NCBI RefSeq assembly: GCF_988243305.1
Contig: NZ_OZ547136.1
Length of the DNA stretch: 64,000 nucleotides
Direction: 5' to 3' (one strand)
Part shown: piece after piece, positions 1 through 64,000 of the stretch
How the letters are laid out: the number at the start of each line of letters is the position of its first letter
Numbering within the stretch: position 1 is the first letter of the stretch
Translations under genes and position numbers: made by a program
The notes under the pieces: generated by a model
The model's input: only the letters and a program-made list of their open reading frames with translations
Databases searched by the model: none
What the model was told of the DNA's origin: nothing

Positions 1-520
1 TCTGATGCAGATTTCAGAAGAGGATTGCCTTGCGCGTATTGCCGAATCCATCAACATTGCGCTGGATAAAACTCATGGTGTGACAGCGGTGATTGAAAAC
101 ACCGCCGGTCAGGGCAGTAACTTAGGGTTTAAATTCGAACATCTCGCGGCGATTATCGACGGCGTTGAAGATAAATCCCGCGTCGGCGTCTGCATTGATA
201 CCTGCCATGCTTTCGCTGCCGGGTATGATTTGCGTACTCCAGCCGAATGCGAGAAAACGTTCGCGGATTTTGCCCGTATTGTCGGCTTTAAGTATCTGCG
301 CGGGATGCACCTTAACGATGCGAAAAGCACCTTTGGCAGCCGCGTTGACCGCCATCATAGCCTCGGTGAAGGCAATATCGGTCATGATGCGTTCCGCTGG
401 ATCATGCAGGACGACCGTTTCGACGGCATTCCGCTGATCCTTGAAACCATCAACCCGGATATCTGGGCAGAAGAGATCGCCTGGCTGAAAGCGCAACAAA
501 CTGAAAAAGCGGTAGCCTGA
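1..520 (+). CDS. nfo: Endonuclease IV (AP endonuclease), 3' portion; gene starts upstream of the window
   Basis: ORF track 5..520 begins at an internal Met; translation matches the Nfo C-terminal region; position immediately before yeiI. Confidence 0.85.
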
Positions 521-522
521 AG

Positions 523-1611
523 ATGAACAACCGGGAGAAGGAGATCCTTGCAATTTTACGGCGTAACCCGCTGATTCAGCAGAACGAAATTGCGGATATG
601 CTGCAAATCAGCCGTTCGCGCGTTGCGGCGCATATTATGGATTTAATGCGCAAAGGCCGGATTAAAGGCAAAGGTTACATTCTCACCGAGCAGGAATACT
701 GCGTAGTGGTGGGGACAATCAATATGGATATTCGCGGGATGGCGGATATCCGTTACCCGCAAGCGGCTTCTCATCCCGGTACCATTCATTGCTCGGCAGG
801 CGGCGTTGGACGCAATATCGCCCACAATCTGGCGCTGTTAGGCCGCGACGTCCATTTGCTTTCAGTGATTGGCGATGACTTTTATGGCGAAATGCTCCTG
901 GAAGAAACGCGCCGCGCCGGCGTGAATGTCTCCGGCTGCGTTCGTTTACATGGCCAAAGCACATCGACGTATCTGGCAATTGCCGATCGAGACGATCAAA
1001 TCGTGCTGGCGATTAACGATACCCATCTGCTGGATCAGTTGACACCGCAACTACTGAACGGGTCGCGCGATTTACTTCGTCATGCGGGCGTGGTACTGGC
1101 TGATTGCAACCTGACAGCCGAGGCGCTGGAGTGGGTCTTTACCCTCGCTGATGAAATCCCGGTGTTTGTCGATACCGTTTCAGAATTCAAAGCGGGCAAA
1201 ATCAAACACTGGCTGGCGCATATTCACACCCTGAAACCCACTTTACCGGAGCTGGAAATTTTATGGGGACAGGCGATCACCAGCGATGCTGACCGTAATG
1301 CCGCAGTGAATGCGTTGCATCAGCAAGGCGTTCAGCAACTGTTTGTTTATTTGCCCGATGAGTCTGTTTATTGCAGCGAAAAGGATGGAGAACAATTTTT
1401 GCTGACAGCGCCAGCGCATACGACAGTAGACAGTTTTGGTGCTGACGATGGTTTTATGGCGGGCCTGGTATATAGCTTTCTGGAGGGAAACAATTTCCGT
1501 GACAGCGCCCGTTTTGCGATGGCCTGCGCGGCAATTTCACGCGCCAGCGGCAGCTTAAACAACCCTACCCTGTCTGCCGATAATGCGCTGTCATTAGTGC
1601 CAATGGTGTAA
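523..1611 (+). CDS. yeiI: Putative sugar/nucleoside kinase with N-terminal winged-HTH domain (PfkB family)
   Basis: 362-aa ORF; N-terminal HTH followed by a PfkB kinase domain with a GGVGRNIA motif that is also present in PsuK in this window. Confidence 0.85.
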   Translation: MNNREKEILAILRRNPLIQQNEIADMLQISRSRVAAHIMDLMRKGRIKGKGYILTEQEYCVVVGTINMDIRGMADIRYPQAASHPGTIHCSAGGVGRNIAHNLALLGRDVHLLSVIGDDFYGEMLLEETRRAGVNVSGCVRLHGQSTSTYLAIADRDDQIVLAINDTHLLDQLTPQLLNGSRDLLRHAGVVLADCNLTAEALEWVFTLADEIPVFVDTVSEFKAGKIKHWLAHIHTLKPTLPELEILWGQAITSDADRNAAVNALHQQGVQQLFVYLPDESVYCSEKDGEQFLLTAPAHTTVDSFGADDGFMAGLVYSFLEGNNFRDSARFAMACAAISRASGSLNNPTLSADNALSLVPMV

Positions 1612-1617
1612 CAATGT

Positions 1618-1652
1618 TGCCGGATTCGACGCTTGACCGCATCTAATCCGGC
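1618..1652. repeat. REP-like palindromic unit (GCCGGAT...ATCCGGC)
   Basis: Inverted repeat gccggatt / aatccggc in the yeiI-nupX convergent gap. Confidence 0.5.
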
Positions 1653-1666
1653 TCATAAATTGCACA

Positions 1667-2917
1667 CTACGCTAAACCAATAAAGAACCCGGCAATGGTG
1701 GCACTCATCAGATTAGAAAGTGTCGCCGCCGCCAGCGCGCGTAAACCAAGCTGGGCGATTTCCGGCGCACGGTGTGGCGCAACCGCAGAAAACGCCCCCA
1801 CCACCACCCCGATAGAACCAAAGTTAGCGAAACCGCACAACGCGAAAGAAATAATCGCCACGGTTTTAGCATCCAGAGTGCCAGCTGTTTGCAGATAAGG
1901 TGAGAAATTGAGGTAAGCGACAAATTCATTAATCGCCAGTTTCTGTCCAATCAAACTCCCGGCAAGATTCGCATCACTCCAGTCAACCCCCATCACCCAC
2001 GCCAGCGGGGCCAGCAGGTAACCTAAAATGGACTCCAGCGAGGCATGTTCAAAACCAAACCAGCCGCCAACGCCGCCGATAATACCGTTAATTAACGCAA
2101 TGATGGCGACAAATGCCATCACTACTGTCGCCACACCTGCGGCGATTTTCAGCCCGGTCATTGCCCCTGTAGCGGCGGCTTCAATAATGCTTTTTGGCGG
2201 TGTTTCGGTGAAAGAGAGGTTATTAAAGGAAACCTGCGAAGATTCGGTAGCCGGGCTTAACAGGCGGGCAAACAAGATCCCGCCAGGGATCGCCATTAAC
2301 GATGCCGCCAGCAGATATTCCACAGGCACGCCCAGTGCAGCGTAACCAATCATTGTCGAACCAGCAATCGAGGCCATGCCACTACAAATCGCTGTAAATA
2401 ATTCATTGCGATTCAGCCGATCGATAAAGGGTTTGACGATTGCCGGAATTTCGTTTTGCCCGAGGAAAATGGTAGTGACCGCGACGAATGACTCGATCTT
2501 GCTGATATTTAATGCTTTCTGGAAGATACCGCCGAGAATGCGAATTAAGATCCCCATCACACCGATGTAGTAGAGAATACTCACCAGTGCTGTAACGAAG
2601 ATAATTGCCGGTAATACCCTGAAACCAAAGATAAATCCTGCGCCATCAAATAAGGTATCCATTTTCGGTCCGACCAGAGAACCAAAGATAAATGCGCTAC
2701 CTGCATCGCTGTACGCCATCACTTTATGCACGCCAAAAGCGACTTTTTCTGCGACCCAACGCCCTGGTGGTAACCAAAGCATAATGCCGCCAATCACGAC
2801 CTGTAACACTAACGCCGCGCCAACGGTACGCAGGCTGATCTTCTTCTTGTTTACTGACAGCAAAAACGCAATTGCCAGTAATACCACCATTCCCAGAACA
2901 CTTCTCATGACATCCAT
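1667..2917 (-). CDS. nupX: Nucleoside permease, concentrative nucleoside transporter (CNT) family
   Basis: 416-aa polytopic membrane ORF; close paralog of PsuT at 4855..6105 over the whole length. Confidence 0.9.
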   Translation of the reverse strand: MDVMRSVLGMVVLLAIAFLLSVNKKKISLRTVGAALVLQVVIGGIMLWLPPGRWVAEKVAFGVHKVMAYSDAGSAFIFGSLVGPKMDTLFDGAGFIFGFRVLPAIIFVTALVSILYYIGVMGILIRILGGIFQKALNISKIESFVAVTTIFLGQNEIPAIVKPFIDRLNRNELFTAICSGMASIAGSTMIGYAALGVPVEYLLAASLMAIPGGILFARLLSPATESSQVSFNNLSFTETPPKSIIEAAATGAMTGLKIAAGVATVVMAFVAIIALINGIIGGVGGWFGFEHASLESILGYLLAPLAWVMGVDWSDANLAGSLIGQKLAINEFVAYLNFSPYLQTAGTLDAKTVAIISFALCGFANFGSIGVVVGAFSAVAPHRAPEIAQLGLRALAAATLSNLMSATIAGFFIGLA

Positions 2918-2942
2918 AGTTATTATCTCTTCATGTCATTTT

Positions 2943-2970
2943 GGGCGACGGCTTTCTGCCCATCAGAAAT
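2943..2970 (-). other. Conserved 28-nt leader element, copy 1 (rihB-nupX gap)
   Basis: 27/28 identical to 6172..6199; on the minus-strand RNA it can form a 5-bp stem GAYGG/CCGTC with loop GCAGAAAG. Confidence 0.4.
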
Positions 2971-3016
2971 AGCCGGGCCTGCATCTTGCGATACTGTCCC
3001 GGCTTGTTATCAACAC

Positions 3017-3958
3017 TTAATGGGTTTTGATGTAGCCGCGCACGCACTCTTCGACTAATCCCCAGAACCAGTCGGTATCAATAGTGATGCCGACTTTGGT
3101 ATTGGCGGGCTTGCCAAGAACGCCCAGCTCGTCGCAGACGGTACGCCCATAGCAAGGGCCACTGTTAACGTCCACGTCGACGTACATCTCCTGGGTTTTA
3201 ATGCCATCAGGGTTAATCAGATAACCGATGCAGGTGGCGTCATGCACCGGGCCGCCAGCAAGGCCGTAGTTTTCGAACTGCGTTTTGAGAGTGAAGTTCA
3301 TGATGTCGCTGAACAGCTCTCCGGCGGGGCCGCCTGCCCTTTCCATCCGTGCAATCACGTCCGGGGTGCAAACGGTCTGGTTGGTGAGATCGAGGCCCAT
3401 CATCACTAATGGAACGCCGGAGGTGAACACCACGCGTGCCGCTTCCGGGTCAGCAAAGATGTTGAACTCGGCGGATGGCGTAAAGTTGCCAGTACCGTAA
3501 GCGCCGCCCATCAGCACAATTTCACGGATTTTCGGCAGGATCGCGGGTTGCATACGCATTGCCACCGCGATGTTTGAAAGTGGACCAACCGGCACCAGAG
3601 TGATATCGCCATCGCTTGCCATCAGGGTATCGATGATATATTTCACCGCATGAGTGCTTTCTGCCTGGCGGGTCAGCGGCCCGAATACCGGGCCATCAAG
3701 TCCGGTTTCACCGTGAATATTATCGGCAACGATTTGTTGACGCATAATGGGCTGTGGCATCCCCGCATAAACCGGAACATTAATCTCCAGTTTCTGGCAA
3801 ACATTCAGGCCATTAATTAATGTTTTATCGAGGGTTTGATTACCCGCTACAATGGTGATACCTAATAAATCTATTGCCGGATGTTTCGCTGCCATCATTA
3901 TTGCAATAGCATCATCATGACCCGGATCACAATCCAGGATAATTTTTCTTTTTTCCAT
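3017..3958 (-). CDS. rihB: Ribonucleoside hydrolase (pyrimidine-specific)
   Basis: 313-aa ORF with N-terminal DCDPGHDD nucleoside hydrolase signature. Confidence 0.9.
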
Positions 3959-4126
3959 TGTTTATTTCCTCTGTTTCCAGTTGCGTTATTTTTTCTACAG
4001 CAAAGAAAATTCGACCGGGCCGATGATTGAATCTTAACAACAGCGTACGTATGCTAAATATGAGAAATCTCATAGCGGATAAACATCGTGAAAGAAATCC
4101 ACAATAATGATCTTAAGCAGCAATTG

Positions 4127-4786
4127 ATGAGTGAATCAGCGTTTAAGGATTGCTTTTCAACGGATGTTTCAGCCGATACGCGGCTGTTTCATTTTTTAGC
4201 GCGTGACTACATTGTGAAGGAAGGGCAACAGCCGTCCTGGCTGTTTTACCTGACGCGAGGCCGCGCCAGGCTTTACGCCACGCTTGCTAATGGTCGCGTG
4301 TCGCTGATCGATTTCTTTGCCGCGCCCTGTTTTATTGGCGAGATTGAGTTAATCGATAAAGACCATGAACCGCGTGCGGTGCAGGCTATTGAAGAGTGTT
4401 GGTGTCTTGCGCTCCCTATGAAACATTACCGCCCGCTGTTATTAAACGACACACTATTTTTACGAAAACTCTGCGTTAGTTTAAGCCATAAAAATTATCG
4501 CAATATTGTTTCTTTAACTCAGAATCAATCATTTCCGTTAGTGAATCGCCTGGCAGCTTTTATATTACTCTCACAAGAAGGTGATCTTTATCACGAAAAG
4601 CATACGCAAGCGGCAGAGTATTTAGGCGTTTCTTATCGACATCTTTTATATGTTCTCGCGCAATTCATTCACGACGGTTTATTAATTAAAAGCAAGAAAG
4701 GATATCTAATTAAAAACAGAAAGCAGTTGTCAGGACTGGCGCTGGAGATGGACCCGGAGAATAAATTCTCCGGGATGATGCAGTAA
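4127..4786 (+). CDS. yeiL: CRP/FNR-family transcriptional regulator
   Basis: ORF track starts at GTG 4088 (232 aa); ATG at 4127 gives the 219-aa form I recall for YeiL. Start is uncertain. Confidence 0.8.
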
Positions 4787-4807
4787 AAAATAATCTGCAA
4801 TAGCACG

Positions 4808-4848
4808 ATTGCCGGATGTGACGCTTAATAAGCGCGTACATCCGGCAA
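4808..4848. repeat. REP-like palindromic unit
   Basis: Inverted repeat tgccggatgt...acatccggca in the yeiL-psuT convergent gap. Confidence 0.5.
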
Positions 4849-4854
4849 TGACAC

Positions 4855-6105
4855 TCAAGCTAAACCAATAAAGAACCCGGCAATGGTCGCGCTCATCAGG
4901 TTGGAAAGCGTTGCTGCTGCCAGCGCCCTTAAACCAAGCTGAGCGATTTCCGGAGCACGTTTTGGCGAAATAGCCGAAAATGCCCCAACGACAACACCGA
5001 TAGAACCAAAGTTAGCAAAACCACAAAGCGCAAAGGAGATAATCGCAATGGTTTTCACTTCCAGCGTGCCGCCCGTTTGCAGGTATGGGGAGAAACTCAG
5101 GTAAGCGACGAATTCGTTAATCGCCAGTTTCTGCCCAATCAGGCTACCCGCAAGGTTGGCATCACTCCAGTCCACACCCATGATCCACGCCAGCGGTGCC
5201 AGCACATAGCCAAAAATACTTTCCAGAGAGGCATTGGCGAAACCAAACCAGCCGCCAATTCCGCCGATAATGCCGTTGATCAGCGCAATAATTGCGACAA
5301 ACGCCATTACCACCGTCGCTACACCAGCGGCGATTTTCAGCCCGGTCATCGCACCGCTCGCCGCCGCTTCGATAAAGCTTTTTGGCGGCGTTTCGCTGAA
5401 CGACAGATTTTCAAATGTCACCTGCGAAGGCTCGGTGGCTGGGCTAAGAATACGTGCAAACAAAATACCACCAGGGATCGCCATCAGCGATGCCGCTAAC
5501 AGGTAGTCAATTGGTACGCCCATTCCGGCATAACCAATCATCATCGAACCAGCAATGGACGCCATCCCGCTACAAATTGCGGTAAACAACTCGTTGCGAT
5601 TCATGCGATCGATAAACGGTTTAACGATCGCAGGGATCTCATTTTGCCCGAGGAAAATAGTGGTAACCGCAACAAAAGATTCGATTTTGCTGATGTTGAG
5701 GGCTTTCTGGAAAATGCTGCCAAGGATGCGGATTAGCAGCCCCATCACGCCAATGTAGTACAGCAGGCTGATGAGCGCAGTGACGAAGATAATCGCCGGG
5801 AGTACGCGAAAGGCGAAGATAAAGCCCGCGCCATCAAACAGGACATCCATTTTCGGCCCGACCAATGAACCAAAAATAAAGGCACTACCGGCATCACTGT
5901 AAGACATCACTTTATGAACGCCTAATGCCGCCTGCTCTACCGCCCATTTTCCTGGTGGAAAATAGAGCATGATGCCGCCAATGGCGATTTGTAGCAGCAG
6001 CGCGGCTCCAACCGTGCGCAAACTGATGCTCTTTTTATTCACTGACAACAAAAATGCTATTGCCAGTAACACCACCATCCCCACAACACTTCTCATTATA
6101 TCCAT
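4855..6105 (-). CDS. psuT: Pseudouridine/nucleoside transporter (CNT family)
   Basis: 416-aa ORF paralogous to nupX; last gene of the psuK-psuG-psuT operon. Confidence 0.9.
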   Translation of the reverse strand: MDIMRSVVGMVVLLAIAFLLSVNKKSISLRTVGAALLLQIAIGGIMLYFPPGKWAVEQAALGVHKVMSYSDAGSAFIFGSLVGPKMDVLFDGAGFIFAFRVLPAIIFVTALISLLYYIGVMGLLIRILGSIFQKALNISKIESFVAVTTIFLGQNEIPAIVKPFIDRMNRNELFTAICSGMASIAGSMMIGYAGMGVPIDYLLAASLMAIPGGILFARILSPATEPSQVTFENLSFSETPPKSFIEAAASGAMTGLKIAAGVATVVMAFVAIIALINGIIGGIGGWFGFANASLESIFGYVLAPLAWIMGVDWSDANLAGSLIGQKLAINEFVAYLSFSPYLQTGGTLEVKTIAIISFALCGFANFGSIGVVVGAFSAISPKRAPEIAQLGLRALAAATLSNLMSATIAGFFIGLA

Positions 6106-6171
6106 AATGATTTTCCCTTCATGCCAGTAAACCCGGCGTCAGCGCCAGGTTTTGGTATGTATGATCAGTAC

Positions 6172-6199
6172 GGGCGACGGCTTTCTGCCCGTCAGAAAT
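6172..6199 (-). other. Conserved 28-nt leader element, copy 2 (psuG-psuT gap, overlaps psuG stop by 1 nt)
   Basis: 27/28 identical to 2943..2970. Confidence 0.4.
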
Positions 6200-7137
6200 T
6201 AACCCGCGAGACGCTGGTATTCTTTGGCAATTTCACTCGCCAGAATGGCGTTGTTGAACACCAGTTGGATGTTGGATTTCAGGCTGTCACCGCCAGTCAG
6301 TTCAGCAACACGAGCCAGCAGGAACGGTGTGCTTTCTTTACCAATAACGCCCTGCTCTTCGGCTTCGGCAACGGCTTGATCTATGGCTGCATTGATAGAT
6401 TCCTCCGGCATCGCAAACTGTTCCGGGATCGGATTTGCCACCACCAGGCCACCGTTCAGCCCGCTTTGCCATTTCACCGCCATTGCATGGGCAATTTCAC
6501 TGGCGCTGTCGAGACGAATACTGACGTCAAACGGGCTGGTACGGCAGAAAAACGCAGGCAGCGCTTTGGTCTGATAGCCAATTAACGGCACACCGAAGGT
6601 TTCTAAATACTCAGTGGTTAATCCTAAATCGAGAATAGATTTCGCCCCGGCACAAACAACGGTGACATTAGTATTTGCCAGTTCTTGCAAATCGGCAGAA
6701 ATATCGAAGGTATGTTCCGCCCCGCGATGCACACCACCAATTCCCCCTGTGGCAAATACTTTAATTCCGGCAAGCGCCGCAATAATCATCGTTGAAGCAA
6801 CGGTAGTTGCGCCATTTTTTCCGGCGGCAACAACAAAAGGTAAATCGCGACGACTAACTTTGGTCACGTTATGCCCTTCACGACCCAGCAATTCAATTTC
6901 TTCTTTGCTTAAACCCACTTTCATCACGCCGCCAATAATGGCGATAGTGGCAGGTACAGCGCCCTGTTTACGAATAGTTTCTTCAACTTCAATTGCGGTC
7001 TGGGCATTTTGTGGGAACGGCATCCCGTGAGAAATAATGGTCGATTCCAGCGCCACAACCGGTTTTTTGTTTTTTAAAGCGTCCTGCACTTCCGGGGAAA
7101 TTTGTAATAATTCAGGGGAAATTTTTAATTCAGACAT
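6199..7137 (-). CDS. psuG: Pseudouridine-5'-phosphate glycosidase
   Basis: 312-aa ORF matching the PsuG/YeiN family; overlaps psuK by 13 nt. Confidence 0.9.
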   Translation of the reverse strand: MSELKISPELLQISPEVQDALKNKKPVVALESTIISHGMPFPQNAQTAIEVEETIRKQGAVPATIAIIGGVMKVGLSKEEIELLGREGHNVTKVSRRDLPFVVAAGKNGATTVASTMIIAALAGIKVFATGGIGGVHRGAEHTFDISADLQELANTNVTVVCAGAKSILDLGLTTEYLETFGVPLIGYQTKALPAFFCRTSPFDVSIRLDSASEIAHAMAVKWQSGLNGGLVVANPIPEQFAMPEESINAAIDQAVAEAEEQGVIGKESTPFLLARVAELTGGDSLKSNIQLVFNNAILASEIAKEYQRLAG

Positions 7138-8066
7138 TCTGCGTTCTCCACTAACGATATAACGTTGGCAATCGATAAATCGGGGTTATTGGTGTATTCA
7201 CAGGAGAGCGCCATTGACGAACATCCCTGTGCGAAACGAACAGATTCGGCAAACGGCATTCCGTCTACCCAACACGAAGCAAGCCCCGCCATCATGGCAT
7301 CGCCCGCTCCGGTAACATTAATAACATTGGTTTTGATCGGCGCAGACCAGCCACTTTCACCGCTGATATCACTGTAATAAACGCCATCGCCGCCCATGCT
7401 CAATACCAGTCGGTTCAGGCCATGTTGATGGAACCAGGCAGCAACTTTTGCCACATCTTCACGCCCTGACAGCGCAATCCCACTCAGGGTTTCCGCTTCA
7501 AGGCGGTTTGGCTTGAGAGTGTGGATTTGATTTAGACGGTCGCGCACTTTGACACATTTCCATGCGGAAACCGGATCGACAAATACGGGTACGTTGGCGG
7601 CATTATCCAGAATCCATGCCAGTGCCTCTTCACTGATATTACAGTCTGCGACAATGACCTTTGCCCTCTGAATAAATTCACGGTGCTGTGCGAGATATTC
7701 AGCTGTAATAGCGTTGCTAATATTCATGTCATTTATAGCAACCAGCATTTCACCGGTATTATCGAGTAATGATAAATAGCTTGACGTATTTTCTCCCGGC
7801 ACAATCAGGCATTTATCGACATAAACGCCAGATTGATTGGTTTGCGTTAGCAGCGATTGACCATAAAAATCACTGCCTACGGCGCTCAGTAGCCAGGCTT
7901 TGTTCTCCAGCAACGCCAGGTTTTGTGCAATATTGCGCCCGACTCCACCAGGCGTAAATTTTATTTTACCTGGATTTGAATCCGCATAATTTAATGATTC
8001 ATGTGAATATCCGGCGACATCAATATTCGCCGAACCTATAATTACGACATAATCCTTTTCGCGCAT
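7125..8066 (-). CDS. psuK: Pseudouridine kinase (PfkB family)
   Basis: 313-aa ORF with PfkB motifs GGVGRNIA and GAGD; first gene of the psu operon. Confidence 0.9.
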   Translation of the reverse strand: MREKDYVVIIGSANIDVAGYSHESLNYADSNPGKIKFTPGGVGRNIAQNLALLENKAWLLSAVGSDFYGQSLLTQTNQSGVYVDKCLIVPGENTSSYLSLLDNTGEMLVAINDMNISNAITAEYLAQHREFIQRAKVIVADCNISEEALAWILDNAANVPVFVDPVSAWKCVKVRDRLNQIHTLKPNRLEAETLSGIALSGREDVAKVAAWFHQHGLNRLVLSMGGDGVYYSDISGESGWSAPIKTNVINVTGAGDAMMAGLASCWVDGMPFAESVRFAQGCSSMALSCEYTNNPDLSIANVISLVENAECLN

Positions 8067-8133
8067 AGCACGTCCTCTGGTAAAAAATTACCACCCCTGT
8101 CAATCCACAAGAATATTGATACTGCAAAGACGG

Positions 8134-8169
8134 TTTAAACATGTGTTCATATTTAAACATGTGCTCATA
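8134..8169 (-). promoter_or_regulatory. Tandem 18-bp direct repeat in psuK promoter region (candidate operator)
   Basis: tttaaacatgtgttcata followed directly by tttaaacatgtgctcata (17/18), 68-103 nt upstream of the psuK ATG. Confidence 0.4.
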
Positions 8170-8304
8170 GTATGCATGTTTTACGTAAAGTAAATTACCG
8201 CCAGAGAGGCAAAATGGGCAGATTTGAGCAGGCTCACAAAACGCGATTAAATGCCTGAATTATAAAAACGGGGAATTTGTGACGGGATGCACAGAACAGG
8301 AACA

Positions 8305-8334
8305 ATAAAAAAGGGCAGAAATTAATCTGCCCTT
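8305..8334 (-). terminator. Intrinsic terminator downstream of fruA
   Basis: 9-bp perfect stem AAGGGCAGA/TCTGCCCTT followed on the minus strand by a T run. A second hairpin with no clear U tract lies at 8452..8476. Confidence 0.6.
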
Positions 8335-8489
8335 GAGGAAATAACCTTAGTGTTTGATGAAGGTTTCAGGTTTCTACTAAAAGATAAAACCATTTAAATT
8401 CATAAAATTACATTCACAAACCGGTCATTCTCTTTGCGCGCATCAAATGTTACAGGGCAGGAAATTTCTGCCCTGTAACACACCTTTTA

Positions 8490-10181
8490 TTACGCTGCTT
8501 TCGCTACTGCGTCCACTTCCGGACGTTTCAGGAAGGCATAGGCCAGACCCGCCACCAGCGTACCGGCAATAATGGCTACCAGGTAACCCAATACCGGCGT
8601 AATCGCGCCAGGGATCAGCAGAACAAACAGACCACCGTGCGGTGCCATCAGTTTCGCACCAATCGCCATTGAGATTGCGCCAGTCAGCGCCCCACCCACG
8701 ATACAGCACGGCAGCACACGCATCGGATCACGGGCAGCAAACGGAATTGCACCTTCCGAAATAAAGCACAGTCCCAGTACCAGAGCGGCTTTGCCCCCTT
8801 CCTGCTGCGCTTTGTCGAATTTGCGACGCGCCACCATTGTTGCCAGGCCCATTGCCAGCGGTGGCACCATACCTGCCGCCATAATCGCCGCCATCGGGCC
8901 ATAGGTTTGAGTACTCAGCAGACCCACACCGAACGCGTACGCTGCTTTGTTTACCGGACCGCCCATGTCAGTACACATCATGCCACCGAGGATCGCCCCC
9001 AGCAGAACCGCATTCGCAGTCCCCATGGTCTGCAGCCAGTGAGTCAACCCTTCGAGAATGCCAGCAACCGGTTTACCGATCAGATAGATCATCGCCAGAC
9101 CGACCACCAGACTGGAAATTAGCGGAATGATCAGAATCGGTTTCAGCGCCTCCATACTCTGCGGCAGTTTCAATTGCGTACTGATTAACTTCGCAATGTA
9201 ACCAGCCAGGAAGCCCGCAATAATACCGCCAATGAAGCCAGAACCGGTGCTGACCGCCAGCATACCGCCAATCAGACCCGGCGTGAGACCCGGACGATCG
9301 GCAATGGAAAAGGCAATATAACCTGCCAGTACCGGCACCATCAACGCAAAGGCTGAACCACCACCAATCTGCATCAGCGCCGCAGCCAACGTACCCGGCT
9401 CTTTAAACGCTTCGATACCAAAAGCAAAAGAAAGCGCGATACACAGACCACCTGCAACGACCATCGGCAGCATGTAAGAGACGCCCGTCAGCAAGTGACG
9501 GTAAGCGCCTGCACTCTCTTTCTTACCTTCAGTGGTCGCTGTTTGAGTTTTGCCCGCCGGTTCATACGGCGTTGCTTCAGCAACCGCTTTATCCAGTTCC
9601 TGCGCGGTTTTCTTCAGCGCCAGACCGGTAGAGGTGCGATACATCGGTTTACCAGCAAATTTCGCCAGATCCACTTCAATATCTGCCGCCACAATCACCA
9701 GATCCGCTGCGGCTACTTCTTCAGGGGTGATTGCATTACCCGCGCCAACCGAACCACGGGTTTCAACTTTCACCCACCAGCCACGTTTTTTCGCTTCGGT
9801 TTCAATGGCTTCAGCCGCCATAAAGGTGTGTGCTACGCCAGTCGGGCAAGCAGTCACCGCAACTACGCGTTTCGGACCGCTGGCGGCAACCGGTGCTGTC
9901 GCAGCGACCGGCGCAGTGTAAGGTTTCGCATGGCCTTTGGCTTCACTCAGGAACAGCTCAGGGTGCGCAACTGCCCGGGAAATATCGCCCAGCCAGACAT
10001 TTTTACCGTTCAGCGCGCTGTCGTTCGGGATGGAATCACCGAGAACAATCGCCATTTCAGCGTCGTTCGGATTGTCGATGATTTCCAGTTTTGCTTTTCG
10101 CGCCGCCGCGCCCAGCAGGGTCTTCGCCATATAGGCGCGTGCCTGACCGAGATTAGCGTCAATAATCAGCAGCGTTTTCAT
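8490..10181 (-). CDS. fruA: PTS fructose-specific EIIB'BC component
   Basis: 563-aa ORF with polytopic C-terminal domain; operon fruB-fruK-fruA. Confidence 0.95.
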   Translation of the reverse strand: MKTLLIIDANLGQARAYMAKTLLGAAARKAKLEIIDNPNDAEMAIVLGDSIPNDSALNGKNVWLGDISRAVAHPELFLSEAKGHAKPYTAPVAATAPVAASGPKRVVAVTACPTGVAHTFMAAEAIETEAKKRGWWVKVETRGSVGAGNAITPEEVAAADLVIVAADIEVDLAKFAGKPMYRTSTGLALKKTAQELDKAVAEATPYEPAGKTQTATTEGKKESAGAYRHLLTGVSYMLPMVVAGGLCIALSFAFGIEAFKEPGTLAAALMQIGGGSAFALMVPVLAGYIAFSIADRPGLTPGLIGGMLAVSTGSGFIGGIIAGFLAGYIAKLISTQLKLPQSMEALKPILIIPLISSLVVGLAMIYLIGKPVAGILEGLTHWLQTMGTANAVLLGAILGGMMCTDMGGPVNKAAYAFGVGLLSTQTYGPMAAIMAAGMVPPLAMGLATMVARRKFDKAQQEGGKAALVLGLCFISEGAIPFAARDPMRVLPCCIVGGALTGAISMAIGAKLMAPHGGLFVLLIPGAITPVLGYLVAIIAGTLVAGLAYAFLKRPEVDAVAKAA

Positions 10182-10197
10182 TATGCCTCTCCTGCTG

Positions 10198-11136
10198 TCA
10201 GTTAAAAGGTTGTAAGTCGACGCGCGCCATCATTGCGGCCAACTGCGGACGATCGGTAATACCCACATTGCTTTGACTTACCGCCAGGGCTGCAACAGCT
10301 GTCGCCAGACGCAGTGTGTGTTCACTGGATTCACGCATCAGCAAGCCATAAATCAGGCCACCAACCATAGAATCCCCTGCGCCAACGGTGCTTACGACAT
10401 CGACTGACGGTGGTTTGGCGATCCATTCGCCGGAGGCATTAACCCAAAGCGCGCCTTCGGCACCCAGTGAAATAACGACATGCGCGATACCCTGTTCACG
10501 CAGCGCATGCGCAGCTTCAATCACATCTTTCATTTCAGGCAGTTTACGGCCCGCCCAGATTTCCAGCTCGCGGCGGTTAGGTTTCACCAGCCACGGTGCC
10601 GCTTTCAAACCTGCTACTAACGCTTCACGGCTACTATCAAAGATAATGCAAGGACACTGACTACGCAGGCGAGTCATCCAGTCGGTGAACGCTTCCGGGC
10701 TGACGCCTGACGGTAAGCTTCCGCTGACACAGACCATATCGAACTGACCGAGCCAGCTCAGAGAATCAGTCACAAAGCGTTCCCAGTCGGCGGGAGTGAC
10801 TTCAAAACCCGAGAAGTTGAAGTCGGTCACTTCGCCGTCTTTTTCCGTCAGCTTAACGTTAATTCGGGTGCGCCCCTGTACAACCTGGAAACGGTTGGCA
10901 ATGCCCAGCTCGCTGAACAGTTGCTGAAAACCATCCTGATTGTCTTTACCGAGGAAGCCGCCAACGGTGACATCAATTCCCAGGTCTTTTAATACTTTGG
11001 CCACGTTGATGCCTTTACCCGCCGCATGCAGACCGGTGGTTTTCACCAGGTTCACTTCGCCGCGTTCAATTTCCGGGCAGAAACCAACAAGGTCATAAGC
11101 CGGATTAAGGGTGATAGTAGCAACACGTCTGCTCAT
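10198..11136 (-). CDS. fruK: 1-phosphofructokinase
   Basis: 312-aa PfkB-family ORF; overlaps fruB by 1 nt. Confidence 0.95.
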   Translation of the reverse strand: MSRRVATITLNPAYDLVGFCPEIERGEVNLVKTTGLHAAGKGINVAKVLKDLGIDVTVGGFLGKDNQDGFQQLFSELGIANRFQVVQGRTRINVKLTEKDGEVTDFNFSGFEVTPADWERFVTDSLSWLGQFDMVCVSGSLPSGVSPEAFTDWMTRLRSQCPCIIFDSSREALVAGLKAAPWLVKPNRRELEIWAGRKLPEMKDVIEAAHALREQGIAHVVISLGAEGALWVNASGEWIAKPPSVDVVSTVGAGDSMVGGLIYGLLMRESSEHTLRLATAVAALAVSQSNVGITDRPQLAAMMARVDLQPFN

Positions 11137-12266
11137 TATGCGCCCTCCCCAAGACCAGCAGCGATAGCGTCGCCAATGGCTTTCAGCGCCTGTTCAGCAT
11201 CTGCACCCTGGGCGGTAAAGCGTAGGCGATGACCTTTCTTAACGCCAAGTGCCACAACTTTCATCAGACTACGTCCGTTTGCCGGTTTGCCGGTGCCATC
11301 AAGGTTTGTCACGGTAATATCACTGTTAAATTGTTTAATGGTATTGACCAGCATGGTACCTGGACGAGCATGCAGGCCGTGTTCATTGCGCACCACAAAC
11401 TCCGCGCTTAACACGTCGTCGGTCGGCGCATCATCGCTGGTCAGCAGCGCCAGCAACGTTGCCGCATCCGCTTTCAGCAAGCGGTCAGCTTTATTGTCGA
11501 GTAACAAATCAGCGAGACGCTTAAGAACCGCAATGGGCTGATCGTCATTCATCGCCACACTCACCAGCATGGCTGCCGTTTCGCCGTCCACATCAAAAGC
11601 ATTTGCCGCACGGCTTACCGCAATCGCGCTACGCAGATTGCCTTCGGCGCTATCGCTCAGCCAGATACCCTGTCCGAGGTTCAGCGGTTGTTCATTGATA
11701 GCTTTGGTGACGAAAGTGGCGTCAACTGCCCCCGCCTCTTTCAGACGAGCAGCGTTCAGCGCCTGAAGAGTCAGCAGATCGCTGGCGACGATATCCAGCG
11801 TCAGCATTTCGTTGTCGAGCTTCAGCTGCTCACTCTGCTTTTCGCCCATCAGCAATGCGCGAAGTTCTTCTGCTGTTGTTGCTGACTTCAGTTGTTCAGC
11901 AACGGAATCATCGCTCAGTACGTGGGTCAGCTGGCGTAGCAGGCCCAGATGTTCATCCGAGCTGGCAGCAATACCGATCGCCACGTACGCTACCTGGCCG
12001 TCACCCCAGGTGACGCCTTCCGGGAACTGAAATACCTGAACGCCGGTTTTCAGCACCTGATCGCGGGTGTCGGTAGTGCCGTGTGGAATAGCAATACCAT
12101 TGCCGAGGAACGTAGAGGTTTGCTGTTCGCGCGCCAGCATGCCATTGACGTAGCCTTCAGCTACATTACCGGCCTGCACCAGCGCCGCAGCGACATGGCG
12201 AATCGCCTCTTCTTTGTCTCCGGCCTTTTCGCCCGGATGGATGTCCTGTACGGATAACTGGAACAT
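11136..12266 (-). CDS. fruB: PTS fructose-specific EIIA / FPr fusion protein
   Basis: 376-aa ORF matching FruB. Confidence 0.95.
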
Positions 12267-12280
12267 AGTTCTCCTCTCTT

Positions 12281-12301
12281 GCTGAATTGAAACGATTCAG
12301 C
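12281..12301 (-). promoter_or_regulatory. Cra (FruR) operator in fruB leader
   Basis: Minus-strand GCTGAATCGTTTCAATTCAGC, a palindromic Cra-type site 15 nt upstream of the fruB ATG. Confidence 0.7.
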
Positions 12302-12352
12302 TTCTATGAGAAAAAAAGCGCCAACCTGGCTTAGGGTTAAAGACAAGATCGC

Positions 12353-12368
12353 GCTGAAACGTTTCAAG
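12353..12368 (-). promoter_or_regulatory. Cra (FruR) operator, second site
   Basis: GCTGAAACGTTTCAAG containing the perfect palindrome TGAAACGTTTCA. Confidence 0.7.
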
Positions 12369-12633
12369 AAAGCATAATACTTCTGTTTCAGCACGCAAGG
12401 AAAGCCGTAAAGTTATGAGCAAAAGTTTGATGTGCTGCACAATTTTTTGTCATTTTTCCTAATTGCTGATGGGAAAATCCGTTATCAGCAATTTCATTTC
12501 AGCAGCGTCAGCAGCCAATCAGCAACAGTGAAATGGCATTTTGATTATTCGTGGCGCTTTTGATTTCGCTGTCTGTTTATTTTCTGACAAGCAGCGTAAA
12601 CTCCGCGTCTTCCTCTTCCAGTGATCGACCAGC

Positions 12634-13815
12634 ATGCATAACTCCCCCGCAGTCTCCAGCGCGAAATCGTTTGACCTGACCTCGACGGCGTTTTTAATCG
12701 TTGCTTTTCTCACCGGTATTGCGGGCGCTCTGCAAACCCCGACACTCAGTATTTTTCTTACTGATGAAGTACATGCCCGCCCGGCGATGGTGGGATTCTT
12801 CTTTACCGGCAGCGCTGTCATTGGGATTCTGGTAAGTCAGTTTCTCGCCGGGCGCTCTGATAAGCGCGGCGATCGCAAATCGCTGATTGTCTTTTGCTGC
12901 CTGTTAGGCGTGCTGGCCTGCACTCTTTTTGCCTGGAATCGCAACTACTTTGTTTTGCTATTCGTTGGCGTCTTTCTTAGCAGCTTTGGCTCGACTGCTA
13001 ACCCGCAAATGTTTGCCCTCGCCCGTGAACATGCTGACAAAACCGGACGTGAAGCGGTGATGTTCAGCTCTTTTTTACGCGCTCAGGTTTCACTGGCATG
13101 GGTCATTGGCCCGCCGCTGGCTTATGCCTTAGCGATGGGTTTCAGCTTTACGGTAATGTATCTGAGCGCAGCGGTAGCGTTTATTGTTTGCGGCGTGATG
13201 GTGTGGCTGTTTTTACCGTCGATGCAAAAAGAACTTCCACTGGCGACCGGCACGGTTGAAGCGCCGCGCCGTAACCGTCGCGATACGCTGCTGCTGTTTG
13301 TCATTTGTACATTGATGTGGGGCTCGAACAGCCTGTACATCATCAACATGCCGCTATTTATTATCAACGAACTGCATCTTCCCGAGAAACTGGCCGGTGT
13401 GATGATGGGGACCGCCGCCGGGCTGGAAATCCCGACCATGTTGATTGCCGGATATTTCGCCAAACGTCTGGGTAAGCGTTTCTTAATGCGCGTTGCTGCC
13501 GTGGGTGGCGTCTGTTTTTACGCAGGAATGCTGATGGCGCATTCACCTGTCATTCTGTTGGGCTTGCAGCTGCTAAATGCTATTTTTATTGGCATTCTGG
13601 GTGGCATCGGGATGCTCTATTTTCAGGATTTGATGCCCGGTCAGGCAGGTTCAGCCACCACGCTCTATACCAACACTTCGCGCGTGGGCTGGATCATCGC
13701 AGGATCAGTGGCGGGCATCGTCGCCGAGATCTGGAATTATCACGCTGTGTTCTGGTTTGCGATGGTGATGATTATCGCCACTCTGTTTTGCTTACTACGG
13801 ATTAAAGATGTTTAA
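12634..13815 (+). CDS. setB: Sugar efflux transporter (MFS, SET family)
   Basis: 393-aa polytopic membrane ORF matching SetB. Confidence 0.9.
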
Positions 13816-14066
13816 GGCGCGGTCAGGATTTCCAGATCGATAAGCCAGGTCATCGCCTGCTGACGCGAGTTACCGCACATTTCAGCGCTGGCTTGTAAGC
13901 CTGCACAGACTTTCGGTCGCAGTGGCGAGGTGAAAATTTTACAGCGTTGCTGTTCATCAAGCTGAATGCAGGGCGTATTGGCGGGCTTGCCATCTGGCAT
14001 ACCGGGAATAGGGCTGGAAATTGAAGGGGCAGTGCAACACGCCCCGCAACCCGGACGGCATTCCAT
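13812..14066 (-). CDS. yeiW: Small cysteine-cluster protein (UPF0153 family)
   Basis: ORF track gives 128 aa from 14198; internal Met at 14066 gives the 84-aa Cys-rich protein ([11 protein letters not shown]...). 4-nt convergent overlap with setB. Confidence 0.75.
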
Positions 14067-14220
14067 ACGTTGTTCTCTTAAGGTTAACCACCGGATTGAT
14101 GAGCGCGCACAGTACCACCTTTTTTGCACCAGCAAAAGTGCGAATACCACTTGCCCGAAAGGCCCGTCGCGAGTACTTTGTCGCGATATTTTTGACATTT
14201 TCGACTACAGGAATTTTTCG

Positions 14221-14793
14221 ATGCCAAGAGCGAACGAAATTAAAAAAGGTATGGTACTGAATTACAACGGCAAACTGCTGCTGGTTAAGGATATTGATAT
14301 TCAGTCGCCCACTGCCCGCGGTGCCGCTACGCTGTACAAAATGCGTTTTTCTGATGTCCGTACCGGGCTGAAAGTAGAAGAGCGTTTCAAAGGAGATGAT
14401 ATCGTTGACACCGTGACGCTGACCCGCCGTTACGTTGACTTCTCCTATGTCGATGGCAACGAATATGTCTTTATGGATAAAGAAGACTATACCCCGTATA
14501 CCTTCACCAAAGATCAGATTGAAGAAGAGTTGCTGTTTATGCCAGAGGGCGGCATGCCGGACATGCAGGTGCTGACCTGGGACGGTCAACTGCTGGCGCT
14601 TGAGCTGCCGCAGACCGTTGATCTGGAAATCGTTGAAACCGCACCTGGCATCAAAGGGGCATCTGCCAGCGCCCGTAACAAACCGGCGACATTGAGCACT
14701 GGTCTGGTGATTCAGGTACCAGAATACTTAAGCCCGGGCGAAAAAATTCGTATCCATATCGAAGAACGCCGTTATATGGGTCGTGCTGACTAA
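14221..14793 (+). CDS. yeiP: Elongation factor P-like protein
   Basis: ORF track starts at 13966 (275 aa); ATG at 14221 gives the 190-aa EF-P paralog ([20 protein letters not shown]...). Confidence 0.9.
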
Positions 14794-15015
14794 CTTCAGC
14801 CGCATGCAGAAAAGGGATAGCTCAGGCTGTCCCTTTTTTAATTTATTATACCAATCTTCTATTTTGCGCTTCCTGAACACCTTACGTCCTCAATTTTCAC
14901 TCGTTGATTGATCGCCCTCACACTTCATCGCATTAACAATCCAGACCAATTTCAATTGCTGTCATATAACTTTACACTGTCATTGTTAATTAATCGTTAC
15001 TAAGACGTGACTCCT

Positions 15016-16482
15016 ATGAATACAATCGCCTCCGTTACGCTCCCGCATCATGTACACGCTCCACGCTACGATCGCCAGCAGTTGCAATCACGTATCGTTC
15101 ATTTTGGCTTTGGAGCCTTTCACCGCGCACATCAGGCGTTACTGACCGATCGTGTGCTGAATGCCCAGGGCGGTGACTGGGGGATCTGTGAAATCAGCTT
15201 GTTCAGCGGTGATCAACTGATGAGCCAGCTCCGCGCACAGAACCATTTATATACCGTGCTGGAGAAAGGGGCGGACGGCAATCAGGCGATAATTGTCGGT
15301 GCCGTTCACGAATGCCTTAATGCAAAACTGGATTCCTTAGCGGCAATTATTGAGAAATTTTGCGAGCCACAGGTGGCAATTGTTTCCCTGACGATTACCG
15401 AAAAAGGCTATTGTATTGACCCGGCCACCGGTGCACTCGACACCAGCAATCCGCGGATTATTCACGATCTACAAAACCCTGAAGAACCTCACTCCGCGCC
15501 GGGTATTCTCGTCGAAGCACTGAAACGACGCCGTGAACGCGGCCTTGCACCGTTTACCGTACTCTCCTGCGACAATATTCCCGACAATGGCCATGTGGTG
15601 AAAAACGCGGTGCTGGGGATGGCGGAAAAACGTTCACCAGAACTCGCCGGGTGGATAAAAGAACACGTCAGTTTTCCGGGAACCATGGTCGACCGTATTG
15701 TTCCGGCAGCAACCGACGAATCACTGGCGGAAATCAGCCAGCATCTGGGGGTGAATGATCCCTGCGCGATTAGCTGCGAACCGTTTATCCAGTGGGTGGT
15801 GGAAGATAACTTCGTCGCTGGGCGTCCTGCCTGGGAAGTCGCAGGTGTACAAATGGTGAATGATGTCCTGCCATGGGAAGAGATGAAACTGCGTATGCTT
15901 AATGGCAGCCACTCTTTTCTCGCTTATCTGGGTTACCTCTCAGGATTCGCCCATATCAGTGATTGCATGCAGGATCGCGCATTTCGCCATGCCTCCAGAA
16001 CATTAATGCTGGATGAGCAAGCGCCAACACTGCGAATTAAAGATGTCGATTTAACACAATATGCGGATAAGTTAATTGCACGTTTTGCTAATCCGGCGCT
16101 GAAACATAAGACCTGGCAAATCGCAATGGATGGTAGCCAGAAATTACCGCAACGCATGCTGGCAGGTATTCGCATACATCTGGGGCGCGAAACGGACTGG
16201 TCGATGCTGGCATTAGGCGTTGCAGGCTGGATGCGTTACGTCAGCGGCGTTGATGATGCCGGAAATGCCATTGATGTTCGCGATCCGCTTAGCGATAAAA
16301 TTCGCGAACTTGTTGCGGGCAGTAGCAGTGAACAACGCGTAACCGCCCTGCTTTCCCTGCGTGAAGTTTTCGGTGATGATCTGCCAGATAACCCGCATTT
16401 TGTGCAGGCTATCGAACAAGCCTGGCAACAAATCGCACAATTCGGCGCGCATCAGGCGCTATTAAACACCCTCAAAATTTAA
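15016..16482 (+). CDS. yeiQ: Putative mannitol-dehydrogenase-family oxidoreductase
   Basis: ORF track starts at GTG 15007; ATG at 15016 gives 488 aa. Start is uncertain. Confidence 0.85.
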   Translation: MNTIASVTLPHHVHAPRYDRQQLQSRIVHFGFGAFHRAHQALLTDRVLNAQGGDWGICEISLFSGDQLMSQLRAQNHLYTVLEKGADGNQAIIVGAVHECLNAKLDSLAAIIEKFCEPQVAIVSLTITEKGYCIDPATGALDTSNPRIIHDLQNPEEPHSAPGILVEALKRRRERGLAPFTVLSCDNIPDNGHVVKNAVLGMAEKRSPELAGWIKEHVSFPGTMVDRIVPAATDESLAEISQHLGVNDPCAISCEPFIQWVVEDNFVAGRPAWEVAGVQMVNDVLPWEEMKLRMLNGSHSFLAYLGYLSGFAHISDCMQDRAFRHASRTLMLDEQAPTLRIKDVDLTQYADKLIARFANPALKHKTWQIAMDGSQKLPQRMLAGIRIHLGRETDWSMLALGVAGWMRYVSGVDDAGNAIDVRDPLSDKIRELVAGSSSEQRVTALLSLREVFGDDLPDNPHFVQAIEQAWQQIAQFGAHQALLNTLKI

Positions 16483-16599
16483 CGATTTCTGCGGTTAAAG
16501 CGGATGAAGCTCGCCTTCGTCCGCTCCCCCCTTCTCTTTTCTGCCTTTTTTAGCCAGGATTAACGCTCAGTTAACTTTTAAGAGTATTGCGGAGCCGTT

Positions 16600-17586
16600 G
16601 TGACCAGGACCAACCTCATCACCGGTTTTCTCGGCAGCGGGAAAACTACGTCGATTCTTCATCTTTTAGCCCATAAAGATCCCAACGAAAAATGGGCGGT
16701 ACTGGTTAATGAATTTGGGGAAGTCGGAATTGATGGTGCTTTGCTCGCCGATAGCGGCGCATTGCTGAAAGAGATCCCCGGCGGCTGCATGTGCTGCGTT
16801 AATGGTTTACCCATGCAGGTAGGGTTGAATACCTTACTGCGTCAGGGAAAACCAGACCGCTTGTTGATAGAGCCGACCGGACTGGGTCATCCGAAACAGA
16901 TCCTAGATCTCTTAACCGCGCCCGTGTATGAACCGTGGATAGATCTGCGCGCCACGTTGTGCATTCTCGATCCACGCCTGCTGCTGGACGAAAAAAGCGC
17001 CAGCAATGAAAACTTCCGTGACCAGCTGGCTGCCGCAGACATTATTGTCGCCAATAAATCCGACCGTGCGACGCCCGAAAGTGAGCAAGCGCTACAGCGC
17101 TGGTGGCAGCAAAATGGTGGCGATCGGCAATTAATTCACAGCGAGCATGGGAAAATTGACGGTCATCTTCTGGATTTGCCGCGTCGCAATTTAGCCGAGT
17201 TGCCCGCCAGCGCCGCACATTCTCATCATCATAGCGTGAAAAAAGGGTTAGCAGCGTTAAGCCTGCCAGAGCATCAACGCTGGCGTCGCAGTCTGAACAG
17301 CGGGCAAGGATATCAGGCCTGCGGCTGGATATTCGACGCTGATACGGTATTCGACACCATTGGCATTCTGGAATGGGCGCGACTTGCATCGGTAGAACGC
17401 GTCAAAGGCGTGCTGCGTATTCCCGAAGGGCTGGTGCGAATCAACCGTCAGGGCGATGACCTGCACATTGAAACGCAAAACATTGCGCCACCGGACAGCC
17501 GTATTGAGCTGATTTCCAGCAGCGAAGCTGACTGGAATGCCTTGCAGAGCGCGCTGTTGAAGCTTCGTTTAGCGACTACCGCGTAA
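16600..17586 (+). CDS. yeiR: COG0523-family GTPase (CobW-like, zinc-associated)
   Basis: 328-aa ORF with N-terminal P-loop GFLGSGKTT and a CxCC motif. Confidence 0.85.
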   Translation: MTRTNLITGFLGSGKTTSILHLLAHKDPNEKWAVLVNEFGEVGIDGALLADSGALLKEIPGGCMCCVNGLPMQVGLNTLLRQGKPDRLLIEPTGLGHPKQILDLLTAPVYEPWIDLRATLCILDPRLLLDEKSASNENFRDQLAAADIIVANKSDRATPESEQALQRWWQQNGGDRQLIHSEHGKIDGHLLDLPRRNLAELPASAAHSHHHSVKKGLAALSLPEHQRWRRSLNSGQGYQACGWIFDADTVFDTIGILEWARLASVERVKGVLRIPEGLVRINRQGDDLHIETQNIAPPDSRIELISSSEADWNALQSALLKLRLATTA

Positions 17587-17624
17587 GGTTGCCTGCGTTT
17601 TTCAGTAAGATAATTAGAGAAAAT

Positions 17625-18338
17625 ATGATTAAAAATTTGCCGCAAATAGTGTTGTTGAATATTGTCGGCCTCGCGCTGTTTCTTTCCTGGTATATACCCG
17701 TTAATCATGGATTCTGGTTGCCGATTGATGCGGATATTTTTTATTTCTTTAATCAGAAACTGGTCGAAAGTAAGGCCTTTTTGTGGCTGGTTGCATTGAC
17801 CAACAATCGCGCTTTCGACGGTTGTTCACTGCTGGCGATGGGAATGTTGATGCTGAGTTTCTGGCTGAAAGAACACGCCCCAGGCAGACGACGTATCGTG
17901 ATTATTGGTCTGGTCATGCTATTAACTGCAGTGGTATTAAACCAGCTGGGTCAGGCATTAATTCCTGTAAAACGGGCCAGCCCAACATTGACTTTTACCG
18001 ATATTAACCGCGTCAGCGAACTGCTCTCTGTTCCCACGAAAGATGCCTCACGAGATAGCTTTCCCGGCGATCACGGTATGATGCTGCTTATTTTTTCGGC
18101 ATTCATGTGGCGTTATTTCGGCAAAGTTGCAGGCCTTATCGCCCTTATTATTTTTGTGGTTTTTGCGTTTCCCAGAGTAATGATTGGCGCACACTGGTTT
18201 ACTGACATCATTGTCGGTTCGATGACCGTGATATTGATCGGTTTGCCCTGGGTGTTGCTGACGCCATTAAGTGATCGATTAATCACCTTTTTTGACAAAT
18301 CACTACCGGGAAAAAACAAACATTTCCAAAACAAATAA
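17625..18338 (+). CDS. lpxT: Lipid A 1-diphosphate synthase (PAP2 family)
   Basis: ORF track starts at 17589; ATG at 17625 (MIKNLPQIVLL...) gives 237 aa. Confidence 0.85.
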   Translation: MIKNLPQIVLLNIVGLALFLSWYIPVNHGFWLPIDADIFYFFNQKLVESKAFLWLVALTNNRAFDGCSLLAMGMLMLSFWLKEHAPGRRRIVIIGLVMLLTAVVLNQLGQALIPVKRASPTLTFTDINRVSELLSVPTKDASRDSFPGDHGMMLLIFSAFMWRYFGKVAGLIALIIFVVFAFPRVMIGAHWFTDIIVGSMTVILIGLPWVLLTPLSDRLITFFDKSLPGKNKHFQNK

Positions 18339-18749
18339 CTCACAGTAATTAACATCATCAGGGTTATTTTTATAGTGAGGATAATCCTGATGATGCGCAC
18401 CGTGCTTTCATCTATCGAACGCAAAAATCATTCTCTAAGTAAATGAATGGATTGCATGCGTTTCACTCAATCGTACTTTAATTGACCAATCCCGCTTATT
18501 AACTTTCTGTATCACTTTTTCTTATAAAAAATCATGTAAAACCGCTCGCCAAGACCGCACCAATCGGGTAATCTCGAACTCGTTTTGCCTCGGCGGTAGA
18601 TTATCCTCACAGCATATAATTTTGTGCGTTAGTCCACAGATTTGGCCTTAAGGAATTGTTTCAACATGCCCAGGTAATTAGTCTCGTGTCGCTTGGCATT
18701 TTTTTATAACGATATTTGTCGTTAAGGACTTCAAGGGAAAACAAACAAC

Positions 18750-19316
18750 ATGGTCAAATCTCAACCGATTTTGAGATATATCTTGCGCGGGATCCCCGCG
18801 ATTGCAGTAGCGGTTCTGCTTTCTGCATGTAGTGCAAATAACACCGCAAAGAATATGCATCCTGAGACACGTGCAGTGGGTAGTGAAACATCATCACTGC
18901 AAGCTTCTCAGGATGAATTTGAAAACCTGGTTCGTAATGTCGACGTAAAATCGCGAATTATGGATCAGTATGCTGACTGGAAAGGCGTACGCTATCGTCT
19001 GGGCGGCAGCACTAAAAAAGGTATCGATTGTTCTGGTTTCGTACAGCGTACATTCCGTGAGCAATTTGGCTTAGAACTTCCGCGTTCGACTTACGAACAG
19101 CAGGAAATGGGTAAATCTGTTTCCCGCAGTAATTTGCGTACGGGTGATTTAGTTCTGTTCCGTGCCGGTTCAACAGGACGCCATGTCGGTATTTATATCG
19201 GCAACAATCAGTTTGTCCATGCTTCCACCAGCAGTGGTGTTATTATTTCCAGCATGAATGAACCGTACTGGAAGAAGCGTTACAACGAAGCACGCCGGGT
19301 TCTCAGCCGCAGCTAA
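18750..19316 (+). CDS. mepS: Peptidoglycan DD-endopeptidase, NlpC/P60 lipoprotein
   Basis: 188-aa ORF with lipobox LLSAC and NlpC/P60 catalytic Cys (GIDCSGF). Confidence 0.95.
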
Positions 19317-19363
19317 TAAACCGTTTGGATGCAATCCCTTGGCTATCCTGACGAGTTAACTGA

Positions 19364-19390
19364 AAGCACTGCTTAGGCAGTGCTTTTTTG
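19364..19390 (+). terminator. Intrinsic terminator after mepS
   Basis: Stem AAGCACTGC/GCAGTGCTT with loop TTAGG, followed by a T run. Confidence 0.7.
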
Positions 19391-19496
19391 TTTTCATTCA
19401 TCAGAGAAAATGATGTTTCCGCGTCTTGATCCAGGCTATAGTCCGGTCATTGTTATCTTTTAAATGTTGTCGTAATTTCAGGAAATTAACGGAATC

Positions 19497-21053
19497 ATGT
19501 TCATACGCGCTCCCAATTCTGGACGTAAGCTCCTGCTTACCTGCATTGTTGCAGGCGTGATGATTGCGATACTGGTGAGCTGCCTTCAGTTTTTAGTGGC
19601 CTGGCATAAGCACGAAGTCAAATACGACACACTGATTACCGACGTACAAAAGTATCTCGATACCTATTTTGCCGACCTGAAATCCACTACTGACCGGCTC
19701 CAGCCGCTGACCTTAGATACCTGCCAGCAGGCTAACCCCGAACTGACTGCCCGCGCGGCGTTTAGCATGAATGTCCGTACGTTTGTGCTGGTAAAAGATA
19801 AAAAAACATTCTGTTCATCTGCGACTGGTGAGATGGACATTCCACTCAATGAATTGATTCCGGCGCTCGACATTAATAAAAACGTCGATATGGCGATCTT
19901 ACCCGGTACGCCGATGGTGCCGAACAAACCCGCAATCGTCATCTGGTATCGCAACCCGTTGTTGAAAAATAGCGGCGTCTTTGCCGCGCTGAATCTCAAC
20001 CTGACGCCTTCACTCTTTTATAGTTCACGGCAGGAAGATTACGATGGCGTCGCCCTCATTATTGGCAATACTGCGCTATCTACCTTTTCTTCACGTTTGA
20101 TGAACGTTAATGAATTAACCGACATGCCGGTCCGTGAAACTAAAATTGCGGGCATTCCTCTGACCGTTCGGCTTTATGCGGATGACTGGACATGGAACGA
20201 TGTGTGGTACGCATTTTTACTGGGCGGCATGAGTGGAACTGTCGTTGGCCTGCTTTGCTATTACCTGATGAGCGTACGTATGCGCCCCGGCAGAGAAATC
20301 ATGACCGCCATCAAGCGCGAACAATTTTACGTGGCGTATCAACCGGTGGTGGATACACAAGCTTTGCGGGTAACGGGCCTGGAAGTACTGCTACGCTGGC
20401 GGCATCCTGTAGCGGGAGAAATTCCCCCGGATGCCTTCATTAACTTTGCCGAATCGCAAAAGATGATTGTGCCGCTGACTCAGCACCTGTTTGAGTTAAT
20501 TGCCCGCGATGCCGCAGAATTAGAAAAAGTACTGCCGGTAGGCGTCAAATTTGGCATTAACATTGCGCCGGACCATCTGCACAGCGAAAGCTTTAAAGCA
20601 GATATCCAGAAACTGCTCACTTCCCTGCCCGCACACCATTTCCAGATTGTGCTGGAAATTACCGAGCGCGATATGCTGAAAGAGCAAGAAGCCACGCAAC
20701 TCTTTGCCTGGCTACACTCGGTCGGCGTAGAAATTGCTATTGATGACTTCGGTACCGGGCACAGCGCGCTTATCTACCTTGAGCGTTTTACGCTCGATTA
20801 TCTGAAAATTGACCGTGGATTTATCAACGCCATCGGTACGGAAACGATCACTTCACCCGTACTTGACGCGGTGCTGACGCTGGCGAAACGTCTCAATATG
20901 CTGACGGTTGCTGAAGGGGTCGAAACGCCGGAACAGGCGCGATGGCTAAACGAACGCGGCGTTAATTTCATGCAAGGCTACTGGATTAGTCGCCCGTTAC
21001 CGCTGGACGATTTTGTCCGCTGGCTGAAGAAACCGTATACGCCGCAGTGGTAA
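19497..21053 (+). CDS. rtn: EAL-domain c-di-GMP phosphodiesterase (membrane-anchored)
   Basis: 518-aa ORF with N-terminal TM segment and C-terminal EAL domain. Confidence 0.9.
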   Translation: MFIRAPNSGRKLLLTCIVAGVMIAILVSCLQFLVAWHKHEVKYDTLITDVQKYLDTYFADLKSTTDRLQPLTLDTCQQANPELTARAAFSMNVRTFVLVKDKKTFCSSATGEMDIPLNELIPALDINKNVDMAILPGTPMVPNKPAIVIWYRNPLLKNSGVFAALNLNLTPSLFYSSRQEDYDGVALIIGNTALSTFSSRLMNVNELTDMPVRETKIAGIPLTVRLYADDWTWNDVWYAFLLGGMSGTVVGLLCYYLMSVRMRPGREIMTAIKREQFYVAYQPVVDTQALRVTGLEVLLRWRHPVAGEIPPDAFINFAESQKMIVPLTQHLFELIARDAAELEKVLPVGVKFGINIAPDHLHSESFKADIQKLLTSLPAHHFQIVLEITERDMLKEQEATQLFAWLHSVGVEIAIDDFGTGHSALIYLERFTLDYLKIDRGFINAIGTETITSPVLDAVLTLAKRLNMLTVAEGVETPEQARWLNERGVNFMQGYWISRPLPLDDFVRWLKKPYTPQW

Positions 21054-21134
21054 GGTGTGCTTACGTCCCTTATTATTCATAGTGAAAGCATGCCGGATTG
21101 CGGCTAATGATGAGTAAAAGGAAATCCGTTGCAG

Positions 21135-34940: not shown

Positions 34941-34969
34941 TTGCAATCGGTGTGGAAAACGGTAGTATT
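34941..34969 (+). promoter_or_regulatory. Candidate sigma-70 promoter for proL
   Basis: -35 TTGCAA (34941..34946), 17-nt spacer, -10 TAGTAT (34964..34969); tRNA 5' end at 34983. Confidence 0.45.
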
Positions 34970-34982
34970 AACAGCCACGAGT

Positions 34983-35059
34983 CGGCACGTAGCGCAGCCT
35001 GGTAGCGCACCGTCATGGGGTGTCGGGGGTCGGAGGTTCAAATCCTCTCGTGCCGACCA
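34983..35059 (+). tRNA. proL: tRNA-Pro (anticodon GGG)
   Basis: 77-nt cloverleaf: acceptor stem CGGCACG/CGTGCCG, anticodon loop with U33-GGG-G37, T-loop TTCAAAT, encoded CCA end. Confidence 0.95.
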
Positions 35060-35074
35060 AAAATCCCAAAAAAA

Positions 35075-35100
35075 ACCAACCGTAAAGGTTGGTTTTTTTA
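35075..35100. terminator. Bidirectional intrinsic terminator between proL and yejO
   Basis: Stem AACCAACC/GGTTGGTT flanked by an A run upstream and a T run downstream. Confidence 0.75.
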
Positions 35101-35160
35101 TATCTGCATTTAATTCGATAAACAGACCGCGACACATCACGGCCTGTTTATTTTCTGTTA

Positions 35161-37752
35161 TCAGAACGACCAGACCACACCCGCCTGAGTATTCCACGGT
35201 GATTCTACCCCTGCGCCATTGCCATAACTGACTGACAAATGACCGCTTAACGTCGGGGTAAACGATGACCTTATCCCAGCCTGATAAACGCCACGGGTTC
35301 CAGCCACATCATTATTAAATTTGCCATCGTCATTAACTTTCACCTGGTTAGAATCGGCGTATTCCTGACGCACGGCGGCTTTCAGCCAGGGTTCCAACGT
35401 CGTACCGTTTTGCAGGTCCATGTGATAGCTTACCGCCGTTCCCGCTTCAGCGCGTAATATCCGGGTATTTCCCACATCCGCGCGCATGCCATTTGATAAC
35501 GTGTAGTCCTGACCATCTGTGGTAAAGCCGGTAAAGGCCAGATAGGGTCTAACACTCCACAATCCGTCAACCCAACGGAACCCGCTCTCGACATGAGCAC
35601 CCGCGCCGTTACTATTGTAATCGCCAAACGCTGTTGCTCCATTACTCATCTTGCCATGGATGGTGTTGGCAAAACGGTCAACTTTCACCACTCCATCAAC
35701 ATAGGCACCGTTCTGATGCTCCCAACCGGCATAAGCCCCCAGGGTGTAGCTATCGATATTACCTTTGCCGCCGCGATCAAAACCAATATCAGAATGAGAG
35801 TAACCAAAGAACAAGCCGCGAATTGTGCTGCTTTCTTCACGGGAGAAACGGCTATCGATACCGAGCGTCAGGCCCGTCAATGTTTGCTCAAAGCCAGCTC
35901 CCGCATCAGTGGTCACGTTGTTGCGGGTGTTAATTGCCGAACTCCACATCGCCGTATCGTAACTAACGCCTTTTACGCTACCAAGACGCTCACGCACGGT
36001 GTCCAGTTCTGCATCAAATACCAGCGGTTGTGCTGCTGCCATGTTCAGCACATCAGTGGTTGAAGGGGTAATTTGCGCGCGATTCTCTGCGAGGCTCCAG
36101 CTATGGTTGCCATTATCCAGCAAGGTATATTCATACGTACCGATATCAACAACGCCTCCGGCATTGCCCAACGTAAATGCAGCATCACCGCCGCCCGTTG
36201 TTACCAGTGTAAGGCTATCTCCTGCTGCCGGGCTGGCACCGGTGTCCGTCACGAATATTTTGAAATCACCTGTTGCCTGACCGGTGACGTTGAGCTGATC
36301 GCTCTGATGATTAGCCATATCGGTACGCATATAAAAATTGCCATTTCCCGACAGGGTATTGGTGGTCAACGTAATGAAATTTTCCGCACTTGCCGTCACA
36401 GATGAACGAGTCACTGGCTCAGCCATCATAATCACATTTGCGCCAGACATCGCAAGGTTGGCTAAGTTGAGGCGAGTGTTTTGGTTCGTCGTAGTGATAT
36501 CGGCAATGATGGTCCATGCGCTATTTTCGAGCGAAACATCCGCTTTGCTGGTATCCACGGCACCATGCGTTCTAAAAGAAGCGCTATCAGAAACCACTAC
36601 CTTACCCACCAACATTGCGGGCGCATAATTTATTTGCGGCTTCATGACCTCAAGAATGCCATCATTCCCTCTGACTGAAACGTTAACCATTGTGCCAGCC
36701 CAGACGTTAGCGCGGCCATTGTTGATAACCATATTTTCAGAGATGGCTTTTGAGGAATACGTGATACTTCCATTCTGATCTGATCGACCGAGATCATATA
36801 CCGCATTTGCCTGCACTCTCGTACCAGTATCCTTTCCCAGCGATTGCATAGTGGCATGCTCATCAAGGATAGTATCAATGGCCTGCGTGTCCTCCATAAC
36901 AATGAGCCCGGAACCATCATCCAGTTCATAATTTTTTGACACACCATCTTTTATACTAAATTGGCCTTTACTGTTTGTACCACTCACTTCCAGCGCATTC
37001 GTTGAGACAATTAATTTTCCGCCTGCTTTTTTATCAACGCCAGTTGCAGTCCCGCCATCCATAACCTCCAGTAAGCCGCCACTATCCACAGTGGTATTAT
37101 AAGCGAAGTCATTTTCTTCAACTCGCAAACTTCCGCCGTTTTCCAACAGCATATTATTAGCAATACCATCCTTGATATCGAACTGACCGAGACGGTTTGT
37201 TCCGAATACCTCCATGGCCCGCGTGGTTGTTTTAATCGCACCGCCTGCTTTCTGATCTACCGCAAATGCTAATCCCCCCTCTTTAACCTCCAGTAATCCT
37301 CCCTTTTCGATAGCGGCAAAGACGGTAATCCCATCTTTTTCAATAATTAAGCGCCCGCCTTTAATGGTAGTATCATTCGCTGCGCCATAAACCTGTAGCA
37401 CACCATTATTGAGGGTAGTCTGGTTTGCCGCGCCACCCATTTGAACAATTTGATAACCGTCATTTAATACTGAGTATTCTGCGGTGCCATTCATTTCAAT
37501 GTACTGATACCCTCCGTTAATTTCAGTATTACTACTTACACCAAATTCTTTTATATGCTGTTCTCCGCCAGGATTGATTTTCGTATTATTGGCGGTCCCA
37601 TAAACCAGCTGGATATCTTTTTCCAGGACAACACCATCAACTGTCTCACCATACTCAACTGTTGATGCCAATGCTATGGGTGAATATAACGCTGTAGCCA
37701 CCAGAACAGATATTGCGGAACGACAAAGAGAAACAGAACCAGATTGATGCAT
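35161..37752 (-). CDS. yejO: Adhesin-like autotransporter (type Va secretion)
   Basis: 863-aa ORF with N-terminal signal peptide, Gly/Thr/Asn-rich repetitive passenger and C-terminal beta-barrel ending in an aromatic residue (...VVWSF). Appears intact; the region looks lower in GC than its flanks. Confidence 0.85.
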   Translation of the reverse strand: MHQSGSVSLCRSAISVLVATALYSPIALASTVEYGETVDGVVLEKDIQLVYGTANNTKINPGGEQHIKEFGVSSNTEINGGYQYIEMNGTAEYSVLNDGYQIVQMGGAANQTTLNNGVLQVYGAANDTTIKGGRLIIEKDGITVFAAIEKGGLLEVKEGGLAFAVDQKAGGAIKTTTRAMEVFGTNRLGQFDIKDGIANNMLLENGGSLRVEENDFAYNTTVDSGGLLEVMDGGTATGVDKKAGGKLIVSTNALEVSGTNSKGQFSIKDGVSKNYELDDGSGLIVMEDTQAIDTILDEHATMQSLGKDTGTRVQANAVYDLGRSDQNGSITYSSKAISENMVINNGRANVWAGTMVNVSVRGNDGILEVMKPQINYAPAMLVGKVVVSDSASFRTHGAVDTSKADVSLENSAWTIIADITTTNQNTRLNLANLAMSGANVIMMAEPVTRSSVTASAENFITLTTNTLSGNGNFYMRTDMANHQSDQLNVTGQATGDFKIFVTDTGASPAAGDSLTLVTTGGGDAAFTLGNAGGVVDIGTYEYTLLDNGNHSWSLAENRAQITPSTTDVLNMAAAQPLVFDAELDTVRERLGSVKGVSYDTAMWSSAINTRNNVTTDAGAGFEQTLTGLTLGIDSRFSREESSTIRGLFFGYSHSDIGFDRGGKGNIDSYTLGAYAGWEHQNGAYVDGVVKVDRFANTIHGKMSNGATAFGDYNSNGAGAHVESGFRWVDGLWSVRPYLAFTGFTTDGQDYTLSNGMRADVGNTRILRAEAGTAVSYHMDLQNGTTLEPWLKAAVRQEYADSNQVKVNDDGKFNNDVAGTRGVYQAGIRSSFTPTLSGHLSVSYGNGAGVESPWNTQAGVVWSF

Positions 37753-38071
37753 TGAGCTTTCATCCTATGAAATTAATTGCTGTTAAAAGCATTGGGTAAA
37801 GAAAATACCCATAGCTCCATACCCGGAGTCAGTTTTTAAAAACTGTTTAAAGAAATGCACAAGTATTGTGATTGATTTTTTAGTTGTTTTTCTTGATGAG
37901 AAGCTGATGCAAAATTCCGTCTTTATAATGAAAATGATGCCAAAGCGAACGACAAGGTTGTAGTTTTCACTACATGTCCATACATAAAATGGGGTAACAT
38001 TCACGCGCCTGGTAGCGTTACCAACGCTACGCTCAAACATAATGATTCTAATAAAACCTCAGGAGACTACT

Positions 38072-38719
38072 ATGCCTGAAGCAACGCCTTTTCAGGTGAT
38101 GATTGTGGATGATCATCCACTTATGCGACGCGGTGTTCGTCAGTTACTGGAGCTTGATCCTGGCTTTGAAGTGGTCGCCGAAGCGGGCGACGGCGCGAGC
38201 GCGATCGATCTGGCAAATAGACTGGATATCGACGTGATCTTGCTGGATCTCAATATGAAAGGTATGAGTGGCCTGGATACCCTCAATGCCTTGCGCAGGG
38301 ATGGCGTTACCGCGCAAATTATTATCCTGACCGTATCAGATGCCTCCAGCGATGTCTTTGCGCTGATAGACGCAGGCGCAGACGGTTATCTGTTGAAAGA
38401 CAGCGACCCGGAAGTGTTGCTGGAAGCGATTCGTGCCGGAGCGAAAGGCAGCAAAGTCTTTAGCGAACGCGTCAATCAGTACTTACGTGAACGTGAAATG
38501 TTTGGCGCGGAAGAAGATCCCTTCAGCGTGCTGACGGAGCGCGAGCTGGATGTTCTGCACGAGCTGGCACAGGGGCTGTCAAATAAACAGATTGCCTCGG
38601 TGTTGAATATTTCCGAGCAGACAGTAAAAGTACACATTCGCAATCTGCTGCGTAAACTCAATGTCCGCTCACGCGTGGCGGCCACCATTCTGTTCCTGCA
38701 ACAACGCGGGGCACAATAA
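38072..38719 (+). CDS. narP: Nitrate/nitrite response regulator
   Basis: ORF track starts at 38042; ATG at 38072 (MPEATPFQVMIVDDHP...) gives 215 aa with receiver and LuxR-type HTH domains. Confidence 0.95.
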   Translation: MPEATPFQVMIVDDHPLMRRGVRQLLELDPGFEVVAEAGDGASAIDLANRLDIDVILLDLNMKGMSGLDTLNALRRDGVTAQIIILTVSDASSDVFALIDAGADGYLLKDSDPEVLLEAIRAGAKGSKVFSERVNQYLREREMFGAEEDPFSVLTERELDVLHELAQGLSNKQIASVLNISEQTVKVHIRNLLRKLNVRSRVAATILFLQQRGAQ

Positions 38720-38722
38720 AAA

Positions 38723-38755
38723 CAGCCCGATGGCATCACCATCGGGCCTCTTTTT
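38723..38755. terminator. Bidirectional terminator between narP and ccmH
   Basis: Stem GCCCGATGG/CCATCGGGC with loop CATCAC, followed by CTCTTTTTATTT. Confidence 0.7.
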
Positions 38756-39806
38756 ATTTACTCTCCTGCGGCGACAAATGTTGCATCGCCTGCGCGATAC
38801 TACGTTCAATCACCGCACGGCGAGTATCGTTGGCAGGTAAGAGTTTCAACATCATCTCCCACGCGGCAACGGCTTCGCCAAATCGCTGCTGCTCAAAGGC
38901 GTTAAACGCATACATGCTTAACACACGAATATTGCTATGGTCCGTTCTCACCAACTGGCGCAGCAGTTCGCCGCCGAGGCGGTTGTCGTTGGGATCAGAT
39001 GAACGTGTCAACGCTTCAGCGTATCCCAGTGCAGCATCGCTGTTCTTCGGATCGAGGCGATACGCAGTAGCGTATGCATCGGTGGCGATACTGGCGTTAC
39101 CCAGCGCCAGGCCAACGCGGCCCAACATAATCCAGCCTTCTATATCTCCCGGATTTTTTTGCAGTTGAGTACGCATCCCCAGCGCCAGGCGCGACATCTC
39201 TTCTTCGTTGAGCGGATCGGCTTTCGGATCCAGCGCCCTGTCCAGTAACGCCGGAGCCTGTGCCGTGGCCTGCTGCCAGATTTTCACCTGCTGATAGTTG
39301 CCAGTCTGGTAGTAGCTGACGCCAGCCACAATTAACGCCACAACAATACCCGGCAGGTAAACAGCAAATCCGGCACGCTTACCTTCCGGCACGCTTTGTT
39401 CAGGAAACGCTTCCGGCACCACGCGTACCCGACGCCGCGAACGGGCGTAAATGACCCAACCGCCAATGCCAATAGCCACTACCGGAAGCACCCACAGCAG
39501 CACGGTCAGCGGCGTTAACGGCGGATCGTAAGTGACGAAGTTGCCGTAACGCGCCACCATATAATAGACAATCTCTTTCTTACTTTTACCTTCCTGCATC
39601 AGTTCATACACTTTCTGGCGCAGGTCGGTGGCAATCATCGAGTTGGAATCGGCAATGCTGTTGTTCTGGCATTTCGGGCAGCGTAGTTCTTCAGTGAGTT
39701 GCCGGAACTGCTGCTCCTGCGCTTCATCCTTAAACTGCAACACGTCGATGGTCGCCAGCGCTGAGCCGGAGATCATCAGCATCAGCACGCCCAATAAAAA
39801 CCTCAT
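38754..39806 (-). CDS. ccmH: Cytochrome c maturation protein CcmH
   Basis: 350-aa ORF with CxxC motif (LRCPKCQ) and TPR-like C-terminal region. Confidence 0.95.
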   Translation of the reverse strand: MRFLLGVLMLMISGSALATIDVLQFKDEAQEQQFRQLTEELRCPKCQNNSIADSNSMIATDLRQKVYELMQEGKSKKEIVYYMVARYGNFVTYDPPLTPLTVLLWVLPVVAIGIGGWVIYARSRRRVRVVPEAFPEQSVPEGKRAGFAVYLPGIVVALIVAGVSYYQTGNYQQVKIWQQATAQAPALLDRALDPKADPLNEEEMSRLALGMRTQLQKNPGDIEGWIMLGRVGLALGNASIATDAYATAYRLDPKNSDAALGYAEALTRSSDPNDNRLGGELLRQLVRTDHSNIRVLSMYAFNAFEQQRFGEAVAAWEMMLKLLPANDTRRAVIERSIAQAMQHLSPQESK

Positions 39807-40360
39807 TGTGCGGCCTCCTTACTGTATTTCTCCCACAGCGGCTTGATCTCTTCTTCCCAGACGCGAGGATTGAGATCGCCCGCATGGCGATAGCGAATGA
39901 TGCCGTTGCCGTCGATGAGGAACGTTTCTGGCGCGCCATAGACACCGAGATCCAGTCCTAACATGCCGTCGCCATCAAACAGGCTTAGTGCGTAAGGATT
40001 GCCCAGCTCTTTCAGCCAGCTGATTGCCTTCTGGCGATCGTCTTTATAGTTCATGCCGACCACGCGGATGCCCTGCGCAGAAAGCTGATTCAGATATTGA
40101 TGTTCCGCACGGCAGGTCGGACACCAGGTCGCCCAGACGTTAAGCAGCACTGGTTTGCCCTGAGTCAGCACATCCGCCTGATAAAACTGCCCCGGATTGT
40201 CCAGTGATTCGAGACGAAACTTCGGCACTGGCTTGCCAATGAGCGCCGATTCCAGATTGGTCGGATCATCCCCTTCGGCATTACGCGCCAGCTGCCACAG
40301 CAGCGCCGCGGCAATCGCCAGGAAGATAATCAACGGAATTAACAATACTTTGCGCTTCAT
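39803..40360 (-). CDS. ccmG: Thiol:disulfide interchange protein CcmG/DsbE
   Basis: 185-aa thioredoxin-fold ORF with WCPTC active site. Confidence 0.95.
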   Translation of the reverse strand: MKRKVLLIPLIIFLAIAAALLWQLARNAEGDDPTNLESALIGKPVPKFRLESLDNPGQFYQADVLTQGKPVLLNVWATWCPTCRAEHQYLNQLSAQGIRVVGMNYKDDRQKAISWLKELGNPYALSLFDGDGMLGLDLGVYGAPETFLIDGNGIIRYRHAGDLNPRVWEEEIKPLWEKYSKEAAQ

Positions 40361-42300
40361 ACAGCCTCCGGCGCAGTTTTCTGCGGATTCACGCGCTTAC
40401 GATAGCGAGGATCAAACAGACACAGCAGCCCGCCCAATGCCATCATCAGCCCGCCCGCCCAAATCCAGCGAACAAACGGTTTGTAGTAAAGACGCACGGC
40501 CCACGCGCCGTTTTCCAGCTCTTCACCGAGCGCGGCGTACAGGTCACGCGTGATGCCGCCGTCAATTGCCGCTTCGGTCATCATCGACCCAGCAGTGTTG
40601 TAATAACGTTTTTCCGCATACAGCACCGTTTCCGGCTTGCCATCGCGCGTTACGCCGATAGTCGCCACACCGCCACGCCAGTTCGGGCCAGTCACCTCTT
40701 TGACATCACGGAAGGTGAAGCGATATTCATGAATATCGACACTATCACCGGACTTCATGCGCACATCACGCTCAACGCTATAGTTCTGGCTAAAGGCAAT
40801 ACCAACAATTGTCACTGCCAGCCCCAGGTGAGCCGCCACCATTCCCCAATAACTGAAGGTGGTTTTCGTGCCGCGTGAAATACGCAGCACAGCTTCCGCA
40901 ATTGCCAGCACCGCAATCCAGCAGGCCATTGCCAGGCCGAGCACCGTCATCGCCACAACTTTGCTTTCGAACAGCCACGGCAACAGCAGAGACAGCACCA
41001 GCGTAGAGATGAAGGCGATAATCAATAAATTGCGGATTTTACGTGGGCGATCGCGCCCCCAGCGCACCAGAGGACCGACACCAAGCAGTAGCGCAAACGG
41101 CACCATCAGCCAGGTAAACATGGTGTTGAAGAACGGTTCGCCAATCGAAATACTGCCCAGTCCCAGTTGCTTGTGCACCAGCGGCAACAGCGTCCCCAGC
41201 AACACCACCAGCATCGCGGCGACCAGCAAAACGTTGTTCGCTAACAGCAAAGATTCCCGCGACCACAGCGCATTGTTTACGCGTGAGCGAACTTTGTGTC
41301 CACGCGCAGCAAACAGCAGCAGCGAACCGCCAATCACCAGCACCATAAAGGCGAGGATAAACATGCCGCGCGCCGGATCAGAGGCAAACGCGTGTACCGA
41401 TACCAGCACGCCGGAACGCACGAGGAAAGTCCCCAACAGACACAACGAGAAGGCACTGATTGCCAGCAGTAATGTCCACGCTTTGAAGCTGGCGCGTTGT
41501 TCAGTGACCGCCAGTGAGTGCATCAGCGCAGTCCCCACCAGCCACGGCATAAACGAGGCGTTTTCTACCGGATCCCAGAACCACCAGCCACCCCAGCCGA
41601 GTTCGTAATAGGCCCATGCGGAACCGAGCACGATGCCGAGCGTCAGGAAGATCCACGCTGCCAGTGTCCACGGACGAGTAAAACGCGCATAAGTGCTGTC
41701 CAGACGCCCGCTCAACAAAGAAGCAATGGCAAAAGCAAACGCCACCGAGAAGCCGACGTACCCCATATAGAGCAGAGGCGGATGGAAGATCAACCCCGGA
41801 TCCTGCAACAGCGGGTTAAGGTCGCGCCCTTCAATCGGGAAGTTCGGCAGCGTGCGTGAGAATGGATTAGAGGTAAAGAGAATGAACAGCAAAAAGCCGA
41901 CGCTGACCATCCCCATTATCGCCAGTACACGGGCCACAATATCCAGCGGAATACGCTGACTAAAAATCGCTACCGCAAAGGTCCAGCCGCTCATTAGCAG
42001 CACCCACAGCAGGAGCGAGCCTTCATGCGCGCCCCAGGTGGCCGCCACGCGATACCACACCGGAAGCTGGGTATTAGAGTTGCTGGCAACATAGGTGACG
42101 GTAAAGTCGTTGACCACGAAAGCATTGACCAGCACCAGAAATGCGCCAGCCACAGACATAAACAGCAGCCAGGCAAATAAGCGGGAAGACGCCATCATGC
42201 GCGCATCTCCGCGCGCCACGCCCCATAGCGGATACACGGACAGCAGCAGCGCAATTCCCAGCGCCAGGCACAGCAGTCCGTTACCAATTTCCGGCATCAT
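40357..42300 (-). CDS. ccmF: Cytochrome c-type biogenesis heme lyase subunit CcmF
   Basis: 647-aa polytopic ORF with a Trp-rich WGGWWFWD motif. Confidence 0.95.
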
Positions 42301-42776
42301 GATGCTGGGTCCTTATAAACACTCGCCGGGCGACGGTGGTTAGCTTCCATCGCTTTCTCAACTTCTGGCGGCGTATAGTTTTCATCATGTTTCGCCAGCA
42401 CTTCTTTCGCGAGGATATGATTGCCTTTTTCCAGCTCGCCCTGCACTACAACGCCCTGCCCTTCACGGAACAGATCCGGCAAAATGCCTTCGTAAGAAAC
42501 ATCCACTGAGCCTTCAGCATCGTAAATGGTGAAGGTCACTTTCAGCGAATTGGGATCGCGCTGCACGCTACCCGGCATCACCATCCCGCCAACGCGCAGA
42601 CGCTGACCGACTTCCGGCATCTGCTGAGTTTCACGCTTGCCGTAGAGAATTTCCCCCGGCGTATAAAAGAGATCGATATTCGAGCGCAGCGCATACAGCA
42701 CCAGACCGATGGTCAGCGCCAAACCTGCCAACACAGCACAGGCAATCCACAAGCGGTTTTTACGGCGAATATTCAT
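42297..42776 (-). CDS. ccmE: Heme chaperone CcmE
   Basis: 159-aa ORF with N-terminal anchor and LAKHDENY heme-binding region. Confidence 0.95.
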
Positions 42777-42982
42777 GCAGCCTCCTGCTGTTGCGCAGCA
42801 CGTAAACGCGCCTCACGCGCCCGCTGTTGCGCCACACCACGCAGAATTGCGCGATGCTGCATCACCGAGTGCACGACCAAAACCACCAGCGGAATAATGG
42901 TCATCACCACCGCCAGCCAGACAAAAAAGGCGTAACCGCCCATTGCGAAAAATTCATTCCAGGAAGCAAATGCAGGGGTCAT
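42773..42982 (-). CDS. ccmD: Heme exporter protein CcmD
   Basis: 69-aa single-TM ORF, 4-nt overlaps on both sides. Confidence 0.9.
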
Positions 42983-43716
42983 TTACGGCCTCTTTTCAGT
43001 ATCAGTTCACTCACCCACGGACGGCGTTTTTCCATCAGCAAAATTAAATTACGCATCCGCATCAGCGTCAGCGTGGCAGACAGCAGCAAGAAGCCAAAAA
43101 TCGACCAGCGCAGCGGCGAACGCATCGCCGGATCGATACTTTGCTGCATTCGCGTTGATCCCTGATGCAGGGTGTTCCACCACTCCACGGAGTAATGAAT
43201 AATCGGCAGATTCACCACGCCAATCAGCACCAGGATACCTGCCGCACGGCCCGCCAGACGGCGGTCGTCGAAGGCGTGCCACAGGGCAATTACACCAACA
43301 TACAGAAACAGCAGCACCAGTTCAGAAGTCAGGCGTGCGTCCCATACCCACCAAGTGCCCCACATCGGTTTTCCCCATGCAGAGCCGGTAACCAGGGCAA
43401 TAAAGGTAAACACGGCACCAATGGGGGCCATCGCCGCCACCGCCAGGTTGGCCATTTTCATCTGCCAGACAAGGCCAATAAACGCCGCCACCGCCATTGA
43501 TGCATAAATGCCCATCGACCAGATCGCCGCAGGCACATGCAGGTAGATAATGCGGTAGCTATTTCCCTGCTGATAATCAGCCGGAGCAAAGCCGAATCCC
43601 CAGATCCAGCCAACGGTAAGCACGACCACACTGGCAATTGCCAGCCACGGTATAAACCAGCCACAGATTTGATACAGCCGTGGTGGGATCGCCAGTTGAT
43701 GCAGTGTTTTCCACAT
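42979..43716 (-). CDS. ccmC: Heme exporter protein CcmC
   Basis: ORF track starts at 43740; Met at 43716 (MWKTLHQLA...) gives 245 aa with a Trp-rich WGxxWxWD motif. Confidence 0.9.
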   Translation of the reverse strand: MWKTLHQLAIPPRLYQICGWFIPWLAIASVVVLTVGWIWGFGFAPADYQQGNSYRIIYLHVPAAIWSMGIYASMAVAAFIGLVWQMKMANLAVAAMAPIGAVFTFIALVTGSAWGKPMWGTWWVWDARLTSELVLLFLYVGVIALWHAFDDRRLAGRAAGILVLIGVVNLPIIHYSVEWWNTLHQGSTRMQQSIDPAMRSPLRWSIFGFLLLSATLTLMRMRNLILLMEKRRPWVSELILKRGRK

Positions 43717-43757
43717 AGTTTCGATACCAGACTCGAACAAAAATCAGTAATCCAGCG

Positions 43758-44420
43758 TTATTGAATGCTGATTCGTAACGCTGCCGCCGTCGCAAAAGGA
43801 CTTAATGTCGCGGTGCCTGCCAGCAACGCGCCTAAAATTGCCAGATACCCGTCAACGGGCAAATGCATGGAAGCCGCGTCCATCGCGGCGGTGGCAAAGA
43901 TGAGTAATGGGATAGTCAGCGGTAACACCAGTATGCTGAGCAGCACACCACCGCGCTTAAGTCCCACTGTCAGCGCCACGCCCGGTGCACCGAGAAAGCC
44001 AAGCGTAGGCGTTCCCAGCAGCAGCGTCAGCGCCATCACTTGCCAGCCATAAACATCCATTCCCAGTAGCATTGCTACCAGTGGCGAAAGGACGAGTAAC
44101 GGCAGACCGGTTACCATCCAGTGCGCCATCACCTTCGCCAGCACAACGGCGGGCAAGGGTAACGGCAACAACATCAATTGTTCAAGACTGCCGTCCTGCA
44201 AATCGTCACGGAACAGACGCTCCAGTGCCAGCAAGGATGAAAGCAGCGCAGCAACCCAGATAACGCCCGGTGCAATACGCGCCAGCAGTTGCGGCTCCGG
44301 ACCGATACTGAGCGGAAAAAGGGTAATGACAATCAGGAAGAACCACAGCGGGTTGGCGATTTCGGCGCTGTGGCGAAACGCTACGCGCAGCTCAAGACGG
44401 AAAATGCGCCAGAACATCAT
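43758..44420 (-). CDS. ccmB: Heme exporter permease CcmB
   Basis: 220-aa polytopic ORF. Confidence 0.9.
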
Positions 44421-45040
44421 GCGGCCCTCGTTTGCGTCAGTGAAATGCGGCGAATTTTACTTTCAGCAACGTTGAGCGGCTGGTGGGTAGTCAGAATCAC
44501 AATCCCCCCCTGCTCCGTATGCTGTGCCATACGCTGGGTCAGACGATCGACGCCGTTAACGTCAATCGCGGTAAAAGGCTCGTCGAGGATCCATAACGTG
44601 GCACGGGTCAGCCACAGACGCGCTAAAGCGACGCGGCGTTGTTGCCCGGCAGAAAGTTGATTTACAGGAATATCTTCGAATCCGGCAAGCCCGGCCTGCG
44701 CCAGGGCTTCCAGACATTGTGCGGTATCGCCATCGCGATGATAAAAGTGCAGATTTTCTAACGCCGTCAGCCGGGTTTTGATCCCCGGCTGATGGCCTAT
44801 CCATAACAGGTTTTGATGGTAGCTGTCGCGTACCTGATGCAAGGGCTGCCCTTGCCAGAGAACCTCGCCTGCGTCAGGGCGAGACAACCCCGTCAGCAAA
44901 CGGAGAAGCGTTGTCTTCCCCGCGCCGTTGCTACCGGTGATTTGTACCCATTCTCCTGCGTTCAGCGTAAATGATAAACCACTAAATAAGGTTCGTTCAT
45001 CCCGCTCACAAAGTAACTCTCTGGCTTCAAGCATACCCAC
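44417..45040 (-). CDS. ccmA: Heme exporter ATP-binding protein CcmA
   Basis: 207-aa ABC ATPase with Walker [10 protein letters not shown] and LSAGQQRR signature. Confidence 0.95.
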
Positions 45041-45052
45041 GCAATAACCCTG

Positions 45053-45655
45053 TTAAAAACCTGGCTCGACTTCGCGCATATCGGGCAGCTTGTGCGCTAT
45101 CCCTTTATGGCAATCAATACAGGTTTGCCCATCTTTCACCGCCTGGTCATGCATCTTCGCGGCAACCGATTTCTGGGCGGTTGTATCCATATACTCGAAG
45201 TTGTGACAGTTACGGCACTCCTGCGAGTTATTGTCCTTCATGCGCCGCCACTCATTCTGTGCCATCGTCAGGCGATGAGCTTCAAATTTCTGCGGCGTGT
45301 CAATAACGCCAAAAATTTTACCATACAGCTCTTTACTTGCTTTGAGCTTGCGTATCATCTTCGGCACAAACTCGTGCGGAACGTGACAATCCGGACAGGT
45401 CGCACGAACGCCGCTACGGTTGTTGTAGTGCACGGAATCCATGTATTCCTGATACACCGTGTTACGCATTTCGTGGCAGCTAATGCAGAACTCTTCGGTA
45501 TTGGCTTTTTCCATCCCGGTGTTAAAGCCGCCCCAGAAGACGATGCCACCGACAAAACCGATCAACAGCAGCGTCCCCAGCGCCAGACGGCTGGGGGTAC
45601 GCCACCATTTCCACAGGCGCTTAATCAGACCAGGCTTACGGTCAGAATTTCCCAT
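45053..45655 (-). CDS. napC: Periplasmic nitrate reductase tetraheme cytochrome c NapC
   Basis: 200-aa ORF with N-terminal anchor and four CxxCH motifs. Confidence 0.95.
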   Translation of the reverse strand: MGNSDRKPGLIKRLWKWWRTPSRLALGTLLLIGFVGGIVFWGGFNTGMEKANTEEFCISCHEMRNTVYQEYMDSVHYNNRSGVRATCPDCHVPHEFVPKMIRKLKASKELYGKIFGVIDTPQKFEAHRLTMAQNEWRRMKDNNSQECRNCHNFEYMDTTAQKSVAAKMHDQAVKDGQTCIDCHKGIAHKLPDMREVEPGF

Positions 45656-45664
45656 AATAACCTC

Positions 45665-46114
45665 TTATTTCCCGTAACCTTTTGATGGGGTAAAGGTATT
45701 CCCCACGATTGGCGCGGTATCGGCCTGCGGTACGTGACATTGCAGACAGAAATAACGACGCGGAGCCACTTCCGCGCCCACTTTGCCGTCGCTGTCCATA
45801 AAGTGAGTAGGACTGATGCGCGGTGCGCCAGTGGTGCGATAGCTTTCGACACCGTGGCACTGCAAGCAGCGGTTGGTATTGGTCGTTACCTGATAACCTT
45901 CAACGCTATGCGGGATCATTGGCGGCTGATTCACATAGTTCAGCGGCATCCGTTCCTGCTCTTTTGGCATCCGAATGGCCCCTTCCTGCGTCCCGGATAC
46001 TTCCGGCGACTGGCTAAAATCGACGCCATTAGCCGCCCAAACCGCGCCGCTCACCACCAGGGCCAGCATCGCCGTCCATTGACACAGCGCTTTCTTCAGG
46101 TCATGGCTTTTCAT
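45665..46114 (-). CDS. napB: Periplasmic nitrate reductase diheme cytochrome c subunit NapB
   Basis: ORF track starts at 46135; Met at 46114 (MKSHDLKK...) gives 149 aa with two CxxCH motifs. Confidence 0.9.
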   Translation of the reverse strand: MKSHDLKKALCQWTAMLALVVSGAVWAANGVDFSQSPEVSGTQEGAIRMPKEQERMPLNYVNQPPMIPHSVEGYQVTTNTNRCLQCHGVESYRTTGAPRISPTHFMDSDGKVGAEVAPRRYFCLQCHVPQADTAPIVGNTFTPSKGYGK

Positions 46115-46974
46115 GATTTCGCTCCCGAACTCCATCGTGTAGTTATTGTAAATACATCCTCAGAACAGACATCCACGCAGCGACCGCACGTCATGCAATC
46201 GCGGCTGGTGACCTGCACCGGGCTTTGTTCATCCAGCACCGGGGCACGTAGCACATGCGGTTCCGGGCAAACATGAAAACAATCCATACAGCGGTTACAT
46301 TTCTGCCGATCGGTGGCCGCAACGGTAATGACACCTTTGCTACCCAGCACGCCATACAGCGCGCCAACCGGACAAATGTGCCCGCACCAGCCGTGTTCAA
46401 CGACCAGTAGATCAAATAAAAACAGCGCGAGAATAAGCAGCGCGCCGCTGCCGAATCCCATTACCAGACTGCGCCCCATCAGGGAAACGGGGTTGATCCA
46501 TTCCCAGATGAGCGTGCCGGTTAAGGCCGATCCCAGCAGAATGACTACCAACAGCACGTAGCGAATGTGGCGTGGGATCGTCGCAGACTGATTGAGGTCA
46601 AAGCGCCTGCGTAACCAGTTCGCTAAGTCGGTAATCGGGTTCAGCGGGCAGACCCAGCTGCAAAATAATCGCTTTCCTGCCAGGGCGTAGAGCACGGTGA
46701 TAATTACCGCACCGGTCAACGCCACCGTGGCAGGCAGATGACCGCTGGCAAGACTTTGCAGCGTCATCAGCGGATCGGTCAGCGGAACGGTGTCGAATAA
46801 CAGGCTACTGCTGTAGTTGCCGTGCAAGATCCACACACCAAACCACGGACCGCTCAAAAACATCCCCAGCACGAAGAACTGACAAAGGCGACGTAACACC
46901 AGCCAACGGTGGCTGCGCCACCAGCCTTTTTTCTCCAGCGCCTCGCGCCCGGCGTCACGTTTACGATTTGCCAT
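46111..46974 (-). CDS. napH: Ferredoxin-type membrane protein NapH
   Basis: 287-aa ORF with TM segments and CxxCxxC ferredoxin motifs. Confidence 0.95.
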
Positions 46975-47656
46975 TGTTCCCCTCCAGCCAGCCGAAGCGG
47001 TAATGGTGACCTAACTCCCCTTTCGCCAGTGACAGCGGTAACACCTTGATTGCCGGTTGTTCCAGCACGCACACTTTTTCGCACTTACCGCAGCCGGTAC
47101 AGGCGTCGCTGTGAACCGTCGGCAGAAAGCGGGCGTGCTTACCGGTACGCGTGTTGCGCTCCAGCTCCAGGGTGATTGCCTCATCAATTTTCGGGCATTC
47201 GCGATAACAAACATCGCAGCGCAGCCCCTGAAAGTTGAGACAGTTTTCCTGGTCCACCAGTACCGCCAGCCCCATCCGCGCGTCGTCGATCGATTCGATC
47301 TCACGATCCAGCGCACCGCTCGGGCACACTTTGGCGCACGGAATGTCCTCACACATTTCGCAAGGAATATCCCGTGCGACAAAATATGGCGTGCCCGCCG
47401 ACAGGCCAGAAGCCAGCGTCGCCAGTTTTAAGGTGTCATAAGGGCAAGCCTGAACACACTGACCGCAACGCACACAGGCACTGGCAAAGGCGTTCTCGTT
47501 TATGGCTCCGGGCGGGCGCAACCGCACGCCAGATGCGCGTGCGGTTTGCTGTTGTAACCCCAGCGCCACACCCACGGCAGCCAGCCCGCCAGCTGTGCGA
47601 ACGACATCGCGCAGAAAGCGGCGGCGACCATTTTGAGGTTTCGCTGACCGGGACAT
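46961..47656 (-). CDS. napG: Ferredoxin-type protein NapG
   Basis: 231-aa ORF with twin-arginine signal (RRRFLR) and four 4Fe-4S motifs. Confidence 0.95.
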
Positions 47657-47662
47657 AATGGC

Positions 47663-50149
47663 TTACACCTTCTCCAGTTTGACCGCGCACTTCTTGAAGT
47701 CCGTCTCTTTCGAGAGCGGATCGGTCGCATCCAGCGTCAGTTTGTTAACCAGCTGTGCGGCGTCGAAGAACGGCATGTACACCAGGCCCTGCGGCGGACG
47801 GTTACGACCGCGCGTTTCGACAATCGAGATCACTTCGCCACGGCGAGAAACCACTTTCACTTTGTCGCCACGGCGCAGATCGCGCGCTTTCGCATCCAGC
47901 GGGTGAATAAACAGGACCGCTTCCGGGAAGGCGCGGTGCAGTTCCGGCACACGGCGAGTCATACTGCCGGTGTGCCAGTGCTCCAGGACGCGTCCGGTAG
48001 AGAGCCACAGGTCGTACTCTTCATCCGGTGCCTCCGCCGCCGGTTCGAACGGCAGCGCGAAGATCACCGCTTTGCCATCCGGTTTACCGTAGAACTTGTA
48101 GCCTTCGCCCGCTTTCACGTACGGGTCGTTACCTTCGCTGTAACGCCACTGCGTTTCTTTACCGTTCACCACCGGCCAGCGCAGACCGCGCGCTTTGTGG
48201 TAGTCATCGAACGGTGCCAGATCGTGACCGTGACCGCGACCAAACCATGCGTACTCTTCGAACAGCCCTTTTTGCAGATAGAAGCCCAGCTCGCGGGATT
48301 CATCGTTCAGCTGATCTTCCGCCAGTTCGGATACCGGGAATTTGCTCACTTCCGGGGTGGCATACAGAACTTCGTACAGCGTTTTGCCACGCAGTTCCGG
48401 TTTCTTCGCCAGCAGATCTTCCGGCCATACTTCTTCAGTTTTGAAGCGGCGGGAGAACTGGACTAACTGCCAGAGATCCGATTTCGCTTCGCCCGGTGCC
48501 TGTACCTGCTGACGCCAGAACTGAGTACGGCGTTCGGCGTTACCGTAAGCACCCTCTTTTTCTACCCACATTGCGGTCGGCAGGATCAAGTCGGCGGCCA
48601 GCGCACTGACTGTCGGATACGGATCGGAGACGATGATGAAGTTGCGCGGATCGCGCCAGCCCGGCATACGCTCTTCATTGATGTTCGGCCCGGCCTGCAT
48701 GTTGTTGGTACACATGGTCCAGTAAACATTCAGCTTGCCGTCTTTCAGCGCACGGTCTTGTGCTACCGCATGCAGACCGATTTTCGCCGGAATGGTGCCG
48801 CTCGGGATATTCCACTTCTTCTCGCAGATATCACGATGTTTCTCGTTAGTTACCACCATGTCCGCAGGCAGACGGTGAGCAAAGGTGCCCACTTCACGCG
48901 CAGTACCACACGCGGAAGGCTGCCCGGTCAGGGAGAACGGACCGCAACCCGGCTTGGAAATTTTGCCGGTCAGCAGGTGCAGGTTGTAGACCAGGTTGTT
49001 GGCCCATACACCACGGGTATGCTGGTTGAAGCCCATCGTCCAGTAGGAGATGACTTTCTTGTTCGGATCGGCATACAGCTGCGCCAGTTGTTCTAACTGG
49101 TCTTTCGGCACGCCGGTCATTTCGGCAGTTTTTTCCAGCGTATACTCAGCAACGAAGGCTTTGTAATCTTCAAAGCTCATCGGTTCGGAGGCGTCAGAAC
49201 CCGGATTCTTCGCTGCTTTTTCCAGCGGATGGGTCGGACGTAAACCGTAGCCGATGTCCGTCGCCCCTTTGCGCAGGTTAACGTGCTTGCTGAAGAAGTC
49301 CTGATTTATCGCATTGTTTTGAATGATATAGTTGGCGATGTAGTTCAGGATCACCAGGTCAGATTGCGGCGTAAAGATGATGCCGTTATCCGCCAGCTCG
49401 AAGCTACGATGCTGGTAGGTAGAAAGCACCGCCACGGTGACGTTCTGGTTAGAGAGACGACGGTTAGTGATGCGCGACCAGAGGATCGGGTGCATCTCCG
49501 CCATGTTTGCGCCCCACAGCACAAACGCGTCAGCCTGCTCGATGTCGTCATAGCAGCCCATCGGCTCATCCATACCAAAGGTACGCATAAAGCCAACTAC
49601 CGCCGACGCCATACAGTGACGCGCGTTCGGGTCGATGTTGTTCGAACGGAATCCCGCTTTAAACAGCTTGGACGCGGCATAACCTTCCCAGATAGTCCAC
49701 TGACCAGAACCGAACATACCGATCGATTCCGGCCCTTTTTCTTTCAGGGCGGTTTTGAATTTCTCTTCCATCACATCGAAGGCTTGATCCCAGGTGATTG
49801 GGGTAAATTCGCCTTCTTTGTCATATTTACCGTTTTTCATACGCAGAAGCGGCTGCGTCAAACGGTCTTTACCGTACATGATTTTGGGCAGGAAATAGCC
49901 CTTAATGCAGTTCAGACCACGGTTAACCGGTGCGTCCGGGTCGCCCTGACAGGCCACCACACGCCCCTGCTGCGTTCCGACCAGAACGCCGCAACCCGTA
50001 CCGCAGAAACGGCACGGCGCTTTATCCCATTTAATGGCTTCCTGCTGACCAACAACGGCGCGGGCAACGCCCGGCACGCTGAGACCGGCAGCCGCCGCAG
50101 CGGCCGCAACGGCGTTAGCTTTCATAAAGCTACGACGACTGAGTTTCAT
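47663..50149 (-). CDS. napA: Periplasmic nitrate reductase catalytic subunit NapA (molybdoenzyme)
   Basis: 828-aa ORF with Tat signal (SRRSFMK) and N-terminal CxxCxxxC Fe-S motif. Confidence 0.95.
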
Positions 50150-50409
50150 GGTGTTTCCTCACCTTGCTCTTCCTGCTGGTGATAAACCAGCGACACCGCC
50201 AGCACGCCCTCTACGTTGCGTACTGACTCAATGGTTTGAATCAGCGTTTCGCTGTCTTCTGCTTCCACCACCACAATCAACTGACCGCTCGGCGCGTCGC
50301 TGACAGCAACTTCACAGCCGGGAAAGGCGTTCAGTTGGGTGCTGATGTCTGAAATTCGTTCGCTTTTGGCCTGCACGACCAGGCTGCAAACTTGCCAGTT
50401 AGTGTGCAT
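50146..50409 (-). CDS. napD: NapA chaperone NapD
   Basis: 87-aa ORF overlapping napA start by 4 nt. Confidence 0.9.
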
Positions 50410-50893
50410 GGAGATACTCCGCAGTTATGGCTGATACCGGACAGCTGGCTGCACATGCTCCACATCCGTTGCAAAGTTGGCTATTAAGTTGCGGCTGGTA
50501 GATCCCGGAGAGCGTCGGGCGAAAGATAATTGCCATTGGCTCACAGCTATCCTGACAGCGGCGGCATTCAACTGACTGATACGCCAGGCACGCCTCCCCG
50601 ATGGTGAACAGCAAATCCCAGGCCCTGGTGTGGCGCGGAGAAAATAGCGATTCGGGGCAAGCCTGCGCGCAGGCGTAACAGAAGCTGCACTCGTTATTTT
50701 TGAAATTAACGCTCGGATAGCCACCCGCGCCGCGTTGCAGAATGTTGTTTTCACAAGCATTAATACAGGCGTCGCAGCGAGTGCAATGGGTCAGAAAATG
50801 AGATTCATCACCGGACCAGGGCGGACGGATACCGTTACTGGCTTTGCGCCAGCGACCAGTGAGTATGCCCCGACGGGATGCATCAATCTTCAC
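50399..50893 (-). CDS. napF: Ferredoxin-type protein NapF
   Basis: 164-aa ORF with multiple CxxCxxC motifs; start codon is GTG by sequence. Confidence 0.9.
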   Translation of the reverse strand: MKIDASRRGILTGRWRKASNGIRPPWSGDESHFLTHCTRCDACINACENNILQRGAGGYPSVNFKNNECSFCYACAQACPESLFSPRHTRAWDLLFTIGEACLAYQSVECRRCQDSCEPMAIIFRPTLSGIYQPQLNSQLCNGCGACAASCPVSAITAEYLHAH

Positions 50894-51006
50894 ATTGACC
50901 TTCCATCATTAACGCGCTCTGAAAATTGAGAGCGACCAAATAAACCGCATAATTAATAAGCCATTTTTATAGCCGCTAAGATATTAAAGGATGTGTCAAA
51001 GATGCA

Positions 51007-51022
51007 TACCCCGATCGGGGTA
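51007..51022 (-). promoter_or_regulatory. NarP/NarL 7-2-7 heptamer pair in napF promoter
   Basis: TACCCCG-AT-CGGGGTA, a perfect 16-bp palindrome matching TACYYMT-nn-AKRRGTA. Confidence 0.7.
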
Positions 51023-51027
51023 AAACC

Positions 51028-51041
51028 TGTAGCAGGATCAA
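51028..51041 (-). promoter_or_regulatory. Candidate FNR site in napF promoter
   Basis: Minus-strand TTGATCCTGCTACA (one good TTGAT half-site), centred 20 bp upstream of the NarP site, consistent with the recalled -64.5/-44.5 architecture. Confidence 0.5.
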
Positions 51042-51300
51042 AAGAGTGGCGGGAAGCGTGGCAAAAACGGGCTTTTGCTCACATTTCAAATGGTTATAAA
51101 CATATTTATATAGCGATTAATTCACCAGAGATATTTATGTCGGTTTGTTCTCTCACCAGAATTTAACACTAAAAGAGCAGGTAAAATTGTCTGAATGTTC
51201 TTTAAGTTATTCATAAAGCAAATTAATAAATCTGATGAATATGTTAACCTTCAGCGACATCATCGGTGAAAACCTATAAATGAAGAAGGAAAGCAAAAAA

Positions 51301-51789
51301 ATGAAGACCATTCTACCTGCAGTATTGTTTGCCGCTTTCGCCACCACTTCCGCCTGGGCGGCAGAAAGCGTCCAGCCACTGGAAAAAATCGCGCCTTATC
51401 CACAAGCTGAAAAAGGCATGAAGCGTCAGGTGATTCAGTTAACCCCGCAAGAAGATGAATCTACCCTGAAAGTAGAACTGTTAATCGGCCAGACGCTGGA
51501 AGTCGATTGCAATTTGCATCGTCTCGGCGGGAAGCTGGAAAGCAAAACGCTGGAAGGCTGGGGCTATGATTATTACGTCTTTGATAAAGTTAGCTCGCCG
51601 GTTTCCACGATGATGGCCTGCCCGGATGGCAAGAAAGAGAAGAAATTTGTCACCGCGTATCTGGGCGATGCCGGAATGCTGCGTTATAACAGCAAGCTGC
51701 CGATCGTGGTGTATACGCCAGACAATGTGGATGTGAAGTACCGCATCTGGAAGGCGGAAGAGAAAATTGACAACGCGGTAGTCCGCTAA
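51301..51789 (+). CDS. eco: Ecotin (periplasmic serine protease inhibitor)
   Basis: ORF track starts at 51280; ATG at 51301 ([20 protein letters not shown]...) gives 162 aa with signal peptide. Confidence 0.95.
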
Positions 51790-51805
51790 ACTGCCGTGAA
51801 GTGCT

Positions 51806-51938
51806 CCACCCCGTAGGTCGGATAAGGCGGTCACGCCGCATCCGACATCCAACGCCCGAGCCGGTTGCCTGATGCGACGCTGACGCGTCTTATCTGCATA
51901 CGCCACATCCGGCATACCATGCCGGATGTGGCACATCA
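51806..51938. repeat. REP element cluster (BIME-like)
   Basis: Several GCCGGATG / CATCCGGC-type palindromic units between eco and mqo. Confidence 0.6.
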
Positions 51939-53597
<1,659 letters not shown>

Positions 53598-53802
53598 TTA
53601 CTTTTAGTCGCTTTATTGCAGGTGAGATTTGCGCGGCATCAACGGTAACACTTAAGTAACAACATTTAAATAATGTTTATAAATTATATTCTAATTTTAG
53701 AAACATTATAATTTCGTTGATTAATTATAGGGTTATTAGAAATGAAGGGATTTTTAGCATATTGACCTGGCGGCAGCAGTCCGCCAGGTCAGCGTCGTAA
53801 TA

Positions 53803-55446
53803 TTATGCCGTCCGGGCAACGGCATCACGCGAAGCAGCATCGCGCTCTTCGCCTGTCAGCTCGCTAAGTAGCCCGTTGCGCATTTCCAGCAGGCGGTCAG
53901 CGTGGATAAAGTAATGATCATCATGACTGATGGCGAAAATCGTTTTACCCATCTCCTGCATCAGCGGCAGCAGCACCTGATAAAACTCACGACGGAAGTG
54001 TGGGTCCTGATCCGCCGCCCATTCATCCAGCAGGATAATATCGCGTTCTTCTGCCAGCGCCAGCAACAGCGCCACGCGTTTTTTCTGCCCTTTTGATAAC
54101 TTCAGGTTAACAATACGCCCGTTGCTTAACTCAAGCTTATGAGCCATTTTCAGTTGCGCCAGCCACTTCTTAATCAGTTGCGGGTTAGCGGGTTGACCCT
54201 CCGGCCCCAGCAGTTGATCGAACAGCCAGACATCGGTAAACACTGCCGAAAACAGTTTGCGATAATCTTCCGGTTGTTCGCCGCTGACAGGTTTGCCATC
54301 CAGCAAGATTTCGCCGCTTTGTGGCTGATACAAGCCCGTCAGCAACATCGCCAGCGTCGATTTTCCACTACCGTTACCACCAATCAGAAACAGCAGTTCG
54401 CCACGTTTGATGGTGAGGTTAATCGGCCCAACGGAAAACGCGTTATCCTGATAAGCAAACGTCACGTTACGCAGCTCCAGCGTTTGCCAGTTGGGAAACG
54501 CCTGCGGGCGCGGAAACTCTGCTTTGAAAGGCGCGAGCGCGAATTTGTTCAGCTTGTTAAACGCCACCTGCGCCGTCAGCAGCGTCGGTAATGCGCCAAC
54601 CGCCGAAAGCAGCGGCGTACGCAGGAATAACAGCGTCAACGAATAGGTCGCGGCAACGTTGGTATCAGCCCAACCGAGACTGTTCGCCATCCAGAACACC
54701 AGGCCGATTGCGCCCAGCATCATGATGTTTGACCAGTTCACGGCACTAAGATGGAAGGTGTCTGCGCGGATAATATGATGGCGATACTCTTGCGCATCAG
54801 GAATGTAGAGGTTGTTAAACACATACTCGGCGCGTTCCCGGTTCAGAGTCAGCTCTTTGCGCCCTTCGAGTACGGTTTGAAAATCCGTGTACAGCTTGTC
54901 TTCGGTTTCACGCAGGGTCGCCATATGTTTGTACACCCGCGCCACCAGCACAAAACCGCCCCAGATGGTGACTGCCATCCAGATAGCCGTTACCAGCAAC
55001 ATTTTGCCCGACAGCATCCACAAGTACGCCGCGGAACCGATAGTGAGGATGATCCCCTGCACCAGTTCCGGCAGACGCACAAAAGCAATGGTGATATTGC
55101 GCACATCGCTGGTTAACCCCGCCAACAACGAGGCGCTACCAAGTTGTTCAATGCGCTCAACATGGGTATCCAGAATCCGCTTGATAAATTCGCTACGCAG
55201 TCGGTAAACGAAGTGATGTCCTAAAGTGGTGAGCGCCAGTTGCGATCCGAGAGTGACTGCCATCAACAGCAGCAATAATCCCAGAAACTCCGGCAACACC
55301 AGCAGACTGGTATCCGCCGTTTCGATAAGGCGCTGATTGATAAAAGCAATTAAGCCAATGCCTAAAGCCGCACTGGCGAGGCTTAGCGCCATCACACTGA
55401 TAAATGGCCAGCGATACTGCCGCCAGACAAGTACAAGAAGTTCCAT
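53803..55446 (-). CDS. yojI: ABC exporter, fused permease/ATPase (microcin J25 efflux)
   Basis: 547-aa ORF with N-terminal TM domain and C-terminal ABC ATPase (GGNGSGKST). Confidence 0.9.
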
Positions 55447-55521
55447 GCAGAAAACCCGGACAATGAATTACAGCCCGCAGTTTAAACATCTTCGCGCGCA
55501 CAGCAATAATAATTCTTATTT

Positions 55522-56172
55522 TTATTCTTTTTTACCTGCCTGACGGAATGTCAGGTTGTAGCGGCAGTCGGTGGTGAGTGGATGAAACCCCGCTTTCAAC
55601 GGTTGAATACCGTGATAAAACAGCCGCGATTCACCGCCCCATACCACCACATCGCCATGTTCCAACAACAAACGTTTTAGCGGATCATTTCGTTTCAGGC
55701 CGCCAAATTGAAAAATCGCGGGTAAGCCCAGAGAAACAGAAACAATCGGCGCGCGCAGATCCGGTTCGTCTTTATCCTGATGCAGCGACAGTTTCGCGCC
55801 AGGAGCGTAGCGGTTGATAAGACAAGCATCTGGCTGGAAATCTGGATAGCCCGCCGCCGTAGCCGCACGTTGACATAAATCATGAAAGCTTTGTGGCATG
55901 GCGGGCCACGGTTTATTTGTTTGCGGATCAATGGGCGAATAGAGATAACCTTGCCGATGGGTCGTCCAGCCCAGATGCCCACAGTTGGTCATCGCCACCG
56001 ACATAGTATATCCCCCGGGGGTGACCATCTGGCGAAACGGCGACTGGCTGGCAACGTCATTAATATCGCGGATCAGTTGCTCCGCAGCATTAAAAGCAAA
56101 ACGCCGTAAAATTACCGCACCAGCCGCCAGTGGCTCTTGCCACGGTTCAGCATCGGCAAACAGATCCAACAT
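55522..56172 (-). CDS. alkB: Fe(II)/2-oxoglutarate-dependent DNA/RNA demethylase AlkB
   Basis: 216-aa ORF; overlaps ada stop by 1 nt. Confidence 0.95.
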   Translation of the reverse strand: MLDLFADAEPWQEPLAAGAVILRRFAFNAAEQLIRDINDVASQSPFRQMVTPGGYTMSVAMTNCGHLGWTTHRQGYLYSPIDPQTNKPWPAMPQSFHDLCQRAATAAGYPDFQPDACLINRYAPGAKLSLHQDKDEPDLRAPIVSVSLGLPAIFQFGGLKRNDPLKRLLLEHGDVVVWGGESRLFYHGIQPLKAGFHPLTTDCRYNLTFRQAGKKE

Positions 56173-57236
56173 TACCTCTCCTCATTCTCAGCTTCGCGGC
56201 GCAGCAGTTGCGCTTTACGCGACACGCCCCAGCGGTAACCGGAAAGTGTGCCATCACCACGGACCACCCGATGACAGGGTATTATGATAGCCAGCTTGTT
56301 GGCGGCACAGGCGCTGGCAACGGCCCGTACCGCTTTCGGTTTGCCGATGGCGTTAGCCAGTTGCTGATAACTGACGGTTTCACCGCAAGGTATCGTGCGC
56401 AGTGCCTGCCAGACTTGTTGCTGAAAAGCAGTGCCGCGAATGTCCAGCGGTAACGTCAGCGGCGTATCGCGTTGATTGAGGCTGGCGATCACTTCACGCA
56501 CATGTTGTTGAAACGTCAAATCGGCAGGCGCGTTGTCGGCAGCGGGAAACATCTGCTGCAACTCGCTGATTAATGTCGCGTCATCATCGCCCAGCAATAT
56601 CGCGCAAATCCCCCGCTCGCTTTCTGCCACCAGGCAACGGCCCAGCTCACAATCAGCCAGCGCGTAACGCACCGCCAGATTTTCGCCACCGTGACGGAAT
56701 TGTTTAGCCGTCATGCCCAGCGTTTCGTCAGCTTTGCGGTAGTAACTGTTGCTGTCGGGGAATCCGGCGTTAAGAATAGACGTCGTCACGCTCTCCCCTT
56801 TCGCCAGCGATTCACGCAAACGGCGAGCGCGCCAGGCCTGTTGCCAGGCTTTAGGCGTCATTCCGGTAGTCGCTTTAAACAACCGATGCAGTTGGAACGG
56901 GCTCATCGCCACCTGGTCGGCTAAGGTTTCCAGCGTTACAGGCGTTTCCTGTTCCAGCAGTCGACACGCGTGGGTGATTTTATCCAACCGATGTTGCTGG
57001 GCATTGGCTTTATCGGGTTGGCAGCGTTTGCAGGGGCGAAATCCGGCGGTGAGTGCCTCACTGGCATTTGCGTAGAAGGAGACGTTTTCCCGCAAAGCAT
57101 GTCTGGCGCGGCAAGACGGACGGCAAAAGATGCCTGTGGTGCGCACGGCGAAAACGAATTCGCCGTCGGCATTCGGGTCGCGGGCTAAGACAGATTGCCA
57201 GCGTTGATCGTCAGTTAAGCATGTGGCGTTTTTCAT
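56172..57236 (-). CDS. ada: Bifunctional Ada regulator / O6-methylguanine-DNA methyltransferase
   Basis: 354-aa ORF with N-terminal Cys4 zinc domain, AraC-type HTH and C-terminal PCHRV active site. Confidence 0.95.
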   Translation of the reverse strand: MKNATCLTDDQRWQSVLARDPNADGEFVFAVRTTGIFCRPSCRARHALRENVSFYANASEALTAGFRPCKRCQPDKANAQQHRLDKITHACRLLEQETPVTLETLADQVAMSPFQLHRLFKATTGMTPKAWQQAWRARRLRESLAKGESVTTSILNAGFPDSNSYYRKADETLGMTAKQFRHGGENLAVRYALADCELGRCLVAESERGICAILLGDDDATLISELQQMFPAADNAPADLTFQQHVREVIASLNQRDTPLTLPLDIRGTAFQQQVWQALRTIPCGETVSYQQLANAIGKPKAVRAVASACAANKLAIIIPCHRVVRGDGTLSGYRWGVSRKAQLLRREAENEER

Positions 57237-57303
57237 AATCAGCTCCCTGGTTAAGGATAGCCTTTAGTCTGCCCGGTCACCATCGCGCAAAAACCAACAA
57301 TCT

Positions 57304-57311
57304 TGCGCTTT
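57304..57311 (-). promoter_or_regulatory. Candidate Ada box (AAAGCGCA) in ada promoter
   Basis: Minus-strand AAAGCGCA about 70 nt upstream of the ada ATG, overlapping the apbE stop codon. Confidence 0.45.
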
Positions 57312-58365
57312 AATTTTTTTCGCTGATAAGGAAGCTTTTAAACTGTGGCGACATCCAGGTTTTAAAACTATCGTCTTCTTTGGTGATCATATAAACCGCC
57401 AGCCCTTCCCGACGAACAACCTCTTTGGCTTTCTCCGGCCCCAGTACCATCAAGCCAGTATCCCAGGCATCGGCTTCCAGCGCCGTCGGAGCAATCACCG
57501 TCACGGATACCAGATTGTGTTCGATGGGACGCCCGGTTTGCGGATCGATAACATGAGAAAGACGTTTGCCGTCCAGTTCGTAATAGTTACGGTAGCTGCC
57601 AGAGGTACTAATCCCATGACCGTTGATATCCACCACGGCCTGAACCGCGTTTTCTTTATCGGTTGGTTTTTGAATCGCTACCCGCCACGGCTGGCCTGCA
57701 CCGTTCATACCACGGCTGTTCAGCGCGCCGCCCACCGACACCAGATAGCGGGAAATCCCTTCCTGCTCCATCAAGCGTGCCAGGTGATCCGCCGCATAAC
57801 CTTCACCGACGGTAGAGAGATCGACATATAAATCCGGCAGGTCTTTTTGCAGATATTGCTGGTGGGACTGATTAATCACCGTCAGGTGCTGTAAGCCGGT
57901 TTTGGCTTTCATCGCATCGATCTGTTCCTGGCTCGGAATTTGAACCGGCTGTTGTTCCGGGCCAAAGCCCCACAGATTCACCAGCGGCCCGACGGTTATA
58001 TCCATCGCACCATCGGTCTTCGCGCCAATGCGTAGCGAGGTGGTGACGATATCGGCCATCGCTTCACTTACTGGCCACGGCGACAAACTTTGCGAGTCGT
58101 TAAAGCGCATCAGCGCGGAATCTTTTTTATAGGTCGAAAGCAGCTGATCGTCGGCGTCCAGCTGGGTCTGAATCTTTTCTTTAAGTTCGGCACTGCGTTT
58201 GGCGTCAATGCCCGGGATGCTGGCACGCCAGAAGGTACCCATGGTTTTGCCTTCAAGAACGGTAACTTCAGTAGCGTGGGTTTTGGCGGGTTGTGGTTTT
58301 TGATCGCAACCAACAAAGAAGAGCGCGGCAGCCAGCAGTGCCACGCGGGTAAAGCTTATTTCCAT
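57310..58365 (-). CDS. apbE: FAD:protein FMN transferase (lipoprotein)
   Basis: 351-aa ORF with lipoprotein signal (LFFVGC). Confidence 0.9.
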   Translation of the reverse strand: MEISFTRVALLAAALFFVGCDQKPQPAKTHATEVTVLEGKTMGTFWRASIPGIDAKRSAELKEKIQTQLDADDQLLSTYKKDSALMRFNDSQSLSPWPVSEAMADIVTTSLRIGAKTDGAMDITVGPLVNLWGFGPEQQPVQIPSQEQIDAMKAKTGLQHLTVINQSHQQYLQKDLPDLYVDLSTVGEGYAADHLARLMEQEGISRYLVSVGGALNSRGMNGAGQPWRVAIQKPTDKENAVQAVVDINGHGISTSGSYRNYYELDGKRLSHVIDPQTGRPIEHNLVSVTVIAPTALEADAWDTGLMVLGPEKAKEVVRREGLAVYMITKEDDSFKTWMSPQFKSFLISEKN

Positions 58366-58476
58366 ACGTGATTATCCTCATGCGAACGGTCGCAAGAGTA
58401 CACCAAAAAACTGAGTTTGTACGCTGAAAACAATGAAAAAAGGGCCCGCAGGCCCTTTGTTCGATATCAATCGAGA

Positions 58477-59619
<1,143 letters not shown>

Positions 59620-59687
59620 TTATATGCCTTTATTTGCTTTTTTATGCCACTGCATACTGATTAACCCTCATTAATCAGTCGGCAAGT

Positions 59688-59790
59688 CCATTCTCCCCAA
59701 AAATGCAGAATAATCCAACACGAATATGATACTAAAACTTTTAAGATGTTTCATTTATCGCTATAGATGTTTCAAAATGTAAATGCAAGG
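59688..59790 (-). promoter_or_regulatory. ompC promoter with OmpR-binding boxes
   Basis: Minus strand: -35 TTGGAT, 17-nt spacer, -10 GAGAAT; upstream repeated TGAAACAT motifs (TTTACATTTTGAAACATCTA). Confidence 0.55.
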
Positions 59791-59938
59791 GAACTTTTTA
59801 AGATTATTGTGGAATGGCGAAATAAGCACCTAACATCAAGCAATAATAATTCAAGGTTAAAATCAATAACTTATTCTTAAGTATTTGACAGCACTGAATG
59901 TCAAAACAAAACCTTCACTCGCAACTAGAATAACTCCC

Positions 59939-60031
59939 GCTATCATCATTAACTTTATTTATTACCGTCATTCATTTCTGAATGTCTGTTTACCCCTATT
60001 TCAACCGGATGCCTCGCATCCGGTTTTTTTT
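59939..60031 (+). ncRNA. micF: MicF small regulatory RNA (antisense regulator of ompF)
   Basis: GCTATCATCATTAACTTTATTTATTACCGTCATTCATTTCTGAATGTCTGTTTACCCCTATTTCAACCGGATGCCTCGCATCCGGTTTTTTTT, divergent from ompC, ending in its own terminator hairpin and T run. Confidence 0.9.
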
Positions 60032-60342
60032 ACCCTTCTTTACACACTTTTCATTATTCTGTGCTACCACAGAAAAACTATAACGCTTGTTAACTATTTC
60101 ACAAATAATTAACATCAGCATAATTTCCAGCAATCTTCGTTTATTTGCAATTAATTTCTTTGGGCTTTTTGTAGGTTATTTGTACAGCAAAATGGCGCTT
60201 GTACATCTATTTCCCCCAATGCAGGATGATAAATATCACGGGAGAATAGAGAATCATCAATCAGGTAAGAGTCTGGAATTTCACACTGTACCCTTTATAC
60301 TGCCCTATCACTTCGCGAAGTTTTAACAGGTCATAAACACGA

Positions 60343-63015
60343 ATGCGTCAGAAAGAGACAACGGCCACGACCCGCTTTTCACTCCTACCGGGGAGCATTA
60401 CCCGCTTCTTTTTACTGTTGATCATTGTGTTACTGGTGACGATGGGGGTAATGGTACAAAGCGCCGTTAACGCCTGGCTGAAAGATAAAAGTTACCAGAT
60501 TGTCGACATTACCCACGCTATCCAAAAGCGCGTCGATACCTGGCGTTACGTGACCTGGCAGATCTACGACAACATTGCCGCGACGACCTCCCCCTCCTCC
60601 GGCGAAGGTTTACAAGAGACGCGCCTGAAACAGGATGTCTACTATCTGGAAAAACCACGCCGCAAAACGGAAGCGTTAATCTTTGGCTCTCACGACAACT
60701 CAACGCTTGAGATGACTCAACGGATGTCCACCTATCTGGACACATTGTGGGGCGCAGAAAATGTACCGTGGTCGATGTATTACCTGAATGGTCAGGATAA
60801 CAGTCTGGTGCTGATCTCAACCCTGCCCCTCAAAGATCTCACCTCCGGATTTAAAGAATCGACCGTCAGCGACATTGTTGATTCACGTCGTGCAGAGATG
60901 TTGCAACAGGCCAACGCCCTCGATGAACGCGAAAGCTTTTCTAACATGCGCCGCCTGGCCTGGCAGAACGGTCATTACTTTACCTTGCGTACCACCTTTA
61001 ACCAGCCGGGACATCTGGCAACGGTTGTGGCTTTTGATCTGCCGATTAATGATTTGATCCCACCGGGTATGCCGCTGGACAGTTTCCGCCTTGAGCCAGA
61101 CGCGACGGCAACGGGAAACAATGATAATGAGAAAGAAGGGACGGATAGCGTCAGTATCCACTTTAACAGTACGAAGATTGAAATCTCCTCGGCACTCAAC
61201 TCTACCGATATGCGCCTGGTCTGGCAGGTTCCTTATGGCACCTTATTGCTGGATACGTTGCAAAACATTCTGCTGCCACTGCTGCTGAATATCGGTTTGC
61301 TGGCGCTGGCGTTATTTGGCTATACCACATTCCGCCATTTCTCCAGCCGCAGTACAGAAAACGTCCCCAGCTCGGCGGTCAATAATGAATTGCGCATTTT
61401 ACGGGCAATCAATGAAGAGATAGTCTCACTGCTGCCGCTTGGCCTGCTGGTTCACGATCAGGAATCGAACCGCACTGTCATAAGTAACAAAATTGCCGAT
61501 CATTTGCTGCCGCATTTGAATCTGCAAAACATCACCACCATGGCGGAACAGCATCAGGGGATTATTCAGGCGACGATCAATAACGAGCTGTATGAGATCC
61601 GCATGTTCCGCAGCCAGGTCGCGCCGCGCACACAAATTTTCATTATTCGCGATCAGGATCGCGAAGTGCTGGTAAACAAGAAACTCAAGCAGGCGCAGCG
61701 TCTGTATGAGAAAAACCAGCAGGGGCGGATGACCTTTATGAAAAACATTGGCGATGCGCTGAAAGAACCTGCACAGTCCCTGGCGGAGAGCGCGGCTAAA
61801 CTCAACGCCCCGGAAAGCAAACAACTGGCGAATCAGGCAGATGTGCTGGTGCGGCTGGTCGATGAAATACAGTTAGCGAACATGCTTGCGGACGATAGCT
61901 GGAAAAGTGAGACGGTGCTGTTCTCTGTGCAGGATTTAATTGATGAAGTTGTGCCTTCAGTGTTGCCTGCCATCAAGCGTAAAGGTCTGCAACTGCTGAT
62001 TAACAATCATCTGAAAGCACACGATATGCGCCGCGGCGATCGCGATGCCTTACGACGTATTTTGCTGCTACTGATGCAATATGCCGTGACCTCAACGCAA
62101 TTGGGAAAAATCACCCTTGAGGTTGATCAGGATGAGTCCTCCGAAGACCGCCTGACGTTCCGCATTCTGGACACCGGAGAAGGCGTAAGCATTCATGAAA
62201 TGGATAATTTGCACTTCCCGTTTATCAACCAGACCCAAAACGATCGCTATGGCAAGGCGGACCCGCTGGCATTCTGGCTGAGCGATCAACTGGCGCGTAA
62301 ACTGGGCGGTCATTTAAACATCAAAACGCGGGATGGGCTTGGTACACGCTACTCTGTGCATATCAAAATGCTCGCAGCTGACCCGGAAGTTGAAGAGGAA
62401 GAAGAGCGTTTACTGGATGATGTCTGCGTAATGGTGGATGTTACTTCGGCAGAAATTCGGAATATTGTCACTCGCCAGTTAGAAAATTGGGGTGCAACCT
62501 GTATCACACCCGATGAAAGATTAATTAGTCAAGATTATGATATCTTTTTAACGGATAATCCGTCTAATCTTACTGCCTCTGGCTTGCTTTTAAGCGATGA
62601 TGAGTCTGGCGTACGGGAAATTGGGCCTGGTCAATTGTGCGTCAACTTCAATATGAGCAACGCTATGCAGGAAGCGGTCTTACAATTAATTGAAGTGCAA
62701 CTGGCGCAGGAAGAGGTGACAGAATCGCCTCTGGGCGGAGATGAAAATGCGCAACTCCATGCCAGCGGCTATTATGCGCTCTTTGTAGACACAGTACCGG
62801 ATGATGTTAAGAGGCTGTATACTGAAGCAGCAACCAGTGACTTTGCTGCGTTAGCCCAAACGGCTCATCGTCTTAAAGGCGTATTTGCCATGCTAAATCT
62901 GGTACCCGGCAAGCAGTTATGTGAAACGCTGGAACATCTGATTCGTGAGAAGGATGTTCCAGGAATAGAAAAATACATCAGCGACATTGACAGTTATGTC
63001 AAGAGCTTGCTGTAG
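60343..63015 (+). CDS. rcsD: Rcs phosphorelay phosphotransfer protein RcsD
   Basis: 890-aa ORF with N-terminal TM/periplasmic region and C-terminal HPt domain; immediately upstream of rcsB. Confidence 0.9.
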   Translation: MRQKETTATTRFSLLPGSITRFFLLLIIVLLVTMGVMVQSAVNAWLKDKSYQIVDITHAIQKRVDTWRYVTWQIYDNIAATTSPSSGEGLQETRLKQDVYYLEKPRRKTEALIFGSHDNSTLEMTQRMSTYLDTLWGAENVPWSMYYLNGQDNSLVLISTLPLKDLTSGFKESTVSDIVDSRRAEMLQQANALDERESFSNMRRLAWQNGHYFTLRTTFNQPGHLATVVAFDLPINDLIPPGMPLDSFRLEPDATATGNNDNEKEGTDSVSIHFNSTKIEISSALNSTDMRLVWQVPYGTLLLDTLQNILLPLLLNIGLLALALFGYTTFRHFSSRSTENVPSSAVNNELRILRAINEEIVSLLPLGLLVHDQESNRTVISNKIADHLLPHLNLQNITTMAEQHQGIIQATINNELYEIRMFRSQVAPRTQIFIIRDQDREVLVNKKLKQAQRLYEKNQQGRMTFMKNIGDALKEPAQSLAESAAKLNAPESKQLANQADVLVRLVDEIQLANMLADDSWKSETVLFSVQDLIDEVVPSVLPAIKRKGLQLLINNHLKAHDMRRGDRDALRRILLLLMQYAVTSTQLGKITLEVDQDESSEDRLTFRILDTGEGVSIHEMDNLHFPFINQTQNDRYGKADPLAFWLSDQLARKLGGHLNIKTRDGLGTRYSVHIKMLAADPEVEEEEERLLDDVCVMVDVTSAEIRNIVTRQLENWGATCITPDERLISQDYDIFLTDNPSNLTASGLLLSDDESGVREIGPGQLCVNFNMSNAMQEAVLQLIEVQLAQEEVTESPLGGDENAQLHASGYYALFVDTVPDDVKRLYTEAATSDFAALAQTAHRLKGVFAMLNLVPGKQLCETLEHLIREKDVPGIEKYISDIDSYVKSLL

Positions 63016-63031
63016 CAAGGTAGCCTATTAC

Positions 63032-63682
63032 ATGAACAATATGAACGTAATTATTGCCGATGACCATCCGATAGTCTTGTTCGGTATTCGCAAATCACTT
63101 GAGCAAATTGAGTGGGTGAATGTTGTCGGCGAATTTGAAGACTCTACAGCACTGATCAACAACCTGCCGAAACTGGATGCGCATGTGTTGATTACCGATC
63201 TCTCCATGCCTGGCGATAAGTACGGCGATGGCATTACCTTAATCAAGTACATCAAGCGCCATTTCCCAAGCCTGTCGATCATTGTTCTGACTATGAACAA
63301 CAACCCGGCGATTCTTAGTGCGGTATTGGATCTGGATATCGAAGGGATCGTGCTGAAACAAGGTGCACCGACCGATCTGCCGAAAGCTCTCGCCGCGCTG
63401 CAGAAAGGGAAGAAATTTACCCCGGAAAGCGTTTCTCGCCTGTTGGAAAAAATCAGTGCTGGTGGTTACGGTGACAAGCGTCTCTCGCCAAAAGAGAGTG
63501 AAGTGCTGCGCCTGTTTGCGGAAGGCTTCCTGGTGACCGAGATCGCTAAAAAGCTGAACCGCAGTATTAAAACCATCAGTAGCCAGAAGAAATCTGCGAT
63601 GATGAAGCTGGGTGTCGAGAACGATATCGCCCTGCTGAATTATCTGTCTTCTGTAACCTTAAGTCCGGCAGATAAAGACTAA
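63032..63682 (+). CDS. rcsB: Rcs phosphorelay response regulator RcsB
   Basis: ORF track starts at 62987; ATG at 63032 (MNNMNVIIADDHPIV...) gives 216 aa with receiver and LuxR-type HTH. Confidence 0.95.
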   Translation: MNNMNVIIADDHPIVLFGIRKSLEQIEWVNVVGEFEDSTALINNLPKLDAHVLITDLSMPGDKYGDGITLIKYIKRHFPSLSIIVLTMNNNPAILSAVLDLDIEGIVLKQGAPTDLPKALAALQKGKKFTPESVSRLLEKISAGGYGDKRLSPKESEVLRLFAEGFLVTEIAKKLNRSIKTISSQKKSAMMKLGVENDIALLNYLSSVTLSPADKD

Positions 63683-63685
63683 TCA

Positions 63686-63848
<163 letters not shown>

Positions 63849-64000
63849 CTACGATTCCCGCGATTTCCTGACCCTCTCGGCATATACCGTCAGCGTCTGT
63901 TTTATCACATCCAGCGTTACCGGCTTCGACAGGCAGCTGTCCATACCGGACTCCAGACACCGCTGCTTCTCTTCAGCCAACGCATTAGCAGTTACTCCGA
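63849..64000 (-). CDS. rcsC: Rcs sensor kinase RcsC, 3' end only (gene continues beyond window)
   Basis: Hand translation of the minus strand gives ...GVTANALAEEKQRCLESGMDSCLSKPVTLDVIKQTLTVYAERVRKSRES-stop (stop at 63849..63851). Not in the ORF track because no start codon lies inside the window. Confidence 0.8.
   Translation of the reverse strand, partial: GVTANALAEEKQRCLESGMDSCLSKPVTLDVIKQTLTVYAERVRKSRES

What the first reader, a model, noticed from the sequence alone, without database searches (positions are those of the whole stretch)
50894..51060. napF promoter with a perfectly symmetric NarP/NarL 7-2-7 site and an FNR site 20 bp upstream
TACCCCGATCGGGGTA is an exact palindrome in 7-2-7 heptamer format, and a TTGAT-containing FNR-like site sits centred 20 bp further from the gene, matching the known anaerobic and nitrate control of nap. 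napF also starts with GTG. This is a good internal control for reading regulatory sites by eye.
Basis: partly seen in the sequence, partly recalled or inferred. Interest (0 to 1): 0.2.

Follow-up and report, generated by a model that had tools for sequence, protein, structure and literature searches.

The report
Known E. coli napF promoter control region

Summary
TACCCCGATCGGGGTA is an exact 16-bp palindrome at 51007-51022. A TTGAT-containing 14-mer (TTGATCCTGCTACA, minus strand, 51041-51028) is centred exactly 20.0 bp further from napF. napF (50893-50399, minus strand) is annotated with this GTG start.

The window is E. coli and matches K-12 MG1655 base for base from the GTG to about 210 bp upstream, so published K-12 mapping transfers directly. 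Open papers place the napF 7-2-7 site at -40 to -49. They also report an in-vivo FNR ChIP peak here, activation by FNR plus phospho-NarP, and antagonism by NarL.

Seven orthologous promoters (Escherichia, Citrobacter, Leclercia) keep TTGATC, the 7-2-7 core, the -10 block and their spacing invariant while the flanks drift.

Caveats:
- Neither motif is above chance on sequence alone.
- Both heptamers miss the consensus at position 7.
- The FNR right half is degenerate in every species.
- A better-scoring but unconserved FNR-like match sits in the 5' UTR.
- The control region continues upstream of 51060, with CRP-like and ModE-like elements.
- The transcription start was inferred, not retrieved.

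Verdict: already known, interpretation supported, low interest.

The parts
50399..50893 (-). napF coding sequence (164 aa, GTG start). It is the first gene of the minus-strand run napFDAGHBC-ccmABCDEFGH, which continues down to about 38754.
   Evidence: ORF list. RefSeq annotation of the same ORF in 118UI and K-12 b2208. The K-12 gene order napF..napC, ccmA..ccmH, narP matches the ORF sizes in the window.
50899..50904 (-). Shine-Dalgarno GGAAGG, 5 nt upstream of the GTG.
   Evidence: Read directly from the sequence. ATGGAAGG is invariant in all 7 orthologous promoters.
50894..50970 (-). Inferred 77-nt 5' UTR. The P1 start (+1 = A at 50970) is inferred by placing the 7-2-7 centre at -44.5.
   Evidence: Arithmetic. 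The -40..-49 position comes from PMC4549865. No structure beyond shuffles (z = -0.45). The start site itself was not retrieved from a primary source.
50978..50983 (-). Candidate P1 -10 hexamer TATCTT (-13..-8).
   Evidence: Lies inside the invariant block AATATCTTA (-15..-7) shared by all 7 species. The hexamer assignment is an inference.
50981..50986 (-). Candidate -10 hexamer TAATAT of the minor overlapping promoter P2, offset 3 nt upstream.
   Evidence: Sequence. It reads AAATAT in Citrobacter and Leclercia. The existence of P2 rests on recall of Stewart et al. 2003 (title cited); the paper was not read.
51007..51022 (.). NarP/NarL 7-2-7 site TACCCCG-AT-CGGGGTA, a perfect palindrome centred at 51014.5 (= -44.5).
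   Evidence: Thirteen of its 16 columns (0.81) are invariant across genera. Two Citrobacter carry the symmetric double change TACCCCAATTGGGGTA. Literature.
51028..51041 (-). FNR site TTGAT-CCTG-CTACA, centred at 51034.5 (= -64.5).
   Evidence: TTGATC is invariant in 7 of 7 species, the right half is C[T/A]AC[A/T], and there are no indels relative to the 7-2-7 site. FNR ChIP peak napF/yojO with PWM ln p = -5.37.
51068..51083 (-).
   Evidence: Pattern scan. The block TTGAAATGTGAGCAAAAGC is conserved in Escherichia and Citrobacter but absent in Leclercia. Assignment to CRP rests on recall of Stewart et al. 2009, listed in the references seen but not read.
51092..51115 (-).
   Evidence: CGCTATATA is an exact match. 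The partial palindrome appears. It is conserved in Escherichia and Citrobacter. ModE activation of nap is stated in PMC8139620. The -133.5 position is from memory of McNicholas & Gunsalus 2002, not retrieved.

Best explanation
This is the control region of the major promoter (P1) of the E. coli periplasmic nitrate reductase / cytochrome c maturation operon napFDAGHBC-ccmA-H.

Under anaerobiosis, a dimer of [4Fe-4S]-FNR binds the weak site TTGATCCTGCTACA centred at -64.5. With low nitrate or with nitrite, a dimer of phosphorylated NarP binds the palindromic 7-2-7 site centred at -44.5. That site occupies the position of a -35 element, and no -35 hexamer lies at a workable spacing from the -10. 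The two activators together recruit sigma-70 RNA polymerase to a poor -10 (TATCTT).

At high nitrate, phospho-NarL competes for the same 7-2-7 site and displaces NarP. Expression therefore peaks at low nitrate.

Upstream elements add further inputs: a CRP-like element at -105.5 (carbon source) and a ModE-like element at -133.5 (molybdate).

Shown here: the sequences, their geometry, identity to K-12, and conservation across genera. Taken from retrieved papers: the 7-2-7 position, in-vivo FNR occupancy, and the regulatory logic. Inferred or recalled: the exact +1, the -64.5 label, the P1/P2 hexamers, and the CRP and ModE assignments.
For: - Exact palindrome and exact 20.0-bp spacing.
- Locus identity and annotation.
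- 100% identity to K-12 from the GTG to about -210.
- The napF 7-2-7 site is placed at -40..-49 in PMC4549865, and napF is one of four classical 7-2-7 genes in PMC2718512.
- FNR plus NarP-P induce, and NarL-P prevents NarP-P binding. A fusion spanning only -85..+19 was used there as the reporter of NarP activity, responded to changes in NarP level, and peaked at about 5 mM nitrate (PMC9262595). With +1 = 50970, -85 is 51055, which just includes the FNR 14-mer.
- FNR ChIP peak at napF/yojO, classed as co-activated by NarP (PMC3688515).
- Phylogenetic footprint across 7 promoters. The invariant blocks are TTGATC, TTTACC, GGGGTATGC, ACACATCCT and AATATCTTA, with no indels between them. By contrast, 26% of columns are invariant just upstream of the FNR site and 8% further out.
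- A symmetry-preserving double substitution at heptamer position 7 in two Citrobacter.
- The 75-bp core is identical in 4959 of 5421 E. coli genomes.
- The composite architecture is expected 0.027 times per window by chance.
Against: - Neither motif alone exceeds chance in the window.
- The FNR 14-mer matches only 7 of 10 consensus positions here and 6 of 10 in the other species.
- A better consensus match lies at +37.5.
- The transcription start was not retrieved. The primary J. Bacteriol. and J. Mol. Biol. papers are not held. The -64.5 label, the P1/P2 assignment and the -133.5 position therefore rest on my recall plus internal consistency.
- -64.5 is not a canonical class I or class II FNR position.
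Confidence: 0.95

Rival explanations
1. The palindrome and the TTGAT motif are chance sequence features with no regulatory role. The real nap control elements lie elsewhere in the 400-bp interval.
For: Generic 16-bp palindromes occur about once per 64 kb, and 4 are present. Degenerate 7-2-7 and FNR consensus matches are at chance frequency. A better FNR-like match exists at +37.5.
Against: Both elements and their spacing are invariant across three genera while the flanks diverge. The +37.5 match is already lost in E. albertii. Retrieved papers place the 7-2-7 site at -40..-49 and an FNR ChIP peak here. The composite is expected only 0.027 times per window.
Confidence: 0.01
2. The conservation reflects protein-coding constraint on the overlapping annotated gene yojO (51002-51166, plus strand), not transcription-factor binding.
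For: yojO is annotated in K-12 (b4604) and in many RefSeq genomes. Its first 16 codons cover the two sites and look conserved.
Against: The yojO frame carries in-frame stops at codon 21 in E. albertii and in a divergent E. coli, and at codon 16-17 in all Citrobacter and Leclercia. Its ATG is GTG or GAG there. Conservation stops exactly where the DNA sites stop.
Confidence: 0.01
3. The sites mainly serve the divergent plus-strand genes (yojO/eco), or act chiefly as a NarL repression site, rather than activating napF.
For: The interval is divergent. A sigma-70-like match pointing toward eco lies at 50926-50953. NarL binding here is repressive for nap.
Against: The promoter-like match is at chance level: 1 found against 1.6 expected. 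The sites are 260-290 bp from eco but sit at -44.5 and -64.5 of a conserved napF -10 block. Myers et al. assign the FNR peak to napF. A -85..+19 napF fusion served as the reporter of NarP activity and responded to changes in NarP level.
Confidence: 0.03

Closest known systems
E. coli K-12 napF (aeg-46.5) operon control region, promoter P1 (Darwin & Stewart 1995; Darwin et al. 1998; Stewart et al. 2003)
   Same: The sequence is identical from the GTG to about 210 bp upstream, with the same 7-2-7 site, the same FNR 14-mer and the same gene neighbours. This is that element in another E. coli strain.
   Different: The window is not K-12. There are nine substitutions further upstream, in the distal part of yojO. 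yejO is intact here but interrupted by IS5 in K-12. None of these differences touches the promoter core.
E. coli nirB and nrfA promoters (FNR plus a NarL/NarP 7-2-7 site)
   Same: They use the same two regulators and the same 7-2-7 site type, and they are listed together with napF and fdnG as the classical 7-2-7 genes (PMC2718512).
   Different: From general knowledge, those promoters have FNR proximal (about -41.5, class II) and the 7-2-7 site distal (about -69.5 or -74.5). In napF the order is inverted, with NarP proximal at -44.5 and FNR distal at -64.5. This was not tested here.
NarL-activated ogt and yeaR promoters with a 7-2-7 site near -44.5
   Same: A 7-2-7 site sits at nearly the same position: ogt -44.5 (PMC7419079) and yeaR -38..-47 (PMC4549865).
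   Different: Those are activated by NarL and do not need FNR. At napF, full-length NarL-P antagonises NarP, although the isolated NarL C-terminal domain can activate.

Membership tests
NarL/NarP 7-2-7 binding site | Two inverted heptamers matching TACYYMT, separated by exactly 2 bp. | tested here: met
   TACCCCG-AT-CGGGGTA matches 6 of 7 positions in each heptamer (position 7 is G, not T) with exact 2-bp spacing and perfect dyad symmetry. As a consensus match alone it is at chance frequency in 64 kb (3 hits against 2.5 expected).
NarL/NarP 7-2-7 binding site | Conserved in orthologous promoters of nitrate/nitrite-respiration genes. | tested here: met
   TACC-C...GGGGTA is invariant in Escherichia, Citrobacter and Leclercia. 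Two Citrobacter carry a symmetric double change at position 7. The site is unchanged in the most divergent E. coli alleles.
NarL/NarP 7-2-7 binding site | Bound by phospho-NarP/NarL, and required for the nitrate/nitrite response. | not testable with these tools
   Stated in retrieved papers: PMC9262595, PMC4549865 (-40..-49), PMC2718512 and PMC1802743 (NarP-dependent napF::lacZ). The primary footprint papers are not held.
FNR (CRP/FNR-family) binding site | A 14-mer matching TTGAT-N4-ATCAA. | tested here: inconclusive
   TTGAT-CCTG-CTACA has a perfect left half, while the right half matches 2 of 5 positions. Matches with up to 3 mismatches occur 342 times in the window. The published PatSer score under the ChIP peak is ln p = -5.37, among the weakest listed.
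FNR (CRP/FNR-family) binding site | Conserved position and sequence in orthologous promoters. | tested here: met
   TTGATC is invariant in 7 of 7 species. The right half is conserved as C[T/A]AC[A/T]. The distance to the 7-2-7 site is fixed.
FNR (CRP/FNR-family) binding site | Occupied by FNR in vivo or in vitro. | not testable with these tools
   A ChIP-seq (MOSAiCS) and ChIP-chip (CMARRT) peak is reported at napF/yojO, position 2301669 in the coordinates used by that paper (PMC3688515 Table S5). It is assigned to napF and classed as co-activated with NarP. Applying the roughly 1.98-kb offset between K-12 genome versions (from my own knowledge), the peak falls about 10 bp from the 14-mer.
Activator-dependent sigma-70 promoter | A -10 hexamer at the right distance from a mapped start, and a weak or absent -35. 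| tested here: inconclusive
   TATCTT (4 of 6 matches to TATAAT) lies at -13..-8 of the inferred start, inside an invariant 9-bp block. The -35 position is occupied by the 7-2-7 site. The generic promoter scan finds nothing on the minus strand, as expected for such a promoter. The start site itself was inferred, not retrieved.

The most novel reading that the evidence does not exclude
Both sites contain a Dam methylation target. One GATC lies exactly on the dyad of the 7-2-7 site (51013-51016) and another lies inside the invariant FNR half-site TTGATC (51036-51039).

It is not excluded that, in Escherichia, the methylation state of these GATCs changes NarP/NarL or FNR affinity. That could happen, for example, while the DNA is transiently hemimethylated after replication. 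Equally, bound regulators might protect these sites from Dam, adding an epigenetic or cell-cycle layer to nap control.

Arguing against this, the dyad GATC is lost in several Citrobacter and in Leclercia (AATT or GATT at the centre). The TTGATC could also be conserved simply as the FNR half-site.
Probability: 0.04. Interest if true: 0.35.

Novelty: already known. Interest (0 to 1): 0.05.

Why it matters
This does not matter as a discovery. The napF control region has been dissected since the 1990s, and the window's copy is identical to the K-12 reference.

Its value is as a calibration point. It shows that the first-stage reader can locate and correctly interpret a real composite regulatory site. 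It also shows the limits of that skill. On sequence statistics alone neither motif stands out, and the best-scoring FNR-like match in the interval is not the functional one. Conservation and spacing separate signal from noise, not motif quality.

The side result that yojO is probably not a gene is a small point of annotation hygiene.

Tried and rejected
1. Retrieving the primary mapping papers failed. None is held: Darwin 1998 (PMC107417), Stewart 2003 (PMC193976), McNicholas & Gunsalus 2002 (PMC135098), Stewart & Bledsoe 2005 (PMC1251606) and Stewart 2009 (PMC2632075). Searches for '64.5', '44.5' and '133.5' returned unrelated papers, with 'NaPF6' chemistry matching 'napF'.

2. The supplement of PMC9262595 is not held, so I could not map its -85..+19 fusion onto the sequence.

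3. A hairpin or attenuator in the 5' UTR was rejected. The inverted repeat at 50915-50934 and the terminator-like hit at 50948-50932 do not hold up. The UTR folds no better than shuffles (z = -0.45), and the repeat is not conserved in Citrobacter.

4. The FNR-like 14-mer at +37.5 (50926-50939, 2 mismatches) was rejected as functional. It is already degraded in E. albertii and absent in Citrobacter.

5. The perfect TTGACA at -29..-24 was rejected as a -35 element. It lies only 7-10 bp from the -10 candidates, and it reads CTAACA, CAAACA or CTTACA in other genera.

6. yojO coding constraint as the cause of conservation was rejected.

7. The plus-strand promoter-like match at 50926-50953 is at chance level.

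Full report
**What is in the sequence**

The interval 50894-51300 lies between a minus-strand ORF (50893..50399, 164 aa, first codon GTG) and a plus-strand ORF beginning at 51280/51301. The string TACCCCGATCGGGGTA occurs once in the window, at 51007-51022. It is its own reverse complement and is centred at 51014.5.

On the napF-sense strand, the 14-mer TTGATCCTGCTACA occupies 51041..51028 and is centred at 51034.5. That is exactly 20.0 bp further from the gene.

**What locus it is**

A 927-bp query spanning the interval matches 5421 of 5426 complete E. coli genomes, once each and always on the chromosome. The annotated neighbours are napD, napF, a hypothetical protein/yojO, and eco. RefSeq annotates napF with the same GTG start in strain 118UI and in K-12 MG1655 (b2208).

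The window is not K-12. Most genomes match at 95-99% over the 927 bp, and yejO is intact here but IS5-disrupted in K-12. From the GTG to about 210 bp upstream, however, it is identical to MG1655, so anything mapped in K-12 applies base for base. Downstream on the minus strand lie napDAGHBC and ccmA-H, and narP itself is encoded about 12 kb away in the same window.

**Is it more than chance?**

Taken singly, no.
- Perfect palindromes of at least 16 bp are expected about 1.4 times in 64 kb, and four are present.
- The degenerate 7-2-7 consensus TACYYMT-N2-AKRRGTA with up to 2 mismatches gives 3 hits against 2.5 expected. The napF heptamers each miss the consensus at position 7 (G instead of T).
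- TTGAT-N4-ATCAA with up to 3 mismatches gives 342 hits against 250 expected. The napF 14-mer has a perfect left half and a right half (CTACA) matching 2 of 5.

Taken together, a 7-2-7 match with an FNR-like match centred exactly 20 bp away is expected 0.027 times per shuffled window; 8 of 300 shuffles contain one. That is suggestive, not conclusive.

A better FNR consensus match (2 mismatches) sits at 50926-50939 in the 5' UTR. Motif quality alone would point to the wrong place.

**Independent test: phylogenetic footprint**

A scan of one genome per species with NapF returned seven true orthologous loci: E. albertii, a divergent E. coli, four Citrobacter and Leclercia. NapF identity ranges from 74% to 96%.

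Aligning 320 bp upstream of six of these loci with the window (seven sequences in all; the divergent E. coli was aligned separately) gives the following runs of at least five invariant columns. Positions are relative to the inferred start.

| Block | Position |
|---|---|
| TTGATC | -71..-66 |
| TTTACC | -54..-49 |
| GGGGTATGC | -42..-34 |
| ACACATCCT | -26..-18 |
| AATATCTTA | -15..-7 |
| ATGGAAGG (Shine-Dalgarno) | +65..+72 |

A seventh run (TTGAT) falls inside the napF coding sequence. No indel occurs between the FNR half-site and the -10 block.

The fraction of invariant columns by segment is:

| Segment | Invariant columns |
|---|---|
| 7-2-7 16-mer | 0.81 |
| -16..-7 | 0.90 |
| FNR 14-mer | 0.64 |
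| 5' UTR | 0.41 |
| Just upstream of the FNR site | 0.26 |
| Further out | 0.08 |

Two Citrobacter carry TACCCCAATTGGGGTA. Both heptamers have changed at position 7 in a way that keeps the palindrome perfect, which fits dimer recognition. The FNR right half is degenerate everywhere (CTACA, CAACA or CTACT), so the conserved FNR determinant is essentially one half-site.

Within E. coli, the 75-bp core (-1..-75) is 100% identical in 4959 of 5421 genomes. The most divergent alleles leave the palindrome and TTGATCC untouched. The +37.5 FNR-like match is already degraded in E. albertii.

**What the literature retrieved here says**

- PMC4549865 places the napF 7-2-7 site at -40 to -49, which gives a centre of -44.5.
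- PMC2718512 lists napF with fdnG, nirB and nrfA as the genes with reported 7-2-7 sites. It notes that NarP binds only that arrangement.
[quoted passage not shown] It used a -85..+19 fusion as a reporter of NarP activity; expression peaked near 5 mM nitrate.
- PMC1802743 shows NarP-dependent napF::lacZ activity.
- PMC3688515 reports an FNR ChIP-seq/ChIP-chip peak at 'napF/yojO'. It assigns the peak to napF, classes it as requiring co-activation by NarP, and gives a PWM score of ln p = -5.37, among the weakest in the table.
- PMC8139620 adds ModE activation, IscR repression and an ArcZ-napF mRNA interaction.

The primary mapping papers are not held.

**Derived architecture**

Setting the 7-2-7 centre to -44.5 puts P1 +1 at the A at 50970, with a 77-nt leader. 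The remaining elements then fall as follows:

| Element | Position |
|---|---|
| FNR 14-mer centre | -64.5 |
| TATCTT | -13..-8 |
| TAATAT (offset 3 nt) | -16..-11 |
| TGTGA-containing CRP-like element centre | -105.5 |
| CGCTATATAA..TATAACC centre | -133.5 |

The values -64.5 (Fnr), -133.5 (ModE), two starts 3 nt apart (P1 and P2), and a Crp site upstream of the Fnr site all agree with what I recall from the abstracts of Darwin 1998, Stewart 2003, McNicholas & Gunsalus 2002 and Stewart 2009. That agreement is a consistency check from memory, not a tool result.

With +1 at 50970, the -85 end of the PMC9262595 fusion is 51055. That fusion includes the FNR 14-mer and excludes the CRP-like and ModE-like elements.

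**Mechanism**

Anaerobic FNR binds a deliberately weak site at -64.5. Phospho-NarP binds a strong palindromic site that takes the place of a -35 element. Together they activate a promoter with a poor -10. Phospho-NarL competes for the same site at high nitrate, so Nap is made mainly when nitrate is scarce. Carbon source and molybdate inputs act from further upstream.

The binding and competition steps are taken from the literature. The sequences, spacing and conservation are shown here.

**Rivals**

- Chance is excluded by the conservation data.
- Coding constraint from the overlapping yojO ORF is excluded. That frame has stops at codon 21 in E. albertii and in a divergent E. coli, and at codon 16-17 in Citrobacter and Leclercia. 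Its apparent conservation ends where the DNA sites end.
- A role for the divergent eco/yojO side is unsupported. The only plus-strand promoter-like match is at chance level, and the sites are 260-290 bp from eco.

**Comparison and verdict**

This is the K-12 napF (aeg-46.5) P1 control region itself, in another E. coli strain. It is related to the nirB and nrfA promoters, which use the same regulators in the opposite order, and to NarL-activated promoters such as ogt and yeaR, which carry a 7-2-7 site near -44.5.

Nothing about it is new.
- Heptamer position 7 is non-consensus.
- The FNR site is half-canonical and weak.
- The control region extends to about 51115.
- The GTG start is specific to Escherichia.

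Interest is low. The finding's value is as a positive control.

Noticed in passing
window 51002-51166 (+): The annotated small ORF yojO (b4604, 54 aa) overlaps the NarP, FNR, CRP-like and ModE-like sites. Its frame has in-frame stops in E. albertii, a divergent E. coli, all four Citrobacter and Leclercia, and its ATG is GTG or GAG outside Escherichia. The apparent conservation of its first 16 codons is explained by the DNA sites. It is probably not a real gene.
   Followed up: yes
window 50891-50893 (-); L005-L009 1501-1506: napF's GTG start is specific to Escherichia. In Citrobacter and Leclercia that codon is GTC and an ATG occupies the next codon (MVD... instead of MKID...). Both starts lie behind the same invariant GGAAGG.
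   Followed up: yes
window 50926-50939: TTGGTCGCTCTCAA is a better match to the FNR consensus (2 mismatches) than the functional site. It is centred at +37.5 in the napF leader and is not conserved even in E. albertii, so it is likely chance. It is a warning for consensus or PWM scans.
   Followed up: yes
window 51013-51016 and 51036-51039: Dam GATC sites lie exactly on the dyad of the 7-2-7 site and inside the invariant FNR half-site TTGATC. The first is lost in several Citrobacter and in Leclercia. No evidence of a role for methylation was sought.
   Followed up: partly
window 51065-51089 (-): The block TTGAAATGTGAGCAAAAGC is conserved in Escherichia and Citrobacter. It contains a perfect CRP left half (AAATGTGA) with a weak right half, and is centred at -105.5. 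It probably corresponds to the Crp site reported for catabolite control of napF, but that paper was not retrievable.
   Followed up: partly
window 51092-51115 (-): The ModE-like element CGCTATATAA-N7-TATAACC is centred at -133.5.
   Followed up: partly
L009 1167-1243 (Leclercia adecarboxylata MAG): A tRNA-Arg(tct) gene sits directly upstream of the napF FNR site in Leclercia, replacing the CRP-like/ModE-like part of the region. The FNR-NarP-(-10) core module is retained intact.
   Followed up: yes
window 51028-51032 (right half of the FNR site): The window and K-12 have CTACA. E. albertii, divergent E. coli and Citrobacter have CAACA, which appears ancestral. The E. coli allele is one base closer to the ATCAA consensus.
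   Followed up: yes
window 38042-38719 (+): narP, which encodes the regulator that binds the palindrome, lies in the same window about 12 kb from its target, next to ccmH. The ORF list gives a start 10 codons upstream of the K-12 start.
   Followed up: partly
window 37830-37845, 38105-38120, 40721-40738: Three other perfect palindromes of 16-18 bp are present: CAGTTTTTAAAAACTG between yejO and narP, GTGGATGATCATCCAC inside narP, and CGATATTCATGAATATCG inside ccmF. They were not examined.
   Followed up: no
window 9714-9729: TACTTCTTCAGGGGTG matches the 7-2-7 consensus with 1 mismatch, better than the napF site. It lies inside a 563-aa minus-strand ORF, so it is most likely chance.
   Followed up: partly
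window 35161-37752 (-): An intact 863-aa ORF sits where K-12 has the IS5-interrupted pseudogene yejO. This confirms that the window comes from a non-K-12 E. coli.
   Followed up: partly

Follow-up and report, generated by a model that had tools for sequence, protein, structure and literature searches.

How does the yojI transcript of Escherichia coli end, when the stable hairpin just behind the gene, HP2, is not followed by a U tract? HP2 sits in the 3' UTR of the yojI transcript, inside the 217-nt spacer between yojI and mqo, and was analysed in a 64-kb stretch of E. coli DNA (64,000 nt, referred to throughout as the window) whose yojI-mqo spacer is 100% identical to that of O157:H7 strains. 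The features of the locus are listed in Table 1. The mqo promoter had been placed in the same spacer by the original prediction, and the published promoter hexamers do map there; this constitutive sigma-70 promoter, TTGATG-16-TGCAAT (Shimada 2014, PMC3946193), has its TTGATG at 53637-53642 and its TGCAAT at 53615-53620, about 120-150 nt downstream of HP2. Binding of H-NS to the AT-rich mqo/yojI spacer has also been reported (Shimada 2014, PMC3946193). On the plus strand, a promoter-like site at 53645-53674 that faces HP2 is at chance level (1 found, 1.0 expected). Directly upstream of the mqo -35 hexamer there is a direct repeat on the minus strand, TGTTAC-N5-TGTTAC at 53645-53661, which is conserved in Citrobacter; this repeat resembles the ArcA box, and it would fit the reported ArcA control of mqo.

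Table 1. Features at the yojI-mqo boundary, with positions in the 64,000-nt window.
Feature	Position	Strand	Description
mqo	51939..53585	minus	ORF and RefSeq annotation
mqo upstream block	53586..53738	minus	homologous to the Citrobacter and Kosakonia mqo upstream region (alignment by eye); holds the mqo promoter
Downstream tract	53675..53762	minus	G-poor, C>G, AU-rich, untranslated; C about 15%, G 4-5%
Stem-loop HP2	53763..53791	minus	UGACCUGGCGG / CCGCCAGGUCA, loop ACUGCUG on yojI-sense RNA
Spacer, yojI stop to stem	53792..53802	minus	11 nt, UAUUACGACGC
yojI CDS	53803..55446	minus	ORF list, 547 aa, and RefSeq annotation of identical or near-identical loci; microcin J25 efflux ABC transporter
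HP1	53805..53825	minus	AUGCCGU-UGCCCGG-ACGGCAU; weaker than HP2, overlaps the yojI stop codon

The hairpin was originally described as a 10-bp perfect stem at 53764-53790, GACCTGGCGG-CAGCAGT-CCGCCAGGTC, beginning 12 nt past the yojI stop; these exact letters are present in the window and the distance is borne out by the ORF coordinates. The stem is slightly longer than first noted, with an extra pair between T53763 and A53791 that brings it to 11 perfect base pairs, 8 of them G-C, with arms at 53763-53773 and 53781-53791, a loop of 7 nt and a start 11-12 nt beyond the yojI UAA. By coordinate offset, HP2 corresponds to 2,306,932-2,306,960 in NC_000913.3. Folding of the yojI-sense RNA with RNAfold gave -23.4 kcal/mol, with a z of -4.9 relative to dinucleotide shuffles. 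The window contains 10 perfect stems of at least 10 bp with a loop of 3-9 nt, compared to a mean of 0.17 in 30 dinucleotide shuffles, and HP2 is therefore no chance palindrome. Apart from HP2 and a palindrome behind mqo (see below), the perfect hairpins of at least 10 bp are located at 8448-8480, 19363-19386, 31590-31617, 34900-34928, 35069-35099, 47520-47546, 60003-60025 and 63796-63828; two of these, at 31590 and 35069, are flanked on either side by A and T tracts, in the manner of bidirectional intrinsic terminators. RefSeq carries no annotation beneath HP2, and a scan of 53000-54500 against Rfam 15 (E<=10) returned only sub-threshold chance matches, none of which reaches its gathering threshold, the best of those overlapping HP2 scoring 16-25 bits against gathering scores of 48-80. 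HP2 is an unannotated element that belongs to a well-known kind.

Inspection of the flanks confirmed that no U tract follows the stem on either strand, and a terminator scan calls nothing at HP2. The sense tail, AAUAUGCU, has 3 U in its first 8 nt and the tail on the opposite strand has 2 U. With a d'Aubenton-Carafa-type terminator score, HP2 reaches -27.7 in sense and -40.0 in antisense orientation, compared to +21 to +48 for four canonical terminator readings in the window, and its T-score is 0.84 versus 4.3-5.3 for canonical terminators. The absent U tract, the negative scan and the score rule out an intrinsic terminator on either strand. The A-rich flank that had been claimed on the yojI-sense strand is present, as AAUAUGCUAAAAAUCC follows the stem. 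The C/G ratio is 2.7-4.0 in windows of 78 nt that begin at the stem or directly behind it and, judged by its composition, the downstream tract at 53675..53762 is a candidate for Rho loading, for access of RNase E to single-stranded RNA, or for both; the tract is mainly AT-rich, so it is no textbook C-rich rut site.

These features recall a described class of transcript ends. Steady-state 3' ends of Rho-dependent E. coli transcripts are found just after stable stem-loops without a U tract, which have reduced U, no upstream A tract and a mild excess of C over G downstream; such ends arise by PNPase/RNase II trimming of longer primary transcripts (Dar & Sorek 2018). By analogy, we propose that HP2 is probably a 3' UTR stem-loop that defines and protects the 3' end of the yojI mRNA, after Rho termination or cleavage followed by trimming. 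RNA polymerase would pass through HP2 with, without a U tract, little or no intrinsic termination, and would then enter the untranslated, G-poor, C>G, AU-rich tract; the transcript would be ended there by Rho, possibly aided by H-NS on the AT-rich spacer, or alternatively by an endonuclease cut if it reads on towards mqo. The 3'-5' exonucleases PNPase and RNase II would trim the product to the base of the stem and leave a stable yojI mRNA, the end of which would be expected at about 53759-53763 (NC_000913.3 about 2,306,928-2,306,932, minus). We infer the involvement of Rho, the trimming and the stabilising effect from the sequence and from the likeness to this class.

The same data could be read in terms of a weak or partial intrinsic terminator, or of a hairpin-stabilised pause, by which HP2 would stop some polymerases at the stem base without Rho and thereby insulate the mqo promoter from yojI readthrough. 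The energy and geometry of HP2 resemble those of intrinsic terminators, and the stem-loops of the class described above are energetically indistinguishable from terminator hairpins and have been suggested as possible transition states (Dar & Sorek 2018). Among the Escherichia alleles, a compensatory change in L007 produces a more U-rich tail (GG-UUAAUAUUCU) that is flagged by a simple scan. However, E. coli RNA polymerase terminates poorly at hairpins without a U tract, and the tail composition, the negative scan and the strongly negative score of the allele in the window all speak against such an activity, which we consider unlikely.

We then turned to the distribution of HP2 within the species. 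Of 5426 complete E. coli genomes, 5421 have exactly one site that matches a 41-nt query, even at E<=10, and in the window no further copies were found beyond the single match at up to 3 mismatches, while matches to the HP2 half-sites are at chance level. A REP/BIME-type repeat is ruled out by the single copy per genome, by the lack of a REP consensus and by the lack of a second copy in the window. The palindrome behind mqo is of a different nature; on the minus strand at 51790-51935 a 14-bp perfect palindrome, GCCACATCCGGCAT-GGT-ATGCCGGATGTGGC, is followed by the REP-consensus-like GGATGTCGGATGCGGCGTGACCGCCTTATCCGACCTAC and, since both come after the mqo stop (51939), mqo ends in a REP/BIME cluster. 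The position of HP2 next to yojI is kept in E. coli strain E3, in which an IS1 is found about 20 nt downstream of the hairpin (about 372-672 of that locus), between yojI and the mqo promoter.

The perfect-stem allele of the window (O157:H7-type) is found in 2162 genomes, whereas the K-12 allele, CCGUC, is found exactly in 2799 genomes and converts one G-C pair to G·U. The wobble forms only in RNA of yojI sense; RNA of the other strand would have a mismatch, A·C, at this place. Where the stem is polymorphic within E. coli, a C of the 3' arm has changed to U; further G·U variants that pair on the sense strand only are found in L004/L092, L091 and L083, and no variants of the opposite kind, with a wobble only on the other strand, were seen among the alleles compared. 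Judging by this asymmetry between the strands, it would be as yojI-sense RNA that the stem matters. Weakened stems are present in rare alleles, with a G·G mismatch in L084 and two mismatches (GGAAG) in L006. The L083 allele (E. coli strain 2018-05-2CC) has a strongly divergent yojI 3' end and spacer at 255-420 of its locus, and retains the hairpin core, CCUGGCGG/CCGCCAGG, with another loop and a shortened stem; this divergent allele was probably imported by recombination from another Escherichia lineage.

The variant pattern also bears on whether HP2 acts as DNA rather than as RNA. With its two perfectly matching 11-bp arms separated by 7 bp, and located upstream of the mqo promoter in a spacer with a reported H-NS site (Shimada 2014, PMC3946193), HP2 might bind a dimeric regulator of mqo or yojI or form a cruciform. 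Such a palindrome is disfavoured by an RNA-type substitution pattern and by the location of HP2, which is not part of the mqo upstream block conserved between genera; there is free variation in the flanks and in the 7 bp at the centre, an asymmetric C-to-T change that is neutral only for pairing of the sense-strand RNA is carried by 52% of genomes (the 2799 above), and L007 alters both half-sites in a complementary manner. With half-sites in the window at chance level and one place per genome in addition, we regard a role of HP2 at the DNA level as very improbable.

In order to characterize selection on the pairing, 11 distinct Escherichia alleles were aligned. In this alignment the loop occurs in six different sequences, and the 11-nt spacer before HP2 is variable among Escherichia lineages as well (UAUUUUGACGC, UGUUUUGACGC). 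Comparison of the five divergent alleles with the window gave changes at 7 of 110 stem sites and at 30 of 90 sites of loop and spacer (Fisher p about 1e-6, which is indicative only as the lineages are not independent), a rate of change in the stem that is about 5-fold below that of the adjacent loop and spacer. In L007 a G-C pair of the HP2 stem is replaced by a compensatory A-U pair. A structure combining HP1 and HP2 gave 97% of cells paired and 3 compensatory pairs on the alignment, values that were reached by 0 of 500 shuffles; two of the three compensatory pairs belong to HP1 and were discounted for HP2. The covariation amounts to one compensatory pair and a few wobble variants among closely related genomes. 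Taken together, the alleles indicate that the HP2 stem is under purifying selection, in keeping with a structure that functions as part of the yojI RNA.

HP1, the hairpin over the yojI stop codon, showed two apparent compensatory synonymous changes in L083. The DAVARTA codons of the yojI C-terminus fix five of the seven HP1 pairs, and the remaining two, which are free to vary, form together in only 6 of about 72 loci from other genera, a frequency close to that expected by chance. HP1 as a selected structure was rejected on the grounds of this codon constraint and the chance-level free pairs. In cryptic-clade Escherichia, unlike in K-12 and O157, a weak U-rich tail, AAUAUUUUG, comes after HP1.

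To place HP2 in a wider context, 80 yojI loci were compared, with one genome per species. HP2 is confined to Escherichia (L003-L007) among those 80 loci. In other Enterobacteriaceae a gene for an mgtE-type Mg2+ transporter is found between yojI and mqo (Citrobacter) or right after yojI (many), or mqo is located elsewhere; the presence of mgtE between the two genes in other genera indicates that the adjacency of yojI and mqo in E. coli is the result of a lineage-specific deletion or rearrangement. From TAATAACCC (53738) to the mqo ATG the spacer is homologous to the Citrobacter/Kosakonia mqo upstream region, so that E. coli has kept about 150 nt of the sequence that stood ancestrally in front of mqo, and the ~65 nt that hold HP2 are Escherichia-specific. 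The conserved mqo block begins about 25 nt downstream of HP2 and, since the ~65 nt that bear the hairpin are specific to Escherichia, HP2 belongs to the end of yojI and not to the mqo control block. In Escherichia sp. MOD1-EC7003 (L006), Rhs/YD-repeat C-terminal fragments and small ORFs take the place of mqo (positions 4644-7178 of that locus). The Rhs-type DNA is joined to the hairpin exactly at its 3' base, and the hairpin is still attached to yojI.

Homology of HP2 with the hairpins behind yojI in Citrobacter and other genera was rejected, as no convincing alignment was obtained and only the mqo-proximal ~150 nt are common. Structure at this place is nevertheless widespread, as 70 of 78 Enterobacteriaceae loci reach a folding energy of -15 kcal/mol or better in the first 60 nt after yojI, with sequences that are unrelated. 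A canonical hairpin with a T tract follows yojI in at least 26 of 73 non-Escherichia loci under strict criteria, a lower bound because Atlantibacter terminators with 9-nt loops are missed, and this count also speaks for the partial terminator considered above. These numbers indicate that a 3' structure after yojI is general, and that the Escherichia version is the one that lacks the U tract.

Such a history would also be compatible with HP2 as a relic without present function, left over from the rearrangement by which Escherichia lost mgtE; it might, for instance, descend from a terminator hairpin whose T tract has disappeared, and owe its persistence mostly to recent common ancestry. Besides the Escherichia-specific origin of the segment and the yojI-mgtE-mqo order of other genera, this reading is supported by the very close relationship of most of the 5421 genomes and by the mismatched stems of L084 and L006. 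A relic would not account for stem changes that are about 5-fold rarer than those in loop and spacer and that are compensatory or wobble, with every common variant still pairing in the sense RNA, and we therefore find it improbable that HP2 is without function. A further scenario is that the loss of mgtE in Escherichia left yojI with a U-less hairpin and that the yojI/mqo boundary became conditionally leaky, being dependent on Rho and H-NS, with yojI transcription feeding mqo under stress that lowers Rho. If true, it would document how termination changed, recently in evolution, from intrinsic to factor-dependent, with a consequence for regulation, although we judge this extension to be quite unlikely.

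Published transcript-end data were searched for the corresponding region of MG1655. The curated Term-seq tables of Adams 2021 (three conditions) list no 3' ends in 2,304,000-2,309,999, and the bicyclomycin table of the same study has no Rho-dependent region between yojI and mqo, the nearest one being at MG1655 2,304,374 (-), downstream of mqo and antisense to eco. No yojI/mqo entries are present in the SMRT-Cappable-seq supplements or in the operon-decay supplements of Dar & Sorek (PLoS Genetics 2018), and a full-text literature search for yojI/mqo and termination returned nothing relevant. That no transcript end is recorded at HP2 in the Adams 2021 tables counts in favour of a relic. However, the curated 3'-end lists require expression and contain no yojI or mqo entry of any kind, and their silence is therefore uninformative; it neither confirms nor refutes an end at HP2 and may reflect low expression of yojI.

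The original prediction had suggested that the hairpin may be a 3' stability element or a Rho-dependent region rather than an intrinsic terminator. The latter part stands, on the grounds of the missing U tract and the score of -27.7, and the former is partly supported; the selection on the stem and the G-poor, C>G tract fit it, whereas neither a 3' end nor a Rho region is listed in Adams 2021. No better interpretation is available, and the comparison of alleles and genera strengthens it, with the mechanism being our proposal. The relevance of a 3' stem-loop that protects the yojI mRNA is that the class of U-less 3' stem-loops ends most of the E. coli mRNAs that are not intrinsically terminated, and HP2 would add to it an example with population-scale evidence of selection on pairing; relatives often have a self-sufficient terminator where Escherichia yojI has a U-less hairpin. 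HP2 would also mark the 3' boundary of yojI, which is of use in annotation and when deletions or fusions beside the mqo promoter are designed. It is otherwise ordinary and brings no conceptual change.

In comparison with known systems, HP2 shares with REP/BIME elements that it is an extragenic palindrome in a 3' UTR and of a kind that can block 3'-5' exonucleases, but it is single copy and lacks the REP consensus, whereas true REPs follow the neighbouring mqo. With intrinsic terminators it has in common the length of the stem, the size of the loop, the fold energy and the site right after the stop codon, and intrinsic terminators proper stand at the equivalent place in other genera; unlike these, HP2 has no U-rich tract of 7-8 nt on either strand and scores far lower than canonical terminators. 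The closest match is the class described by Dar & Sorek 2018, although the tract downstream of HP2 contains more A and T than a classical rut site. As in that class, HP2 is a stable, GC-rich and non-repetitive stem-loop just after the CDS, with no U tract behind it (tail AAUAUGCU), no A tract before it (UAUUACGACGC) and an excess of C over G downstream, though with an absolute C content of only about 15%.

Follow-up and report, generated by a model that had tools for sequence, protein, structure and literature searches.

An inverted repeat of TGTACA upstream of rcsDB as a probable operator, possibly for an MlrA/BluR-type regulator

The repeat pair in the micF-rcsD spacer

How rcsDB transcription is controlled is poorly mapped; RcsB (by autorepression), an upstream element that depends on SirA/UvrY, and H-NS are the inputs known. 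The question raised by this locus is whether two copies of TTGTACA in front of rcsD are a chance repeat in AT-rich DNA or a site through which a regulator controls rcsDB. The ompC-micF-rcsD-rcsB region of E. coli forms the end of the 64-kb stretch of DNA analysed here (the window). On its upstream side the gap is bounded by the micF sRNA gene (59938-60031, + strand; Rfam RF00033 MicF, 116.8 bits), with the micF terminator stem at 60003-60025, and on its downstream side by the rcsD coding sequence (60343-63015, + strand), an 890-aa ORF annotated as rcsD in E. coli genomes and, as the first gene of rcsDB, presumed to be the gene under control. An 801-bp stretch around the repeat pair has matches in 5376 of 5426 complete E. 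coli genomes, whose annotations place it between ompC and rcsD; these genomes and the Rfam match back the gene names given in a preliminary description of this DNA. The same description placed the pair in an AT-rich gap after the micF terminator, and the 311 bp between the micF 3′ end and rcsD do have a GC content of 35.7%, compared to 51.4% for the window. This arrangement is general, as micF lies 5′ of rcsD in each of the 77 loci with enough upstream sequence, with a micF-rcsD spacer of 300 to 448 bp among genera. Within Escherichia, the intergenic DNA is far more diverged than the genes on either side. On the other side of the operon, a match to naRNA4, a REP-derived nucleoid-associated RNA, was found 3′ of rcsB (63773-63849, - strand; Rfam, 64.3 bits).

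The two TTGTACA copies occupy 60180-60186 and 60199-60205 on the + strand, so that their starts are 19 bp apart, as originally reported. Relative to the rcsD ATG (60343) they are at -163 and -144, in agreement with the earlier estimate of about 140-160 nt. The element had been called a palindromic heptamer, which holds for the inner hexamer TGTACA and not for TTGTACA itself. Within this single genome, the repeat pair is unremarkable and not beyond chance: TTGTACA occurs 8 times in the window compared to 6.2 expected, and 7-mer direct repeats that do not overlap and lie within 30 bp number 215 in the window, 8 of them with an internal 6-bp palindrome. The exact pattern TGTACA-N13-TGTACA occurs once in the window. 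Two other pairs of TGTACA in the window (13306/13334 and 54888/54930) were considered, and neither has the N13 geometry without mismatches. A repeat of TGTACAT with 28 bp between the starts (13306-13340) lies within a 393-aa ORF (12634-13815) and looks like chance. The pair upstream of rcsD stands above chance because its hexamers are conserved across genera, and not because of within-genome statistics.

Conservation and symmetry of the two hexamers

Conservation across the Enterobacteriaceae was assessed in 80 rcsD loci, with one genome per species, and the alignment comprised 78 micF-rcsD spacers of this family. Of the 78 spacers, 68 (about 20 genera) match the two hexamers at 10 or more of the 12 positions, and 45 match at all 12. 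In the 68 dyad-bearing sequences, the hexamers are separated by 13 nt in 64 and by 12 nt in 4, so that both hexamers recur at an essentially fixed spacing, which was the check proposed when the pair was first described. The 19-bp distance between starts is found in Escherichia, Enterobacter, Lelliottia, Leclercia, Kluyvera and Raoultella, and also in Trabulsiella, Buttiauxella, Cedecea, Kosakonia, Phytobacter and others. In the alignment (n = 78), islands of high identity (0.83-0.95) are formed by 60177-60186, by 60200-60205 and by T60208, while the 13 columns between the islands have an identity of 0.06-0.38 and are nearly gap-free. A conservation-contrast score for a 6+13+6 layout peaks at exactly 60181 across the whole spacer, and 0 of 20000 random column draws reached this peak. 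The sample is not a set of near-copies, as all 78 sequences differ from each other in the 35-nt segment that carries the dyad; even within Escherichia, most positions between the hexamers differ and the hexamers are intact.

Information content was calculated with one sequence per genus label (25 labels), the labels serving as approximate units of independence. The left arm, A-T-T-TGTACA (60178-60186), scores 1.76 bits for A60178 and 1.76-2.0 bits for TGTAC (60181-60185); its column identity in the 78-sequence alignment is 0.86-0.95. The 13-nt spacer (60187-60199) has 0.01-0.57 bits, which means that its length is fixed and its sequence is unconstrained. The right arm, TGTACA-N2-T (60200-60208), has 2.0 bits at GTAC, 1.76 bits at the final A and 1.60 bits at T60208. 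GTAC is invariant (2.0 bits) in both arms among the 25 genus labels. The T preceding the second hexamer, which completes the second heptamer, is weakly conserved (0.57 bits). In contrast, 24 of 25 labels have an A at -3 of the left hexamer, and 23 of 25 have a T at +3 of the right one. Since the A at -3 mirrors the T at +3, the conserved unit is an inverted repeat, A-N2-TGTACA-N13-TGTACA-N2-T (60178-60208). The direct-repeat register was tried and rejected, as the flanks match solely in the inverted register. The direct repeat of the heptamer that was originally described is therefore present in E. coli, but the element that is conserved is an inverted repeat of TGTACA, and comparison of the sequences indicates that the heptamer repeat is a by-product visible in E. 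coli.

The dyad is anchored to the upstream side of the spacer. Its distance to the micF 3′ end is a steady 148-163 nt in all genera, whereas among genera it is found between -143 and -289 relative to the rcsD ATG; because the former is constant while the latter varies, the length insertions are placed 3′ of the dyad. The extra spacer DNA of other genera falls in the interval that corresponds to 60209-60295 of the window.

Not every lineage retains the dyad. Pseudocitrobacter, Pluralibacter gergoviae, Kosakonia cowanii, Phytobacter massiliensis, Siccibacter, Franconibacter and Intestinirhabdus have lost it. Decayed forms read TGTACc...TGTACg in Salmonella diarizonae and TGTACc/t...TGTACA in most Citrobacter. 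From the alignment, these losses appear as several independent events against a conserved background. Taken together, two constrained palindromic hexamers with mirrored flanks around an unconstrained spacer of fixed length make up a conservation pattern that, as judged from sequence comparison, is typical of a protein operator, and the dyad is very probably one.

Position relative to the rcsDB promoters

In Salmonella, rcsDB transcription starts have been mapped 157 and 36 nt 5′ of the ATG (PMC7241856). The counterpart of the distal start in the window is 60177 (+ strand), a placement made through the alignment of S. enterica subsp. diarizonae and not of the Typhimurium strain used in that paper. 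In S. diarizonae, -157 falls 5 nt 5′ of the decayed left hexamer and behind a good TTGATA-16-TATAAG promoter. The first description had allowed that the repeats might turn out to be unconserved or to lie outside the mapped rcsDB promoter; instead, they are conserved and sit at the mapped distal start of Salmonella. Transcription start site (TSS) profiling of E. coli K-12 lists a single rcsD TSS with a 36-nt leader, and the distal start is absent from that profiling (PMC3415461 supplement). No rcsD entry was found in the Klebsiella TSS supplement. The proximal promoter (60296-60307, + strand) has its -10 element, TATACT, at 60296-60301 and its TSS at 60307 (-36), the same -36 start as in Salmonella.

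The dyad spans approximately +1 to +30 of the distal promoter, and in E. coli its centre is about 114 bp 5′ of the proximal start. The proximal promoter is found at distances from the dyad that differ by more than 120 bp among genera, and the upstream conserved blocks are at a constant distance from the dyad. Because the proximal distance varies while the upstream-block distance stays constant, we infer that the dyad would act on the distal promoter. In a weighted promoter scan of the genera, no external promoter had a consistent position, and none consistently overlapped the dyad.

Three further conserved blocks were noted in the spacer. The SirA dependence of Salmonella rcsDB has been localised to -270 to -220, and RcsB was described as a negative regulator there (PMC7241856). 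By position, a conserved island at 60060-60096 (TGTGCTACC ... AAAnnATAACGnnTnTTAAnnA) corresponds to this SirA(UvrY) element. A second block (60132-60157), about 25-45 bp 5′ of the dyad, has the cross-genus consensus aatttcTTgTTatTt.gtGctAttt, from which E. coli is unusually diverged; it may be the distal -35 region or the site of another regulator. The third (60266-60278) is a strongly conserved GTAAGAGTCTGGAA a short way 5′ of the proximal -10, and this block may be the proximal -35 region and/or a site of RcsB autoregulation.

Candidate binding proteins and other explanations

The preliminary description had proposed that the pair could seat a dimeric regulator, and a multimeric one is supported, within the reach of sequence analysis, by conservation, specificity, position and the SELEX result given below. 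Which protein would bind was approached by comparison with known TGTACA sites. The MlrA box of csgD, defined by a 2010 footprint, is AAAGTTGTACA-N12-TGCACAATTTT as quoted in passages of PMC3509220 and PMC9662190, and on the K-12 sequence it reads TGTACA-N12-TGCACA. In the csgD boxes of five genera, for which loci were fetched for Salmonella, Trabulsiella, Enterobacter and Cedecea, the hexamers are conserved, the spacer is unconserved and 12 nt long, and an A at -3 and a T at +3 are present in all five. The csgD box and the rcsD dyad therefore share two inverted TGTACA-type hexamers, the A at -3 and T at +3 within A/T-rich outer flanks, and a long unconstrained spacer of fixed length with the same cross-genus signature. 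In E. coli each is located about 100-140 bp 5′ of a start site, and each is part of the curli/Rcs network. They differ in that the spacer of the rcsD dyad is 13 nt (12 nt in 4 of 68) compared to 12 nt in all five csgD boxes, in that both rcsD hexamers are perfect whereas one csgD hexamer is TGTGCA, TATGCA or TATACA, and in that the distance of the rcsD dyad to its proximal promoter varies by more than 120 bp among genera. Because it lacks the 12-nt spacer, one of the features that define an MlrA box, the dyad is better said to work like such a box than to be one. An MlrA/BluR-type protein is nevertheless favored because the architecture of the dyad resembles that of the csgD box.

BluR (YcgE), the paralogue of MlrA, is 49% identical to it, and the N-terminal DNA-binding regions of the two are near-identical. 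The BluR footprint at ycgZ, TGTACA-N7-cGTACA, overlaps the -35 and the promoter spacer. The ycgZ operator and the rcsD dyad have GTACA/TGTACA half-sites in common, but the starts of the half-sites are about 13 bp apart at ycgZ (N7) and 19 bp apart at rcsD (N13), the flanks are unlike those of the dyad, and no consistent promoter overlaps the rcsD dyad in the way that the -35 and spacer overlap the ycgZ site. A BluR site at rcsD would suit the logic of the pathway, since BluR controls ymgA/ymgB and YmgA/YmgB activate Rcs.

A related element was observed in the bluR promoter itself. At approximately 1,214,115-1,214,140 of K-12 NC_000913.3 (2116-2141 of the fetched locus), there is a perfect inverted repeat, ATACTTTGTACA-N14-TGTACAAAGTAT, which contains a perfect TGTACA-N14-TGTACA. 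The published bluR TSS is 54 nt 5′ of the start codon, which puts the end of the second hexamer 2 nt ahead of +1 and the first hexamer within the promoter spacer. Operators are typically found at such a position, and the element may serve BluR autoregulation or an input from MlrA/RcdA. No mention of this dyad was found in the accessible part of PMC3509220.

The distribution of the regulators was also considered. MlrA orthologues are named in dyad-bearing Raoultella, Buttiauxella, Lelliottia, Kosakonia, Enterobacter and Citrobacter, and also in taxa in which the dyad is decayed (Salmonella, Metakosakonia massiliensis and Franconibacter). Since MlrA occurs with and without the dyad, the distribution does not discriminate, and an argument from co-occurrence was dropped, as both MlrA and CsgD are named in dyad-bearing and in dyad-less taxa.

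In the explanation that we prefer, a multimeric TGTACA-reading protein would fill both arms, whose centres are 19 bp apart. This protein would most likely be a MerR-family regulator of the MlrA/BluR type, and the TetR-family protein RcdA may occupy this DNA too, in the way it does at csgD and ycgZ. Occupancy would affect the distal promoter; the simplest mode would be a block to initiation or escape, so that the dyad would presumably be a repressor site, and the levels of RcsD and RcsB would thereby be tuned in step with the curli, c-di-GMP and blue-light network. As a whole, this explanation of the dyad as an inverted-repeat operator in rcsDB control, with an MlrA/BluR-type binder and possible sharing by RcdA, has in our estimate about an even chance of being correct. 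The assignment of the binder to the MlrA/BluR family, taken by itself, is tentative and falls a little short of even. The dyad probably ties the regulators of biofilm (curli) to the expression of the Rcs envelope-stress system. A bolder and unlikely extension is that the dyad is a direct and ancient input of the MlrA family into rcsDB: MlrA, a c-di-GMP-controlled activator of curli, or BluR, its blue-light paralogue, would repress distal rcsDB while Rcs represses csgD, which would form a transcriptional mutual-inhibition switch between matrix and envelope-stress/capsule programs. Such a switch would be conserved in the Enterobacteriaceae, seven or more lineages, Salmonella among them, having independently lost it or let it decay, and the 13-nt instead of 12-nt spacer would turn an activating MlrA site into a repressing one.

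One alternative is that the dyad is a nucleation site for RcdA alone, which would spread cooperatively from TGTACA-containing boxes with no involvement of MerR-type proteins. RcdA is the sole protein with experimental evidence for this spacer: in vitro, by genomic SELEX-chip, micF > < rcsD is among the 20 peaks of Table 2 of PMC3535384, at a resolution of about 200-300 bp, that is, at the level of the spacer. The same SELEX list also includes csgD-csgB and ycgF-ycgZ, where the MlrA and BluR sites lie. The strongest target of RcdA (YbjK), its own operator TTGTGTACAttTGTACACAA, carries two TGTACA, and the published box is TTGTnnACA / TTGTnTACA (PMC3535384). In the RcdA spacers that we examined, TGTACA is enriched approximately 10-fold (5 in 2.47 kb compared to 0.19 per kb) and occurs in 4 of 6 spacers other than micF-rcsD, in which the dyad is the only TGTACA-containing sequence. 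However, two RcdA SELEX spacers have no TGTACA, and TTGTnnACA has no exact match in the 311-bp spacer, where its one-mismatch matches (60036 and 60087) are outside the dyad. The dyad and TTGTGTACAttTGTACACAA have the TGTACA core in common, but the hexamers of the RcdA operator are 2 nt apart instead of 13, and its flanking bases are reversed relative to those of the dyad, with a T at -3 and an A at +3. In addition, since RcdA is described as coating DNA cooperatively, a 13-nt spacing that is strictly fixed across genera would be unexpected. Taken together, RcdA acting alone is an unlikely explanation. As for the origin of TTGTGTACAttTGTACACAA, the text of PMC3535384 assigns it to the tfaX-appY spacer, whereas the K-12 sequence places it in the ybjJ-rcdA spacer (3384-3403 of the fetched locus), in agreement with Figure 1 legend of that paper; the K-12 tfaX-appY spacer (3062-3681 of its fetched locus) contains no TGTACA at all.

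It is also conceivable that the dyad is the operator of a different regulator that recognises a pair of TGTACA palindromes separated by two helical turns, for example a tetramer with two dimeric DNA-binding heads. Conservation proves constraint and not the identity of the binder, and the N13 spacing exactly fits none of the three known TGTACA sites. Each hexamer is palindromic in its own right, and several genera have a longer palindrome such as ATTGTACAAT or TTTTTGTACAAAAA, but the inner hexamer flanks are uninformative overall. Moreover, no candidate protein emerged, and to our knowledge the motifs of OmpR, PhoP, RcsB, UvrY and other regulators show no resemblance to TGTACA-N13-TGTACA. The known TGTACA readers are already in the same regulatory network as Rcs, and we consider a different regulator rather improbable.

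The remaining explanations dispense with a regulator. The two blocks could be the -35 and -10 of a sigma-70 promoter, TTGTAC-N16-TACAnT, as promoters too have two conserved blocks around a fixed unconserved spacer and as the best promoter-like match in several genera has a -10-like TACAAT, TACATT or TACACT here. Against this, the critical T at -7 (60207) is unconserved (T in 10 of 25 labels) and it is the next base, 60208, that is conserved (23 of 25). The G and C of both hexamers are invariant, which neither a -35 nor a -10 requires, and the same palindrome is present in both blocks. No TSS has been reported about 7 nt downstream in E. coli or Salmonella, and a generic promoter scan had no match on the + strand at the dyad. 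A sigma-70 promoter at this position is thus very improbable. No more credible is a conserved RNA structure, with the hexamers paired as a hairpin within the 5′ leader that the distal rcsDB promoter would produce. The dyad is just 3′ of the Salmonella distal TSS, and the E. coli sequence folds with -7.9 kcal/mol (z = -2.1); yet compensatory changes were found in 0 of 6 pairs, 18 alignment cells break the pairing, and no measure rose above shuffled sequences. Uncompensated substitutions occur in Salmonella, Citrobacter and Leclercia, and the stem does not include the two conserved flanking bases (A at -3, T at +3). Since the identical sequence is kept in every genus, sequence-specific recognition is favored over pairing. 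A functionless chance repeat in AT-rich DNA, for which the abundance of 7-mer repeats and the near-expected count of the heptamer in the window speak, is effectively refuted by hexamers that are kept in about 20 genera next to randomised bases.

Before this analysis, the spacer was represented by the RcdA SELEX entry, and a literature search found neither a defined site nor an effect of MlrA, BluR or RcdA described at rcsD. What is added here, on the basis of sequence, is a defined predicted operator of the TGTACA-dyad type in the curli/Rcs network. A two-hexamer operator is a precise mutable target in the control region of rcsDB, and the hexamers allow one to ask whether MlrA, BluR and RcdA act directly on the level of the Rcs phosphorelay and not solely by way of YmgA/YmgB and RprA. 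If the preferred explanation is true, the dyad would be the second or third natural site of the MlrA/BluR family, whose DNA recognition rests on very few operators, and the N13 versus N12 difference would offer a natural spacing variant for studying the mechanism of these proteins. The decay of the dyad in Salmonella and other lineages gives a comparative handle on rewiring of the network.

A natural mutant of the dyad site was observed in E. coli strain Z1323CEC0002 (NZ_CP148498.1), in which an IS4-family element of the IS10/ISVsa5 type (2551-3895 of the fetched locus) is inserted exactly at the right hexamer, at the position that corresponds to 60195-60205 of the window. The insertion duplicates about 10 bp (CGCTTGTACA) and leaves an intact dyad about 1.3 kb away from the proximal rcsD promoter.
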